NCBI GenBank assembly: GCA_964016885.1
Contig: OZ024740.1
Coordinates: 367,288,001 to 367,352,000 of the forward strand
Source of the DNA: Eledone cirrhosa
Lineage: Eukaryota
Reading direction: 5' to 3'
Length of the DNA: 64,000 nt
The position numbers were made by a program, and so were the translations under genes. How positions within the stretch are numbered: position 1 is the stretch's first letter; each line of letters begins with the position of its first letter. A model generated the notes under the pieces. It was given only the letters and a program-made list of their open reading frames with translations. It was not told where the DNA came from and did no database searches. Positions 1 through 64,000 of this stretch are shown here, in pieces.

Positions 1-2170
1 TGAATTACATATACACAGTTTCCAATATCACCAATGTTCCTTCACACTGAACGAAACCCAGAACAGACTATCAGTCAACGGTTATAGAAAAAACAGGGAA
101 TAATTAGTACCATGAATATATAACCATGAAAGAAAATTAAAGAACCTAGTTATTGAAGAACATTCGAAACTCCTCGATGTCTACCAGACTAACAAAGAAA
201 ATTGATCGAGAATGGAGGTCGAAATCTTAATGCAAACAATGCTAAGTATTCCCCGAGCAAATACATCTTCCAGGCAGTATAATCTTACCAGTTTGTCAGG
301 ATGGGAGAAAAGCAAGATGACATATCTGTCTCTCAACAAACCACTTAAGAACTTTTCTCCTTGACTAAAAGGAAAGGAAAAAGGCTCCACTCCTATCAAC
401 ATAAAAAAAAACATCCCCAACAACAATTACCACGAAAACCCAAACAACATCGCCAAGAAAAGCAACAACAACGTCAACACCAATACCAGCAAAATCATCA
501 AATAAAACATCACACCGGCACCACCAAGACCAATACTGTTAGAACCAACACCCTCAGCAACAGCACCAGCACCTACGAAGACATGCCACTTCCACACGTC
601 AGACTTGAATGCTAACGAGTTTTAGGATTAGCAAACAGTCTGCCCCCAAAAAGTAAAAGAGAAAAAAAACCTCCCCGTCTTCGCCCTAAAAACGAGAGGG
701 TGATAGGATAAAAAATATATGAAAGCCTACATCCCCTCCACAACTGCCACCATAATTATGTACAACGCCAACCCCACTGGCATTAACCCCATAACAGACA
801 CCACGCACACTAACAACACCCCAAGAAAAATCTACCCCACACCCGCAACAAGAAAGAGATACAAATATCATACATTACATAGCAATTGACTCGAACAACA
901 TAACACTTTTAAATTAAAAGACAACACCACATCACACAAAACGATTTTACAAAACTAGAACAAATAGCAATACCCACAAACATACAAATAATAATAATAA
1001 CTCAGAAAACATTCACACATTTAAAAATTAAATTCCCAGGTTTGATTGGAGGCTTCAGAGGAACAATCTCCGAACGAATCTACACAGACATTTTGGCTCT
1101 TGAGCCACCTCCACCCCTGAAGGATGGAATTACTCCCCTTCTACCCTCAAATCTAAGGTAAGTGGCCTTTCCCACTTTCTCCTCCTCTAAATTGAACATG
1201 GTATCACTCAAGATAGACAGTGCGAATTCACGTGGCCTGGGGTCGTCCTGGAAGCAGGGCCTCCTGCTCAATGACTTCAGTTCACCGGACGTAGATGGGG
1301 TGGCCATTATTGAGGCCAGAGTTTCAGATACACGAAACTTCGCACCCATTTTTGGTGGCTACGAGGTGTACGCATCTCCGAGCCATGCGGGATCTGGAGG
1401 TGGATTTGCCGTGTTGTTCTGTAAAGGCCTGGATCTCGCAATACGGACCATCTTCCTGCACCCGAAGGATAAATTATTAGTGCTGTACATAACCATCAGA
1501 GAAGGGCACGGCTTCAGGCTAGTGACCATCTATGCTCCGACAGCGGCACGATGAACTGAGCTCGTCCGACGCTGGGAAATCTTTCTGGGAACGTCTCGCT
1601 CTTTAGTCTTAGTGAGCGACTGAAACGGTATCTTAGATGCACACTGCGACTGTGTGGGACAAGTGAATAGGAGAGAGGGTGTAAAAGCCTCGCAAACGTA
1701 CTCAGACGCTTCCAACATTTTGACACGTACCGACTGGATTTTGTGAATGCTCGAATACGGACATTGTTAGACCACATCGGGTCATCTAGATCGTATCTAG
1801 ATAGGATATTCTGTAGGGAATTAAACAAGCCTAGCATAGATTGTCCACAATTTAAGGTAGTCGAATACACAGACCGTAACGTTTTGACGTGTGTAATAAA
1901 TCTAAATAAGCTCCATAGGTAAGCACCCTGTTACTGAAAGCTGAACGCTTCATTCCCGACGCGTAACGCCTACAGAGACCGGATTAACGAATTAGTTATG
2001 TGGGCGTTGACGGGAGCAATCGTCAACATTTTGGCCAAGGTATTAGCAACGAGGCTGGTGCTTGTCATCAGTGGTCTGGGAGGTGCAGACATGTGCCATT
2101 TCCAAAAGATACATCATAGAGAGGGTGACTAAAAAAACTGACAGGCGTGGGGCACTAATCAACTGTGATA
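1..2170 (+). mobile_element. Decayed Tx1/L1-clade LINE: ORF1 tail, APE endonuclease and RT fragments
   Basis: ORF2 start at 1198 (MVSLKIDSANSRGLGSSWKQG...VAIIEARVS...FRLVTIYAPT) is an APE N-terminus homologous to 52584 and 58158. It is followed by the GDWNGIL-like and SRSYLDRIF motifs, then deleted RT pieces (ILAKVLATRL) near 2025-2170. Many stops and frameshifts. Confidence 0.85.
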
Positions 2171-2279
2171 ACTCCAAATGTTCGATAGGATCAAGGCGAC
2201 TAAGCGTGGCACTGTGAGGTGACGAGACTGGTCTAGTCAAATATGCGTGCATTTCTCCCAACTATTTGGACATGGGCAA

Positions 2280-2385
2280 CGAGAAATAAATTGTAATGCT
2301 CAAGAACACAACACGCCACCGGTAGTGGAACTCAGGATCGTATGATCAGGAGCCAAAAGCCCTAACCATTCAGACACACGTCCCT
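2280..2385 (-). mobile_element. Degenerate tRNA-derived (CORE-type) SINE
   Basis: gctcaagaacacaacacgcc...ccctaaccattcagacac resembles the better-preserved copy at 8040-8253. Confidence 0.5.
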
Positions 2386-2857
2386 ACCACACTACATCCA
2401 CAACTTCCTACAGAGAAACACACGCGCGCGCACATCTATAAATACTCATGCAGAGGCAGACAAAATTTAAAGCGACAAGGGCAATACCGATTCTTTTAAT
2501 ATAATGGTTTTCATCCTACTTTAGTATGTATTGTCCAGCTAATGTTGTGACGGACTTCATTGATATAGAAGCAAATTTATGAATTTGTTTCCGGATGAAG
2601 GAGTTTTACCTTTTATCTTTCAGTCATTATTCTTTGCATAATTCACGCATATCATAAAAAAGAAAAAAATTCTAAAAGATATTTATAATATAATATATCA
2701 ATGTTGTCATTTTCTTTATCTTCCCTTCCCATTTTGCTTCGTTCTTGCTACTGGCTATTTGAATATAAATAGGAATCGTGATGTTCTGCTTTCTTAAAAC
2801 TTCTACATAAAAATGCAATATAAACACACACGCACACACGCACACACACAGATAGAT

Positions 2858-3012
<155 letters not shown>

Positions 3013-3246
3013 GCTTATATAAGTCTTAATTTTCAAAGATTGTGGCAGTGTATATAATTCCTCAACTTCAATTTCTTAATTCTCCCTTTAAGGAAAGTGT
3101 AAATATTATTAATGCTTGGTAAACACTGATCTTTGCTGAGGGCGTTGCTTTACTACGTTTCTAAATGCAGTAGTTGATGTCCCATCAGATGAAGAAGTAG
3201 CTTTGTATGTGTTCCGACTCCTTCAAACCCTCACTACAGAGGCCAC

Positions 3247-3348
<102 letters not shown>

Positions 3349-3509
3349 TTAGTTATACTATTTATGGTTATGTAAACACAAAACCTTAAGCAGTTGTAAG
3401 TATTTTACACACACCCTAAATAGTGGTAGGCAGTAATGTATTACTACCTTATTACCAGTAAGTTAAGTAGCTCAATGTAAAAACATCAGATGATTTACAG
3501 AGCAGTTAT

Positions 3510-5813
3510 ATGAATACTAACAATTTTGACTCCTTCGGCTTTAAAACCTTTAAAAGCCCCCCTCATAACACTCTACTTAACTCCTTTGAAAATGACCTAG
3601 TTAAACTAGTTAAGAACATTAAATACAATAAGCACCATATTAGAAGCAACACCTTCTTAAACAAACTTAACACTTCTATTAGTGGATTCAAAACTAGTAA
3701 TAAAATTATTGTACACGCAGATAAAACTAATAACATATACAGCCTAGATTATATTACTTATAGAAAGTTTATATATAATGAACTACATAAAAGCTACAAA
3801 AAAACCACCTTGAAAAACTTAGAAGATATTAATGTAGAGGGTTATAATATAGTGTCTAAACTAGGACTACAGAGGCATACACAACCTTTCACTCCGAACC
3901 CCCCTAGATTCTCTCTGAAGGACCATAAGGAGAACTTCATCAGCAACCCCACGATAAGACTTATCTGCCCTTCCAAGTCCGACATTGGTATTATCAGCAA
4001 GAAGATTTTGGATAAAATCATCCCACAAATTAAACACAAGATACACCTTAAACAATGGGGAAATACGGGTGAAGTAATTGAATGGTTTAAGGATATCAAG
4101 AATAATAAGAACAAAAAATTTATTCAATTTGATATCAATTCATACTACACCTCTATTTCCCCTATCCTATTAAATAAGGCACTTATCATGGCCATGACCA
4201 ATAGCGACCTGACTAGAGCCCAGGTTGATGTCATCCTTGCGGCCCGTAAAACCATAATCACCTTCGAGGACCAACTATGGACACGCAAGGATACGCACAA
4301 CAACTTCGACATAACCATGGGATCTAGTGACTCGGCGCAGGTCACTGATTTGGTCGGCCTATACCTCCTCAATGAAATCCATAAAGACCTCCCTTACCTC
4401 AACGGTGGTTTGTACCGCGATGATGCACTTCTACTCATAGAATATAAAAAATTTAATATAGAAAGAACTAGAAAACAACTGCATAAGACATTCAAAAACT
4501 TTAACCTTAGTATCACCATGGACAAAAACACTAAAAATGTTAACTTCCTAGACGCCACACTATACCTAGACTCAAAAATATATACACCTTTCCATAAGCC
4601 TAATGAGAAACTTATTTACGTAGATACCAAGTCTAATCACCCTAGATCAATATTAAACTCTATCTCTAAGGGGGTGTCCAATAGAATCTCTAGTCTGTCC
4701 TATGACGCAAACATATTTAGCAAAAACTCACAATATTACAATCAAGCATTAGCTAGCTTCGGCCATAATATAGAAATAGAGTTCCTACCTAAGAAAACAC
4801 ATAGCTACAACATCATCTCGCACAACATGTCCATGAGGAAATCTAATAATAGGAATAGCAACCACAAGTACACCAAAGCGGAGGGTGCCACCGGAAGTAA
4901 CCATTACCATGGAAACTACTGTGAGGCCTTAGGAGGAAGCAACACATCAAACACTAAAAGCAAAAATAGAAGAAGAAATAATACATTTTTCAACCCTCCT
5001 TTCAACCTAAATGTCTCCACCAACATACCTAGGGCTTTCTTCTCACTACTAGATAAAAACTTCCCTCTAGGACACAAGTACCACAACCTCTTAAACAAAA
5101 ACACCATTAAAATCTCATACTCTACGACGCCTAACTTAGCATACCACATAGCTAGCAGCAATAATAGTAAAATTAGTTCTTACTTCCAACAAACAAAATC
5201 ACGACGGGATGCAAACCCTCTAAATACCACTGTAGCAAGCAACAATAGCAACGGCAGTAACAATAGAAATAACACTAGTATAAGTAATAACACCAGGGTT
5301 GTCAACCTGAACACCCAAAATCCTATATCCACCACACAGACTTCCGCATTGCATTATAACCAGCGGACTAACGCACAGAATAATTGTAACTGTAGAGCTA
5401 ATAGAACCTGCCCCTTAGATAAAAAATGCCTAACCAAGGATGTCATATACTCATGCACAGTCACGACTAATAACTCTTCAGAAACCTATGTAGGCTCCAC
5501 TTCTAACTGCTTCAAAATTAGATATAACTCGCACATCCACTCGTTCAAAAAGCACAGCCTAGCCAACTCCACCTCACTTTCTAGCTACATACACTATCTA
5601 AAATCTAAAAATAAACCATACACACTCAAATGGGAAGTGATAGGCAGCGCGACCTCGTACAAACCACCTAATAAATTCTGTAACCTCTGTATACTAGAGA
5701 CACACAATATTATCTTCTCCAACCGTAACCTACTTAACAAAAAATCTGAGGTGTTTGCAACTTGCCAACACCGCCTCAGACATTCCTTCCAAAACTTTAA
5801 GCCCTATATATAG
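3510..5813 (+). CDS. PLE polyprotein: reverse transcriptase + C-terminal GIY-YIG endonuclease, probably N-terminally truncated
   Basis: RT motifs FIQFDINSYYTSI, TMGSSDSAQVTDLVGLYLL, GLYRDD, VNFLD and the SNHP thumb. FFNPP linker, CNC..CPL..C zinc motif, VIY..TYVGST..FK.R...H GIY-YIG core, and CNLC..E..LNKKSE..C.H tail. Confidence 0.93.
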   Translation: MNTNNFDSFGFKTFKSPPHNTLLNSFENDLVKLVKNIKYNKHHIRSNTFLNKLNTSISGFKTSNKIIVHADKTNNIYSLDYITYRKFIYNELHKSYKKTTLKNLEDINVEGYNIVSKLGLQRHTQPFTPNPPRFSLKDHKENFISNPTIRLICPSKSDIGIISKKILDKIIPQIKHKIHLKQWGNTGEVIEWFKDIKNNKNKKFIQFDINSYYTSISPILLNKALIMAMTNSDLTRAQVDVILAARKTIITFEDQLWTRKDTHNNFDITMGSSDSAQVTDLVGLYLLNEIHKDLPYLNGGLYRDDALLLIEYKKFNIERTRKQLHKTFKNFNLSITMDKNTKNVNFLDATLYLDSKIYTPFHKPNEKLIYVDTKSNHPRSILNSISKGVSNRISSLSYDANIFSKNSQYYNQALASFGHNIEIEFLPKKTHSYNIISHNMSMRKSNNRNSNHKYTKAEGATGSNHYHGNYCEALGGSNTSNTKSKNRRRNNTFFNPPFNLNVSTNIPRAFFSLLDKNFPLGHKYHNLLNKNTIKISYSTTPNLAYHIASSNNSKISSYFQQTKSRRDANPLNTTVASNNSNGSNNRNNTSISNNTRVVNLNTQNPISTTQTSALHYNQRTNAQNNCNCRANRTCPLDKKCLTKDVIYSCTVTTNNSSETYVGSTSNCFKIRYNSHIHSFKKHSLANSTSLSSYIHYLKSKNKPYTLKWEVIGSATSYKPPNKFCNLCILETHNIIFSNRNLLNKKSEVFATCQHRLRHSFQNFKPYI

Positions 5814-7253
5814 CAATGTCGGACTGGAACCTAACACCACATCTAGCATCAAACACCAGAGACACACCCTATACTACATACCCAACACTAGCTGATCCAT
5901 TATAACACAAACAACGACATCCCTCTGGAACCCTTCGCAGGGAAAATACCCATTTATACCTCTACGGCAGGTGTGACAACATCCACCCACCTGGACGGCA
6001 CTACACCGCTCTAAGGGTAATTTGAGCATGAATTGATCGGTTGGATGGTGTTGGGCAGAGGAAACACCTTCCTTAGACAGATGTAAAATGATTTAATCGA
6101 GTAGCGCTGTTGACCAGTAGGACCGGGCTGCTGAGCGCAGTGAGTGAATGCAATGCAACTGCCGTGCGGGTTGTACGTATATGGATGATCTGACGGTCAG
6201 AGAGGGGTCGCGAGGACTGCGGATTGACCTTTGGCCTGCCTGGGGACGATTATCTTTCGACATCCAATGTAGCAAGCGATGACCCAGATCTTACCAGAGA
6301 TCATTGGGTCCTGAAGCAATCCTGCAATCACCGCGCCTGGTCATATGAGCAGACTACAACCACAGAGATCATTAATTTAGAATCCTCGCTCATCATCTAT
6401 AATTTCCATTTGTAGCACCTTAAGATGGGTTAATCCACCTTAATAATAATATGATCACCTTCAGCATAATTTAGTTAAACTACTCTATAGTTAGTGCACT
6501 TTATGCTTTAAAAGTCTCTCTTGGAAGGTGCACCTCACCATAGAATTTAGGGTCCATATTGGGACACATTTTAATGGCTAGATATAGAAACCCCAGAGTT
6601 ACCTCCCCGCATGCATTAACTCCCCTTAGCCACACACACACTTCCGGTATTCAATGGCGTCTCTCGAAACGTAACAACCTCCTGTATCGAACTAAAGAAC
6701 ACCAGACTACGATCTCTAACTGGATTGTCGTGGATTATGTGAAAGGCATATAATCGAAATATACACTCCCTTGACCATGAAAATGCCGAAGTACATGAAT
6801 TACTTGACATCCCTGCGTTGTGCATCTCCAATACTTATAACACTTTTAATGCTTGCACTATCTTTAATACTTATAATATTTCTCCACACACAGACTACAT
6901 CAATCATATAAAGACTTTGCCACCAGATCTACCAACCTAACACTCTTATTTACCTACCTAAGTGCCTCTACCACACATATCTCTCTGCCACACTATATAA
7001 ACAAGACGCACATGCGTGCCACACATATAACATTTGCACTATATAACCACTTATCTTCATGTTGTACTTTAACCTATATCTTTGATTTTTGATTGTACCT
7101 ATTAATATAAATGTAATCTCGAAGTGTGTACTGCCACTCTAAATTTTGTAATGAATGTTGACCCACAATGTTTGAATATGTATCAATGTTTGAATATGTA
7201 TTGGTATGTCTCTCGGCTGAAAAGGAGGTCATATAACTGTCCATGCATTAATA

Positions 7254-7308
7254 AATTGCTCCGAAGAATCCAAACCTCGGTTTGGAGGAAACAGCTGTAA
7301 GCACAATA
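7254..7308 (+). ncRNA. Type I hammerhead ribozyme in the PLE terminus (CCGAAGA core variant)
   Basis: attgct-CCGAAGA-a-tccaaacc(tc)ggtttgga-g-GAAAC-AGCT-GTA-agcacaat: stem I, 8-bp stem II, palindromic stem III ACAGCTGT, GUA cleavage triplet. Confidence 0.8.
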
Positions 7309-7377
7309 ATGTTTTGAACAGTTCTTTGATTCTTATATTTCATATATTTCATATATTTCATATTTCATATATTTCAT

Positions 7378-7450
<73 letters not shown>

Positions 7451-7625
7451 GGCAAATGTTTAACCCCGACGGCAGAGCTCAAGCCGCTTCGACGGCTATT
7501 TCTGGAAATAGCTTGAACTATGCCGTCGGGGTTAAACATTTTCCTATTACGCACTGTACTACCCTAAGTATTAAGTACCCTGGTGCGTTATGGTCCATCT
7601 GGTTCCTTACCAACTTTCTTCGTTA
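7451..7625 (+). repeat. Fold-back repeat carrying the 3' half of an HHR (same family as 27693-27886 and 45645-45790)
   Basis: Palindrome at ~7455-7541 plus the shared tail ccctaagtattaagtac..tggtgcgttatggtccatctggttccttacc, flanked by (TA)n. Confidence 0.7.
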
Positions 7626-7644
7626 TATATTATACATATATAAG

Positions 7645-7759
7645 TCTACATAAATAAAATAAAATAAAAATGGCGTAGACATTACACTACAATACAATAG
7701 GAGGAAACATAATAGTACCACTGATGATGTTGCAGATGTGCGACGAAAGAACTTTGATG

Positions 7760-7797
<38 letters not shown>

Positions 7798-7952
7798 CTG
7801 TATTTTTAACCTCTGGTCAATCAATGATAAACAATGATTGCCAAATAAATTAACTATGGAGTTATAAAAGATACAGAAGCGAAAACCAACCAAACAGTGA
7901 GTGTGTTCTGTTATTATTCCTGGCAATATTATAACAATATGACACTCCCCAA

Positions 7953-7955
<3 letters not shown>
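7645..7955 (+). mobile_element. Solo PLE pseudo-LTR fragment homologous to 31170-31470, with an HHR core
   Basis: CTGATGA(7721)-t-gttgca(gatg)tgcgac-GAAA. Colinear with 31170-31470 up to ..ctccccaagtat. Confidence 0.8.
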
Positions 7956-7996
<41 letters not shown>

Positions 7997-8039
7997 ATGT
8001 GTGTGTGTGTATGTGTGAGTGTGTGTATGTATATATATA

Positions 8040-8253
8040 GTCGATCGACTTTCGTCAAATCGGACCTAGGAAACAATGTTTCCGTTGGTCTTTCCAATTG
8101 CTAATAATCTCTATCGGTGGCAACTCCAGGTAGAAGGAGCAACGTGAAATAAAGTGTCTTGCTCAAGGACATAACGCATCGCCTGGTCCGATAATCGAGC
8201 TCTCAACCTCACGATTGCGAATCCAATTCTCTAACCACTCAGCCACGCGCCTT
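8040..8253 (-). mobile_element. tRNA-derived CORE-type SINE
   Basis: Minus strand reads A-box TGGCTGAGTGG, a degenerate B-box, then GTCCTTGAGCAAGACACTT (CORE-like). Confidence 0.7.
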
Positions 8254-8254
8254 C

Positions 8255-8604
<350 letters not shown>

Positions 8605-9157
8605 TTATGCACAACATTTGGTTAAATTCACATTTTCACTTGTTGTATACGCGCGTTTCGTTGGAGAATAATTTCTAATATTTAATTTTGTGAGGGAGCA
8701 CTAATTGCGTCGTTCGATCTGCTAAACACCTCAGCCAAATCTCTGTATAGTTACACATTCCTGATTTCTATGCTGACAACGACGAAACTAAATTAAATTA
8801 AGGGTACGAATAAAAAAATGTTTCGCTGAATACAAACAATAGAAATACGAACATTCACGTATGTGGCTTTCATGTCTAGTATTTAATGCCGAATGGAAGT
8901 ACCATAGAAAGCAATAGGTAGAATTATGGTGTCAAGATGTACAAGTCACGATGAAGGAGAATGAGCCGATGTATTTCCATGGGTACGGCAGAAACCTGAA
9001 ATGGAAATTAACCATATAGGCTGCATATTGATAGCGATATATTAATGTTTTGGTATTTATCTTAGATTGAAAAACGTGGTAGTTGAGTTACGCAGATATA
9101 TATCAAATCGTAATCACGTTTGCTCTATTATGTTATACACACACACACACACACACG

Positions 9158-9193
<36 letters not shown>

Positions 9194-9368
9194 ACGCACA
9201 CGCACACACACACACACACACACATACACACACACACACATACACACATAAACACACATACACAGACATATATATATATATATATATATTGCCACAATAA
9301 CTTCTATACTTTTCATTTATATATATATAATATATATATATATATAATATATATATATTATAATATAT

Positions 9369-9433
<65 letters not shown>

Positions 9434-9823
9434 CGTATTGTATTTAGAAAGTAAATACTTAGCACAAAAGAACATTCTGCTATTCTAAGATTGACACATA
9501 AATAACAATAACAATGTAAGCATCAAATATATATAATACTATATGAGAAAAAGAAAAGTTTTGATAGAAATAAAATGTAGTGTTAAAGAATTATCGGAAT
9601 ACATTAGTTAAGAAAATGAATGGTTGCAAATCTCAGTCAGTAACTAAGAACTATTTATATAAATCTTTTAGGAAAAAATCGGATTTATAGAGAAAAGGCA
9701 TAGTGAGATTGATGGTTAAACAAATAGAAAGATAGAAAATAGATTAAGAGACAGACCACTAGATACAAAACCAGACAGTAGATAGACAGATGGAGAGACA
9801 TTTAGATCGACACCCCCGTATAT

Positions 9824-9900
<77 letters not shown>

Positions 9901-9961
9901 ATGTGTGTGTGTGTGTGTTTGTGTATATGTGTGTGGTTGAGTGTGTATATAAATATATATA

Positions 9962-10003
<42 letters not shown>

Positions 10004-10149
10004 GTTATGTGTGTATATAAATATATACATATACATATATATATATATGTATATCTTTGTGTGTATGTGTATGTGTGTGTATGTATATATGTGCTTGCAA
10101 ATGTGTGTATGTTTAGACTATGATGTACATATAAAATAGATTCAAAACG

Positions 10150-10452
10150 TGTAAATATAATTGTTTCTAGTTTAGGCACAATGCCAGCAATAACTCAGTG
10201 CATTACTGGTACTTTTATTTTATCGACCCCGTAAGGATGAAAGACAAAGTCAACCTCGGCGGGATTTGGACTCAGATCGTAAAGGGACGTAACTATGCTG
10301 GAAAGCATGGAGTCCGACCCTCTACCGATACTGCCAATCCACCGTAAATATAATTGTTTCTACTTTAGGCACAAGGCCAGCAATTATCCAGTGCATTACT
10401 GGTACTTTATTTTATCGACCCCGTAAGGATGAAAGGCAAAGTCAACTTTGCC
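10150..10452 (-). mobile_element. tRNA-derived SINE with a Meta-like central domain: one full copy plus a tandem partial copy
   Basis: Minus strand reads GAGT(C)CAAATCCCGCC B-box then GCCTTTCATCCTTACGGGGTCGATAAAATAAAGTACCAG. The 3' part is duplicated at 10345-10452. Confidence 0.8.
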
Positions 10453-10618
10453 TTGTTTCACTTGTGCCACTTAAGGTTTGTCTATCAATAACAACACCAC
10501 TGCGATGTAGTTAAGTACAGAATCAAATGGTAAAAACATTAACAACTTTGTTTTCAACAACAGTTCGATAGGTACATCTTATATATACACACACATCTTA
10601 TATATACACACACACACA

Positions 10619-10703
<85 letters not shown>

Positions 10704-11134
10704 GTATGAGGCGGTTGTGTGGGTGTGTGCATGTATACGTGTCTGTGTGGGTGTACGTATTGTATTACAATCGATATAATCGTCTGCAAGTGATATCACC
10801 AGTGAGAGACGGACATAGAAAGATCGACACAGCTAAGTATAAACACGAAAATAAATTTAGAGAGATACATCTAGTCCGAGCAGAGAGTAGTGAGTGTATT
10901 AGGAAGCGAAATGAGTATAAGAAGGGATTCACTTAATAACCAGATCAGATTATAACTTTCTTTTTAGAATGTACTTTGAGAAATAGATGTCTCAGCAAAA
11001 ATGATAGAGCTGCAAATGAATTGAATATAAATAAACCAACACTTCGAAGTAACAACCATTCTCTTTCGTAAGAAATTACAACACTTATAGTTTCACATCT
11101 TCAGTTAATATTTAGTTGTGTTTAATCCTACTAT

Positions 11135-11345
11135 ATGGGAGTAACGATAGAGCGTCGGACAGCATGCTTCGCAGCAGAGAGTTACGGCCCTTTAAGTTCT
11201 GAGTTAAAACCCCACCGAGGTTAGCTTTGCTTTTTCCTCTTTACGGGATCGATAAAATAAAGTACCAGTAACACACTTAGGTCGCGTTGATCGACTTTGC
11301 CCTCCTCCAAAATTGTTGGCTCTGTGCCTAAATCTGAAATCATTA
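11135..11345 (+). mobile_element. tRNA-derived Meta-like SINE
   Basis: ctgagttaaaaccccaccgagg..gatcgataaaataaagtaccag. Confidence 0.75.
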
Positions 11346-12599
11346 TTATATCGGACATCGGATAAACTGGGCCAAATCTGAGCTAATATTTTTTACTACC
11401 TCTGAAATCCTTGTGCACAAAGTGATGTAAGTGCATATATACTGGGTGTACTAATGAGTATTGTACACACATCAATAATAGTAACCTATCACGGACATTA
11501 ACCTATCACAATAAATTAATCGAGTATCATAATGGAAAGCTATTGTTTCAATTCCCTGCTATGAAATATTGCAGCAGCTATTCTGACAGAACTCTACTCA
11601 CATTAAAGGTCGTTGTATCATGATGGTGAATGGTACGATAGTATGATGGTGACAAAAATATTAATCGAAGCAGAGTAATATCTTACCAGTACTCACCCTA
11701 CAATCATTCACTTTTACATTTCGCTCTCAAAAATATACCCTTTATTTCTAGGACTTCAGCATCCCGCCCTTTAATTCACCTGCTATTTAAATTCCTTTAC
11801 ATCTCCATCTTTCGCTTATTGTCGCTTATTGTAATCTTAATTCAGTTTGTAAATATAACATTTCTCGTATTGGCGTTCATGTTCTCTTCCAGCAAACATT
11901 ACGCTTTTGTTTCGAGTAGCTGTATGTATAAATTCGTTGAAAGTTATTTAACTGAAAAACATTTTCTTTGTAAAAACATGATCTTTTCTTACAAAATTGT
12001 TTTAACCTGGACATGATCTTTACTAATATACATTTTGAAAGAAATATCGCGTTATGTCAAAGAACCCTAATATTTATTTGTTCATATTCGAGATATACGT
12101 ACGCCATAATTGTGGGTTCAGAACAATAGCATCTTGCACACTATGTTATACCCATCATGCGCCACACAATATAACTTGGTTAGCTCTACAATTTTCGTTG
12201 ATATTTCTGTGATAATGCAACTTTCCTGTATAGTTGAAAAGAAGAGCAATAATCAAAAGAAGAAAATGTGGACTTATCCATATATCAGAAGCGATAACTT
12301 GTATATATATATTTGCGTTAATGTTTGCTTTTACTGTATCTAACCACATTGAAGTGTTTTGGTGGTTTTATTCACGCTAGTCAACAATTTGGAACGTTTC
12401 TCAAACTTGTACGAGGATTGGGTTGGGTAACAAGAGATGCGTTCAGGAAATGGGAAGAATGGCCTGTTCAAAAAATATATTGGAGTCTCCATTCAAATCT
12501 CCAAGAACTGGCGATGTGCCTGCGACTACTCTTGGGAAGTCTGAGAAGGATTCACAAAGGTTGCGTATCCAGAAACACCAAGGAGAATTCAGAAGGGAC

Positions 12600-13860
12600 C
12601 AAACCTTAACAATTGGCAAATGGAAATTTACAACCCTTACAGGTAGGGAGCAGTCATTGATGGAAGAGGCCAGATGATAGCGGCTGGGTATAATCGGGGT
12701 TTCCTAAAAAACGATATGTGGCTCTTGCACTCTAAATGTTAATAGAGGATGGAAACTCCACCTACTATTCAGGGGATGGGGCTAGAAATGACTGTCCAGG
12801 ATGGGAAGATTGTCTCTTGACGCTTATGCTAAAAAAGGTTTCTATGGGAAGTACTAGACAAATAGAGAACCCGAATACAGATCCTTCCTTGATGATGTCC
12901 TTGCGGCGTTAAATGTATTAAGACTGAGTCATATATTCTGATGGGAGACTTCGACGCACATGTTGGCACTGACCACCTGACATGAAAACGGATAATTGGA
13001 AGGAACGGCGATCCCGATTAAAATATGAATGGAGTTGCCTTATTAGAATCTCTACCAGGAATGGACGCTCTATAATGAACAACTTCACCAGTAGAGAGAC
13101 ATTGATATATATACATTTTATAAGGAAAATTGGAAACAGACATCGATAATTGATTTGTTATTATCTCTGATCTCTTAAATTCTGTGCTGGATGACATCGT
13201 AAGTGAGGGGTGGAGGTGCAAACTTATCACCATCTAATTATCTACAAAGTGAGACAACCAAAAACGGGAATACCCACAAAATTGGCAAATCTAGATGGAG
13301 CTGCAGGATAAAGTGAGAAGGGTTGGCTGATATGGAGTTCAAGACCAGGTCTGCTGCAAATAATATTGCAACGAAATTCAGACAACTCTCTGAGCAAATT
13401 GGGGATGTTGAAACAGAATAGAAACTTTTCGGCCCGGCAGTTTCTGCTTCAGCTGGTAAATACCACAGCCGGTTGGCCGAATCTCTGGAAAAGGACCTAA
13501 GCGATGACAATCGAGAGTTATAATCCCAATTTTCAAAAACAAAGACACGAAATATTGCTCAAAATATACAGCGATCTCCTTGTTAAGCCTTCCGGCAAAT
13601 CTATGCTAAGTGTCTGGAAAAGAGATGGAGGTTAATTGTCGTGGCCAACCTAGCTAACGAATTATGGGGTTTTTGCCCCGGACGCACCACAGCTGACTAA
13701 ATATTCGGCAGCTGTCCAAATACTGCGACAGGTCTTAGAATAATCGTGGGAGTAATACCAATAGGTGCATGCTTGTTTCATAGACATGGAAAATGCATAT
13801 GACAATGTTCCGTGGGAACTGTTGGAGAAGCTTCTGCAAAAGCAATTACTGTTAGTCAGT
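12600..13860 (+). mobile_element. Highly decayed RTE-clade LINE (APE + RT remnants)
   Basis: IGKWKFTTLTGREQ (12611), LMGDFDAHVG (~12938), SLL..GKIYAKCLEKR-like (~13575), GFCPGRTTAD*IF (~13667), ACFIDMENAYDNVP (~13770). Confidence 0.75.
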
Positions 13861-14065
13861 CATTCACAGGGTAGTCTCCGGAAAAAGTGGTTAGTTTAAT
13901 AGGAATATATAATTGAATGTTTTTGATAAACTAAAAGGTTTCCACGAGTCTTTCTAGAATATCCTCTAAATCAATGCCCATGAAAGGAGGACCAACAGCG
14001 ACTATTACCATGCAATTTTACCATCCCATGAAACATAAAGTTGCGTAGTAATTTTTCGAGTGTAC

Positions 14066-14110
<45 letters not shown>

Positions 14111-14428
14111 GTGTCCCAACGACTTTTTTTAGCCGTTGCTCGCACCAACCGGAGGTATATGGTCTTTAAAGCGATGAAATGCCTATGATGGTTGGAAGAT
14201 CACTGATGAAGGACAAACCTTTTTCATATGTAACCCATTTGCAACTCCGCAGCGCCCTTATTATCATATATATATATAACTTAGGTGGTGGAATAGATTT
14301 CTTAGATAATCTATTGCCTTACAATTATTTCAATACGCCAAACCAATCATACAATCCCAGGACAATTTAATAAAACGAAAGAATATATATTGAACAAGAC
14401 AGTGAGAGAGGAAAGAGAGAGAGAGAGT

Positions 14429-14527
<99 letters not shown>

Positions 14528-15989
14528 GTAATAATAATAATAGGAAACGTTAGGATATATAACAAGTCAAAATAAGAAGGATATTTAATTGAGGGTCTTT
14601 CACGCAGTACGTCATATGAAAGTGAACGATGAATAACCTTTGAAACTATGTACTGAAAATTGCATCAAATCATTGAAAAATAATTCTATTGCCCTATAAA
14701 ACCTGAACACTTTGTCTATCAATTTTACGTTATCGCGCTCGACAAATGCCAGACAGAAGAATCACTGAATGTCTCATCTTTTGTTGATAAAACAACAAAA
14801 TTAAACAAATAATGGAAAGAAAGAAATTGAATTTAGATACATTTGTATTGACTGAACTATCGGCTCGTATTCCTAGACGTATAAAGATTATTAGAAATAC
14901 CCATCTCTTCGCTTCTTCAATTTGATTACTTTTGCAAATAATCCCAGTAAATGGCAAGCGAAAAGGTCTCATTGAAATGATGGCCTATAAGTCCCTACCC
15001 GCTCATTTTATCTCGAAAAAGATTTGCTGCCACATATGGCAACATATGAAAGTTCACAAACAAATATGTATATGTTTGTGTTGAAGTGTACATATGTATT
15101 TCGATTACTATCACTATGAATGAGATGATAATAGAATTAGTTTTGTAGTTGAACTGGCTAAATTGCTTTACTCCAAGATGTAGTTGCAGTTTTGACATTA
15201 GGCTGACATTCAACTGCAAAAGAGAAGAGAGGTGGCAAAACTGAATTAAGTAGAGACGTAATAAATAATGCGAGATTTATTATCGTAACCTCTCGATGTT
15301 ATCTTTTCCTTAAATTGGCAAACTCTCAAAAACCAGAGGCCATATTTAGCAATGAAAGAATAGCGAAAGGAAATGAACTGTGTTGAAATCTATTAGAATT
15401 ACATTTCTCTGAAAGGTGTAGACCCTACTTGAAAAGATCTCTCCTTTTGCAAGAAGTATCTTGACATTTGGAATGCCTAATAGGTCTCAGTGTTTTCTGA
15501 AAGTTTTCAACAGTTATTCACATCATCTTGTTTAAATGTAGTTTATGCAATGATATTTCAATTTTTAAGTTCAATATTTCTTCAAGTAAATATTTTTAGT
15601 TGCCATTTATCCTAAACAAAGCATATTTTCAACATTTCTATTGGCGCCAAAAATAAAAACTAAGAGATTCGAAGTAATACTTAGGGATAAAGCCGGTTCT
15701 TTATGAGAGAATTTATTTGCGTCAAGATTTCTTCGAAAAATTATTTTTAGTTGCCATTTATTCAAAACAAAGCCCATTTTCAGTAATACTGCATCTAAAA
15801 TAATACAAAAATAATGTGCACATTATCTGTTAAAAATCATATTTACAACAAAATGTTAATCAATCATATAATAGTTCTAGATTATTTACAACTTCCATAA
15901 TTATGGAATATAATCAAATAAAGGTATGTGAAAATAATATATAAAGAGAATTAATATTATCAAATCCATAGTTCTCTCCACAATCTCTG

Positions 15990-16920
15990 GTCATGTAACC
16001 GCCATGGGATGCACCATTTTGTTACAATTTCAATGAACAAAATCTTATATTTTCTGGGATTGTCAAATTCTTTTGCCACAATATTGTGATCACCTGGATT
16101 GACCATAACAATCAACAAACATACATTGTTATTTTAGTATTTTACAATATTATCCGATTTAATAGCTTTGATAGTTTTGTCTGTATATACAGGAAAGTCT
16201 CCAAGGATCGTAACATTTTCTCTCACAGTTACAGCCTCAAGGTTATGCTGATCCCGCTTTTCAGCAATTTTATTTTTAATGCCTACGTATTAACCAGTGA
16301 AGATATCGGTCAACTCTGTTATGCCTTGATGTACACTCTACTGGTTCTGAAACGTTACATAGAGTGATTAGATGGTCTACTGTTTCAATCTCATCATTGC
16401 AGAATGGGCACTTTAGATCTTACTCCATCTCTCATCATATTGACTTAATAGATCAGATCAGAGTTAATAAGATTTGACATTGAGCAGCTAAGATGAAACC
16501 TTCACTATCTGCTTTTCGGTCTGAACTATGTAGCCACTGGTGGGTGTGCTTCTTGCCAATCAGCTTGTTTGCTACCAGCCATATGTTTGCCATACAGATG
16601 TTTCTGCTTCTAATTTGATGCTAATTGTTCATGCCAATTTATTTTAGCCATAAATGTATTTCCTTTGCAACAACAGTTGCCACAGTTCACTCGGTCTGTC
16701 CAGCCTGGATATCCATCATGAAATTAGTAGCAAAGTGTTTTCTCTCGTTCAAGATCGAATAGAACATCATACTCCTTTCATGTTTTTCAACGAGTTTCAA
16801 CATCCAGTAGTTTGTTGTTTCACATTATTTGACTTGTCCAATTCTGGTGGATTTGAGAGAGAGTTCAATCTGGTTCAAACCTCCGCAGATTTAGAGCCAT
16901 CATACACTGGATAACATTGG
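15990..16920 (-). mobile_element. Decayed R4/Dong-like non-LTR element (C-terminal part)
   Basis: Minus strand reads KQKHLYGKH..HTHQWLHSSDRKADSEGFILAAQ..CPFCNDEIETVDHLITLC, homologous to the 48070-49824 protein (LTHQWLASSGLKSETEGLIISAQ..CRVC..ETIDHIISMC). Confidence 0.75.
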
Positions 16921-19646
16921 ATGAAATGCCAGCGTCATGAAACAGCCACAGAAAAGAAGTCAATACAAACACACACTAGAAATCTTTACCTCAGACTGTG
17001 ACACGCCAATCCATACTAAAAATCCCAACTTATCTAACGTAGCCTAATAAAACTTTTCCATCTTTAAGATATATTTAATGATGTAAACATTACACTAAAC
17101 AGTAATGATTGTCCAGATATTAAGATAATGAGTTGCTCTTTCATGTAATATCTTTTTAACAGCAGTATATTGTTACAGGTAATATATTTCTACATTTAAT
17201 GGAGAATCTTTAACATGGATTCCCAACGACATCCCAGCTTCGTATTGCAATGAGTAGAGGTCATTTGCCACGTTGTCGTTAATATATATAATATGTCATG
17301 TTTGTCTGCAATGCACCAGATGCATACATAATAATGTAAAATAAAACATGGTATTAAAGAATACGAAATATGCTAAATATATTCTACGTAGAAATAATGA
17401 TTCCGGGAGGAAATATAACATAATTGTATATATAAGTCGGTTAGAGACCGCCTCTGTATTCAGCATGTAATGGCATCATCTATTAATTTGTTCCTCTCAA
17501 ATATATTATTGCATCAAAATAAATATGTATTGTCATCTCAACAACGCATATGTTTATTACATTGCCTTTATTACTTTGCCAAACAATTTTAATACCGCTT
17601 TTCATTAAATATCATTAACACATATACATCAACAAAAATATAAAGAAAATGTGATTCCATATAGTTACTATATGATTTAGTTAATTCTCCGAAAGAGTAC
17701 ATATCTGATGCTTTCATCTCAGAATGTTGAGGTTTTAAACAAGGATTATAGTGTTTGATTATTTAAAGGAAAATCTTGTTTTACATTTCTAGCTGCTGCT
17801 TTCGTATACAGTCTATTCTTTCTTCTTATTATTGTGGGTAAACTTCTGAGAGTTCTGGCGAATATATCAGAAATACTTTAAGTACTTTTCTGAAGAAAGA
17901 AATTGAACAGAGAATTGCTAGATTCAATGTCTATTTACTATGGCCAGCACTAGCAAAGTATAAGTATTTCGAATAATCATAGAGCACAGCACCAGTAAAA
18001 AGATATAAAACATGGACGTAATGCACAGAATAACAAAAAAACTTATCAATTCACAGTTTTGGACACATAAGCTTTGATAATCAAATATATATTTATCATT
18101 GCCTCACTTGAGGGAGGAAAATATTATTGGTCGGCAGAGATTTGGCTTAAGAGAGGGCTCTTTCTAAAGTATTGATTTTAATTTGATATTAGATGTTTAA
18201 TCTGTGTTTACACTTGCATTGGTTACTCTTACGCATGTATTTCTTCTGCCTTAAGTTAGTGTAAACATTATGTAAGTATATTAATATATTATGTAAATGA
18301 ATTAATTTGGGTAGAAGGATTTGACCATTTTCGAATTTGTATTGACTTTGACGTTTATAATATCGGGAAAAGTCAAAATATCCGCGAACATTTACAATTA
18401 CCGTTTTCTATCGTTTAAGAAACACACGATTCTAACCGTGTAGAATTCTTTTGATTTTGATGCAAAGAATTCCGTCCGCTACTGATTGAAGTAGTTTTCA
18501 TTGGTGAATGTATTTGACTGCATTTCACAACTCATTGTGATAAAAAAAAGGTGATAGTTTGTAGGCATGAGGTCGGGTGAATACGGCTGGCGGGGCAGAA
18601 CCTCCCAAATTGGCTCCGGCAGGTTCTCACGCCTCATTCTTGATGTATGCAGCTAAGAATTATCATGGAGGAATGAAACATGTCCATGGGGTGAAAGTGT
18701 GCGAATTTAGCCGCTAAACTGTCAAATTGTTGGCAATAGACCTCAGAGGTTAAGCTGGTGTTTCCAATCATGCCAGACACTCTATAGCGCCTTGCGAGGG
18801 TGAGGCAACGTTTGCTTGCTATTGTGACGCATTTTCTTTCTCAACCCACGACCACTAGAATGTAACCGGCTGGTTGTGCGATGTTAGGTGAGCAGAAATG
18901 TCGCAGCTGCCACCCTACCATCACAATTACAGTCAGTCAGATTGTGGAGCACACATTGGTCCAGCTTGGTCACCTTACCTATTACATGCAAATGATTGCG
19001 GATGGTTGATTTCTATACCCCAAACACTTCAGAGTGTTGACCAGATGTATATCTGCATGGGTCGACTTCAACTGGCTCACACAGTCGCTCGCTTTTGAGG
19101 TCGGATGTACGTCCGGCATGGGCTCGAACATTACGGCTGTACTCACCGGAAAGGGAGCGTACCAACAAGTACCTGGTTCTGCTTTCAGATATGGTGTGTT
19201 ACCCATATGAATTGTTTATGCGACGACTCAATGCTGCTGCGCTTAGGAAATATTTGAAACCATAAAGTAAATAGCCACGAATAAACGCTTTGAATAGATC
19301 CATGTTGCTTTTAATTTGACGGTGTAGCCGAAAATGCAAATGCACATAGTGAATACTACCCTCACCTTTTATAAATGTGCACTTGTGAAACATTCAATAT
19401 TTCCAGAATACTTCCTTTTGAATAACGGCGGTAACTTTCTGGTCTTACTCAATATATACTCGTATATATATATATATATATAAATAGGAAAATTTGCTTC
19501 GTAGAATCGAGACGTATCCGAGGACCGCGCGATTTCAGAGTCAGGTTTGATCACCACATCGATCGTGCCTCGAGCTGGTCGCCCGAGGAACAATTGTAAT
19601 ATGTTCAATAAATTACTTTCGTCGCAACACTGATTCTCTTTTTTCT

Positions 19647-19693
<47 letters not shown>

Positions 19694-19709
19694 ATGTGTG
19701 TGTGTGTGT

Positions 19710-19786
<77 letters not shown>

Positions 19787-20519
19787 AGCGAGTGCGTGTG
19801 TGTGTGTGTGCTGCATTTAATAGTTTGCCATAACTGTCTAGATATTTCATAAAATAAGAAATTCAAGACAATTGATGTCAGACTCCATATGATAAATTCT
19901 GTCATTAAGCTAATGCAAGAAATACACATTTGACTGTCTCCTATAAACATTAATTACTAAACTTCACACTTGTTACAATTTAATTAATTCTTATAACGTC
20001 ACGAATGTTAATCAGGCATCGAAGTGTTAAATGTCAATCGTATAGAATATAAATTCAATCTAAATGAGTCCTGGGATTTCTTGGTCTCTTTCATTATCAG
20101 TAGGTTCGCAATTATTAAGCAGGAAGACCTATTTACAGAGTATATTCCCTGGCTGCTATCACATTGAGATATATGCGTTTTGTTATTTACAAATCTGATG
20201 GATATCGAAATAATCTAACCTACAAAGAATCAGGTTTAGTATATGTATATAATTTATACTCCAGTATATCACACGATCTTGGTTCAAATTTTATTTGAAA
20301 TTATATTTAATATCAAACAATTCGTGATCTCTAAAAGGGCTATCAGTAATATAATGATGTAAACATAAATATGCTAAATAATTATCTTATTGAAATTGTC
20401 ATTCTGCTAAGGTCTAATAAGTCATTATTTCTTTTATAATATTAGACATTGCATAAACAGTGTAGAGACGAAATTAAGGCATTTAATTGCTTCGTTAGTT
20501 GTATCACTGTTCAGTGTTC

Positions 20520-20800
20520 AAATGTACCGCATTTACTTGAAATTCCATACGTCCAGGATATCAATACTAATATCAATACTACTTGTGCATCAGTTTCATT
20601 TATATTCCGGCCAGCATATTCATCCTCATTCTACTACGAGCAGATTATCATGTATGATCAATATATTTAAGCAATTCAATGTGGCTTTTGTTAACGCCAA
20701 AACTATAGTTACAATCTCCAACTTGAGAAGTATCTAGAACACCACTCGAATTGCAGGCATCATATTATCACCTGGTTTGTGAACCTTGCAGCAGTGTTTG
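20520..20800 (-). mobile_element. Possible ancient RTE-like RT remnant
   Basis: Faint QG(F).PG.. and ..KA..-like motifs and a YGIS stretch on the minus strand, heavily decayed. Confidence 0.3.
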
Positions 20801-22424
20801 TTTCTGTCCACTGAAATTCATTCTGGGATATGACACCTATAAAGCTGCTGAATAGATATCTACATGTCTTCATAGCGGATTTTGGTCTAGGGCAGAGTTC
20901 CATCAGGCGTCAAAAGTCCGCATCTACTTAACCCGTGTTCGCACCCTCCTACCATTCTATAAATGTGTGGGGCGCGTCCAATGAGATGGCATTGATTATG
21001 CAACCTGGAAATACTGTATTTGACCAGGTTTGTCTTCTCCGAATTCCTCATATTCGAGTATTGGTGTGTGTGATATTCCGAAATTCTTTGTCGCTGTTTG
21101 ATTATTTCTCCCAACAATACCTACTCCCACAACACCCCCGTTAATTTGCTCATGTACTCCACCACGCCACGCATAAGAGGAAATCCTCGCAATTGCATCT
21201 GAGCCCCTCCCATGAAAGGTTAAATGATGGGGCAGTTTAGAACATATGAAGTCTGATGAAGTCTGATCTTGAGCTAATGTCTTGTCTCAGTATATATGTT
21301 CGCAGTTAAAACCCCGGTTGGCTGGAAATATCTACGTTGAATGTCTGTAATTACGATACAACTGCTGTGTTTATTCATTAGTTAAAGCAGGTTCAACCCT
21401 TTCTTGATGATTGGCATAAGAATTACATATATTTGATGCAGGTAGTGAAAAGTCAGTTACAGTAGGATTAGAATTCAGAATGCCGATTGATGCAACAAAA
21501 TATTGCAACATTTACATTACGGCGCTCTCTAGGGACTGCACAAAGTAAATGTTGGTGTTATTATTGGGGTTGCTGATGCTATCATCTTCATTGTTGTCGT
21601 TGCTCTTATTTAGCTTAAAAACAGCCATGATTGCACAAACCCATAATCAGACATTATAGCAGTAAATACCTAGTATAATTCAAATAGTTTATCGAGGCCA
21701 ACAATAATAAAGACGTCTTTCGTTTACCTACATAAATAGGATGGTATTTGAGGATGAATGATTTGATATTGCCAGTTACTGAACGACTAAATAGACACAT
21801 GCAGAGCAGGTGTTATCTATTCCTGTTTATTGTGTCCCTTTCACCGCTCCTCAAATATATAATGTCTTCCTGTTCTCCATCGATATATGAAAATTATTTA
21901 CAAACAGGAAATAATAAAGCCTGGCTATTTTCAAAATTTATATTGGGATCAATAACCATATTCGAATCTATAAACTTTCCTTGCATCATATTTATCTAAT
22001 ACTCAACTAAATTTATTTCCGTTTAATATATGCTATAATTTGTAGAACGCTGTATATACGTGGTTCAGAGCAGTCTTTGTTTAAATGCTGCTTTCGAATT
22101 TGTAAAATTCACGTCCCCATCTCAAGAATAATAATTATTCTTCAATGTAAAATGTAGCGTTGCAAATCCTAAGGGGTGTATATAGCTTTCTATTAGAGAC
22201 GTAATGTAAATTCCTGGAATTCAATGCTGATAATGCATTACCACAAAGGAATAGAAAGGAATAGAAAGTTACAAAACCCCATCCAAGCAAACTAATATAA
22301 GTTACAATCGAATTATATAGTTTAAAAAGAAAACACTATTCGTTGGGAAAAAATCAGGATTCAAAATGAACACCCGGAACAAACAAAGGAACGAATAGCC
22401 GAAGTCATTAGAGACTCGGATATA

Positions 22425-22545
22425 CTTCTATGTGGTATTTTTTCCGGCTTTCCCCACACTGAATTCAAATCCAAAGAAAGTCAACTTTGCTTTTCTTCCT
22501 TTTAAAGTTTTTAAAACTAAGAACTGGATCAAGGGCAGTGGATTA
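22425..22545 (+). mobile_element. Degenerate Meta-like SINE
   Basis: ctgaattcaaatccaaagaaagtcaactttgcttttcttcct. Confidence 0.5.
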
Positions 22546-23286
22546 GCAGAACAGTTAGTTATTCTGATGACAAGGTTTATTAACATCTGATTTCCGTTGG
22601 ACATCATCGGAGGCATCAAGCGTGGTAACTTGTATTCATGGACGAATGCCAGGCTTTAACGCAATACTTTGTCTATGTCTGTTTCGGAGATTAATATTTC
22701 AAATTGACTATCATCCAATCAGGTCTACAGAAGCTCTAAATAGCCTCACATATTTATGCAATAATTTTAAAAACATCATCTAACAGATTCAGAAACGTTT
22801 ACATCATTATTAATTCGTCATGTTATTCTAATATTGTAATGTTATTATTGGTGTACTACGATAATTTTGTGGAGTGGCCTAAGAACCTGAGAAGTAGAAC
22901 ATTTTTTTTAGATAGTTAGACAAGTAATAATTTGATAAGGTAATCAGTATACACTACTGGCATTGATATATGTGAAAACATAAATATATGATCTATGATT
23001 CAAATTCGCATTCTTATGCTCCAGGGTTTTCATGTCACGATTGACAAGTATTTTCTTCCTATAAGAAGCTATAGGAGGAGAAAAATTCTGTGAAGTTTAG
23101 AGCAAGTAAATATATATTGTAAAATATGAGTACTAGCTCATTGTTCATTCAAGTGACTGTTATTTAATAGCATTACAATTGATACATAATGCTATTTGAT
23201 AATCGCAACTTGATTAACATATTCTGAAAAACTATCCGCGGTTGCTTTCGTTGACAGAAATTCGTGGAGCACCACGCACGCACACG

Positions 23287-23321
<35 letters not shown>

Positions 23322-23730
23322 GTATATATATACATACATTTACACATATGTATATATGTGTGTGTATGTGTGTGTGAGTGTGTATGTGTGTGTGTGTGTG
23401 TGTTTATTTGTTTGTTTTACCACCTCTATTTTACTTCTTAAGATTGGGTAAGAATTCGTGACCAAAAAAAATCACATATAAGGACCCTTATGATGAGATC
23501 CATATTGATTTCCTTGAAATCCATATATATGATATAAAAGTTAAATATAAATATGAATAGTTGAAATAAACCCATGAAATTAAGCGTTACAGTAAGCTAC
23601 AGCACATATTTCATTTCGTCAATTGAAACCACTACCAATGGCTCCTTGCAATGTTCCTATGCCAAAACCTTACATAATTCGCCAGGTTACAATTCCAGCA
23701 TAGCAACCTTACGAACCCCGTGTACATTTT

Positions 23731-23902
23731 GTGGTATGTGAATTGAAAAATAAAGAGAATCGAAATGGAATTGAAATAAAAAGTGAAATAACCAAATCTT
23801 CTGTGCTTATCAACAGGTACCCAGTAAAATTAGTATATCCCACATCAAAAACATAGCAGGTCTGACTTTTCGATTCTCTTTATTTTTCAATTCACATACC
23901 AC
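23731..23902. repeat. 35-bp perfect inverted repeat with a ~100-bp spacer
   Basis: gtggtatgtgaattgaaaaataaagagaatcgaaa (23731-23765) and its reverse complement (23868-23902). Confidence 0.9.
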
Positions 23903-24128
23903 CGTTGCGAAACGTATGTAGGTTTCGAGGTTCAAATTCATCTACGGAGCAGGTTTGGATTTTGAAATTTAAATATGTCCAGGAACCATGGCCATTGCCA
24001 ATATAAGCTTGTCTTTATTGATTTATATCGAGACAGACAAATTGTATTCACTTTAATTAGTTTATTTCATTAATAGCTAACTTTGTCTGTTACAATGCAA
24101 ACACGTTTTGTGTTTATCATATATTTTA

Positions 24129-24186
<58 letters not shown>

Positions 24187-24473
24187 AAATAACGAAACGA
24201 AATTAAATTTCGTTTCGTTTGTAACTCACTTTTGTATGACTGACGCTTAAACAATTAAGTTAAAAATGTACATCCACATATGTATACTGAAATACTAGTA
24301 TGCATATGAATACACACACGTATACATATGTAGATGTACCAAGTTTTTCACTGGTCACTTTACCGTGAGTGTCCAGCTATTCTGTATGTAAACACACAGA
24401 CAAACCGGTTTTTAGAGTCATACTGGTTTTTGAGGAAACACCTTTCCTCTATTCTCCAGAAAGCCAGACAAGG

Positions 24474-24518
24474 AATATTGAACTAGTTTCGTTGTTGTTA
24501 CAACTCATCAGCAATATT
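24474..24518 (-). ncRNA. Minimal type I hammerhead ribozyme (family A, inverted copy)
   Basis: Exact reverse complement of 24714-24758. Confidence 0.9.
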
Positions 24519-24713
24519 TACCTATCTACCGGCCTTTCTGGAGAATCGTAAAAGCACATATCGTTTCGTTTCGTTATTTGTTTTTATCGTCTCCGTTGAA
24601 CCGGTACGTACTCACACTCTATGCAAATTAGTCTGCCCACTACTAATTTTCATAGAAAAAGCATATAACGATATGTGCTTTTACGATTCTCCAGAAAGGC
24701 CGGTAGATAGGTA

Positions 24714-24758
24714 AATATTGCTGATGAGTTGTAACAACAACGAAACTAGTTCAATATT
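24714..24758 (+). ncRNA. Minimal type I hammerhead ribozyme (family A)
   Basis: aatattg-CTGATGA-gttg(taacaa)caac-GAAAC-TA-GTT-caatatt: perfect 7-bp stem I, 4-bp stem II, palindromic stem III AACTAGTT. Confidence 0.92.
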
Positions 24759-25179
24759 CCTTGTCTGGCTTTCTGGAGAATAGAGGAAAAGTGTTTCCTC
24801 AAAAACCAGTATGACTCTAAAAACCGGTTTGTCTGTGTGTTTACATACAGAATAGCTGGACACTCACGGTAAAGTGACCAGTGAAAAACTTGGTACATCT
24901 ACATATGTATACGTGTGTGTATTCATATGCATACTAGTATTTCAGTATACATATGTGGATGTACATTTTTAACTTAATTGTTTAAGCGTCAGTCATACAA
25001 AAGTGAGTTACAAACGAAACGAAATTTAATTTCGTTTCGTTATTTGTTTTTATCGTCTCCGTTGAACCGGTACGTACTCACACTCTATGCAAATTAGTCT
25101 GCCCACTACTAATTTTCATAGAAAAAGCATATAACGATATGTGCTTTTACGATTCTCCAGAAAGGCCGCTAGATAGGTA

Positions 25180-25224
25180 AATATTGCTGATGAGTTGTAA
25201 CAACAACGAAACTAGTTCAATACT
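25180..25224 (+). ncRNA. Minimal type I hammerhead ribozyme (family A, second monomer)
   Basis: Same as 24714-24758 except one distal stem I mismatch (caatact). Confidence 0.9.
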
Positions 25225-25445
25225 CCTTGTCTGGCTTTCTGGAGAATAGAGGAAAGGTGTTTCCTCAAAAACCAGTATGACTCTAAAAACCGGTTTGTCT
25301 GTGTGTTTACATACAGAATAGCTGGACACTCACGGTAAAGTGACCAGTGAAAAACTTGGTACATCTACATATGTATACGTGTGTGTATTCATATGCATAC
25401 TAGTATTTCAGTATACATATGTGGATGTACATTTTTAACTTAATT

Positions 25446-26860
<1,415 letters not shown>

Positions 26861-27661
26861 TTGGAAAATGTGTGTAATCCTTGGTACAGTTAGGTATATT
26901 AAGACAGGGGGGAAGAAAAAATGGCTTCACTTGTGCTTTCAACAAATTTATTTTCTTCACAAAATCCAAAAAGAATTTTTCTTAAAAAAAATTATTTTAT
27001 AAATTAAGTTGTTGGTTGTTGGTTAGGTCTTAGGAGTTCTTGGTTAACGTAGGAGGCATTGTTTCGTTTTTAGAAAGACCTTTCACGCTGAGGTGCGCTT
27101 GTCAAACTGATGTGTATGTGGTGTGTTGTTCTATATATAGGGATTTAACATGTCTATGGTGTGATGGAGGTTTCTTTTCTCCCCCTTTAATAAGTGCATG
27201 GGTGTAGGTGTGTTGAAAAAGTGTTCATAGCAGTAATGAGTTGAGACGGTGAGTAGGGCTGGGTGGGGAGAAATGTAGCAAGTGCGGCCTGCCCCGGTCA
27301 TTCTCGAAAAATTCCTTTATTCAGGGGAAAAAGCTTTTAGCATGGCCTTTGTGTTGAGAATGGTCACAGGCAAATGGCACCTGTCAAGTCTGTGAATAAT
27401 TATTATTATTTCTTTGTTTTTTCCTGAAGAATTTTTCTACGTCCTGTGACCATTCTCAACACAAAAGCGCACCTCAGCGTGAAAGGTCTTTCTAAAAACG
27501 AAACAATGCCTCCTACGTTAACCAAGAACTCCTAAGACCTAACCAACAACCAACAACTTAATTTATAAAATAATTTTTTTTAAGAAAAATTCTTTTTGGA
27601 GTTTGTGAAGAAAATAAATTTGTTGAAAGCACAAGTGAAGCCATTTTTTCTCCCCCCTGTC

Positions 27662-27666
<5 letters not shown>
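26861..27666. mobile_element. Non-coding element with ~200-bp inverted arms (PLE-like inverted terminus)
   Basis: ~26897-27100 is the reverse complement of ~27466-27666. An inner IR pairs ~27348-27370 with ~27443-27465. (TA)n on both sides. Confidence 0.65.
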
Positions 27667-27692
<26 letters not shown>

Positions 27693-27693
<1 letters not shown>

Positions 27694-27881
27694 ACGGAGG
27701 AGTTGTGGTAAGAAACCAGATGGACCACAACGCACCAGAGTACTCAATACTTATGGTAGTAGAGTGGGGAATAGGAGAGAGTATGACCCCGATGGCAGAG
27801 CTCAAGCCGTTTCAACGGCTATTTCTGGACTGAAATAGCCGTCGAAATGGCTTGAGCTCTACCGTCGGGGTCATACTCTCT

Positions 27882-27886
<5 letters not shown>
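27693..27886 (-). repeat. Fold-back repeat with a half HHR (family of 7451 and 45645)
   Basis: ~115-bp palindrome at 27771-27885 centred on gctatttc-tggact-gaaatagc. Confidence 0.75.
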
Positions 27887-27944
<58 letters not shown>

Positions 27945-27949
<5 letters not shown>

Positions 27950-28280
27950 TTTATAAGTATGTATACGTACATACATATATGTATACAGACGCACAGTAGT
28001 ATGTATATATATATACATACATGCACACATATATATATATGTACGTATGGGTTTACCGAACATTTATCATAATGTTCGGTTTCTTTCTAAACAAACCGAA
28101 CATTTATCATAATGTTCGGTTTCTTTCTAAACAAACAGCCCAAATTAAGCCGATATGCAAATTAGGCTGCTCAGTCGTTAATATGCATAAGGAAAGTATA
28201 TACTTTCAAACGTTCAATCATCTGACAAGAAGGCATACGATACTGACGATAGCTAAAAAGCTTCAAACTAGTTCATCGTT
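27945..28280. mobile_element. Rearranged, decayed copy of retrozyme family B
   Basis: 27950-28090 matches 31716-31860. 28150-28280 is in the opposite orientation, with ATGCAAAT and CTGACGA-tagct(aaaa)agct-t-CAAACTAGTT. Confidence 0.7.
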
Positions 28281-28709
28281 GAACCAATATGAGTTAATAA
28301 CTCTGTATTTTACTTGTATTTCGGCTCCCCATCTAGGTGGGCTTATAAGTTGTAATATGAGTGTAATAAGGCTATTATTTCTAGTATAACCAATCATACC
28401 AGGTATAGCGTGCATCCCACGAGGTGCATATTTTTAGTCCTCGAGTTGCTGTTAGATGTGTTTTGTTTCATTTGATCTAATCTCTCGCTGAGGTAAGTAT
28501 ACAGATTATCTGTTACAAACACAATTTTCAGGGCGAAACAGATTAAATCTTTAATCTCTCCGAGAGATGAAATGGTTTTTGATACGGTCAGTATAGAATT
28601 ATATCCTACTGTATGTTTAAGATTAAATATTTAAAACATTTGTGACATTCTCTACCCTCGTAATTTTAGACACGGAATTTACTGTGTTTATTTATACATA
28701 TATTACTAT

Positions 28710-28900
28710 ATAATTGTTTCTACTTTTGACACAAGGCGAGCAATTTCCCAGTGCATTACTGGTACTTTATTTTATCGACCCCGTAAGGATGCAAGGCAAA
28801 TTTGACCTCGGCGGGATTTGAACTCAGAATGGCAAGAGCCGTAACCCTATGCGTCATAGCATGGTGTCCGACCCTCTACCGATACCTTCAATCCACCGCC
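28710..28900 (-). mobile_element. tRNA-derived Meta-like SINE
   Basis: Same family as 10150-10345. B-box GAGTTCAAATCCC on the minus strand. Confidence 0.8.
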
Positions 28901-28967
28901 CCTGTATATAATGCTCAGTATTTATACTTTGAGCTTGTTAATTGCAGGGTAACTCTGTATTTTAATT

Positions 28968-29035
<68 letters not shown>

Positions 29036-30479
29036 TGTTATACTTGGGGAGGGTCATATTTGTGTAATATTGCCAGAATTAATAATAGAACACATTCACT
29101 GTTTGGTTGGTTTTCGCTTTTCGCTTCTGTGTCTTTCATATCGGTTAATTTAATTTATTCGGTCCTCAATGTTGCCATTGACTGACCAACGGTCAAAAAT
29201 ACAGATACAATATAGACACAAACACATATATATAGTCTATCAAATTGTTTCGTTGCACATCTGCAACATCGTCAGTGGTGCTATTGTTTCCTCCCATTGC
29301 ATTGTATTTTCTACGCAATCTTTATTTAGTCTGTTTATATATTTATTTATTTGCTTATTTTTTTTTGTCTTCTTTGCGCATGCGTTTGCGTGTGTGTATA
29401 GTGTTTTGTTTGATGTGTGTTTGTGATTGGGTGACTGTATTGGTTAATGTATTCTATCTTTACTAGTGTGTGTTTATATGTGTTTGTTGTTATTGTGCTT
29501 GTGTATGTATTTATTTATTTATCTATTTATTTATTTATTTATACTTCTCTTAGGTCAGTGTTGTTTGTTTGGGTGTTGTTGTTATTGCATTTCTGTTTAG
29601 CTTTGGGTTCTAAGTTCTATTTCACTGGCCTCTCTGATTTGCCTATCTGCTGGGTCATTTCTATGTTTAGATATTTTTCTAATTTCTATATTGTCTATGT
29701 TACCGTCATGTTGTTGTCTGACATGTTCGTATAGTACTGAACCGTTTTTTCGTCATTTTAGTTCCCCCCATTGTTGGTCTATGCTTTCACCTATGCAACG
29801 AGCTGTCTCGCCTATGTATGTTGTTGTCATGTTTCTGCATATGCGATAGACTACGTTTCTAGCTTTACAGTTTATCCGGGGGTTTACTTTACATATGATA
29901 CATTTCCTATTAGTACAGTGGGTTTTCTTAAAAGGGTAGGTTTTGCTGATCAGGGATTTTATGGCGGTTCCTGGCTTTTCTATCACCTTAATCTTTAAGT
30001 GGGTCTTTCTCAGGGCCTTTCTACACTGGTTAGCTAATTTCCCTCCAGGGGTAGCATCCACAAACATGACACTCTGGTATCTCTGATTGTCGTGCCATGA
30101 GGTGACTTTCCCTATCTTATGTCTAGCCCTATCTAAGCTATTCCATGATTAGCTCCTGTATAATGGGCAAATTCCTTTCATGTCCAGTTCTATGAGGGTC
30201 TTATACTTCTCCGTGGCTCCTTCGTAAACTCTGATTCTGTCTCTTTGGTTGTAGCCAGAGAACTGCATGCGGTTGATGAAGTGTTGGATGTGTCTTTCAA
30301 TTTCTGTTGGGTCGCACATGCGGGACACGTGATTCATCACTCGTACCAAGTCTGCGATCAGAATATTAAAGTTAGCACTACTGGACACTGCTGAGTTTTG
30401 GAGGGAAATTAACTAACCAATGTAGAAAGGCCCTGAGAAAGACCCACTTAAAGATTAAGGTGGTAGAAAGGCCCTGAGA

Positions 30480-30866
30480 ATGACCCACTTAAAGATTAAG
30501 GTGGTAGAAAACCCAGGAACCACCATAAAATCACTGATCAGCAAAACCTACCCTTTTAAGAAAACCCACTGTACTAATAGGAAATGTATCATATGTAAAG
30601 TAACCCCCCGGATAAACTGTAAAACTAGAAACGTAGTCTATAGCATAAGATGTACAGAATGTACTTGCAGAAACATGACAACAACATACATAGGCGAGAC
30701 AGCTCGTTGCATAGGTGAAAGGATAGACCAACACTGGGGGGAACTAAAAGGACGAAAAAACGGTTCAGTACTATACGAACATGCCAGACAACAACACGAC
30801 GGTAACATAGACAACATAGAAATTAGAATAATATCTAAACATAGAAATGACCCAGCAGATAGGTAA
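30480..30866 (+). pseudogene. PLE GIY-YIG endonuclease fragment
   Basis: C..C.IC..C zinc linker plus VVY/YIG/R/H motifs, ending in a premature stop. Confidence 0.85.
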
Positions 30867-31219
30867 ATCAGAAAGGCCAGTGATATAGAACTTAGAAGGC
30901 CAAAGCTAAACAGAAAAAATGAATGGAATAACAACACCCCAAAAACCTAAGAGAAGTATAAATAAATAAATAAATAGATAAATAAATAAATACATACACA
31001 AGGACAATAACAAAAAACACATATAAACACACACTAGTAAAGATAGAATACATTAACCAATACACAGTCACCCAATCACGAACACACATCAAACAAAACA
31101 CTATACACACACGCAAACGCATGAGCAAAGAAGACAAAAAAAAACAAAACAAATAAATAAATATATAAACAGACTAAATAAAGATGGCGTAGAAAATACA
31201 ATGCAACGGGAGGAAACAA

Positions 31220-31300
31220 TAGCACCACTGACGATGTTGCAGATGTGCAACGAAACAATTTGATAGACTATATATATGTGTTTGTGTCTATATTGTATCT
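31220..31300 (+). ncRNA. HHR core in a PLE pseudo-LTR (inverted copy at ~29205-29283)
   Basis: CTGACGA(31228)-t-gttgca(gatg)tgcaac-GAAAC. Candidate long stem III ACAAT..ATAGAC/GTCTAT-ATTGT-A. Stem I partner unclear. Confidence 0.6.
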
Positions 31301-31582
31301 GTATTTTTGACCGTTGGTCAGTCAATGGCAACATTGAGGACCGAATAAATTAAATTAACCGATATGAAAGACACAGAAGCGAAAAGCGAAAACCAACCAA
31401 ACAGTGAGTGTGTTCTGTTATTAATTCTGGCAATATTACACAAATATGACTCTCCCCAAGTATAACAATATTTGTTTCGACACACGATTTCATATAAAAA
31501 ACCTCGCAAAACTATATATATATACATTTATATAACACATATACATATATATATATATATACGCATATACATATATATATAT

Positions 31583-31660
<78 letters not shown>

Positions 31661-31661
<1 letters not shown>

Positions 31662-32826
31662 AACGGAAAAAATGAAACGAAATTTCATTTCCCACTCTTA
31701 GTACGGCTGTTACTTAAATATAAGTATGTACACGTACATACATATATGTATACAGACGTACAGTAGTATGTATATATATATACATACATGCACACATATA
31801 TATATGTACGTATAGATTCACCGAACATTTATGATAATGCTCGGTGTGTTTGTAAACAAACATCCCGTATTAAGCCGTAGTGTCCAGCAACCATCGTTGC
31901 TCGGTTGTTCAACACTGACAAAGGAACGTTCTACTAGTTTCAAGCTTATTAGTTATCGTCAGCAACGTATACCTTCCTGCCAGATTATTGAACGTATATA
32001 CTTACCTTATGCATATTAACAGCTGAGAAGCCCAATTTGCATATCGAGTGGGTTAATCGGCCGAGTGCACCGAAAACGTTAAACGGAAAAAAAGAAACGA
32101 CATTTCATTTCCTAGTCTTAGTACGGCTGTTACTTAAATATAAGTATGTACACGTACATACATATATGTATACAGACGTACAGTAGCTTGAAACTAGTAC
32201 AGCTTTCCTTTCTCAGTGTTGAACAAACGAGCAACGATGGTTGCTGGACACTACGGCTTAATACGGGATGTTTGTTTACAAACACACCGAGCATTATAAT
32301 AAATGTTCGGTGAATCCATACGTACATATATATATATGTACATGTATGTATATATATATACATACTACTGTACGTCTGTATACATATATGTATGTACGTG
32401 TACATACTTATATTTAAGTAACAGCCGTACTAATAGTGGGAAATGAAATTTCGTTTCATTTTTTCCGTTTATCGTTTTCGGTGCACGCGGCCGACTAACC
32501 CACTTTATATGCAAATTGGGCTACTCAGCCGTTAATATGCATAAGGTAAGTATATACGTTCAACAATCTGGCAGGAAGGTATACGTTGCTGACAATAGCT
32601 AATAAGCTTCAAACTAGTACAGAGTTCCTTTGTCAGTGTTGAACAAACGAACAACGATGGTTGCTGGACACTACGGCTTAATACGGGATGTTTGTTTACA
32701 AACACACCAAGCATTATAATAAATGTTCGGTGAATCCATACGTACATATATATATGTGTGCATGTATGTATATATATATACATACTACTGTACGTCTGTA
32801 TACATATATGTATGTACGTGTACATA

Positions 32827-32830
<4 letters not shown>
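31661..32830. mobile_element. Retrozyme-like non-coding element, family B: 420-bp monomers in tandem and inverted arrangement
   Basis: 31661/32081 and 32201/32621 are both offset by 420. Orientation switches at ~32185. (TA)n flanks. Confidence 0.82.
31921..31976 (-). ncRNA. Minimal type I HHR (family B); mutated or partial copies at 32185-32210 and 32574-32630 (+)
   Basis: Minus strand: ggaaggtatacgttg-CTGACGA-taact(aata)agct-t-GAAAC-TA-GTA-gaacgttcctt. Confidence 0.78.
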
Positions 32831-32921
<91 letters not shown>

Positions 32922-32989
32922 ATACACACATATATATATATACATGTACACATATATATATATATATACACACATATACATATATATAT

Positions 32990-33278
32990 ACAGCTCAATG
33001 TAGGATAATTAGTATACTACAGAGCCGTTATAAGTTTGGGAATAACCAAAGAGTGCTTAGAAACACATTGTTTTATTTGCTAACAGTGTTTCATCCATAC
33101 CCTATGGCAGAAATTATCAGAGTTTATAAACGAAAATATATCAGAGGTTGCAGAGCCTACAACCTCTGATATCTCTCTCTGTTTATAAGCTCTGATGATT
33201 CCTGCCATGGTGTATGGATGAAACACTGTTAGCAAATAAAAGAATGTGTTTCTAAGCACTCTTTGGTTATTCCTAAAC
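32990..33278. mobile_element. Palindromic solo PLE pseudo-LTR (~245-bp fold-back) with two opposed HHRs
   Basis: Arms 33034-33278 centred at ~33155. Conserved hairpin at 32993-33025. (TA)n flanks. Confidence 0.8.
33186..33236 (+). ncRNA. Type I HHR; the inverted copy at ~33076-33126 has a CTGATAA core
   Basis: aagct-CTGATGA(33192)-ttcc tgccatggtgta tggat-GAAAC-ACT-GTT-agc. Confidence 0.72.
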
Positions 33279-33309
<31 letters not shown>

Positions 33310-33448
33310 CACACACATATATATATATATATATATACACACACAATATATATATATATATATGTGCGTATGTGTGTGTGTGTGCGTGTGTGTATGCGTT
33401 TGTGTATGAGTGAATGCATATGTGCCACCATTAATTATATGTGTATTT

Positions 33449-33515
<67 letters not shown>

Positions 33516-33894
33516 TTATATATATATATTATCGCAATTATTAGTCCACGAAGAGAAAAAAAACTGGTGAAAGATGTAGACAGACTATATGCTTAGATTG
33601 GAATACCCTTCATATTAATTTTATTTATTAAATTGTGCTCTCCACCTTTAAGGAAAACGGTAAGATATACTCCATCATAATGTCAATAGTATATTAAATT
33701 TCGTGGCTAACCTATAAATTAGAATATTTGAATCAACTACAAACATTGTCACATTTAGATGTTTATTCTTTTTTCTTTACTATGAAACAATCAATATTTA
33801 CTATACCATAGCATTGGTTGATGTACATTGCATTAATTTTCTGGTTTATTTTGCAATAGCATGCGGTATTTATTTTCTTACAATTTAAATTTTC

Positions 33895-34105
33895 ATACGG
33901 TTGGTCGGCAGAATCGTTCGATTGTCGGAGAAATAGCTTTACAATTTTCAGCTAACAGTTTCTACGTTCTGAGTTCAAATACCTCCGTGGTCAGCTTTGC
34001 CTTTCATTCCTACGAGGTAAATAAAATAAGCAACAGTTCTATGTCGATATAATCGATGTATGCTTACTCTAAATTGCTGGCCTTGTCTAAAAATTAGAAA
34101 TTATT
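33895..34105 (+). mobile_element. tRNA-derived Meta-like SINE
   Basis: ggcagaatcg..ctgagttcaaatacc..ctttgcctttcattcc. Confidence 0.7.
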
Positions 34106-34979
34106 ATTCGAAATGCGAATTCAATAACTACCATTTTACAGCTTGTCATTTTATGGATCGAGTTATTCATCAAAAAGGTAGCCGCATAATTTCCATTAGA
34201 GCGGAGAAGAGATTTTGTGATGTGAACATTATCATTTTTTGTTGTGTATGTCTAATACGTAATCTTGTCTTAGACTGTACAAGCCTTATATCATCAGTCA
34301 TGAGTTCGTATTGTAATGTTCCCGATGTAGATAATATCTAGTATTCATGTAGTGGAATAGATAAAAATGTATATGCGCTTAGCTTTACCCAGACATATGT
34401 GATCTTCCTCGGTTGTTAAGAATATTTTTCACGTAATGAATAGTATATTTATAGGAACCAAAGATGATATGTTACTGCTATCTGACAGCAAAATGTAAAA
34501 CGAATATTATTCGAACCAAACATATGTCTGTCTTCTCATATATTTAACTCTACATAGATTAGGTAACATAACTACATAGAATTAAATAAAATAGAGAAAT
34601 AAACATCCCCATTGTACCAAGCGGATGTAATAAGTGTAATTGAATCATGTTTCCTTAACGCGAATAATTTGATTAGAAAATTAGCTTAACTAACAATAGA
34701 GTGCGATGTATTTTGTTCATTGGTGGAATACTTCAATTCTCTCATCACCTTCACTATACACTATTTACTTCACTAGAGAAATAGTGTTTAGAAAAATAAT
34801 TCATGGCAGACATGAATAATCAGATATGCAGGCCTTCAAGCATTTTTTCATAGATGAGTTATTCGATCAACAGAGTCAAGCCTTATTTCAGGCTTTCGTA
34901 GGGTTCACAAAAAACCTTTTCTCTGATGGAGAGGAAGCCTATTCCATGAACCGTTTTTTTAGAGCTGAAATGAAACGTT

Positions 34980-35240
34980 TACGTTAATCGAATGTTGATT
35001 TAACAGTGTTATTTATCGATACAATAATGCCTGGGATTGTCGGTATCGATAGAGGGTCGGACGCGATGCTTTGCAACATAGAGTTACGGGCCTTTACGGT
35101 CTGAGTTCAAATCCCGCCAAGGTTAACTTTGCCTTTCGTCCTTATGAGGTCGATAAAATAAAGTACCAGTAATGCACTGGAATAATTTCTGGCCTTCTGC
35201 CAAAAGTAGAAGCAATTATTGTACTAGGCATTGCTGTTTT
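34980..35240 (+). mobile_element. Meta-like SINE whose flanks are shared with 38778-39035
   Basis: ctgagttcaaatcccgcc..gtcgataaaataaagtaccag. Confidence 0.8.
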
Positions 35241-35824
35241 GATTGTGTCGGATTTGGGCACATTGTAAAACACTGCCGGTGTGAATTAAATAGATATAAA
35301 TGATTTTTTAATTACTTCACCGGACCTAGTATATTCATTATGTACAACCTTCTATCATATATTCTTTGGAGTATTCGAACTTATGACAACCTTGTGAAGT
35401 ACAATAATAACTTCATAAGAAAGGTAAGTTGGAATTAGTCTAAACATTGAGTTACAGCATTTACAGATATAATATCACTTTCTGACCGATTGATATACGA
35501 AGTTATAAAGTATTCTAATGATTAATACTTTCTTGCCCTTTTCATGTGAACTAACAAGATCTAACAAGAAAAGTGAAATAGTTTCATCTGCGAATTGAAA
35601 GTATCCAGCAGATTTAGCTTAATGTGAGTCAACCTCTTTATTTGTAGCACCAACATGAGCATCATATTGCATTTATTACACTTCTAATACAATAGATTAA
35701 AATCGATTCCAGTTCCTGACTGGAATCTAATGTTATCGACACTAGATTCTGCAAATACATTGCCTTTATAATATTCGTTTATTATGACTAATTATAAAAA
35801 AAGGCGTGACATTTGGTTACAATA

Positions 35825-35965
35825 TTCTACGTTCTAATTTCAAATCCCAACGAAGTTATTTTCCCTCTTTTCATGGTCGACAAAATAAAGTACCAATCGA
35901 GTACTGGGACAGATTTAATCAGCTTTCCCCTCCCACCAAATCAGAAACCCACTAATTTAGAAACC
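35825..35965 (+). mobile_element. Degenerate Meta-like SINE
   Basis: ttcaaatcccaacgaag..ggtcgacaaaataagtacc. Confidence 0.6.
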
Positions 35966-38777
35966 ATGTTTACTAATTATGAAATCACTTTATTTAAAGC
36001 AATACAATCACTTGAAAGATTTGAGAGACAATATTTTGGGGATAAGTATGACACTTGATTTCAGTGTTATTGCAAAATATATCAGCATATACAAATGAAT
36101 TGATAATGCTTCCCTCAACAACTTCATTGCAAACGAGTCAATGGGAATTTTTGACTACCTGATAGAAATAGTAGAGAAATCTCTCTTAAATAATGGAAAC
36201 GTACATTAGACCGGGCATTTCTCGAACTAGTCATAAAAGGACAACTTGATCATGGCTGGAATGTCTTTGATAAATGCTTATACAATAAAGCTGAATCACG
36301 AATATTAAAGAAAAAAAAAGTAGAAAAAATTATTTAGCGGAAATTTACATTTTACGTCGCAATCTTGAAGCATGACTAATTTTAACAGCAAAGTTTCTCA
36401 TTTTAGCTAGCATAAACTATTTTAGAAAGTTACGGACACACCTTTCTTTAATAAAAGTGGTATTGATAAATGCAATTGACCCAACCTAATAAGAATGTTT
36501 GCTCCCCATAATAATTGTCTCTGACGCCGAACCCATTAAAAGTTGAAATAACTTTACGCTTGAAGAGACGTTGTTTATAAATTGACCGAGAGTCGAATAG
36601 AAGGAGACACAATACCGGAATTTATATTAAGTTTAGTTTGTCAGGAATTGTAATAGAAAGCTGTAACTTGAAATTTACATAAACTAATCACATACAAATA
36701 CAATCAATGAAAGGAATTCCACATTCCTATTAATTTCATAAATATTTCGCGAGTTGTTAGTGCATCTCAGAGAATTTAGATATACAGTAATATATATGCG
36801 GAAAGTTGTATTAAATAATCTACTCTGCTTTGTTTTACAGCAACTAAAGTATTCAAATGTAGTACTGCCAATTCATATTTCAATTGTTTAGTATACTGCG
36901 TTTCCACAATGAATGATTGTGAGTAACGCCTACGTATCGCCCCTACGTAGGCTTAGGTAGGTTGAGCTAGTTATGGGGTAGTCATGAAAATGACATAATA
37001 TCGCTGAATCAATAAAAACTGTAAATGACCTGCTTGGTATTTCACAATCATGATGAATAAGAACATATTACAAACTTTGTAAATATAGCTATGAAAGGAA
37101 CAGCTATTCATATCTGATAGCTTCAAGTCAGTATACTTTGTATAATGTATGTGATTTTATTGTTATTTGAAGTTAATATTTTCAGAGCACTCTCTCTATT
37201 TGAATAAATATTTAAAGGTGCAGTTCTCTTTCATGCTTGAAGTATCTCTCAAGTTAAATGCTACCAAACGTTTAAAGAATCTGAAAACAACTACAGTAAT
37301 TTCAATTCTGATAGGTACTAATAATCTTAATAATCTTAATAATGGTGATGCGCCTGTAGAAATAGGAAAGCGTTGGCTCAAATATATTAGTTTTTAATTT
37401 TGCCCATAAATTTTGAATCGAAGCAACATCGATTCAAGTTCGATACACTGATAAAAAGTTTCACGACCAAGAAAACAGAAAAAAATGAATACAGCAAAAT
37501 TATTCAAAATGCAGCTTAACTTAAAATATAAAGAGGTGTAAATATATACAACACTGTATCTTGCCCCACACTCTACCAAGCTTTCTCATTCCCTTTTTTC
37601 GCAAAACCGAAAACATATTAGTACCGCCTTTTTGACAAACAATATCTAAAGAATAAAATCTCAGGAACAACTACAAAAAACACCAAAATATAAGGTTAAC
37701 TAAATTATAGTTATCAGCTTTTACCTTTTTATTTGCTTTTACCGCAACCATATGTATATTAAATGAGATTTTATCAACAAATCATTTACATTTTTCATCA
37801 TGGTCGTTTTTCATTTTAAGGATGATTGCCGACGAAGAGTTGTAAAATGCAAATTAGATGCCAAAATGGCTTGTTATTTATAAATACTTAGTTAAATAGA
37901 AAGATGATTATTTGGCAGATCAATACCAATAATGAAATACTTTCCAGTTTTCGTTCAAAAAAAAAAAAAAGAAGACAATATCATAATTCGTTTTGATGAA
38001 CATTTCTAAGATCAAAACGTTCGAATCAGATCTTTTAACAGACAATTTGTTTTTTAAATGAAGGGTAGAATTCGAAGAGAATTTGATGGTTGTTGGTAGC
38101 ATTTTGAGCAAGGATGTAGGGACGGATTTGTTGGCATTTAAGGTTATGGTCATTGCTCTTGTTGTTGCTTCAAATCATTCTTAATCTATTAGACTAATTA
38201 TCAAAGCACTACAACTGTGACCATTCTATTTTTTTTTCAGACAATGCATTTAGAATCACATAATCTAATATGTGCTCGTTATAACACGGTAAAGTATGAG
38301 TTGAGGTATTTAACTGCCATGTTTAACATAGAGGTGCCATCATAGTTTCACGTGCCATAAATAGAAATTGGAAAATATAAAGCTACTCATATTTTACTAG
38401 CATATGTTAGATAATTTATCCAGTTATGATTGTATTTAGCAGCTAAATATATCCTTTAAGAATTCGGCACGAATTTTCGGATGAAGACATTTGTCAGAAT
38501 ATAGAGGTGAAATGTTATTTAAATAATATCCATAATCTTTCGCTATAAGCCTGATTATTGCTTTTCGATAATGCAGGAGCGGTCTGACTACAAGTTCTAT
38601 TGAGTTTCTAGTTTGCATACTTTCGTAAAGATAAACAGAATAACTCCCAATAAACCGGCTCTGTGATGTAGATATAGTCCTTTGCTGGGCTATTTCATTT
38701 TATTTACACTAGTATTCGAGCTTTCACTACTCATGCAAAGGTATCTATTTAGAGAAGGCGACGATTGGCAGTAAACA

Positions 38778-39035
38778 ACGTTAATCGAATGTTAATCAAA
38801 CAGTTTTATTTATCGTTACAATAATGCCAGCGATTGGCGGTATCGGTAGAGGGTCGGACGCCATTCTTTGAAGCATAGAGGTACGGGCATTTACGCTCTG
38901 AGTTCAAATCCCGCCGAGGTTAACTTTGCCTCTCATACTTACGAGGTCGATAAAATAAAGTACCAGTAATGCACTGGGATAATTCCCAGCCTTCTGCCAA
39001 AAGTAGAAACAATTATTGTACTAGGCAGTGCTGTA
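38778..39035 (+). mobile_element. Meta-like SINE cassette between 31-bp direct repeats
   Basis: Same as 34980-35240. atttagagaaggcgacgattggcagtaaaca occurs at 38747-38777 and 39048-39078. Confidence 0.8.
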
Positions 39036-39888
39036 TTAATTATATCCATTTAGAGAAGGCGACGATTGGCAGTAAACATAGTAGTGCATGGATTGCCTTA
39101 CAGAATTCGAAAATACCAGATTTTTTACTCACCCACCCGCTCTCTCTCTCTTTCTTCCGCGTCACCTTGATTTCGCTTGAAAAGTACATTAACTTTTCAA
39201 GTGTCTGCGAAGTACTTCGCTACATCCATATAAATTCCTTGAGAAGCAATTTTGTTGGTTTAACAGCTAATTGTTCATTGCCGAGGGGTATAGATAATCG
39301 ACATGCTTATATCAGAACAACGAACTTTATGGAATTCATTACGATCGTGTTAGAGGTTTAACTCTTTTTTATTTTACTTTTATTTGCTCGAGTTCCTTCC
39401 GGAAATAAAAACAATTTTCCTTCGTATAATCTAATGCCTCTAAAATAAGGCTTGGAGAAAACATTCAATCTGTGAAGATATTTGTATCTCTAATACTTGA
39501 GACTACCGAATAATTTTTGTATGAAAGAAATACATAAGAAAAGTATGAATTTATGTAACTGTTTTTCTTACTACAATTGATATTTGGTTTTACATATCAT
39601 CCTTGGCTTATGTCTTAATACACTATTAAAGATTCAATGCAATAAAATAACATAAAGCAAACAGCGCTTAATAGTGGCTCGTGTTAAGCTGAAGAACATT
39701 GTGTGGCTGCAGATTCGCAGTTTCCTGGCATCCCGCTGTTCAATAACTTCTGGCAAGAGTATATTTTCTTTTTTGTACACACACACACACACACACACAT
39801 ACACACACACACACACACACATACATACCCCCCCTACACACACACACACGTACACCCACCCACACACAAACACACACACATACACACA

Positions 39889-39967
<79 letters not shown>

Positions 39968-40739
39968 GGTAGTATCTCTCATATTAAATATTATTAGAAA
40001 AATATACGCACGCCCATGGAGTAAATACGTTTGCGAGGTGTTTGAATGATCGTGCTGTTTTAAATGCAGAAATTATATTATATTTCATAGGAAAGACAAA
40101 TAGAGGTTACCTGACGTATATAATTTGGCTTGGGTATTTTCCTTCGTATTATATTTCAACATAAGATTCTGATTAAACACTGAGAACTATGCACAAAAGT
40201 GGTTCTAAATAAATTCAACTACTGTGAGCTTAGTAACTCCAGCATTATCGTTATTTCTATAAGACACCACTTCAAACATATACCAGAGAACCAAAACACA
40301 CGAAATATACCATATCTTGTAAATAAATTATTTTACATTTCCATTAATTCAAAATGTATTGGGGTAAAGAAGAGAAAAGAAAAGGTAAATCTAAAATTAT
40401 AATCCTGAAAGATAAAATTCTTAATGTCATAACTTCAATAGTTTAAAATCCCCAAGACAGAAATTTGCTTTCTCATGAAAATCGATGGGAAGAACCCATA
40501 ACAGTTTAGCCTTATAATATTATCTGATTCATTCATCTCGAAAATATGATTATCTCCAAACCTCCTAACTCTAGGTGGATCAAGTTCTTCTTTTCACTCT
40601 CATTCGTTCCTTTGCTCCATCCCCCTTTCTTGGAGACAAGTTACACACAGTCAGGTTGCTAACGAGCCCAAACGTATTTATACGTTTGGTAAAATAAAAA
40701 AATATTCCTTCATCTTCGTAGTGATATTAGTATTCTACT

Positions 40740-41255
40740 TATGTTAGCTGACGATATGTTTGATGCAGGGTGTTGCACGATTAAAATGAAAATCTGTGTG
40801 GCGACGACTAAGACACTTATTCTCTCAAGGAAGCCTGCGCAGTATACTCTACATGAGAATAGTGTTCTATTGAAGCAGCTGGAGAATTTGAAGTATCCTG
40901 TAACTGTGTTCACGAGCCGCTACCTCTCCAAATTGAGAGATTACAGCTCCGACACTATGGACGGGATGCCGATGTTTAAGGAAGTAATCAGTGGACAGAT
41001 TTTACGGCAACACCGAACGACAAGGATCTCAGGGTTTGCTCCAAGAGCAACATGTTTGGATAAATAGTCCCAAGTTGAAACCATTCGATGTGGAGTCGGA
41101 CGCCACTGCTCTCGCTTGAGGACCAGCCGGTTCAATTGGAGTCAGTTGCTTTTGACAGCACCCGCTTGAAAGCGTGCTTGAAGACTCTGCCTCAAAGTGG
41201 ACAAAGAAGAAGAAGAAGATGAAGATGAAGATGAAGAAAGAAGAAAAGAAGAAGA
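40740..41255 (+). mobile_element. 3' fragment of an RTE-clade LINE with a (GAA)-rich tail
   Basis: MKICVATTKTLILSRKP..LKQLENLKYP..FTS matches the RTE MKISTAKT..KQVEKFKYLG..FTS region. GAA/GAT repeat tail at 41205-41255. Confidence 0.7.
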
Positions 41256-42582
41256 CATTAACTTTCCATCTGATGTTCTTCCGCGTACTCAAAACAACAT
41301 AAACGTATGTAACGGGTAATTTTAATAGTTTAATCTGGTGTATCAAAACGATCAGTGTTACGTTGAAAATGAATGTGAACATATTCACAGGGGCTAACTA
41401 CACATTATAAAAAAAGCAGGTAAAATATAGTTAATGTCAGTGAAGAGTGGTCACCTCCTATAAACCACCTTCGTTCAAATGCGCATAATCTATAATATAC
41501 ATATAAGCAGTTTTGTAAAAAGCGAATCTGTTTTAACTTTTTTTACGAACATATTCCTTTATAAAAACTGTAAATATTACTAATACTTTCTTATTATTTT
41601 TTCTTGGGTTATAATTTTTGGAATTGTTCTTTTCTTTATACCAAGCATTTGGGGATTCTGAACTACTAGGAGTATGACCCAAAACATAGAGGGGTGAAAT
41701 TGTCAACATTATTGCTTTGTTCATGGCCTCAAAACAACATTCGCCACTGCATTCCACTTAACTGTAGATATGTATAAGTTCTATGTGAAATCTAAACCTC
41801 TAAATAGTTGAAGTATACATAAGCAAGATTTTTGTGAGCTTAGAGTATTATGCATATTAAACGGAAAAGGAAAGGTTTGACATCCATAAACTAAGGGTAA
41901 AAGACGTGTTTCGTAAGGCTCCAACTGAGAAATTGATTATGGATCTCGCAATAACATCTGCTCTCTCTTTCTGTGTCGTGAACAAAACATAAGACTGGAA
42001 ACCAAACGATTAAAGCTAATTTTAAATTCTCCATTCGAAAAGAATTCTAGCTTGCGAACATTCACATGTAAAAGCGGCACAGTTAAACTTAGCACAACGA
42101 ATAATTGAAACTGAAATTAAGTTAATATTTTCTTTAGAAAAGTTCCCGCAGGCGATAAATAAGAGCAAAGGCAAGAAAGTAGGAAAAACGTAAGAAAGTG
42201 AAGATAATGTATACAAATACACAAACTGTTATGTTTCGAAGAATTTTAATCCTCATTAGCATCACAAATGTCAAGTTTTGTTTATAGTGAGTTTCAAATT
42301 ATGTATGCTTACGCTACTTCTAACCGCTTTATCTAAGATTCTTTTTTCCATCCATCTCTTTTTCTCTCTCACTCTCAGTCTACCGCTCTCTCTATCTTTC
42401 TACACACACACATATATATTCATATATATATATATATAAGGATTAAAATACTGGAGCGTGTTGGAGTTAAACACCCTCTTCGTATTATAGAAATGACAGT
42501 AAAAGGTATAGCTCAATGTAATTAAACAGAGCCGAAGAATTATGAAAATAAAACAAAGAAGCCTTCAATACATCAAAAGTCT

Positions 42583-42634
42583 TTATTAGCCAACAATGTT
42601 TCGTCCTATTAAGGACTCATCAGGGCAATTAAAA
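42583..42634 (-). ncRNA. Type I hammerhead ribozyme in the PLE 3' terminus
   Basis: Minus strand: aattgcc-CTGATGA-gtcct(taat)aggac-GAAAC-ATT-GTT-ggctaat. Confidence 0.85.
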
Positions 42635-44293
42635 CAACAAGAAGTATTATCGGCCAATACAAGCCGAAAACACCGAAGAATATGGAGTGTACATACACTA
42701 AAGTATTGCAAGATTATGGGTAAAAATATATAATAAAAATCACTAAGGAGGTGTATAACATTTAGAACCATATTACAAATATAGTCCAAAGCAAAAAAAA
42801 AACAAAAAAACACAACAAACCTAGAGCGAAAAAAAGGTGGTTATATAGAGCGGGAATTATATATAATACTATATAATATAATATAATATACTTGTAACAA
42901 TATTAAGATAAAAATAAAAAATAAAAGGCACAATATACATATGTATATATGTACGCACACGTACGCACATATACATATACATCAATACACATATCCATCA
43001 TTAACAGCACAAATTAAACCTTATTAAGAGTTTAAACATAAATAAGCAAGATAGGAATAAAAATAATAATAATACGTATATCTAATATACATGAAGTAAT
43101 GAAATGATTAAAAGTAACACATATAATATATAATAAACTATATAATTATATAATATATAATATAATATAATAGATAATCACCGGTTAATTTACACAAACA
43201 ATATAGATGTCACAATAATACTATAATAATAATATAATAATATATATAATATATAATGGCATGTAAGTTAACAAATCAATTCATATAGAGTTACAGAGTA
43301 GGTGAGAAAAAAATATAAATTGTACAATACCCAAAATTATGATGGAACAGAAATATAAACATCTTACATGATATATAAAATTTAACATATCATAATGGTA
43401 CATAAAGTCAACGGTAAGTAATAAGGATCAATAGTACAATAACAACTACAATATAAAATAATGAACATAATATAATATATAATTACTTATAATTACAAGG
43501 TTGGTAAACAGATATATATGTGGATGAGTGAGTAAGGGCCAGGCAGAAAATAGAATGCACAGTAGTATTAATAAATAAATAAATAAATAAATAAAATCAA
43601 CCGGAAATTAAAAAACAAAAACAAAAGTATTTACTTAGGTCTCACATGCAGTTAAGTAAAAACTTAGGAAACAACCCAGGTAAATGACTCGAAAACCCTA
43701 ATTGATAAATTAATATTGAACATATTTAAAATATCCAATAAGGCAATACAATATTAGCTATGGTTTAAGTAATCAAAATTTATAAACATTAATATTTCAC
43801 TACAAATATATATATAAAGGAATGAAATTTTCTACTATCATTTACATAACGATATCTAAAAAACTGACTTAAGCAAAATTATGGTAGGCTAATAGGGACA
43901 GAAAAAAAGAAATGTATGATGATACAAAGGAGCATAAAATCATAATCAATATACTGTATTATATAATAGAAAGGAGCATAAAAGAGGGGGGGGGTTAAAT
44001 AGAATCATAATATATTTGAAGGGGTTGACAATAAGTTTATGTGTGCATGGGGTGTGGGGGGAAATGGGTGGTGGTGGTAAAATAAAATGAAATAAAATAA
44101 TGTAAAATATATAATCAGATATATACTCATAAGGTGTTAATAGTGAAAATTTAATGTGTAAGAAGATAGATATGGTATAGTAGCCAAAAGATTATGAGAG
44201 CTAGAATAAAAAGTTGTCAAAAACCAATGATAATAATGATGATGGTAAACAAAAAGAACCTAAACTAAAAAAATAAGTTATGGAATATATCAG

Positions 44294-45300
44294 CTAATGG
44301 ATATAATTTATACTACTAGAACCTTTAGGTTTATAATAAAAGTAAGAGTTAGAAATAGCGTGGGGGCAAGAAGAGAATATCTCAGACTTTCTATTAAGTA
44401 AGGATTCACTAGAGAAAATTATAGAGTGTGTCTCGAGGATACAGAGATTACAAAATTTAGTATGTGTAGAAAGGTTATTAGAGCGTGCTACTAAACGCCA
44501 ATTAAGGCTATATGGTATATTAGCCCCCTTAAGATCCCAGATATAGTGTGCTAAAGAAGTAGAATTCTTAAACTTAACATGTTTGAAATTAGAGATATGA
44601 GAATTAAACCTAGTCTTAAAAGTGTTAGATGTAGAGCCTATAGAAGTTCTATTAGAGGAATTAGTTATAACTACGCAAGCATAGACGATGTTCTTTGAGA
44701 GGCAGTTACCGTTTAAAGGGCAGTCAGCACTCACTCTACAGTTACACTTCCGGGTGCTATTGGTTGGCTGAAGTAGTGATGTATTACACGTAGGATTACT
44801 ATTAGATAAGGTCTGCTCTGGTGGTAAGGCATTTACAGATCTGTTCAGACTAGTAGTATGTAGAGAGGAGTATCCATCCCTAATTTTCCTATTGTTAGTG
44901 CTAGCTAAATGAGAACTAATATTAGGGGTGGTAGAGAATGAAAGTTTAATAACATTTTTATTAAAAATACTATGGTATTTATGAGAAGGGGGGAAATTTT
45001 TCTCTAAGATAGAAAAGAAAGACCTAGGGATATTAGTTAATACTTCCTGATTATATGGCGGGTTAAAATAAGTATTTAGTCTCCTTCTATTTTTATCCTT
45101 ACTGACTCTACCATTATCTAATATCCCATTATTAAGACCAGGGTTATTACAAGGATTAGTTAAAACCGCATTATTAGAATCAGCCAAAATTCCATTAAGT
45201 CTCTTACTGTTTCTACCTCTAGTAGATCTGCTGCCGTCTGGAATCCCATCAAAATGATTAGGGCCAATAATAGGATCAGTAGAAACAACATTATTAGAAT
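44294..45300 (-). pseudogene. PLE linker + GIY-YIG endonuclease; RT lost by 5' truncation
   Basis: YFNPP..IKLSFSTTPN..CNCR..CPLNGNCLSKNIVY..IGSTSNTFKTRFNSH..FCNLCILE..LLNRKSE, a paralog of the 3510-5813 C-terminus. Confidence 0.9.
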
Positions 45301-45483
45301 TAGATCTTTTTTTTTTTTTTTTTTTTGCTTTGGACTATATTTGCAATATGGTTCTAAATGTTATAACCTCCTTAGTGATTTTTATTATATATTTTTACCC
45401 ATAATCTTGTAATACTTTAGTGTATGTACACTCCATATTCTTCGGAGTTTTCGGCTTGTATTGGCCGATAATGCTTCTTGTTG

Positions 45484-45535
45484 TTTTAATTGCCCTGATG
45501 AGTCCTTAATAGGACGAAACATTGTTGGTTAATAA
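45484..45535 (+). ncRNA. Type I hammerhead ribozyme (inverted pseudo-LTR copy)
   Basis: CTGATGA(45495)-gtcct(taat)aggac-GAAAC-ATT-GTT-ggttaat. Confidence 0.83.
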
Positions 45536-45574
45536 AGACTTTTGATGTATTGAAGGCTTCTTTGTTTTATTTTC

Positions 45575-45644
<70 letters not shown>

Positions 45645-45645
<1 letters not shown>

Positions 45646-45790
45646 CGAGGGAAAAGTGGTAAGGAACCAGGTGGACCATAACGCACCAAAGTACTCAATA
45701 CTTAGGGTAGTAGAGTGGGTAATAGGAGTAAGTAAGACCCCGACGGCTGAGCTCAAGCCGTTTCGACGGCTAATTCTGTACTGAATTCTG
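45645..45790 (-). repeat. Half-HHR repeat (family of 7451 and 27693)
   Basis: Minus strand: agccgtc-GAAAC-ggct tgagctc agcc-GTC-gggg followed by the shared tail. Confidence 0.72.
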
Positions 45791-45799
45791 TACTAATTC

Positions 45800-47858
45800 T
45801 GGAAACTTTTGGAGATAGTCCCCAGTGCGCCTATGACAATCGGGATCACTTTGACTTCATGGCAGTTCCAAATCCTTTTCACCTCCCCTTTAGGTCCTGG
45901 TATCGGTTAATTTTCTCCCTCTCCTTCTCTTGCACTCTCGTGTCGAACGGGCAGGCCACATCCACAATCAGACACGATCTTTTTTCTTTGTCCACAACCA
46001 CCAGGTCAGGTCTATTGTGTTCCAGTTTTTTGTCCATCTGTATCCTAAAATCCCACAGCACCTTCACCTGATTGTTTTCCATCACCGCCTCTGGCCTATG
46101 CTCATACCATTTCTCAGAATGTGGTAAATTGTTTACTTTGCACAGGTGCCAGTGGATCACCCTGCCCATCACATCGTGTCTCCAGCCCTTATAGTGGGTC
46201 TGGGCTAGGTGTTTACACTCGGACACAATGTGAGCCACATTCTCCTCTCTCTCTCCACAGATCCTGCACAGTGGGCTAGCCTCCTCCTTGTAGATATGGT
46301 GCTTCAACCACTTCGTTTTGAGGGCCTGCTCCTGCGCAGCCATTAGCATTCCTCCTGTAGCCTTTTTGAGGTCTCCTCTTCTCAACCAGTTCCATGTCTG
46401 TGGATCTCTAAATTCAGTTTTCTCAAAGAAGGTACTATGAAGGGATTTTCCCTTAAGGCTGCTCTTCCTCCTTGATGTTATTTCCTCCTTGGACATCCCC
46501 TGGCCTACTGTCCCCTCCTTCAGTACAGTTCTGAGCAATGGCTCCTTACTATAGGTCACGTATTTGTATAGGTTGTTTTTCTCCATCCGAACACAGTCCT
46601 CTATGCTGATAAGACCTCTTCCACCCTCAGATCTCCTTAGGTAGAGTCTATCGACATCACTCCTCTTGTGGAACATGTTTTAGATAGTCAATAGCTTCCT
46701 AGTCTTCCTATCCATTTCTTTTTGTTCAGCAACATTCCATCTCAGAATTCCCGCACTGTACCTAATAATAGACACAGCTCGGGCATTTACTGCGCTTATG
46801 GCATTTCTGCTGTTCAGATGTGACTTCAATACGCTCCTTACTCTTCGAATGTATTCAGTTCTTAACAATTCCTTCATTTTTTTGTTCTTTATGCCATCAG
46901 CCTCCAGAACGCCCAAATACTTGTATCCTTCCTCAGAGTCAATTTCCTTTATCATCTCACCTGTTGGTATCTGGATCCCGTTACTTCTGCTCAACCTACC
47001 CCTCTTCATCACAATGACTCCACATTTACCAATACCAAACTGCATACATATATCACTGCTGAAAATACGGACAGTGTCAACAAGCACATCCAACTCCTTC
47101 TCACTTTTCCCGAAGAGCTTAAGATCGTCCATGAAGAGGAGGTGATTGATGGTAAGCTCTCCCCTTCCCAACTTGTATCCTGCTCTCACTTTTCGCAGCA
47201 TAATGGTCAAGGGCATCAGGGCAAGGACAAACAACAGAGGGGACAGGCTATCTCCCTGGAAGATATCTCTCTTGATCTTCACGCTTCCCAAGGATATTCC
47301 AGTTGATGTCAACTCTGTCTCCCAGGACCCCATACTCCTGCCTAGCAACTGTCTGATGTTATCTGCCACCCTGAAGATCTCCAGGCTTTTGGTGATCCAA
47401 GAATGAGGCACCATGTCAAATGCCTTTTTGTAGTCTATCCATCCCATGGCAAGACCAGTGTGTCTCCTCCTGCAATTCCCCATTACCATCTTATCAATAA
47501 GTAACTGGTCCTTTGTACCACGTGACTTCTTTCGGCATCCTTTCTGTTCGTCCGGTAACAAGTTGTTTGTGTGGAGGTGATGGTAGATTTCCTCAGACAC
47601 AATGCTCGTCAACAGTTTCCACATTACGGACAGACATGTGATAGGTCTATAGTTGGTAACATCATTACCCTTGATTCGGTCTTTCATTATCAGAACTGTG
47701 GTACCTTTTGTCAACCACTCTGGCACCTCACCCGACACCAAGCAGTCATTGAACATGGCCGTCAGCTTCGGGTGGAGGGATGTTAAATGTTTAATCCAAT
47801 ACCCTGCACACCATCTGGGCCTGGTGATTTCCAGTTGGTTAGTTTTTTGGCCTGCCCC
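45800..47858 (-). mobile_element. R4/Dong-type non-LTR retrotransposon copy 1 (RT + CCHC + restriction-like endonuclease), truncated at both ends, one nonsense codon
   Basis: NWKSPGPDG, YRPITCL, IDYKKAFDMV, IFQGDSLSP, HLLFMDD, YKYLG. In-frame stop at 46680-46682, then CRIC..H..C and RPDLVVVD..IVDVACP.D..E.EK..Y (RLE). Its 5' end abuts (TAA)n. Confidence 0.9.
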
Positions 47859-47893
<35 letters not shown>

Positions 47894-47929
47894 GGCCTGC
47901 CCCTTATTATTATTATTATTATTATTATT
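47859..47929. repeat. (TTA)n tract with a duplicated ggcctgcccc
   Basis: ggcctgcccc at 47849-47858 and 47894-47903, each followed by (TTA)n. Confidence 0.9.
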
Positions 47930-49832
47930 TGCATTTATCTTGCTTTATGTTTATACGAGTTATCACCAAGTCACAACCAGTGACCTCAAGAGACAACAAG
48001 GTCCGCCATGTTCAAGAAAGAACACACATATTCACACATGCATCCTTAGTGTTTAGACTTGTGATGTACTTATATTGACAGGATCTTCCTTAGTATATGG
48101 GCAGTTCCCATTAGTACTATCTTTTGTATTTCTCCTATACGCGGGTTTCCTGGGATTTGCGATAAGTAGTCGTTAGACCCCTTAGGTATCATTCCCAGAG
48201 CGCCTACAACCACTGGTATTGTTTTAGTTCTCAATTTCCACATTTTTCCAATTTCTATCTCCAGGTCCTTATACTTGCTCAATTTTTCAAATGTTTTTAT
48301 AGATACATTCTTGTCTATTGGAACAGACATATCAATTAGCAGGCATACCCTCCTTTGAAAGTCCTTCAATATTATATCAGGTCTATTTGCATCTATTTTT
48401 CGGTCTGTTTGGATGCTAAAGTTCCACAAGATTGAGATGTGATCTTTTTCAAGTATGGGAGGTGGTTGATGCTCCCACCAATTCTTTTGATGGGGCAGGT
48501 CAAAATGCTTGCACATTATCCAATGTATGTATTGTGCAGCTCTGTCATGCCTGTTTAGGTATTCGGTTGGAGCTATAGGACTGCACATTGAAATTATATG
48601 GTCAATGGTCTCTGGTTGTTTTTTGCATACACGGCATAATGGGCTGCACCCATTTTTTATTATGTTGGCTTGGTAATTTTTTGTTGGCAGACACTGATCT
48701 TGTGCGGATATAATCAGTCCTTCAGTCTCCGATTTCAGTCCAGAGGATGCCAACCACTGATGGGTTAAAGTTTTGTCAACATCAGGATTGTTAGCTCGCT
48801 CTGGGTATTTTCCATAGAGAGGCTTTTCTTGCCATTTCTTAGCCAGTTTCTGTAGCAGTTCTTTCTTTGCAGTTACTTTTACCTGCTTTGCTTTTTCTGT
48901 GTTTTCCATTTCAGCAGTAAATGGGACTTCTGAAATTTGTAGTCCATTACTGTATCTTTGTGCATCTTTTGTAATGGAATATGATCTTTTGGTGCTTTCG
49001 TGTTTCAAAACGAGTTTGATCATCCAATCATGTGATTCCCTTAGATATGTGGATAATCCAATTGTTGCAGTTTTCAACGCAATGTCTAACTGGATTAACC
49101 CACGTCCTCCTTCTTTCCTAGGGAGATATATTCTATCTATGTCTGCCTTAGGGTGATGCATTCTGTGCATGGTTAAGAATTTTCGGATTTTTGTATCGAG
49201 CCTACGGATCTCTGTGCTTGACCAGTTGATGACATTGTAACTGTAGGTTACTACTGGTATGGCAAGCGTGTTTATGGCATCGATCCTATTCCTTGCATTC
49301 AATTCCGTTCTTAAGATTGCTCTGACTCTGCGGTAACATTCCTTCCTTATCCTTTCCCTCATTGTCGAGTGCTTGATTCCGTCTCCTTCACAAACACCTA
49401 GATATTTGTAAGTTTGTTCTTGATCAAGCTCTCTTATCACGTTCCCCCGATCAAGATTAATGTCTGAACTCTTCAGCAGCTTTCCTCTGGTGAACGTTGC
49501 TTTGGCGCATTTATCCAGTCCAAACTCCATTTTAATGTCATCACTGAACTGCTTCACAGTGGATAATAGCCCTTGCAATTGTTCATCATTTTTTGCAAAT
49601 AGTTTCAGGTCATCCATGTAGAACAGGTGATTAATGGTTTTGTCATAGACTCTATATCCATGTTTTGTTTCATTGAGCATTTTACTTAATGGTATAAGTG
49701 CGATGCAGAATAAAAGCGGTGATAAAGAGTCACCCTGAAAAATTCCACAATTAATGTTAACTTCTCCAGCTTCCAGTGATTTTGTTTCACTATTCAAAAG
49801 GAGTGTCGTTCTCCATGTCCTCATACTGAATG
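47930..49832 (-). mobile_element. R4/Dong-type non-LTR retrotransposon copy 2, 5'-truncated, with (TAA)n at both ends
   Basis: Open 584-aa frame, ~140-bp 3' UTR, TAA repeats at 47904-47929 and 49833-49872. Confidence 0.92.
48070..49824 (-). CDS. RT C-terminal half + CCHC zinc knuckle + PD-(D/E)xK restriction-like endonuclease (truncated but open ORF)
   Basis: GIFQGDSLSP, HLFYMDD, YKYLG, CRVC..ETIDHIISMC..RHD, NRPDII..LIDMSVP.D...EKLSKYKDL, PVVVGALG. Confidence 0.9.
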   Translation of the reverse strand: MRTWRTTLLLNSETKSLEAGEVNINCGIFQGDSLSPLLFCIALIPLSKMLNETKHGYRVYDKTINHLFYMDDLKLFAKNDEQLQGLLSTVKQFSDDIKMEFGLDKCAKATFTRGKLLKSSDINLDRGNVIRELDQEQTYKYLGVCEGDGIKHSTMRERIRKECYRRVRAILRTELNARNRIDAINTLAIPVVTYSYNVINWSSTEIRRLDTKIRKFLTMHRMHHPKADIDRIYLPRKEGGRGLIQLDIALKTATIGLSTYLRESHDWMIKLVLKHESTKRSYSITKDAQRYSNGLQISEVPFTAEMENTEKAKQVKVTAKKELLQKLAKKWQEKPLYGKYPERANNPDVDKTLTHQWLASSGLKSETEGLIISAQDQCLPTKNYQANIIKNGCSPLCRVCKKQPETIDHIISMCSPIAPTEYLNRHDRAAQYIHWIMCKHFDLPHQKNWWEHQPPPILEKDHISILWNFSIQTDRKIDANRPDIILKDFQRRVCLLIDMSVPIDKNVSIKTFEKLSKYKDLEIEIGKMWKLRTKTIPVVVGALGMIPKGSNDYLSQIPGNPRIGEIQKIVLMGTAHILRKILSI

Positions 49833-49904
49833 ATTATTATTATTATTATTATTATTATTAATATTATTATTATAAATTAATGCAAAGGATGAAAGATGCG
49901 TTGT

Positions 49905-50065
49905 CTTTTGTTGACAGACACTGAAGTTGTGCTGATATAATCAGTCCTCCAGTCTCCGATTTCTGTCCAGAGGATGCCAACCGCTGATGGGTTAACGTTT
50001 TATCAACAGCAGGATTGTTAGCTCTTTCTGGGTATTTTTCATACAGAGGCTTTCTTTGCCATTTC
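49905..50065 (-). mobile_element. Short fragment of the same Dong-like family
   Basis: Diverged copy of ~48690-48840 (gatataatcagtcc..ccagaggatgccaacc..ctgggtattt). Confidence 0.8.
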
Positions 50066-50173
50066 TACCTTCTTTTCTTAAACGGCCAAAACCCACTTTG
50101 TATCGTCCTGTACCGTTCTGTGCCGTCTGTAATGTTTTTCTCCTTGTTAGCGGTTGTGGCCAATAAAGAAACC
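50066..50173 (+). mobile_element. 3' tip of a Tx1-like LINE followed by (ATT)n
   Basis: tttgtatcgtcctgtac..gtggccaataaagaaacc(ATT)n matches the 3' ends at ~56170-56234 and ~61110-61193. Confidence 0.7.
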
Positions 50174-50190
50174 ATTATTATTATTATTAT

Positions 50191-53100
50191 AGGTCTGTTC
50201 GGACGTTGTTTTGGCTCGCTCCCAGTAAGTCGCTTTATTTGCCTGTTAAAATTATTTGTTGTTAAATATTTCTTGTTGTGTAAGGGATATACGCCCTCAG
50301 ACTTGCCCTGTTAAGGGGAAAGTATAATATTCGGGCCTTTTGGCCCAAATATTTGAACTTTATTTACATGTTAAAAAATTTACGGAGAAAAAAACATGGC
50401 TGAGCCACGTACCCCAGCGATATGTCTGCTGTCGTGCGACAACGAGGTGGATGTTGAGAGGAGCGCTACAGCGAAATTAACACACATTGATAACACAAAC
50501 ACCACCACAAACAAGGTAAACAAAGACACCAATGATACCAATGAGATCTCTAATTTTGAAAAAAATGACAGTAACAGCGACAACGAAAATACAGATAAAA
50601 AAAAAGAAAATAACAAATGCAACAACAATATCAACACAACTGACATGAAAACAAATAGCGACAATACCAACAGCAACAATACCAACTGAACCGAGAACAA
50701 CATCAACGGTGGTACCAAAGATATAACCAACTGCAACAGTATTAACAGCAACAACACTAACAAGAACAACGACAACAACAACAACACCACCAACGACAAC
50801 AAGAAGAACACTTTTGCTGCGGTAGCAGCCAAAATGACGCCATGCTTCAGCATGGACCTCTCAAACAAAGATGAAAAGTTGGCAACAAAGACAACAATGA
50901 CAACAGCGACAGTGCTAACAACAACACCAACAAGGACAAGGACAAGGACAACAACACCCCCAACGAAAACAAGAACACTTTCGCTGCGCAGCAGCAAAAA
51001 AGAAGCCATGCTTCAACATGGACCTCTCAAACAAAGATGAAATGTTGGCCCAGGCATGGAAGCTCATCAAGCAAGAGCAAACCTTGGCCAACTTAACTGT
51101 CCCGGTAGAAGCTATTGAGGCAGTAGAGCGCAGAACGGTGCATTATAAATGCATCTCAGCACAAACCAAAAAGGCAGCTTTAATCCCACAAGAAGATGTC
51201 GAAGTCTCGCTGAGGTGCATCAGAGAAGACACCGAATACATAGAGAGGGGCAGACAGTACGGCACCATTTCGGTGTTTTTCAAGTCAGAAACCCTCGCTA
51301 TGAAACACGCTATGACATGACTCCTTGCAAAACCAGCAAGGTCATAATGTACCCCTCCCACATAGGAAAAAGAACGGCTCGTCCGCATTCCCAGAATCCC
51401 ATCAGTACTTGACATGTGGTGGCTTCTAGGATGTGTGATTGTGGAGGGGATGGATAACGTCCCTATATAAGTGACCAGAACGGCCAGAGAGGACTGGTCC
51501 GGGGTTGACCTGGAGATCCTTCTCCAGATCAGGCCCGAGAATGTGAAGACAATCCCGGACCACATCCGCCTTCAGAATGGGACGGTGATTCACATTATGA
51601 CCGAAGGCAAAAGGCCGCAGTGTTTTGTTTGTGGGGAAAAAACCCATTTGCGAGCCTTCTGCCCTCAGCTGCTAAAAGAGGCAAGGGGTCGAAAGGCTCC
51701 ACTGCTGTCGATGCCGGGGCGAGGACCACAACCAAGACCAGCACCGGCAAAACCACCAACAACAGCACCAATAGAAAGACCACCACTAACATTGACCACC
51801 CAGGGAGGAAAGGAGGAAAGCTGTCAAATCCCCCCCCCCCCCCAAAAAAAAAATACACACACCAATAAAACCATAACCATACATACAGACACACTTACAG
51901 ACACAGACCCCTCATCTACCAGTTGTGAAGATAAGGGAAAACCAAAATCCCCCAAAATACAAAAAAGGAAACACAGAAAGAAAAAAAAACTCAACAAAGC
52001 ACAAAATCATCCACAATAAAAAACGCAGACACCACCCAGACAAACATCTCTCCAATAACACCAACATCAACACCACCATCACCATCACCAGAATCCCCCA
52101 ACGCAAACAACCTAAACAGACGCAAGAACAAATATACACACAAACATCTGAAACCACAGACACCGCACTCACAACAAACACAGATACAACCGAAACAACA
52201 CCACTAAAACCATCACCACCACAGCCACGCAAACAAATAAAATCACACCAACAAAACATACAAAACTTCGTACTCGTCAGGAGGGCCAACAAGGAACTGA
52301 TGGCCCTCGTAGCACGAAGTGAAAATATACAAAAAGAGGGGGAAATGTTTAAATCGAGCACATTTCGCGTGCCGGAAGATTTGGTTCTGGTGCGAATGTC
52401 GATCGATATATTCAAAGAAATACGAGACAGCTTTCCGTGGGACGTGGGAACCCCGAACCTAAAATCCACTTCAAGACTTTTAAAGGGGTTCCCAAAAGAA
52501 ACCCCACCAACTATGGAGGTCGAACAACCCGACCTTCACAAGAGCTCGGAAGGTAAGTAAACCTTCCTCTCTCTCTTTTTAACATGCCAACTGGCCGTAT
52601 TAAGAGTAGGATGTTTAAATGTTCGAGTCCTGGGATCGTCCTGGAAGGAAGGTCACCTACTCAAAGACATCAGGTCTATAGAAATGGATGCAATTGCCGT
52701 CAGCGAGACCGGGATTTCCGACACGCACGCACTAGCCTCCATTTTCGACGACTATCAGATCTTTACATCTGTTAGCCGGTGGGGAATGGGAGGCGGAGTG
52801 GCAGTGTTGTTTAGGAAAGGACTGGATCTCGAGGTAAGGTCGATCTTCCGGGACCCGGACGGGAAGTTGGTGGTCCTGGACGTGAACAATAACGAAGGTG
52901 GTGCCTTTAGACTGGTGGCCATCTATGCTCCTACTGGGGCAGGACGGCCGGACTTCTTTAGACGCCTGGAAGCCTTTCTGTGTACGTCTCGCCCTTTACT
53001 GTTAGCGGGGGACTGGAACCGCATCTTAGACGTACGCTGGGACTGTGTGGGAGTATCCGATAGGAGAGGGGGTGCAAAAGCCTCAAGAACCTGATCAGCC

Positions 53101-56100
53101 AGTTCCAACTGTCTGACAATACCGACTAGATTTCCCTAATGCGCCAGTGTGGACCTGGGCTAACCGCATAGGGTCATCTCGATCGTATATAGACAGTATA
53201 TTCATTAGGAAAATAGACAGAAATAGTGTAAGCTGTCAACGTTTTGAAACGGTCGCCTATTCAGATCACAAGTTTGTGATCTGTATGATCGACCTAGATA
53301 AGACGCGTAGGTTAGGACCTGGTTACTGGAAGCTAAACATGTCATTCCCGGCACGTAAGGTTTACAGGGACCAGGTCAACAATTTAGTTAAGAAAAAGTT
53401 GACAGGGGGAGTCGTCAACAATAGATGGTGGGGGGCTCTCAAAGGAGAGATTAGAGTAATGTCGATGTTTAGCAAATAAGTAGCGTTAGAGAAAAATAGA
53501 AAGGAGGGGGAGTTGGTAGATAAGTTAGACGAGGCTATTGGTAGTGGCATTGCAACTGACGTGCTAGCGGCGAGAATGGCATTAGACCATTTCTTCAATG
53601 CGAAACACGAAGGTTGCATTGTCAGAGCTAAGGCGCGTGCTCTGAGAAACGAGGGAACCAAACCTGTTCGATGGGCCCGCGTGGCAGAGGCGCAGCGTGG
53701 TAATAAAACCACGATTCGGTCTTTGACGGACCGAGACGGGCACGAGCTGAACGATTCCAAGGGGATGTGTGAAGCCTTTCGCCAACATTTTGCTTGGTTG
53801 TTCGGGGGAAGTGGCGGGTCAGAGATGGTGGCGGACTTCAATCCCTACCTCGATGGCTTGACGCAACTCTCGACGGCTGACGCTGGGCGCTTCGAAAGGC
53901 CAATTACTTCAGCCGAGATTCAGGATGCCCTTTTCGGCTGCATGAGGCGCAGGTCACGTTTGGATGGTCTGCACTACGAGCTTTTCGTAAATATGCCAGA
54001 CTTGTTCTCCAATCTCCTCGAACCCCTCTACTGCAACTGGCAGCAAAACGGGAGTTTTCCCAGTTCTGTTACGCTGATAGGGAAAGACGAGAACAAGAGG
54101 GACACAATAGACAATTTGGCCCAAAACTGCTAGGGTGTTAGCGAAGAGACAATTTCAGGCCCAAAACAGCTAGGGTGTTAGCGAAGAGGTTGGCGCTTGT
54201 CGTCGGGGATTTGGTTGGGGAGACGCAAACTTGCGCAATCCCAACCAGGTCCATACACGACAACCTCCACCTAATGCGATACGGTAGGGTGTAAACCTGG
54301 CTCGGTGGGGCTCTGATCAATTTAGATCAATCGAAAGCATTCGATAGGGTCGATCATCGGTACCTGGAGGCTGTCCTCAAGGCGGCTGGATTCGGCCCCG
54401 TCTTTAGAAGCTGGATCGCTGCAATGCACAGCGGCACCTGCTCGATGGTCAAAATTAATGGCCACCTCTCGGAATTGTTTCAGGTCTCCCGATCGGTCCG
54501 TCAAGGGTGCCCTCTCTCCTCTCTTCTGTACGTATAGACTCTCGAGCCTTTACTGCGGAAGCTGAAGCTGTTGCAGGGCATCCCGTTCGAACCGGGACGC
54601 GGAAAGGCTGTGTCGGCTTATGCGGACGACATCACCGTAATGGTGTCGGACACCTCAGAAATCGAGGTGGTCGGCAACTTATTGGAGGAATGTTGACGGG
54701 AGCAAAACTTAACCCGAAAAAGTCGGTGGGCTTGCAACTCGCACCTGGAGAGGCAAGTCCATGTCGTCCAACAGCGACGCTAGGCGCTAGACGGACGGTC
54801 CGGTAAAGTTGCTAGGGGTTTGGTTGGGGCCAGACCTCCAGGTGGATAAGAATTGGGACGAGGTGATGGGCAGGGTAGCCTCTCTCACCCAGAAATGGGC
54901 TGGGATGAAGCTATCACTGAAAGGTCGGGTGGAGGTGGCGAACACGTACATCGCGTCCATCATCTACTACCGTCTGACCGTTGTCCCTTACCACCGTTCG
55001 CACCTCGCCATCTTGGAGCGGCTCCTCTTCAAATTCTTGTGGAGGGATCAGGTTCCGCTGGTGAGGCGGTCCATCTGCTGCCAGCACCCTCTACGTGGAG
55101 GGCTGGGCATGCTGTGGCTAATGATGCCCAGGCTTGCGCTGAGGCTGCGGCATCTCCAGATATTCAGCCTAAGCGGTGAACAGGTGTGGTCGCCGTTTGT
55201 CAGACGGGCCTTTCCGCAGCTCGTTTCTTTGACTGAGCTGCAGTCATGGGTCAAGAAGAGACCGAGACAGGGTGACTGGCATCTGGAATGTTGCCAGGCA
55301 CTCACTGCCCTCTACCAGGCGGGCAATGCGGTCTGTGGAACTTCCACTCTAGAGTTTTATAGAGGATTAGTGGTGGGAATGTGCGACAACGCACTCGGAG
55401 AGGCTCTGGGAGTCAACGAAGTCGAACTAACCAGTCTGTACCGGAGGACTTTCGAACCTGGGACGATGGATAATTTCCAAATATCCCTCGCTCGGCAGTG
55501 CTGTCGGTTTGAGATAAACTCTACAGGCACGGAATTGCTGTCAGACGGACCTGCCCGAGATGCGCGCAGAGCGACGAAACAATTCTGCACGCACTCTTCC
55601 ATTGTCCGTGCATTACTGACTTGTGGAGTTATGTTGAACAGCTGTTGTCGCGTGCAGAACGGATCCGGCTATCGGCCGAGTCCATAGTGAAGATCGACCC
55701 GCCGCCTTCTTTGGGCCAGGAAGGGCAGACAACTTTCCTCTGTCTGGTGGCTGTAGCGAAAGAGGTTGTATGCTGGACGAGGTTGAAAGGACTGAAGACA
55801 GACACTTTTCTCTTCGGCCAATCCCTCATCAACATTTTCAAGTTTCATTTGGAAAGGAAGGTGAACGTGGAGAGAGAAGTGCTGCCCACCAGTACAATTG
55901 CTGAAAGGTGGGTGAATGTGGCGAGAATGGCCCGTTTGAGTGGGTCTACTCTGGTCATGCGGCTGTATGTAGGTAAATTTGAAGAGGAGAGGGGGTGCCC
56001 TTCCAGGGTGCTCTCGAAGCGTCGGGTTGTTCAGGATTGGTGGGGTACCTGAGCCAACCCTGGGTGGTCATCCCCCCTATTGGGGAATTTTTTCTTGTTG

Positions 56101-56232
56101 TAATTTTATTGTTATTTATTGTTATTTTGTTATTTTTATTCATATTGTTTACTCGATTTTTCTGTAAAACCCCACTGTCCCAGTCATTTGTATTGTTCCC
56201 TATATGTCGGCCCTTGTGGCCAATAAATGAAA

Positions 56233-56234
<2 letters not shown>
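50191..56234 (+). mobile_element. Near full-length decayed Tx1/L1-clade LINE (ORF1 with CCHC; ORF2 APE-RT-Zn), bounded by (ATT)n
   Basis: ORF1 pieces 50396-52560 contain CFVCGEKTHLRAFC. ORF2 from 52584: IAVSET, AIYAP, AGDWN, SRSYID, YSDH, GYWKLN, DQSKAFDRV, RQGCPLS, AYADD, KLLGVW. 3' AATAAA then (ATT)n. Confidence 0.92.
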
Positions 56235-56267
<33 letters not shown>

Positions 56268-59200
56268 GGCGCCCTACGTAGTAAATCGTATTATCGTGAG
56301 CTCCGCAAAGGTTTGTTATTTTCAGTTGTTTAAAATTGCCATTATTTGAAAATGTTTATTGTTAACTGTATATAAGTGCACATACATTGTTTTCTGAAAA
56401 GGACACTCAAAAAGATCGGGGCCTTGAGCCTAAAAATTTATACTTTTATAATTATCAAACTAAGATTTTTCTTTGAAAAATCATGGACGACTCAGGGTCA
56501 CAACTTCCTCACAAACTAACACCTCACACCGACACCACCATTGTAAATATTACTACGTTTGCCAACACTAAAAATATAAGCAGTAGCAATATTTTAAATT
56601 TGTCTCAGGCAGACATTCATTTCCCGCCATTACCAATGACTGCAGGTGTTAAAGCCGCCACCCCCACCACCACCACAGCGACAACAGAAACAAAATAAAA
56701 AAATAAGTTAACTCGTGATATCGAAATGAATTCAACCAAAATGAACTCTTCCACACTGAACACCACTGACGCCACCACCACCACAACTGAAACTAAATTT
56801 AACAATAACAAAAATAACGATAACAACAACAGCAACAAAGAAATTAAGAAAACCACCCTGAGTTTTGCCAGAGTAGCAAAAAAGTGCGAAGCAATCACGG
56901 TAACTCAGGAGGAATTAGAAGAGGGTAACCCCCTCCCCACACCTAATAAAATGGAGCATAGGCGCCTATGCACCGTGTCTTATCGGACGATTAACATAAA
57001 ATCGCGCCGAGTGGAACGGGCATCCGAGTCCCAAATCCCAAAAGCTTTGGGACATGTGTGGGCAAAAAAAACCCACATCAGACGTGGCAGAAATATGGAA
57101 CCGTGGACGTGTTCTTTGAAACAGCACAGGAGGCCAGAGAACACTCCATGGCCCTATTAAGAAGTGACGACTTCACACTCGTCCCAAGCTATTGTGGCCA
57201 GAGACTCGTGAAGATCAGGGTGACCCACATTCCACCGGCCATCGAAATTCCCTGGCTAATAGCTGCCGTCCTCGCCGGCATCGAAGCCAACACCAAGATA
57301 ATCGAAATAGCGAAAGAAAAGCAGGAGAACTGGTCCGGATCTGGGTTGGAGATCCTGATCCAAGCGGACCAAAAAAGCATTGAGGAGATCCCAGAGGTAA
57401 TAGACCTCAATGACGGCAGCCACCTCACCGTAATCGTCGAGGGAAGAAGGCCTAGGTGTGTCGTTTGTGGTGAAGGAACCCACCTCAGGGCTTTCTGCCC
57501 TCAGGCTAAAAGGTTGAGTCCACCTCTCTTACCCATCCCAGAAAAAAAAAAAAAATAAAAATAAAAATAAACCAAAAAAGAAAAAATCCTCTTCCTTCCC
57601 CCTCCAAAAACAAAATACAGAGGGAAACAAATAAACTATCCAACAAAAAAGTTAGGACACCTATGCCACCATCCATACCAGCATCACCAACCCCATCATC
57701 ACAAACATCAACACCATCACCACCATTCACCCCAACACCACCATCACCAACACCACAAAAGTCACCAAAAAGCGAAACAGAAACAAACCCACAACAAACG
57801 CAAACAAAACAAAACAACCAAAACGATACGCACTACACAGCATTACATTTGAGCAACAACCAATTATTACACTACATGCAACATAACACCAGCATCACAG
57901 AAAAAGACTACACAACAACCCAAAAGTTCACACCATCTCCACACATACACATCACTCGCATCACACAAAAACGTACACGACACTAAAACAAAAATTCCCC
58001 AAAGACATCGGAGACTTCCGACAAGCACTCTCCAGGAGGATTTATAAGGAAATCCTTCCTGAGGAGGCCACAAGCAGTGAAAAGGATGGAGAAACCATCC
58101 TTCCTCTACGAGAAGTAAGGTAAGTGGTATTTCCCATCTCTTCCACTCCATTTCAACATGACCTCACTCAGAATAGGCAGCATAAATGCGCGTGTCTTGG
58201 GGTCATCATGGATGCAGGGCCACCTGCTCAACGACCTCAGGTCACTAAACATAGATGTAGTGGCAATCAGCGAGACCAGAATCTCCGAAGCACGGGCCTT
58301 CGCACCGATCTTCGGCGGCTACGATGTGTACGCATCTCCCAGCCGTCCTGGATCGGGGGGAGAATTTGCTGTGCTTTTTCGGAGAGGTTTGGATCTTGCC
58401 ATACGGGCCATCTTCCTGGAGCCAGAAGGTAAGTTGGTGGTACTGGACGTGACCAGCGGAGACGGGCAAGCATTCAGGCTAGTGGCCGTCTATGCCCCAA
58501 CAGGGGCAGGACGGCCAGATTTCTTCAGACGTCTAGAGACCTTTCTTGGAACTGGACGCTCTTTAGTGTTAGTGCGCGACTGGAACGGGATCTTAGATAC
58601 ACGCTGGGACTGAATGGGATTAGCGGATAGGGGAGGAGGGTGCAATAGCCTCACCAACCTGCTCAGGCGTTTTGAACTCTCTGACAGGTACCGATTGGAT
58701 TTCCCGAATGTGCCAATGTGGACTTGGACAAATCGCGTCCTTACCAGCGTCCTTAGCAGCGCGCAAAGCCTACAGAGACCGGATTAGCGAACTAGTTAAG
58801 CCGGCGTTGACGGGGGCCATCGTCAACAACAAGTGGTGGTTTGCTCTGAAAAGAGCGATTAGAATAGAGTCCATTAGGTTTAGTAAGGTTTTAGCAATAG
58901 AGAAAAATAGAGCAGAGGGAGAACTAGTTAGAAAATTAGACGAGGCGCTTAGCAAAGGCATCGCGACCGACGTACTTGCGGCGAAATTGGCCCTTGACCA
59001 ATTCTTCAATGCAAAGCACGAAGGCTGCGTTGTCAGAGCTAGGGTGCGTGCTCTCAGACACGAGGGGACGAAAGCCGTTCAATGGGCCCGAACAAGGGGG
59101 ATAACATAGATAATTTCAGGCCCATAACTCTGCTAAACACAGAGTTCAAGATTTTGGCTAAGGTGGTGCTAGCAAAGACGTTAGCGATTGTCGTTGGTTG

Positions 59201-61192
59201 TCTGGGGGAGAGGCGCAGACATGCGCCATTCCCGACAGATCCATCCACGACAACCTCCACCTCATGCGATACATCGTAGAGAGGGTAGCTAGGGAACCTG
59301 GCACGGGTGGGTCCTTGATCAATTTAGATCAGTCGAAAGCTTTCGATAGGGTCGACGATCGTTACCTAGCGGCAGTCCTGAGGGCGGCTGGCTTTGGGCC
59401 CTTCTTCAGAGGCTGGACCGCTGCCATGCAGAGCGACATCTGCTCTGTGGTGAGAGTGAACGGTCACCTTTCGGAGCCGTTCAACATCATGCGCTCGGTC
59501 CGCCAAGGATGTCCCCTCTCGTCCCTCTTGTACGTATTGACTCTCGAGCCATTACTGCACAAACTGGAGACGTTGAGGGGGTCCGCGCGAACTAGGATGC
59601 AGAAGATTCGTGTCAGCATATGCGGACGATGTCACCGTAGTGGTGTCGAGCGCCTAACATATCGAGGCGATCGGCACTAGACTAAGAGAATACGAAGCGG
59701 TGACAGGATCAATGATCAACCAGGAAAAGTCAGTGGGCCTGCAACTCGGCACCTGGAGAGGCGGGTCCATGCCGTCCAACAGCGTCGTCGGGCGCTTGAT
59801 GGACGGACCGGTTAAATTGCTAGGGGTCTGGTTCGGTCCGGACCTCCAGACGGACAAAAACTGGGACGAGGTGACGAGCAGGGTGGCTTCTATCACCCAG
59901 AAATGGGCGGAGAGGAAGCTATCCCTGAAAGGTCGAGCGGAGGTGGCTAACGCGTACATCGCGTCCGTCATCTACTATCGCCTGACCGTCGTGCCTTGTA
60001 CTAAGCCTCGCTTGACTGCGCTGGAACGTTTGCTCTTTCGCTCTTTGTGGAAGGGACGCGCTCCGATGGTCAGGCGTTCCATCTGCTGTCAACACCCGCT
60101 ACGTGGAGGGCTGGGCATGCCGTGGCTGATGATGCGCAGACACGCGCTCAGGCTACGACATCTCCACCTCTTCCTCGACGGTGATCAGGTGTGGTCGTCG
60201 TTTGCTAGACGCGTCTTTCCCCAGCTCGTCTCCTTGACGGAGCTGCAGTCCTGGGTCAAGCGAAGACCGAGAGGGAGCGCTTGGAGACTGGAATGTCTTC
60301 AGGCGCTCACAGCCCCCGACCAATCGGGCAATGTGATCGGTGGAAACTCCACCATGGCGTTCTATAGAGGATTAGTGGAGAGGAAGAACGACGACGTACT
60401 TGGAGAAACTCTAGGCTTCGACGAAAATCAACTAGTCAATCTCTTCGGAAGAACTTTCGGGCCGGGGCCTATGGACAACTTCCAGACATCCCTGGCCGGG
60501 CAGTGCTACCGAGGAGCTTTGCTAGTTCGGGATAAACTCTACAGGCATGGAGGTGCCGTCAGCCAGGCATGTCCGAGATGCGCGCAGGGAGACGAAACCG
60601 TCCTACACGCACTCGTCCAGTGTCCGAGCATTGCTGACTTGTGGGTTTGTGTCGAACACCTGCTGTCAGGTGTAGGACCGATCCAGCTATCAGCTGAGTC
60701 CATCGTGAGGATTGCCCCACCGTCTTCCTTTAGCCGGGAAAGGTAGGCAGTTTTTATCTGTGGCCATGGTGAAAGAGATAGTATGGTGGACACGTTTGAA
60801 AGGGCTGAAGACGAGCACTTACCTCTTCGGTGATGCCCTGATTAGCTTTTTCAAATTTCATTTTAGAAGGAAAATCAGGGTAGAGAGGGAAGTGCTCTCT
60901 TCCCGGCATTTTGTTAAAAGATGGGTGAGAGAAGTAAGTATGGCCCGAGTATGTGTGTAAATTAAAGGTGGAAAACTGGGAGAGGGCACTTTCCTTGGTG
61001 GTCAGGGTCACTGTAGCCTTTTAATGGGCTTTCTCCACAAATGTCCTTCGGAAGTCTCCCCGCCATTGGGGAATTTTTCATTACATCCTCTGTTTTTTTT
61101 ACACGCAGAAATGCCCATTTGTACCGTCCTGTATTGTCCTGTACTGTCTTTAATGTCTACTTTATGTAAACCCTTATGGTTAATATAGAAAG

Positions 61193-61193
<1 letters not shown>
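56268..61193 (+). mobile_element. Second Tx1/L1-clade LINE (related subfamily, internal deletions), bounded by (ATT)n
   Basis: ORF1 56483-~58120 contains CVVCGEGTHLRAFC. ORF2 from 58158 (IGSINA..VAISET..VYAP), then NFRPITLLN, LDQSKAFDRV, VRQGCPLS, AYADD, CPRC..ETVLHALVQC. Confidence 0.92.

Positions 61194-61266
<73 letters not shown>
61194..61266. repeat. (ATT)n tail or target tract
   Basis: direct reading. Confidence 0.95.
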
Positions 61267-61267
<1 letters not shown>

Positions 61268-61384
61268 ACTCTGCTTAGTACAACAGCAACATACTCAATG
61301 GAAACTACGGACCGAGTGCTCATTTTGTTGAACCTACAGTAACTGGACGTTACAATCCCTACTATATATATATATATATAAACG

Positions 61385-61540
61385 ATGAACTTCCTCACAG
61401 TTTCCATCTAGGAACTTCCACTATTAAGGCGTTGGTCAGCCAGGAGCAAGAGTAAAAGTTACCTGTTCATCTGCCGCAGAGTAGTATCAATCTAGGAACT
61501 ATGTGTTTGCAAATCCTACTTCTAAATCATATAGCTGTAT
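61385..61540 (-). mobile_element. Degenerate tRNA-derived SINE
   Basis: cagtttccatcta..ccact..aaggcgttggtcagcc..ggaactatgtgtttgcaa..cttcta resembles, from memory, a common octopus SINE. Not verified. Confidence 0.45.
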
Positions 61541-62263
61541 TTGTCAATATTGTAGATCCGTACTCTATTTTCTTATAACACCTTGTACTAAATATGTTTA
61601 TGTACTAATACATAAAACTATAACAAAGAAGGGTTGAGAAATATAAACAAACGAATGTTGAGAAGAATAAGAAAGAAATAAGGATGTCTAAATCTAAAGA
61701 AAGAGATCATGAGGTGAGAGGTAGGTACGGGAAAAAATAAGTGACATGACAAAATGTCTGAAGAGACAGAAATAATGGGCAAACATTGAGTTAGGGAAGA
61801 ATTGTTTAACGTTCTCTTAACTATAAAATAATCGTCGTCACCTTCCTGTCAACGTGACGAAACTGCTTCCAATCACCTATAAAGTATAAAATAAACAAAT
61901 AAATAATGATTATGGTTATGACACTGCTGTTCCCGCTGCAGATGCCCTTGTTGTTAGATAAAATAAAACGTTTCAAGGTAAAAATATATAAGTTAACTGT
62001 CTTCGTAAATACTATAATTATTCAGTAAACATATATTGAAATGAAGTTTCAAACCATGTCTATAGACGTTTTAAATGTAATGTAAAGAAGAATATATTTA
62101 TATTTTTGCCTTTATAATTTAAGTGTTCCTCAGATGTAAAAGCATTCTTCCTTTTTGTGAAAAGGTTGAAAGGAAAAGTTTAAAGAGCAATTCCTCTAGT
62201 TATGTTAAGTCAAGTAACAATTCTTACAATTGGAACGCAATTATATAATTCTTTTTGACTTTA

Positions 62264-63176
62264 TCTATATATATAAAACTGTGGTTGTCTGTCTGTCTAT
62301 CGATTTTTGGCACACATCTCCTCTTAGAATCTCTCACGGAATTGCACCGAAATTGCTATACTTGTACATTGAGCCCTAGCGAAGACATCGGAAAAAAAAA
62401 ATTTCAAATTGACCCACCCTATGTGACGAAATCGAATATAATGTATCGATTTTTGAGCGTAAGTTATCAGTTATTTCCCTTTGTTCTGTTTACATTGAAC
62501 GTCTTACGTAAAAAATTACGCTGGCTTTAACAGTTGTCGAGCCAGCAAAATATTGACCTGCAAAATTCATCAGTTCGAACACTAAGCTTCCGTTTTGCTT
62601 CATTTCCATTTAAAAGCATTTTAAAACAATATTTTTACTTGAAAACAAGTCTATTTAAAGACTACGTCAAACAAGCAAATATTTCGTCGTTAGGCGTGCA
62701 GACAGACAGTCGTGCAGACAGACAGTCGTGCAGAGAGGTGATATACGCGTGCAGACAGACAGTCGTGCAGAGAGGTGATATAGGCGTGCAGACAGACAGT
62801 CGTGCAGAGAGGTGATATAGGCGTGCAGACAGACAGTCGTGCAGAGAGGTGATATAGGCGTGCAGACAGACATAACTGATAATTTGGTTACGCTAATGTT
62901 TTTCTCTGCGTTGCAGTGTTTACATTTTCGATCTTTGTTAATAAATAACCAGTGCAGTTTCTATCCCCAGCATCCTCTTTTGTTATAACATTCGGGTTAT
63001 CGTTATGTTTCTTAACTTCATAAGGCATATTGTTGGTTGAGGGAATATTAATCAAAAACACCACATGCAAGTCTGCACAGTAGACACTACAGTTTTTAAG
63101 CCAAGAAAGAAACTCAACATTGTAACTTTAACACAGCTACTGAGCGACCCCGAGCAACGCCGGGCTTTACTGCTAG
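62264..63176 (+). mobile_element. Non-autonomous Helitron, copy 1 (913 bp)
   Basis: 5' TC preceded by A (62263). 3' CTAG at 63173-63176 preceded by the GC hairpin cccgagc-aac-gccggg (63149-63164). No TSD and no ORF. Confidence 0.85.
62692..62872. repeat. 37-bp minisatellite inside the Helitron (also at ~63603-63770)
   Basis: gcgtgcagacagacagtcgtgcagagaggtgatatag-type units start at 62747, 62784, 62821 and 62858. Confidence 0.92.
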
Positions 63177-64000
63177 TCTATATATATAAAACTGTGGTTG
63201 TCTGTCTGTCTATCGATTTTTGGCACACATCTCCTCTTAGAATCCCTCACGGAATTGCACCGAAATTGCTATACTTGTACATTGAGCCCTAGCGAAGACA
63301 TCGGAAAAAAAAATTTCAAATTGACCCACCCTATGTGACGAAATCGAATATAATGTATCGATTTTTGAGCGTAAGTTATCAGTTATTTCCCTTTGTTCTG
63401 TTTACATTGAGCGTCTTACGTAAAAAATTACAATACACGAACAGTTGTCGAGCCAGCAAAATATTGACCTGCAAAATTCATCAGTTCGAATACTAAGCTT
63501 CCGTTTTGCTTCATTTCCATTTAAAAGCATTTTAAAACAATATTTTTACTTGAAAACAAGTCTATTTAAAGACTACGTAAAACAAGCAAATATTTCGTCG
63601 TTAGGCGTGCAGACAGATAGTCGTGCAGAGAGGTGATATACGCGTGCAGACAGATAGTCGTGCAGAGAGGTGATATAGGCGTGCAGACAGATAGTCGTGC
63701 AGAGAGCTGATATAGGCGTGCAGACAGACAGTCGTGCAGAGAGGTGATATAGGCGTGCAGACAGACATAACTGATAATTTGGTTACGCTAATGTTTTTCT
63801 CTGCGTTGCAGTGTTTACATTTTCGATCTTTGTTAATAAATAACCAGTGCAGTTTCTATCCCCAGCATCCTCTTTTGTTATAACATTCGGGTTATCGTTA
63901 TGTTTTCTTAACTTCATAAGGCATATTGTTGGTTGAGGGAATATTAATCAAAAACACCACATGCAAGTCTGCACAGTAGACACTACAGTTTTTAAGCCAA
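63177..64000 (+). mobile_element. Non-autonomous Helitron, tandem copy 2 (runs off the window)
   Basis: Head-to-tail junction CTAG|TCTATATA, near-identical to copy 1. Confidence 0.85.

What the first reader, a model, noticed from the sequence alone, without database searches (positions are those of the whole stretch)
42511..42532. Unannotated conserved hairpin (GCTC-TGT..ACA-TT-GAGC on the element strand) ~50-60 nt downstream of PLE hammerheads, at three independent loci
Seen on the + strand: GCTC-AA-TGTAAA..TTTACA-GAGC (3470-3503), GCTC-AA-TGTAG..CTACA-GAGC (32993-33025) and GCTC-AA-TGT..ACA-GAGC (42511-42532). The basal stem and 2-nt bulge are invariant, the loop length varies, the upper stem covaries, and the surrounding sequences are unalignable. 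At 33025 and 42532 it lies ~56-60 nt 3' of the HHR cleavage site on the element strand. At 3470 it is in the inverted 5' piece of the PLE, and rejoining that piece to the 7340 end puts it ~50 nt after the 7299 site. Inference: a cis-acting RNA/DNA signal of this PLE clade near the 5' end of the HHR-cleaved RNA, possibly an RT recognition/priming site or a translation or stability element.
Basis: partly seen in the sequence, partly recalled or inferred. Interest (0 to 1): 0.8.

Follow-up and report, generated by a model that had tools for sequence, protein, structure and literature searches.

The report
Twin hairpins set retrotransposon copying starts
This small bulged hairpin is one of a pair in the leader of Hydra-clade Penelope-like jumping genes; genomic copies end 6-7 bases before one or the other hairpin, and two-armed insertions use one of each, so the pair likely tells the element's reverse transcriptase where to start copying.

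Summary
The hairpin is real (17,517 genome matches against 86 for a reversed control) and lies in the 5' leader of Hydra-clade Penelope-like elements. Of 159 copy ends picked only by their hammerhead, 155 lie just 5' of hp1 (84) or hp2 (71), at a gap of 6-7 nt, while 24 equally TA-rich decoy sites are never used. In 41 of 41 classifiable two-armed insertions one arm ends at hp1 and the other at hp2. The motif covaries across related elements in metagenome contigs, occurs in published coral and sea-cucumber Hydra sequences, and is kept by non-coding families whose hammerhead lies elsewhere or is missing. Most likely the hairpins dock the reverse transcriptase and set the two internal start sites; priming at both from the two DNA ends would explain the one-sided 'tail' and inverted ends of these elements. 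Binding and priming are inferred, not shown; one family ignores its hp1. I found no description of the motif in nine literature searches or in Rfam.

The parts
42511..42532 (-). Hairpin 1 (hp1) of family E: GCUC-UG..CA-UU-GAGC, the feature reported
   Evidence: 59 nt after hammerhead cut; 163-171 nt before the ATG in 23 of 30 protein-picked loci
42438..42510 (-). Tail of the left arm; it ends into (TA)n where read-through copies continue into hairpin 2, which is not copied
   Evidence: hp2 in read-through copies L185, L292
42592..42623 (-). Type I hammerhead core of the left arm (predicted cut after 42592)
   Evidence: (Hammerhead_1, 29.1 bits, below gathering score)
42438..45307 (-). Left (hp2-ended) arm of a family E insertion, holding the 3' half of the ORF (44294-45334: CxCx5C linker and GIY-YIG endonuclease)
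45321..45579 (+). Right (hp1-ended) arm of the same insertion: hammerhead 45495-45526, ends 6 nt before the place of hp1
3470..3503 (-). hp1 of family B
3343..3514 (-). Short left arm of a family B insertion: tail plus 10 nt; ends at the hp2 site, and its inner boundary lies where the hp1-ended arm starts
   Evidence: 100% to L326
3513..7346 (+). Long right arm: 5'-truncated Hydra-type RT/GIY-YIG ORF (3510-5813), hammerhead variant core CCGAAGA (7261-7299), ends at the hp1 site
32992..33120 (-). Left arm of a family C insertion with hp1 at 32993-33025; cut off right after hp1, so it fits neither end class
33192..33283 (+). Right arm of the family C insertion: hammerhead 33192-33230, ends at the hp1 site
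28913..28934 (+). Fourth hairpin, variant with an A-U pair above the bulge, in a fragment related to non-coding family K

Best explanation
The hairpin is one of two copies of a bulged stem-loop in the 5' leader of Hydra-clade Penelope-like elements; genomic copies end 6-7 bases 5' of either copy, so each hairpin is likely a docking site that sets an internal start of reverse transcription. Shown: the pair, its position between hammerhead and ATG, covariation above a 2-nt U-N bulge, the 6-7 nt gap, and one hp1 end plus one hp2 end per two-armed insertion, both arms from the same template and either arm the longer. Inferred: the element's protein binds the invariant GCUC/UNGAGC face (predicted U.A-U triple, arginine-sandwich type), its endonuclease cuts both strands of (TA)n, and each 3'-OH primes cDNA just upstream of one hairpin, likely by two subunits of a dimer on one RNA. 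The two cDNAs are then joined at their far ends, which would give the head-to-head inverted repeat with the hp1-hp2 interval as a 'tail' on one side only. If only one side primes, a one-armed copy results.
For: 155 of 159 ends of hammerhead-picked arms lie within 14 nt 5' of hp1 or hp2 in three families with different spacings. 104 and 103 of 112 arms with clean flanks fit a gap of 6 and 7 nt; 24 of 24 TA-rich tracts not followed by a hairpin, up to 9 nt long, have no ends. hp2 was predicted for family C from the end position and found in 4 read-through copies, followed by the ORF. Two-armed insertions: 41 mixed, 0 same-type, 1 unclassified among 42 hammerhead-picked pairs; 51, 1 and 2 among all 54. 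Partner arms differ by 0.040 against 0.119 for non-partners (35 of 40 closer than the median), and hp1 arm longer 21, hp2 longer 17, equal 8 of 46. Metagenome relatives: 93 sense against 9 antisense sites; with a 2-nt bulge the first three upper pairs are Watson-Crick in 77, 55 and 43 of 79 distinct hairpins against shuffle means 41, 24, 20; 10 of 14 informative-looking ends lie at a hairpin. Non-coding families G and K follow the same rule. In vitro, the Poseidon-clade PAc protein cuts and extends both target strands, starts at two internal sites that bound the tail, needs RNA 3' of the start sites and is a predicted dimer (PMC11167929).
Against: No binding or priming experiment, and no RNA data. 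Family H has a canonical hp1 but 0 of 30 copies end there; 23 end before a long-loop variant of hp2 whose fold is the minimum-energy one in only 1 of 4 copies, and no inverted arm was found in 30: the hairpin is not sufficient. Many insertions appear one-armed: an adjacent inverted arm was detected for only 28 of 78 evaluable E/AB/C arms (an undercount, since one reference subfamily stops the alignment early) and 10 of 30 G arms. The wobble test does not pick the strand (G-U 10, A-C 7; sense more stable in 27, antisense in 42 of 78). The basal stem barely varies (G-C 71, U-A 2, A-U 1, mismatched 6 of 80 at the closing pair), so its pairing rests on little covariation. The shuffle control ignores relatedness. 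The PAc start region shown in its Fig. S1 has no such motif, so it may be limited to this clade.
Confidence: 0.72

Rival explanations
1. The hairpin directs RNA 3'-end formation (self-cleavage, a host nuclease or the element's own protein cutting 6-7 nt upstream), and reverse transcription simply starts at the resulting RNA ends.
For: It predicts the same fixed gap and the loss of the hairpin that defines each end. An AATAAA follows the hammerhead in the own-genome families.
Against: It does not explain why two-armed insertions always join one hp1 and one hp2 end (41 of 41), since cutting at hp1 separates it from hp2. Read-through tandem copies are common in G, H, K. PAc starts internally on uncut RNA (PMC11167929). 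No Rfam ribozyme matches the hairpin among the 150 listed hits.
Confidence: 0.1
2. The motif acts in DNA: the endonuclease recognises it in a cDNA or double-stranded intermediate and trims the copy 6-7 nt from it before joining ('EN-mediated resolution'), possibly after self-priming on an antisense template.
For: This reading of the tail is in print (PMC8557442 section 6 passage; self-priming in PMC3846280). The strand test is inconclusive.
Against: Variable 8-35 nt loops with covarying pairs fit a single-stranded fold, not a duplex site. Snap-back copying cannot make an hp1 arm longer than the hp2 arm, seen in 21 of 46 pairs, e.g. 3.8 kb against 0.17 kb in this window. PAc tail ends coincide with RT start sites in vitro.
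Confidence: 0.12
3. The hairpin is a translation or stability element for the hammerhead-cut RNA, and ends are set by TA microhomology alone.
For: It lies in the 5' leader at a fairly constant 36-71 nt from the hammerhead cut, and several end sites overlap TATA.
Against: 24 of 24 decoy TA tracts have no ends and the family E hp2 site has only 1 nt of microhomology; non-coding families keep both hairpins.
Confidence: 0.04

Closest known systems
Two internal RT start sites and the 'tail' of the Poseidon element PAc of Anolis carolinensis (Frangieh et al. 2024, PMC11167929; parts 1-2 of 4 of the text and two supplements seen)
   Same: Internal initiation at two sites, the interval between them being the tail; both target strands extended; sequence 3' of the start needed; hammerhead dispensable; dimer predicted.
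   Different: There the binding motif was only hypothesised and the start lies in an AC-rich stem-loop inside the ORF. Here a duplicated, covarying motif lies 6-7 nt 3' of each start, in the 5' leader, and each two-armed insertion uses both.
Hydra clade of Penelope-like elements (Craig et al. 2021, PMC8557442; section 11, passages and supplement searches seen)
   Same: RWK/RWR, DKT, CxCx5C, no CCHH, hammerhead, (TA)n targets; published Hydra-1_Ajap begins with both hairpins, and Hydra-2_Amil and Hydra-2_Ajap carry hp1.
   Different: The hairpins are not annotated there ('hairpin' 0 hits in the stored, cut supplement, 'stem-loop' 0 in the main text). Units here are 4.2-4.7 kb, longer than the usual <3 kb.
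Conserved 3' stem-loop of eel LINE UnaL2 and its SINE (PMC1636434, abstract seen); HBV epsilon (PMC1885660, abstract seen)
   Same: A bulged stem-loop that the element's reverse transcriptase needs, shared with non-autonomous partners (UnaL2) or setting the start (epsilon).
   Different: UnaL2's loop lies 5' of the start and is copied; epsilon templates protein priming. Here the hairpin lies 3' of the start, is left out of the copy it defines, and comes as a pair.
Arginine sandwich motif of HIV TAR and 7SK SL1 (PMC6189040, passages seen)
   Same: Same local secondary structure: purine, bulged U-N, then G-C and A-U pairs.
   Different: Circularly permuted relative to TAR; triple and arginine binding untested; no sign of common origin.
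Twin priming of LINE-1 (recalled, not read here)
   Same: Two target 3' ends prime two cDNAs that join into an inverted insertion.
   Different: In LINE-1 the second start is an internal site chosen by chance complementarity and the arms do not overlap; here both starts are fixed by RNA motifs and the arms overlap.

Membership tests
Hydra-clade PLE (host element) | Single ORF, RT followed by C-terminal GIY-YIG endonuclease | tested here: met
   819-aa ORF in L326; homologues carry PF01541/PF26215; Pfam itself gave no hit on the window ORF
Hydra-clade PLE (host element) | RWK motif and DKG changed to DKT | tested here: met
   R-W-K/R in 106, 109, 109 of 113 aligned proteins; D-K 113, T 102 of 113
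Hydra-clade PLE (host element) | CxCX5C linker, no CCHH, CxxC and CxH near the end | tested here: met
   read by eye from the translations
Hydra-clade PLE (host element) | Hammerhead in the pseudo-LTR and (TA)n targets | tested here: met
Hydra-clade PLE (host element) | Generally short (<3 kb) | tested here: not met
   pLTR-to-pLTR 4.2-4.7 kb in L326, L038, L292; described as typical, not strict
Hydra-clade PLE (host element) | Groups with Hydra references in an RT phylogeny | not tested
   no tree built
RT docking / start-setting RNA stem-loop | Fixed position relative to the first copied base | tested here: met
   gap 6-7 nt in 104/103 of 112 arms
RT docking / start-setting RNA stem-loop | Conserved structure, kept by non-autonomous partners | tested here: met
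   family H ignores its hp1
RT docking / start-setting RNA stem-loop | Acts in RNA and binds the element's protein | not testable with these tools
   strand test inconclusive
Arginine sandwich motif | Invariant bulged U before G-C and A-U pairs, second bulge base free | tested here: met
   bulge UU 54, UC 14, UA 9 of 79
Arginine sandwich motif | U.A-U triple and stacked arginine | not testable with these tools
   candidate basic R/K-R-x-R-W-K/R helix conserved at residues 35-40, inference only
Any Rfam 15 family | Covariance-model match over the hairpin | tested here: not met
   none of the 150 listed of 164 hits at E<=5 overlaps 42511-42532

The most novel reading that the evidence does not exclude
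Hydra-clade elements integrate by programmed double priming: a protein dimer grips two arginine-sandwich hairpins on one RNA and starts two cDNAs, one from each end of a double-strand cut in (TA)n. This would be the cis-code and mechanism behind the one-sided tail and inverted ends of Penelope-like elements, the licence that retrozymes carry to be copied, and a portable two-hairpin tag for internally started, target-primed insertion by a telomerase-like RT.
Probability: 0.5. Interest if true: 0.9.

Novelty: new variant of a known kind. Interest (0 to 1): 0.8.

Why it matters
How Penelope-like elements, the sister group of telomerase, choose where to start copying, and why their insertions have inverted ends with a tail on one side only, are open questions; the one biochemical study located two start sites but not the signal. 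This pair of hairpins gives a concrete signal with a 6-7 nt ruler, a prediction for every end, and a two-start model that simple mutations can test. It also gives sequence-level evidence for which machinery moves non-coding retrozyme arrays, and a motif for finding and delimiting Hydra-clade copies (over 20,000 hairpins in this genome alone).

Tried and rejected
Chance match: rejected. SECIS or other Rfam family: no match. TA microhomology alone: rejected by decoy tracts. Snap-back as the only source of the second arm: rejected by long hp1 arms. Strand assignment by wobble pairs and folding energy: inconclusive. Viral contigs hold no relative. A first pairing run gave false 'other' arms in family C because the reference held an inverted piece; it was redone with a trimmed reference. 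The 'opposite arm' column for family H is microsatellite noise; one search replaces it. Relaxed look-alikes at 62483 and 63395 belong to an unrelated repeat. Earlier scan findings: 0 by the full word set and by sequence; 8 shown of 43 by three words concern other clades and do not describe this motif. The paper on small PLE hammerhead variants that cleave as dimers (recalled) is not held and could mention flanking structures.

Full report
Observation. The window lies in a 3.0-Gb genome (G000) with 17,517 exact matches to the pattern against 86 for the reversed control; a C-G variant pattern adds 8,179 against 1,496. Each window hairpin belongs to an insertion of a different family (B at 3343-7346, C at 32992-33283, E at 42438-45579).

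Host element. The ORF at 3510-5813 is a 5'-truncated RT/GIY-YIG protein with 745 homologues at E<=1e-20 among 8,000 scored candidates, the named ones molluscan. It has the features listed for the Hydra clade in section 11 of PMC8557442: RWK/RWR, DKT, CxCx5C, no CCHH, hammerhead, (TA)n targets. No tree was built. In full-length copies the order is hammerhead, hp1, hp2, ATG. In family E, hp1 lies 163-171 nt before the ATG in 23 of 30 loci picked by protein alone; the other 7 are truncated, inverted or damaged there.

The hairpin is one of a pair. Read-through copies show a second hairpin of the form GCUC-C...G-UU-GAGC 101 (E), 163-166 (A/B) and 111 nt (C) after hp1. For family C, I first saw where copies end, searched for copies that run on, and found hp2 right there in 4 copies that continue into the ORF; the other 7 listed rows ran into flank or microsatellite and were not followed. 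In 77 metagenome contigs found with the protein alignment, 48 carry the motif on the sense strand and 4 on the antisense; many contigs lack the leader. Of 61 distinct hammerhead-like cores, 39 have hp1 36-71 nt after the cut and 23 of these have hp2 43-85 nt further; most of the 22 others end in (TA)n, at a contig end, or are spurious cores. Published Hydra-1_Ajap starts with both hairpins and two more published Hydra sequences carry hp1; the passages seen of Hydra-1_Obim and Hydra-1_Crog show no canonical copy.

Structure. Anchoring only on GCTC and GAGC(A/G)C, 79 distinct metagenome hairpins pair in the 2-nt-bulge register: 77, 55 and 43 Watson-Crick at the first three upper pairs against shuffle means of 41, 24 and 20 (0 of 2,000 shuffles reach them); registers with 0, 1 or 3 bulged bases show no comparable excess. 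The first upper pair is C-G 51, U-A 24, G-C 2, and A-U in family K. The first bulged base is U in 77 of 79, the second varies. The basal CUC/GAG is invariant by design of the search, and the closing pair is G-C 71, U-A 2, A-U 1, mismatched 6 of 80; U-A also closes hp2 of families G and H. The shuffle ignores relatedness. Wobble pairs and energies do not tell which strand folds. The local pattern equals that of the TAR and 7SK arginine sandwich (PMC6189040 passages); this is a resemblance only.

Ends follow the hairpins. I collected copies by hammerhead pattern alone (150 loci, the first places on contig C1), dropped duplicates and arms with under 250 nt of downstream sequence, and aligned 165 arms to natural read-through copies. 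Six read through, 84 end within 14 nt 5' of hp1, 71 within 14 nt 5' of hp2, 4 elsewhere. For the 112 arms with a clean (TA)n flank, allowing for microhomology, 104 fit a gap of 6 nt and 103 a gap of 7 nt. Of 28 alternating TA tracts in the four reference leaders, the 4 that precede a hairpin hold ends and the other 24 hold none. In metagenome contigs 10 ends lie at hp1 or hp2, 4 elsewhere (matches between different families), 13 read through, 3 touch a contig edge.

Two-armed insertions use both. Among 42 inverted pairs within 7 kb in hammerhead-picked loci, 41 join an hp1 end to an hp2 end, none joins like ends, one has an unclassified arm; in all loci the counts are 51, 1 and 2 of 54. Partner arms are nearly identical (0.040 against 0.119; 35 of 40 closer than the median non-partner). 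Of 46 pairs with contiguous sequence (5 had gaps), the hp1 arm is longer in 21, the hp2 arm in 17, equal in 8; a few of these switch points are rough. So both arms come from one template and each is started on its own. That the tail sits on one side only is known (PMC3846280 passages; PMC8557442); the strict rule and the signal were not found in print.

Non-coding partners. Family G (655-nt unit, longest open frame 94 aa) has 13 ends at hp1, 10 at hp2, 6 read-through, 1 other of 30. Family K (472-nt unit) has, by eye, 7, 9 and 14 read-through of 30. Their intact hammerhead cores lie about 300 and 190 nt before hp1, so ribozyme spacing does not set the ends; G also has a degenerate hammerhead-like remnant at the usual place.

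Against. Family H (582-nt unit, no hammerhead core found) has a canonical hp1 where 0 of 30 copies end; 23 end before a long-loop hp2-like stem, 4 read through, 3 end elsewhere, and none has an inverted arm. The hairpin is therefore not sufficient. An adjacent inverted arm was detected for only 28 of 78 evaluable E/AB/C arms and 10 of 30 G arms; this undercounts, but some copies clearly run from their 5' boundary straight into (TA)n. Nothing here shows binding.

Mechanism. Shown: position, pairing, ruler, one-of-each rule. From the literature: PAc starts internally at two sites that bound the tail, extends both strands, needs RNA 3' of the starts, does not need hammerhead cleavage and is a predicted dimer (PMC11167929). 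Inferred: the Hydra protein docks on each hairpin and starts 6-7 nt upstream (0.72); a dimer on one RNA primes from both DNA ends (about 0.5). Rivals are RNA 3'-end formation (0.10), DNA-level trimming (0.12) and a translation or stability role (0.04).

Novelty. Nine full-text searches (one search was for the TAR comparison) and Rfam gave no description of the motif. Seen: PMC11167929 parts 1-2 of 4 and supplements 1 and 3 (Fig. S2 and the GenBank file not seen); PMC8557442 passages, section 11 and searches of a cut supplement; PMC4209133 part 1 of 4; PMC7229834, PMC3846280, PMC2377424, PMC6189040 passages; bioRxiv 2026.07.22.740005 part 1 of 5 and passages, supplements not seen; PMC1636434 and PMC1885660 abstracts. 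Repbase notes and subscription papers could not be searched and may mention it. RT-recognition stem-loops are a known kind; a duplicated one that lies 3' of the start, is left out of the copy, and programs both ends of an insertion is a new variant. Interest 0.8.

Noticed in passing
window 24180-25470: Another hammerhead-bearing non-coding element (HH9-like hits, 466-nt tandem unit plus inverted arm, in (TA)n). Its two arms also end at two different sites about 67 nt apart, each followed by CGTC after 3-4 nt, but without the GCTC/GAGC hairpin: possibly another clade's paired signal.
   Followed up: no
window 7261-7299; Families A/B carry a hammerhead core variant CCGAAGA (C for U at position 4) in about 4,950 exact pattern matches; activity unknown.
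   Followed up: no
window 42575-42590, 33230-33245 and loci: AATAAA follows hammerhead stem I in most own-genome families, then a U-rich stretch: a possible polyadenylation signal upstream of hp1.
   Followed up: no
L339-L368 (family H): Abundant non-coding family (1,744 pattern matches) with no hammerhead core found, one canonical hairpin that is never used as an end, a long-loop second hairpin, and no inverted arms.
   Followed up: partly
L406-L425: Many more families carry C-G and A-U hairpin variants, some directly before other Hydra-type ORF starts, others in non-coding units sharing a GGCTGYTATTT word 15-25 nt downstream of hp2.
   Followed up: partly
window 62270-63990: About 900-nt tandem repeat with internal short repeats, unrelated to the PLEs, holding a hairpin look-alike at 62483 and 63395.
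   Followed up: no
window 45879-49833 (-): LINE-type reverse transcriptase ORF pieces (RVT_1, weak zf-RVT).
   Followed up: no
L030, L252, window 3514: Three of ten short hp2 arms stop 7-10 nt before hp1, where the partner arm starts, as if the trailing RT met the leading complex.
   Followed up: partly
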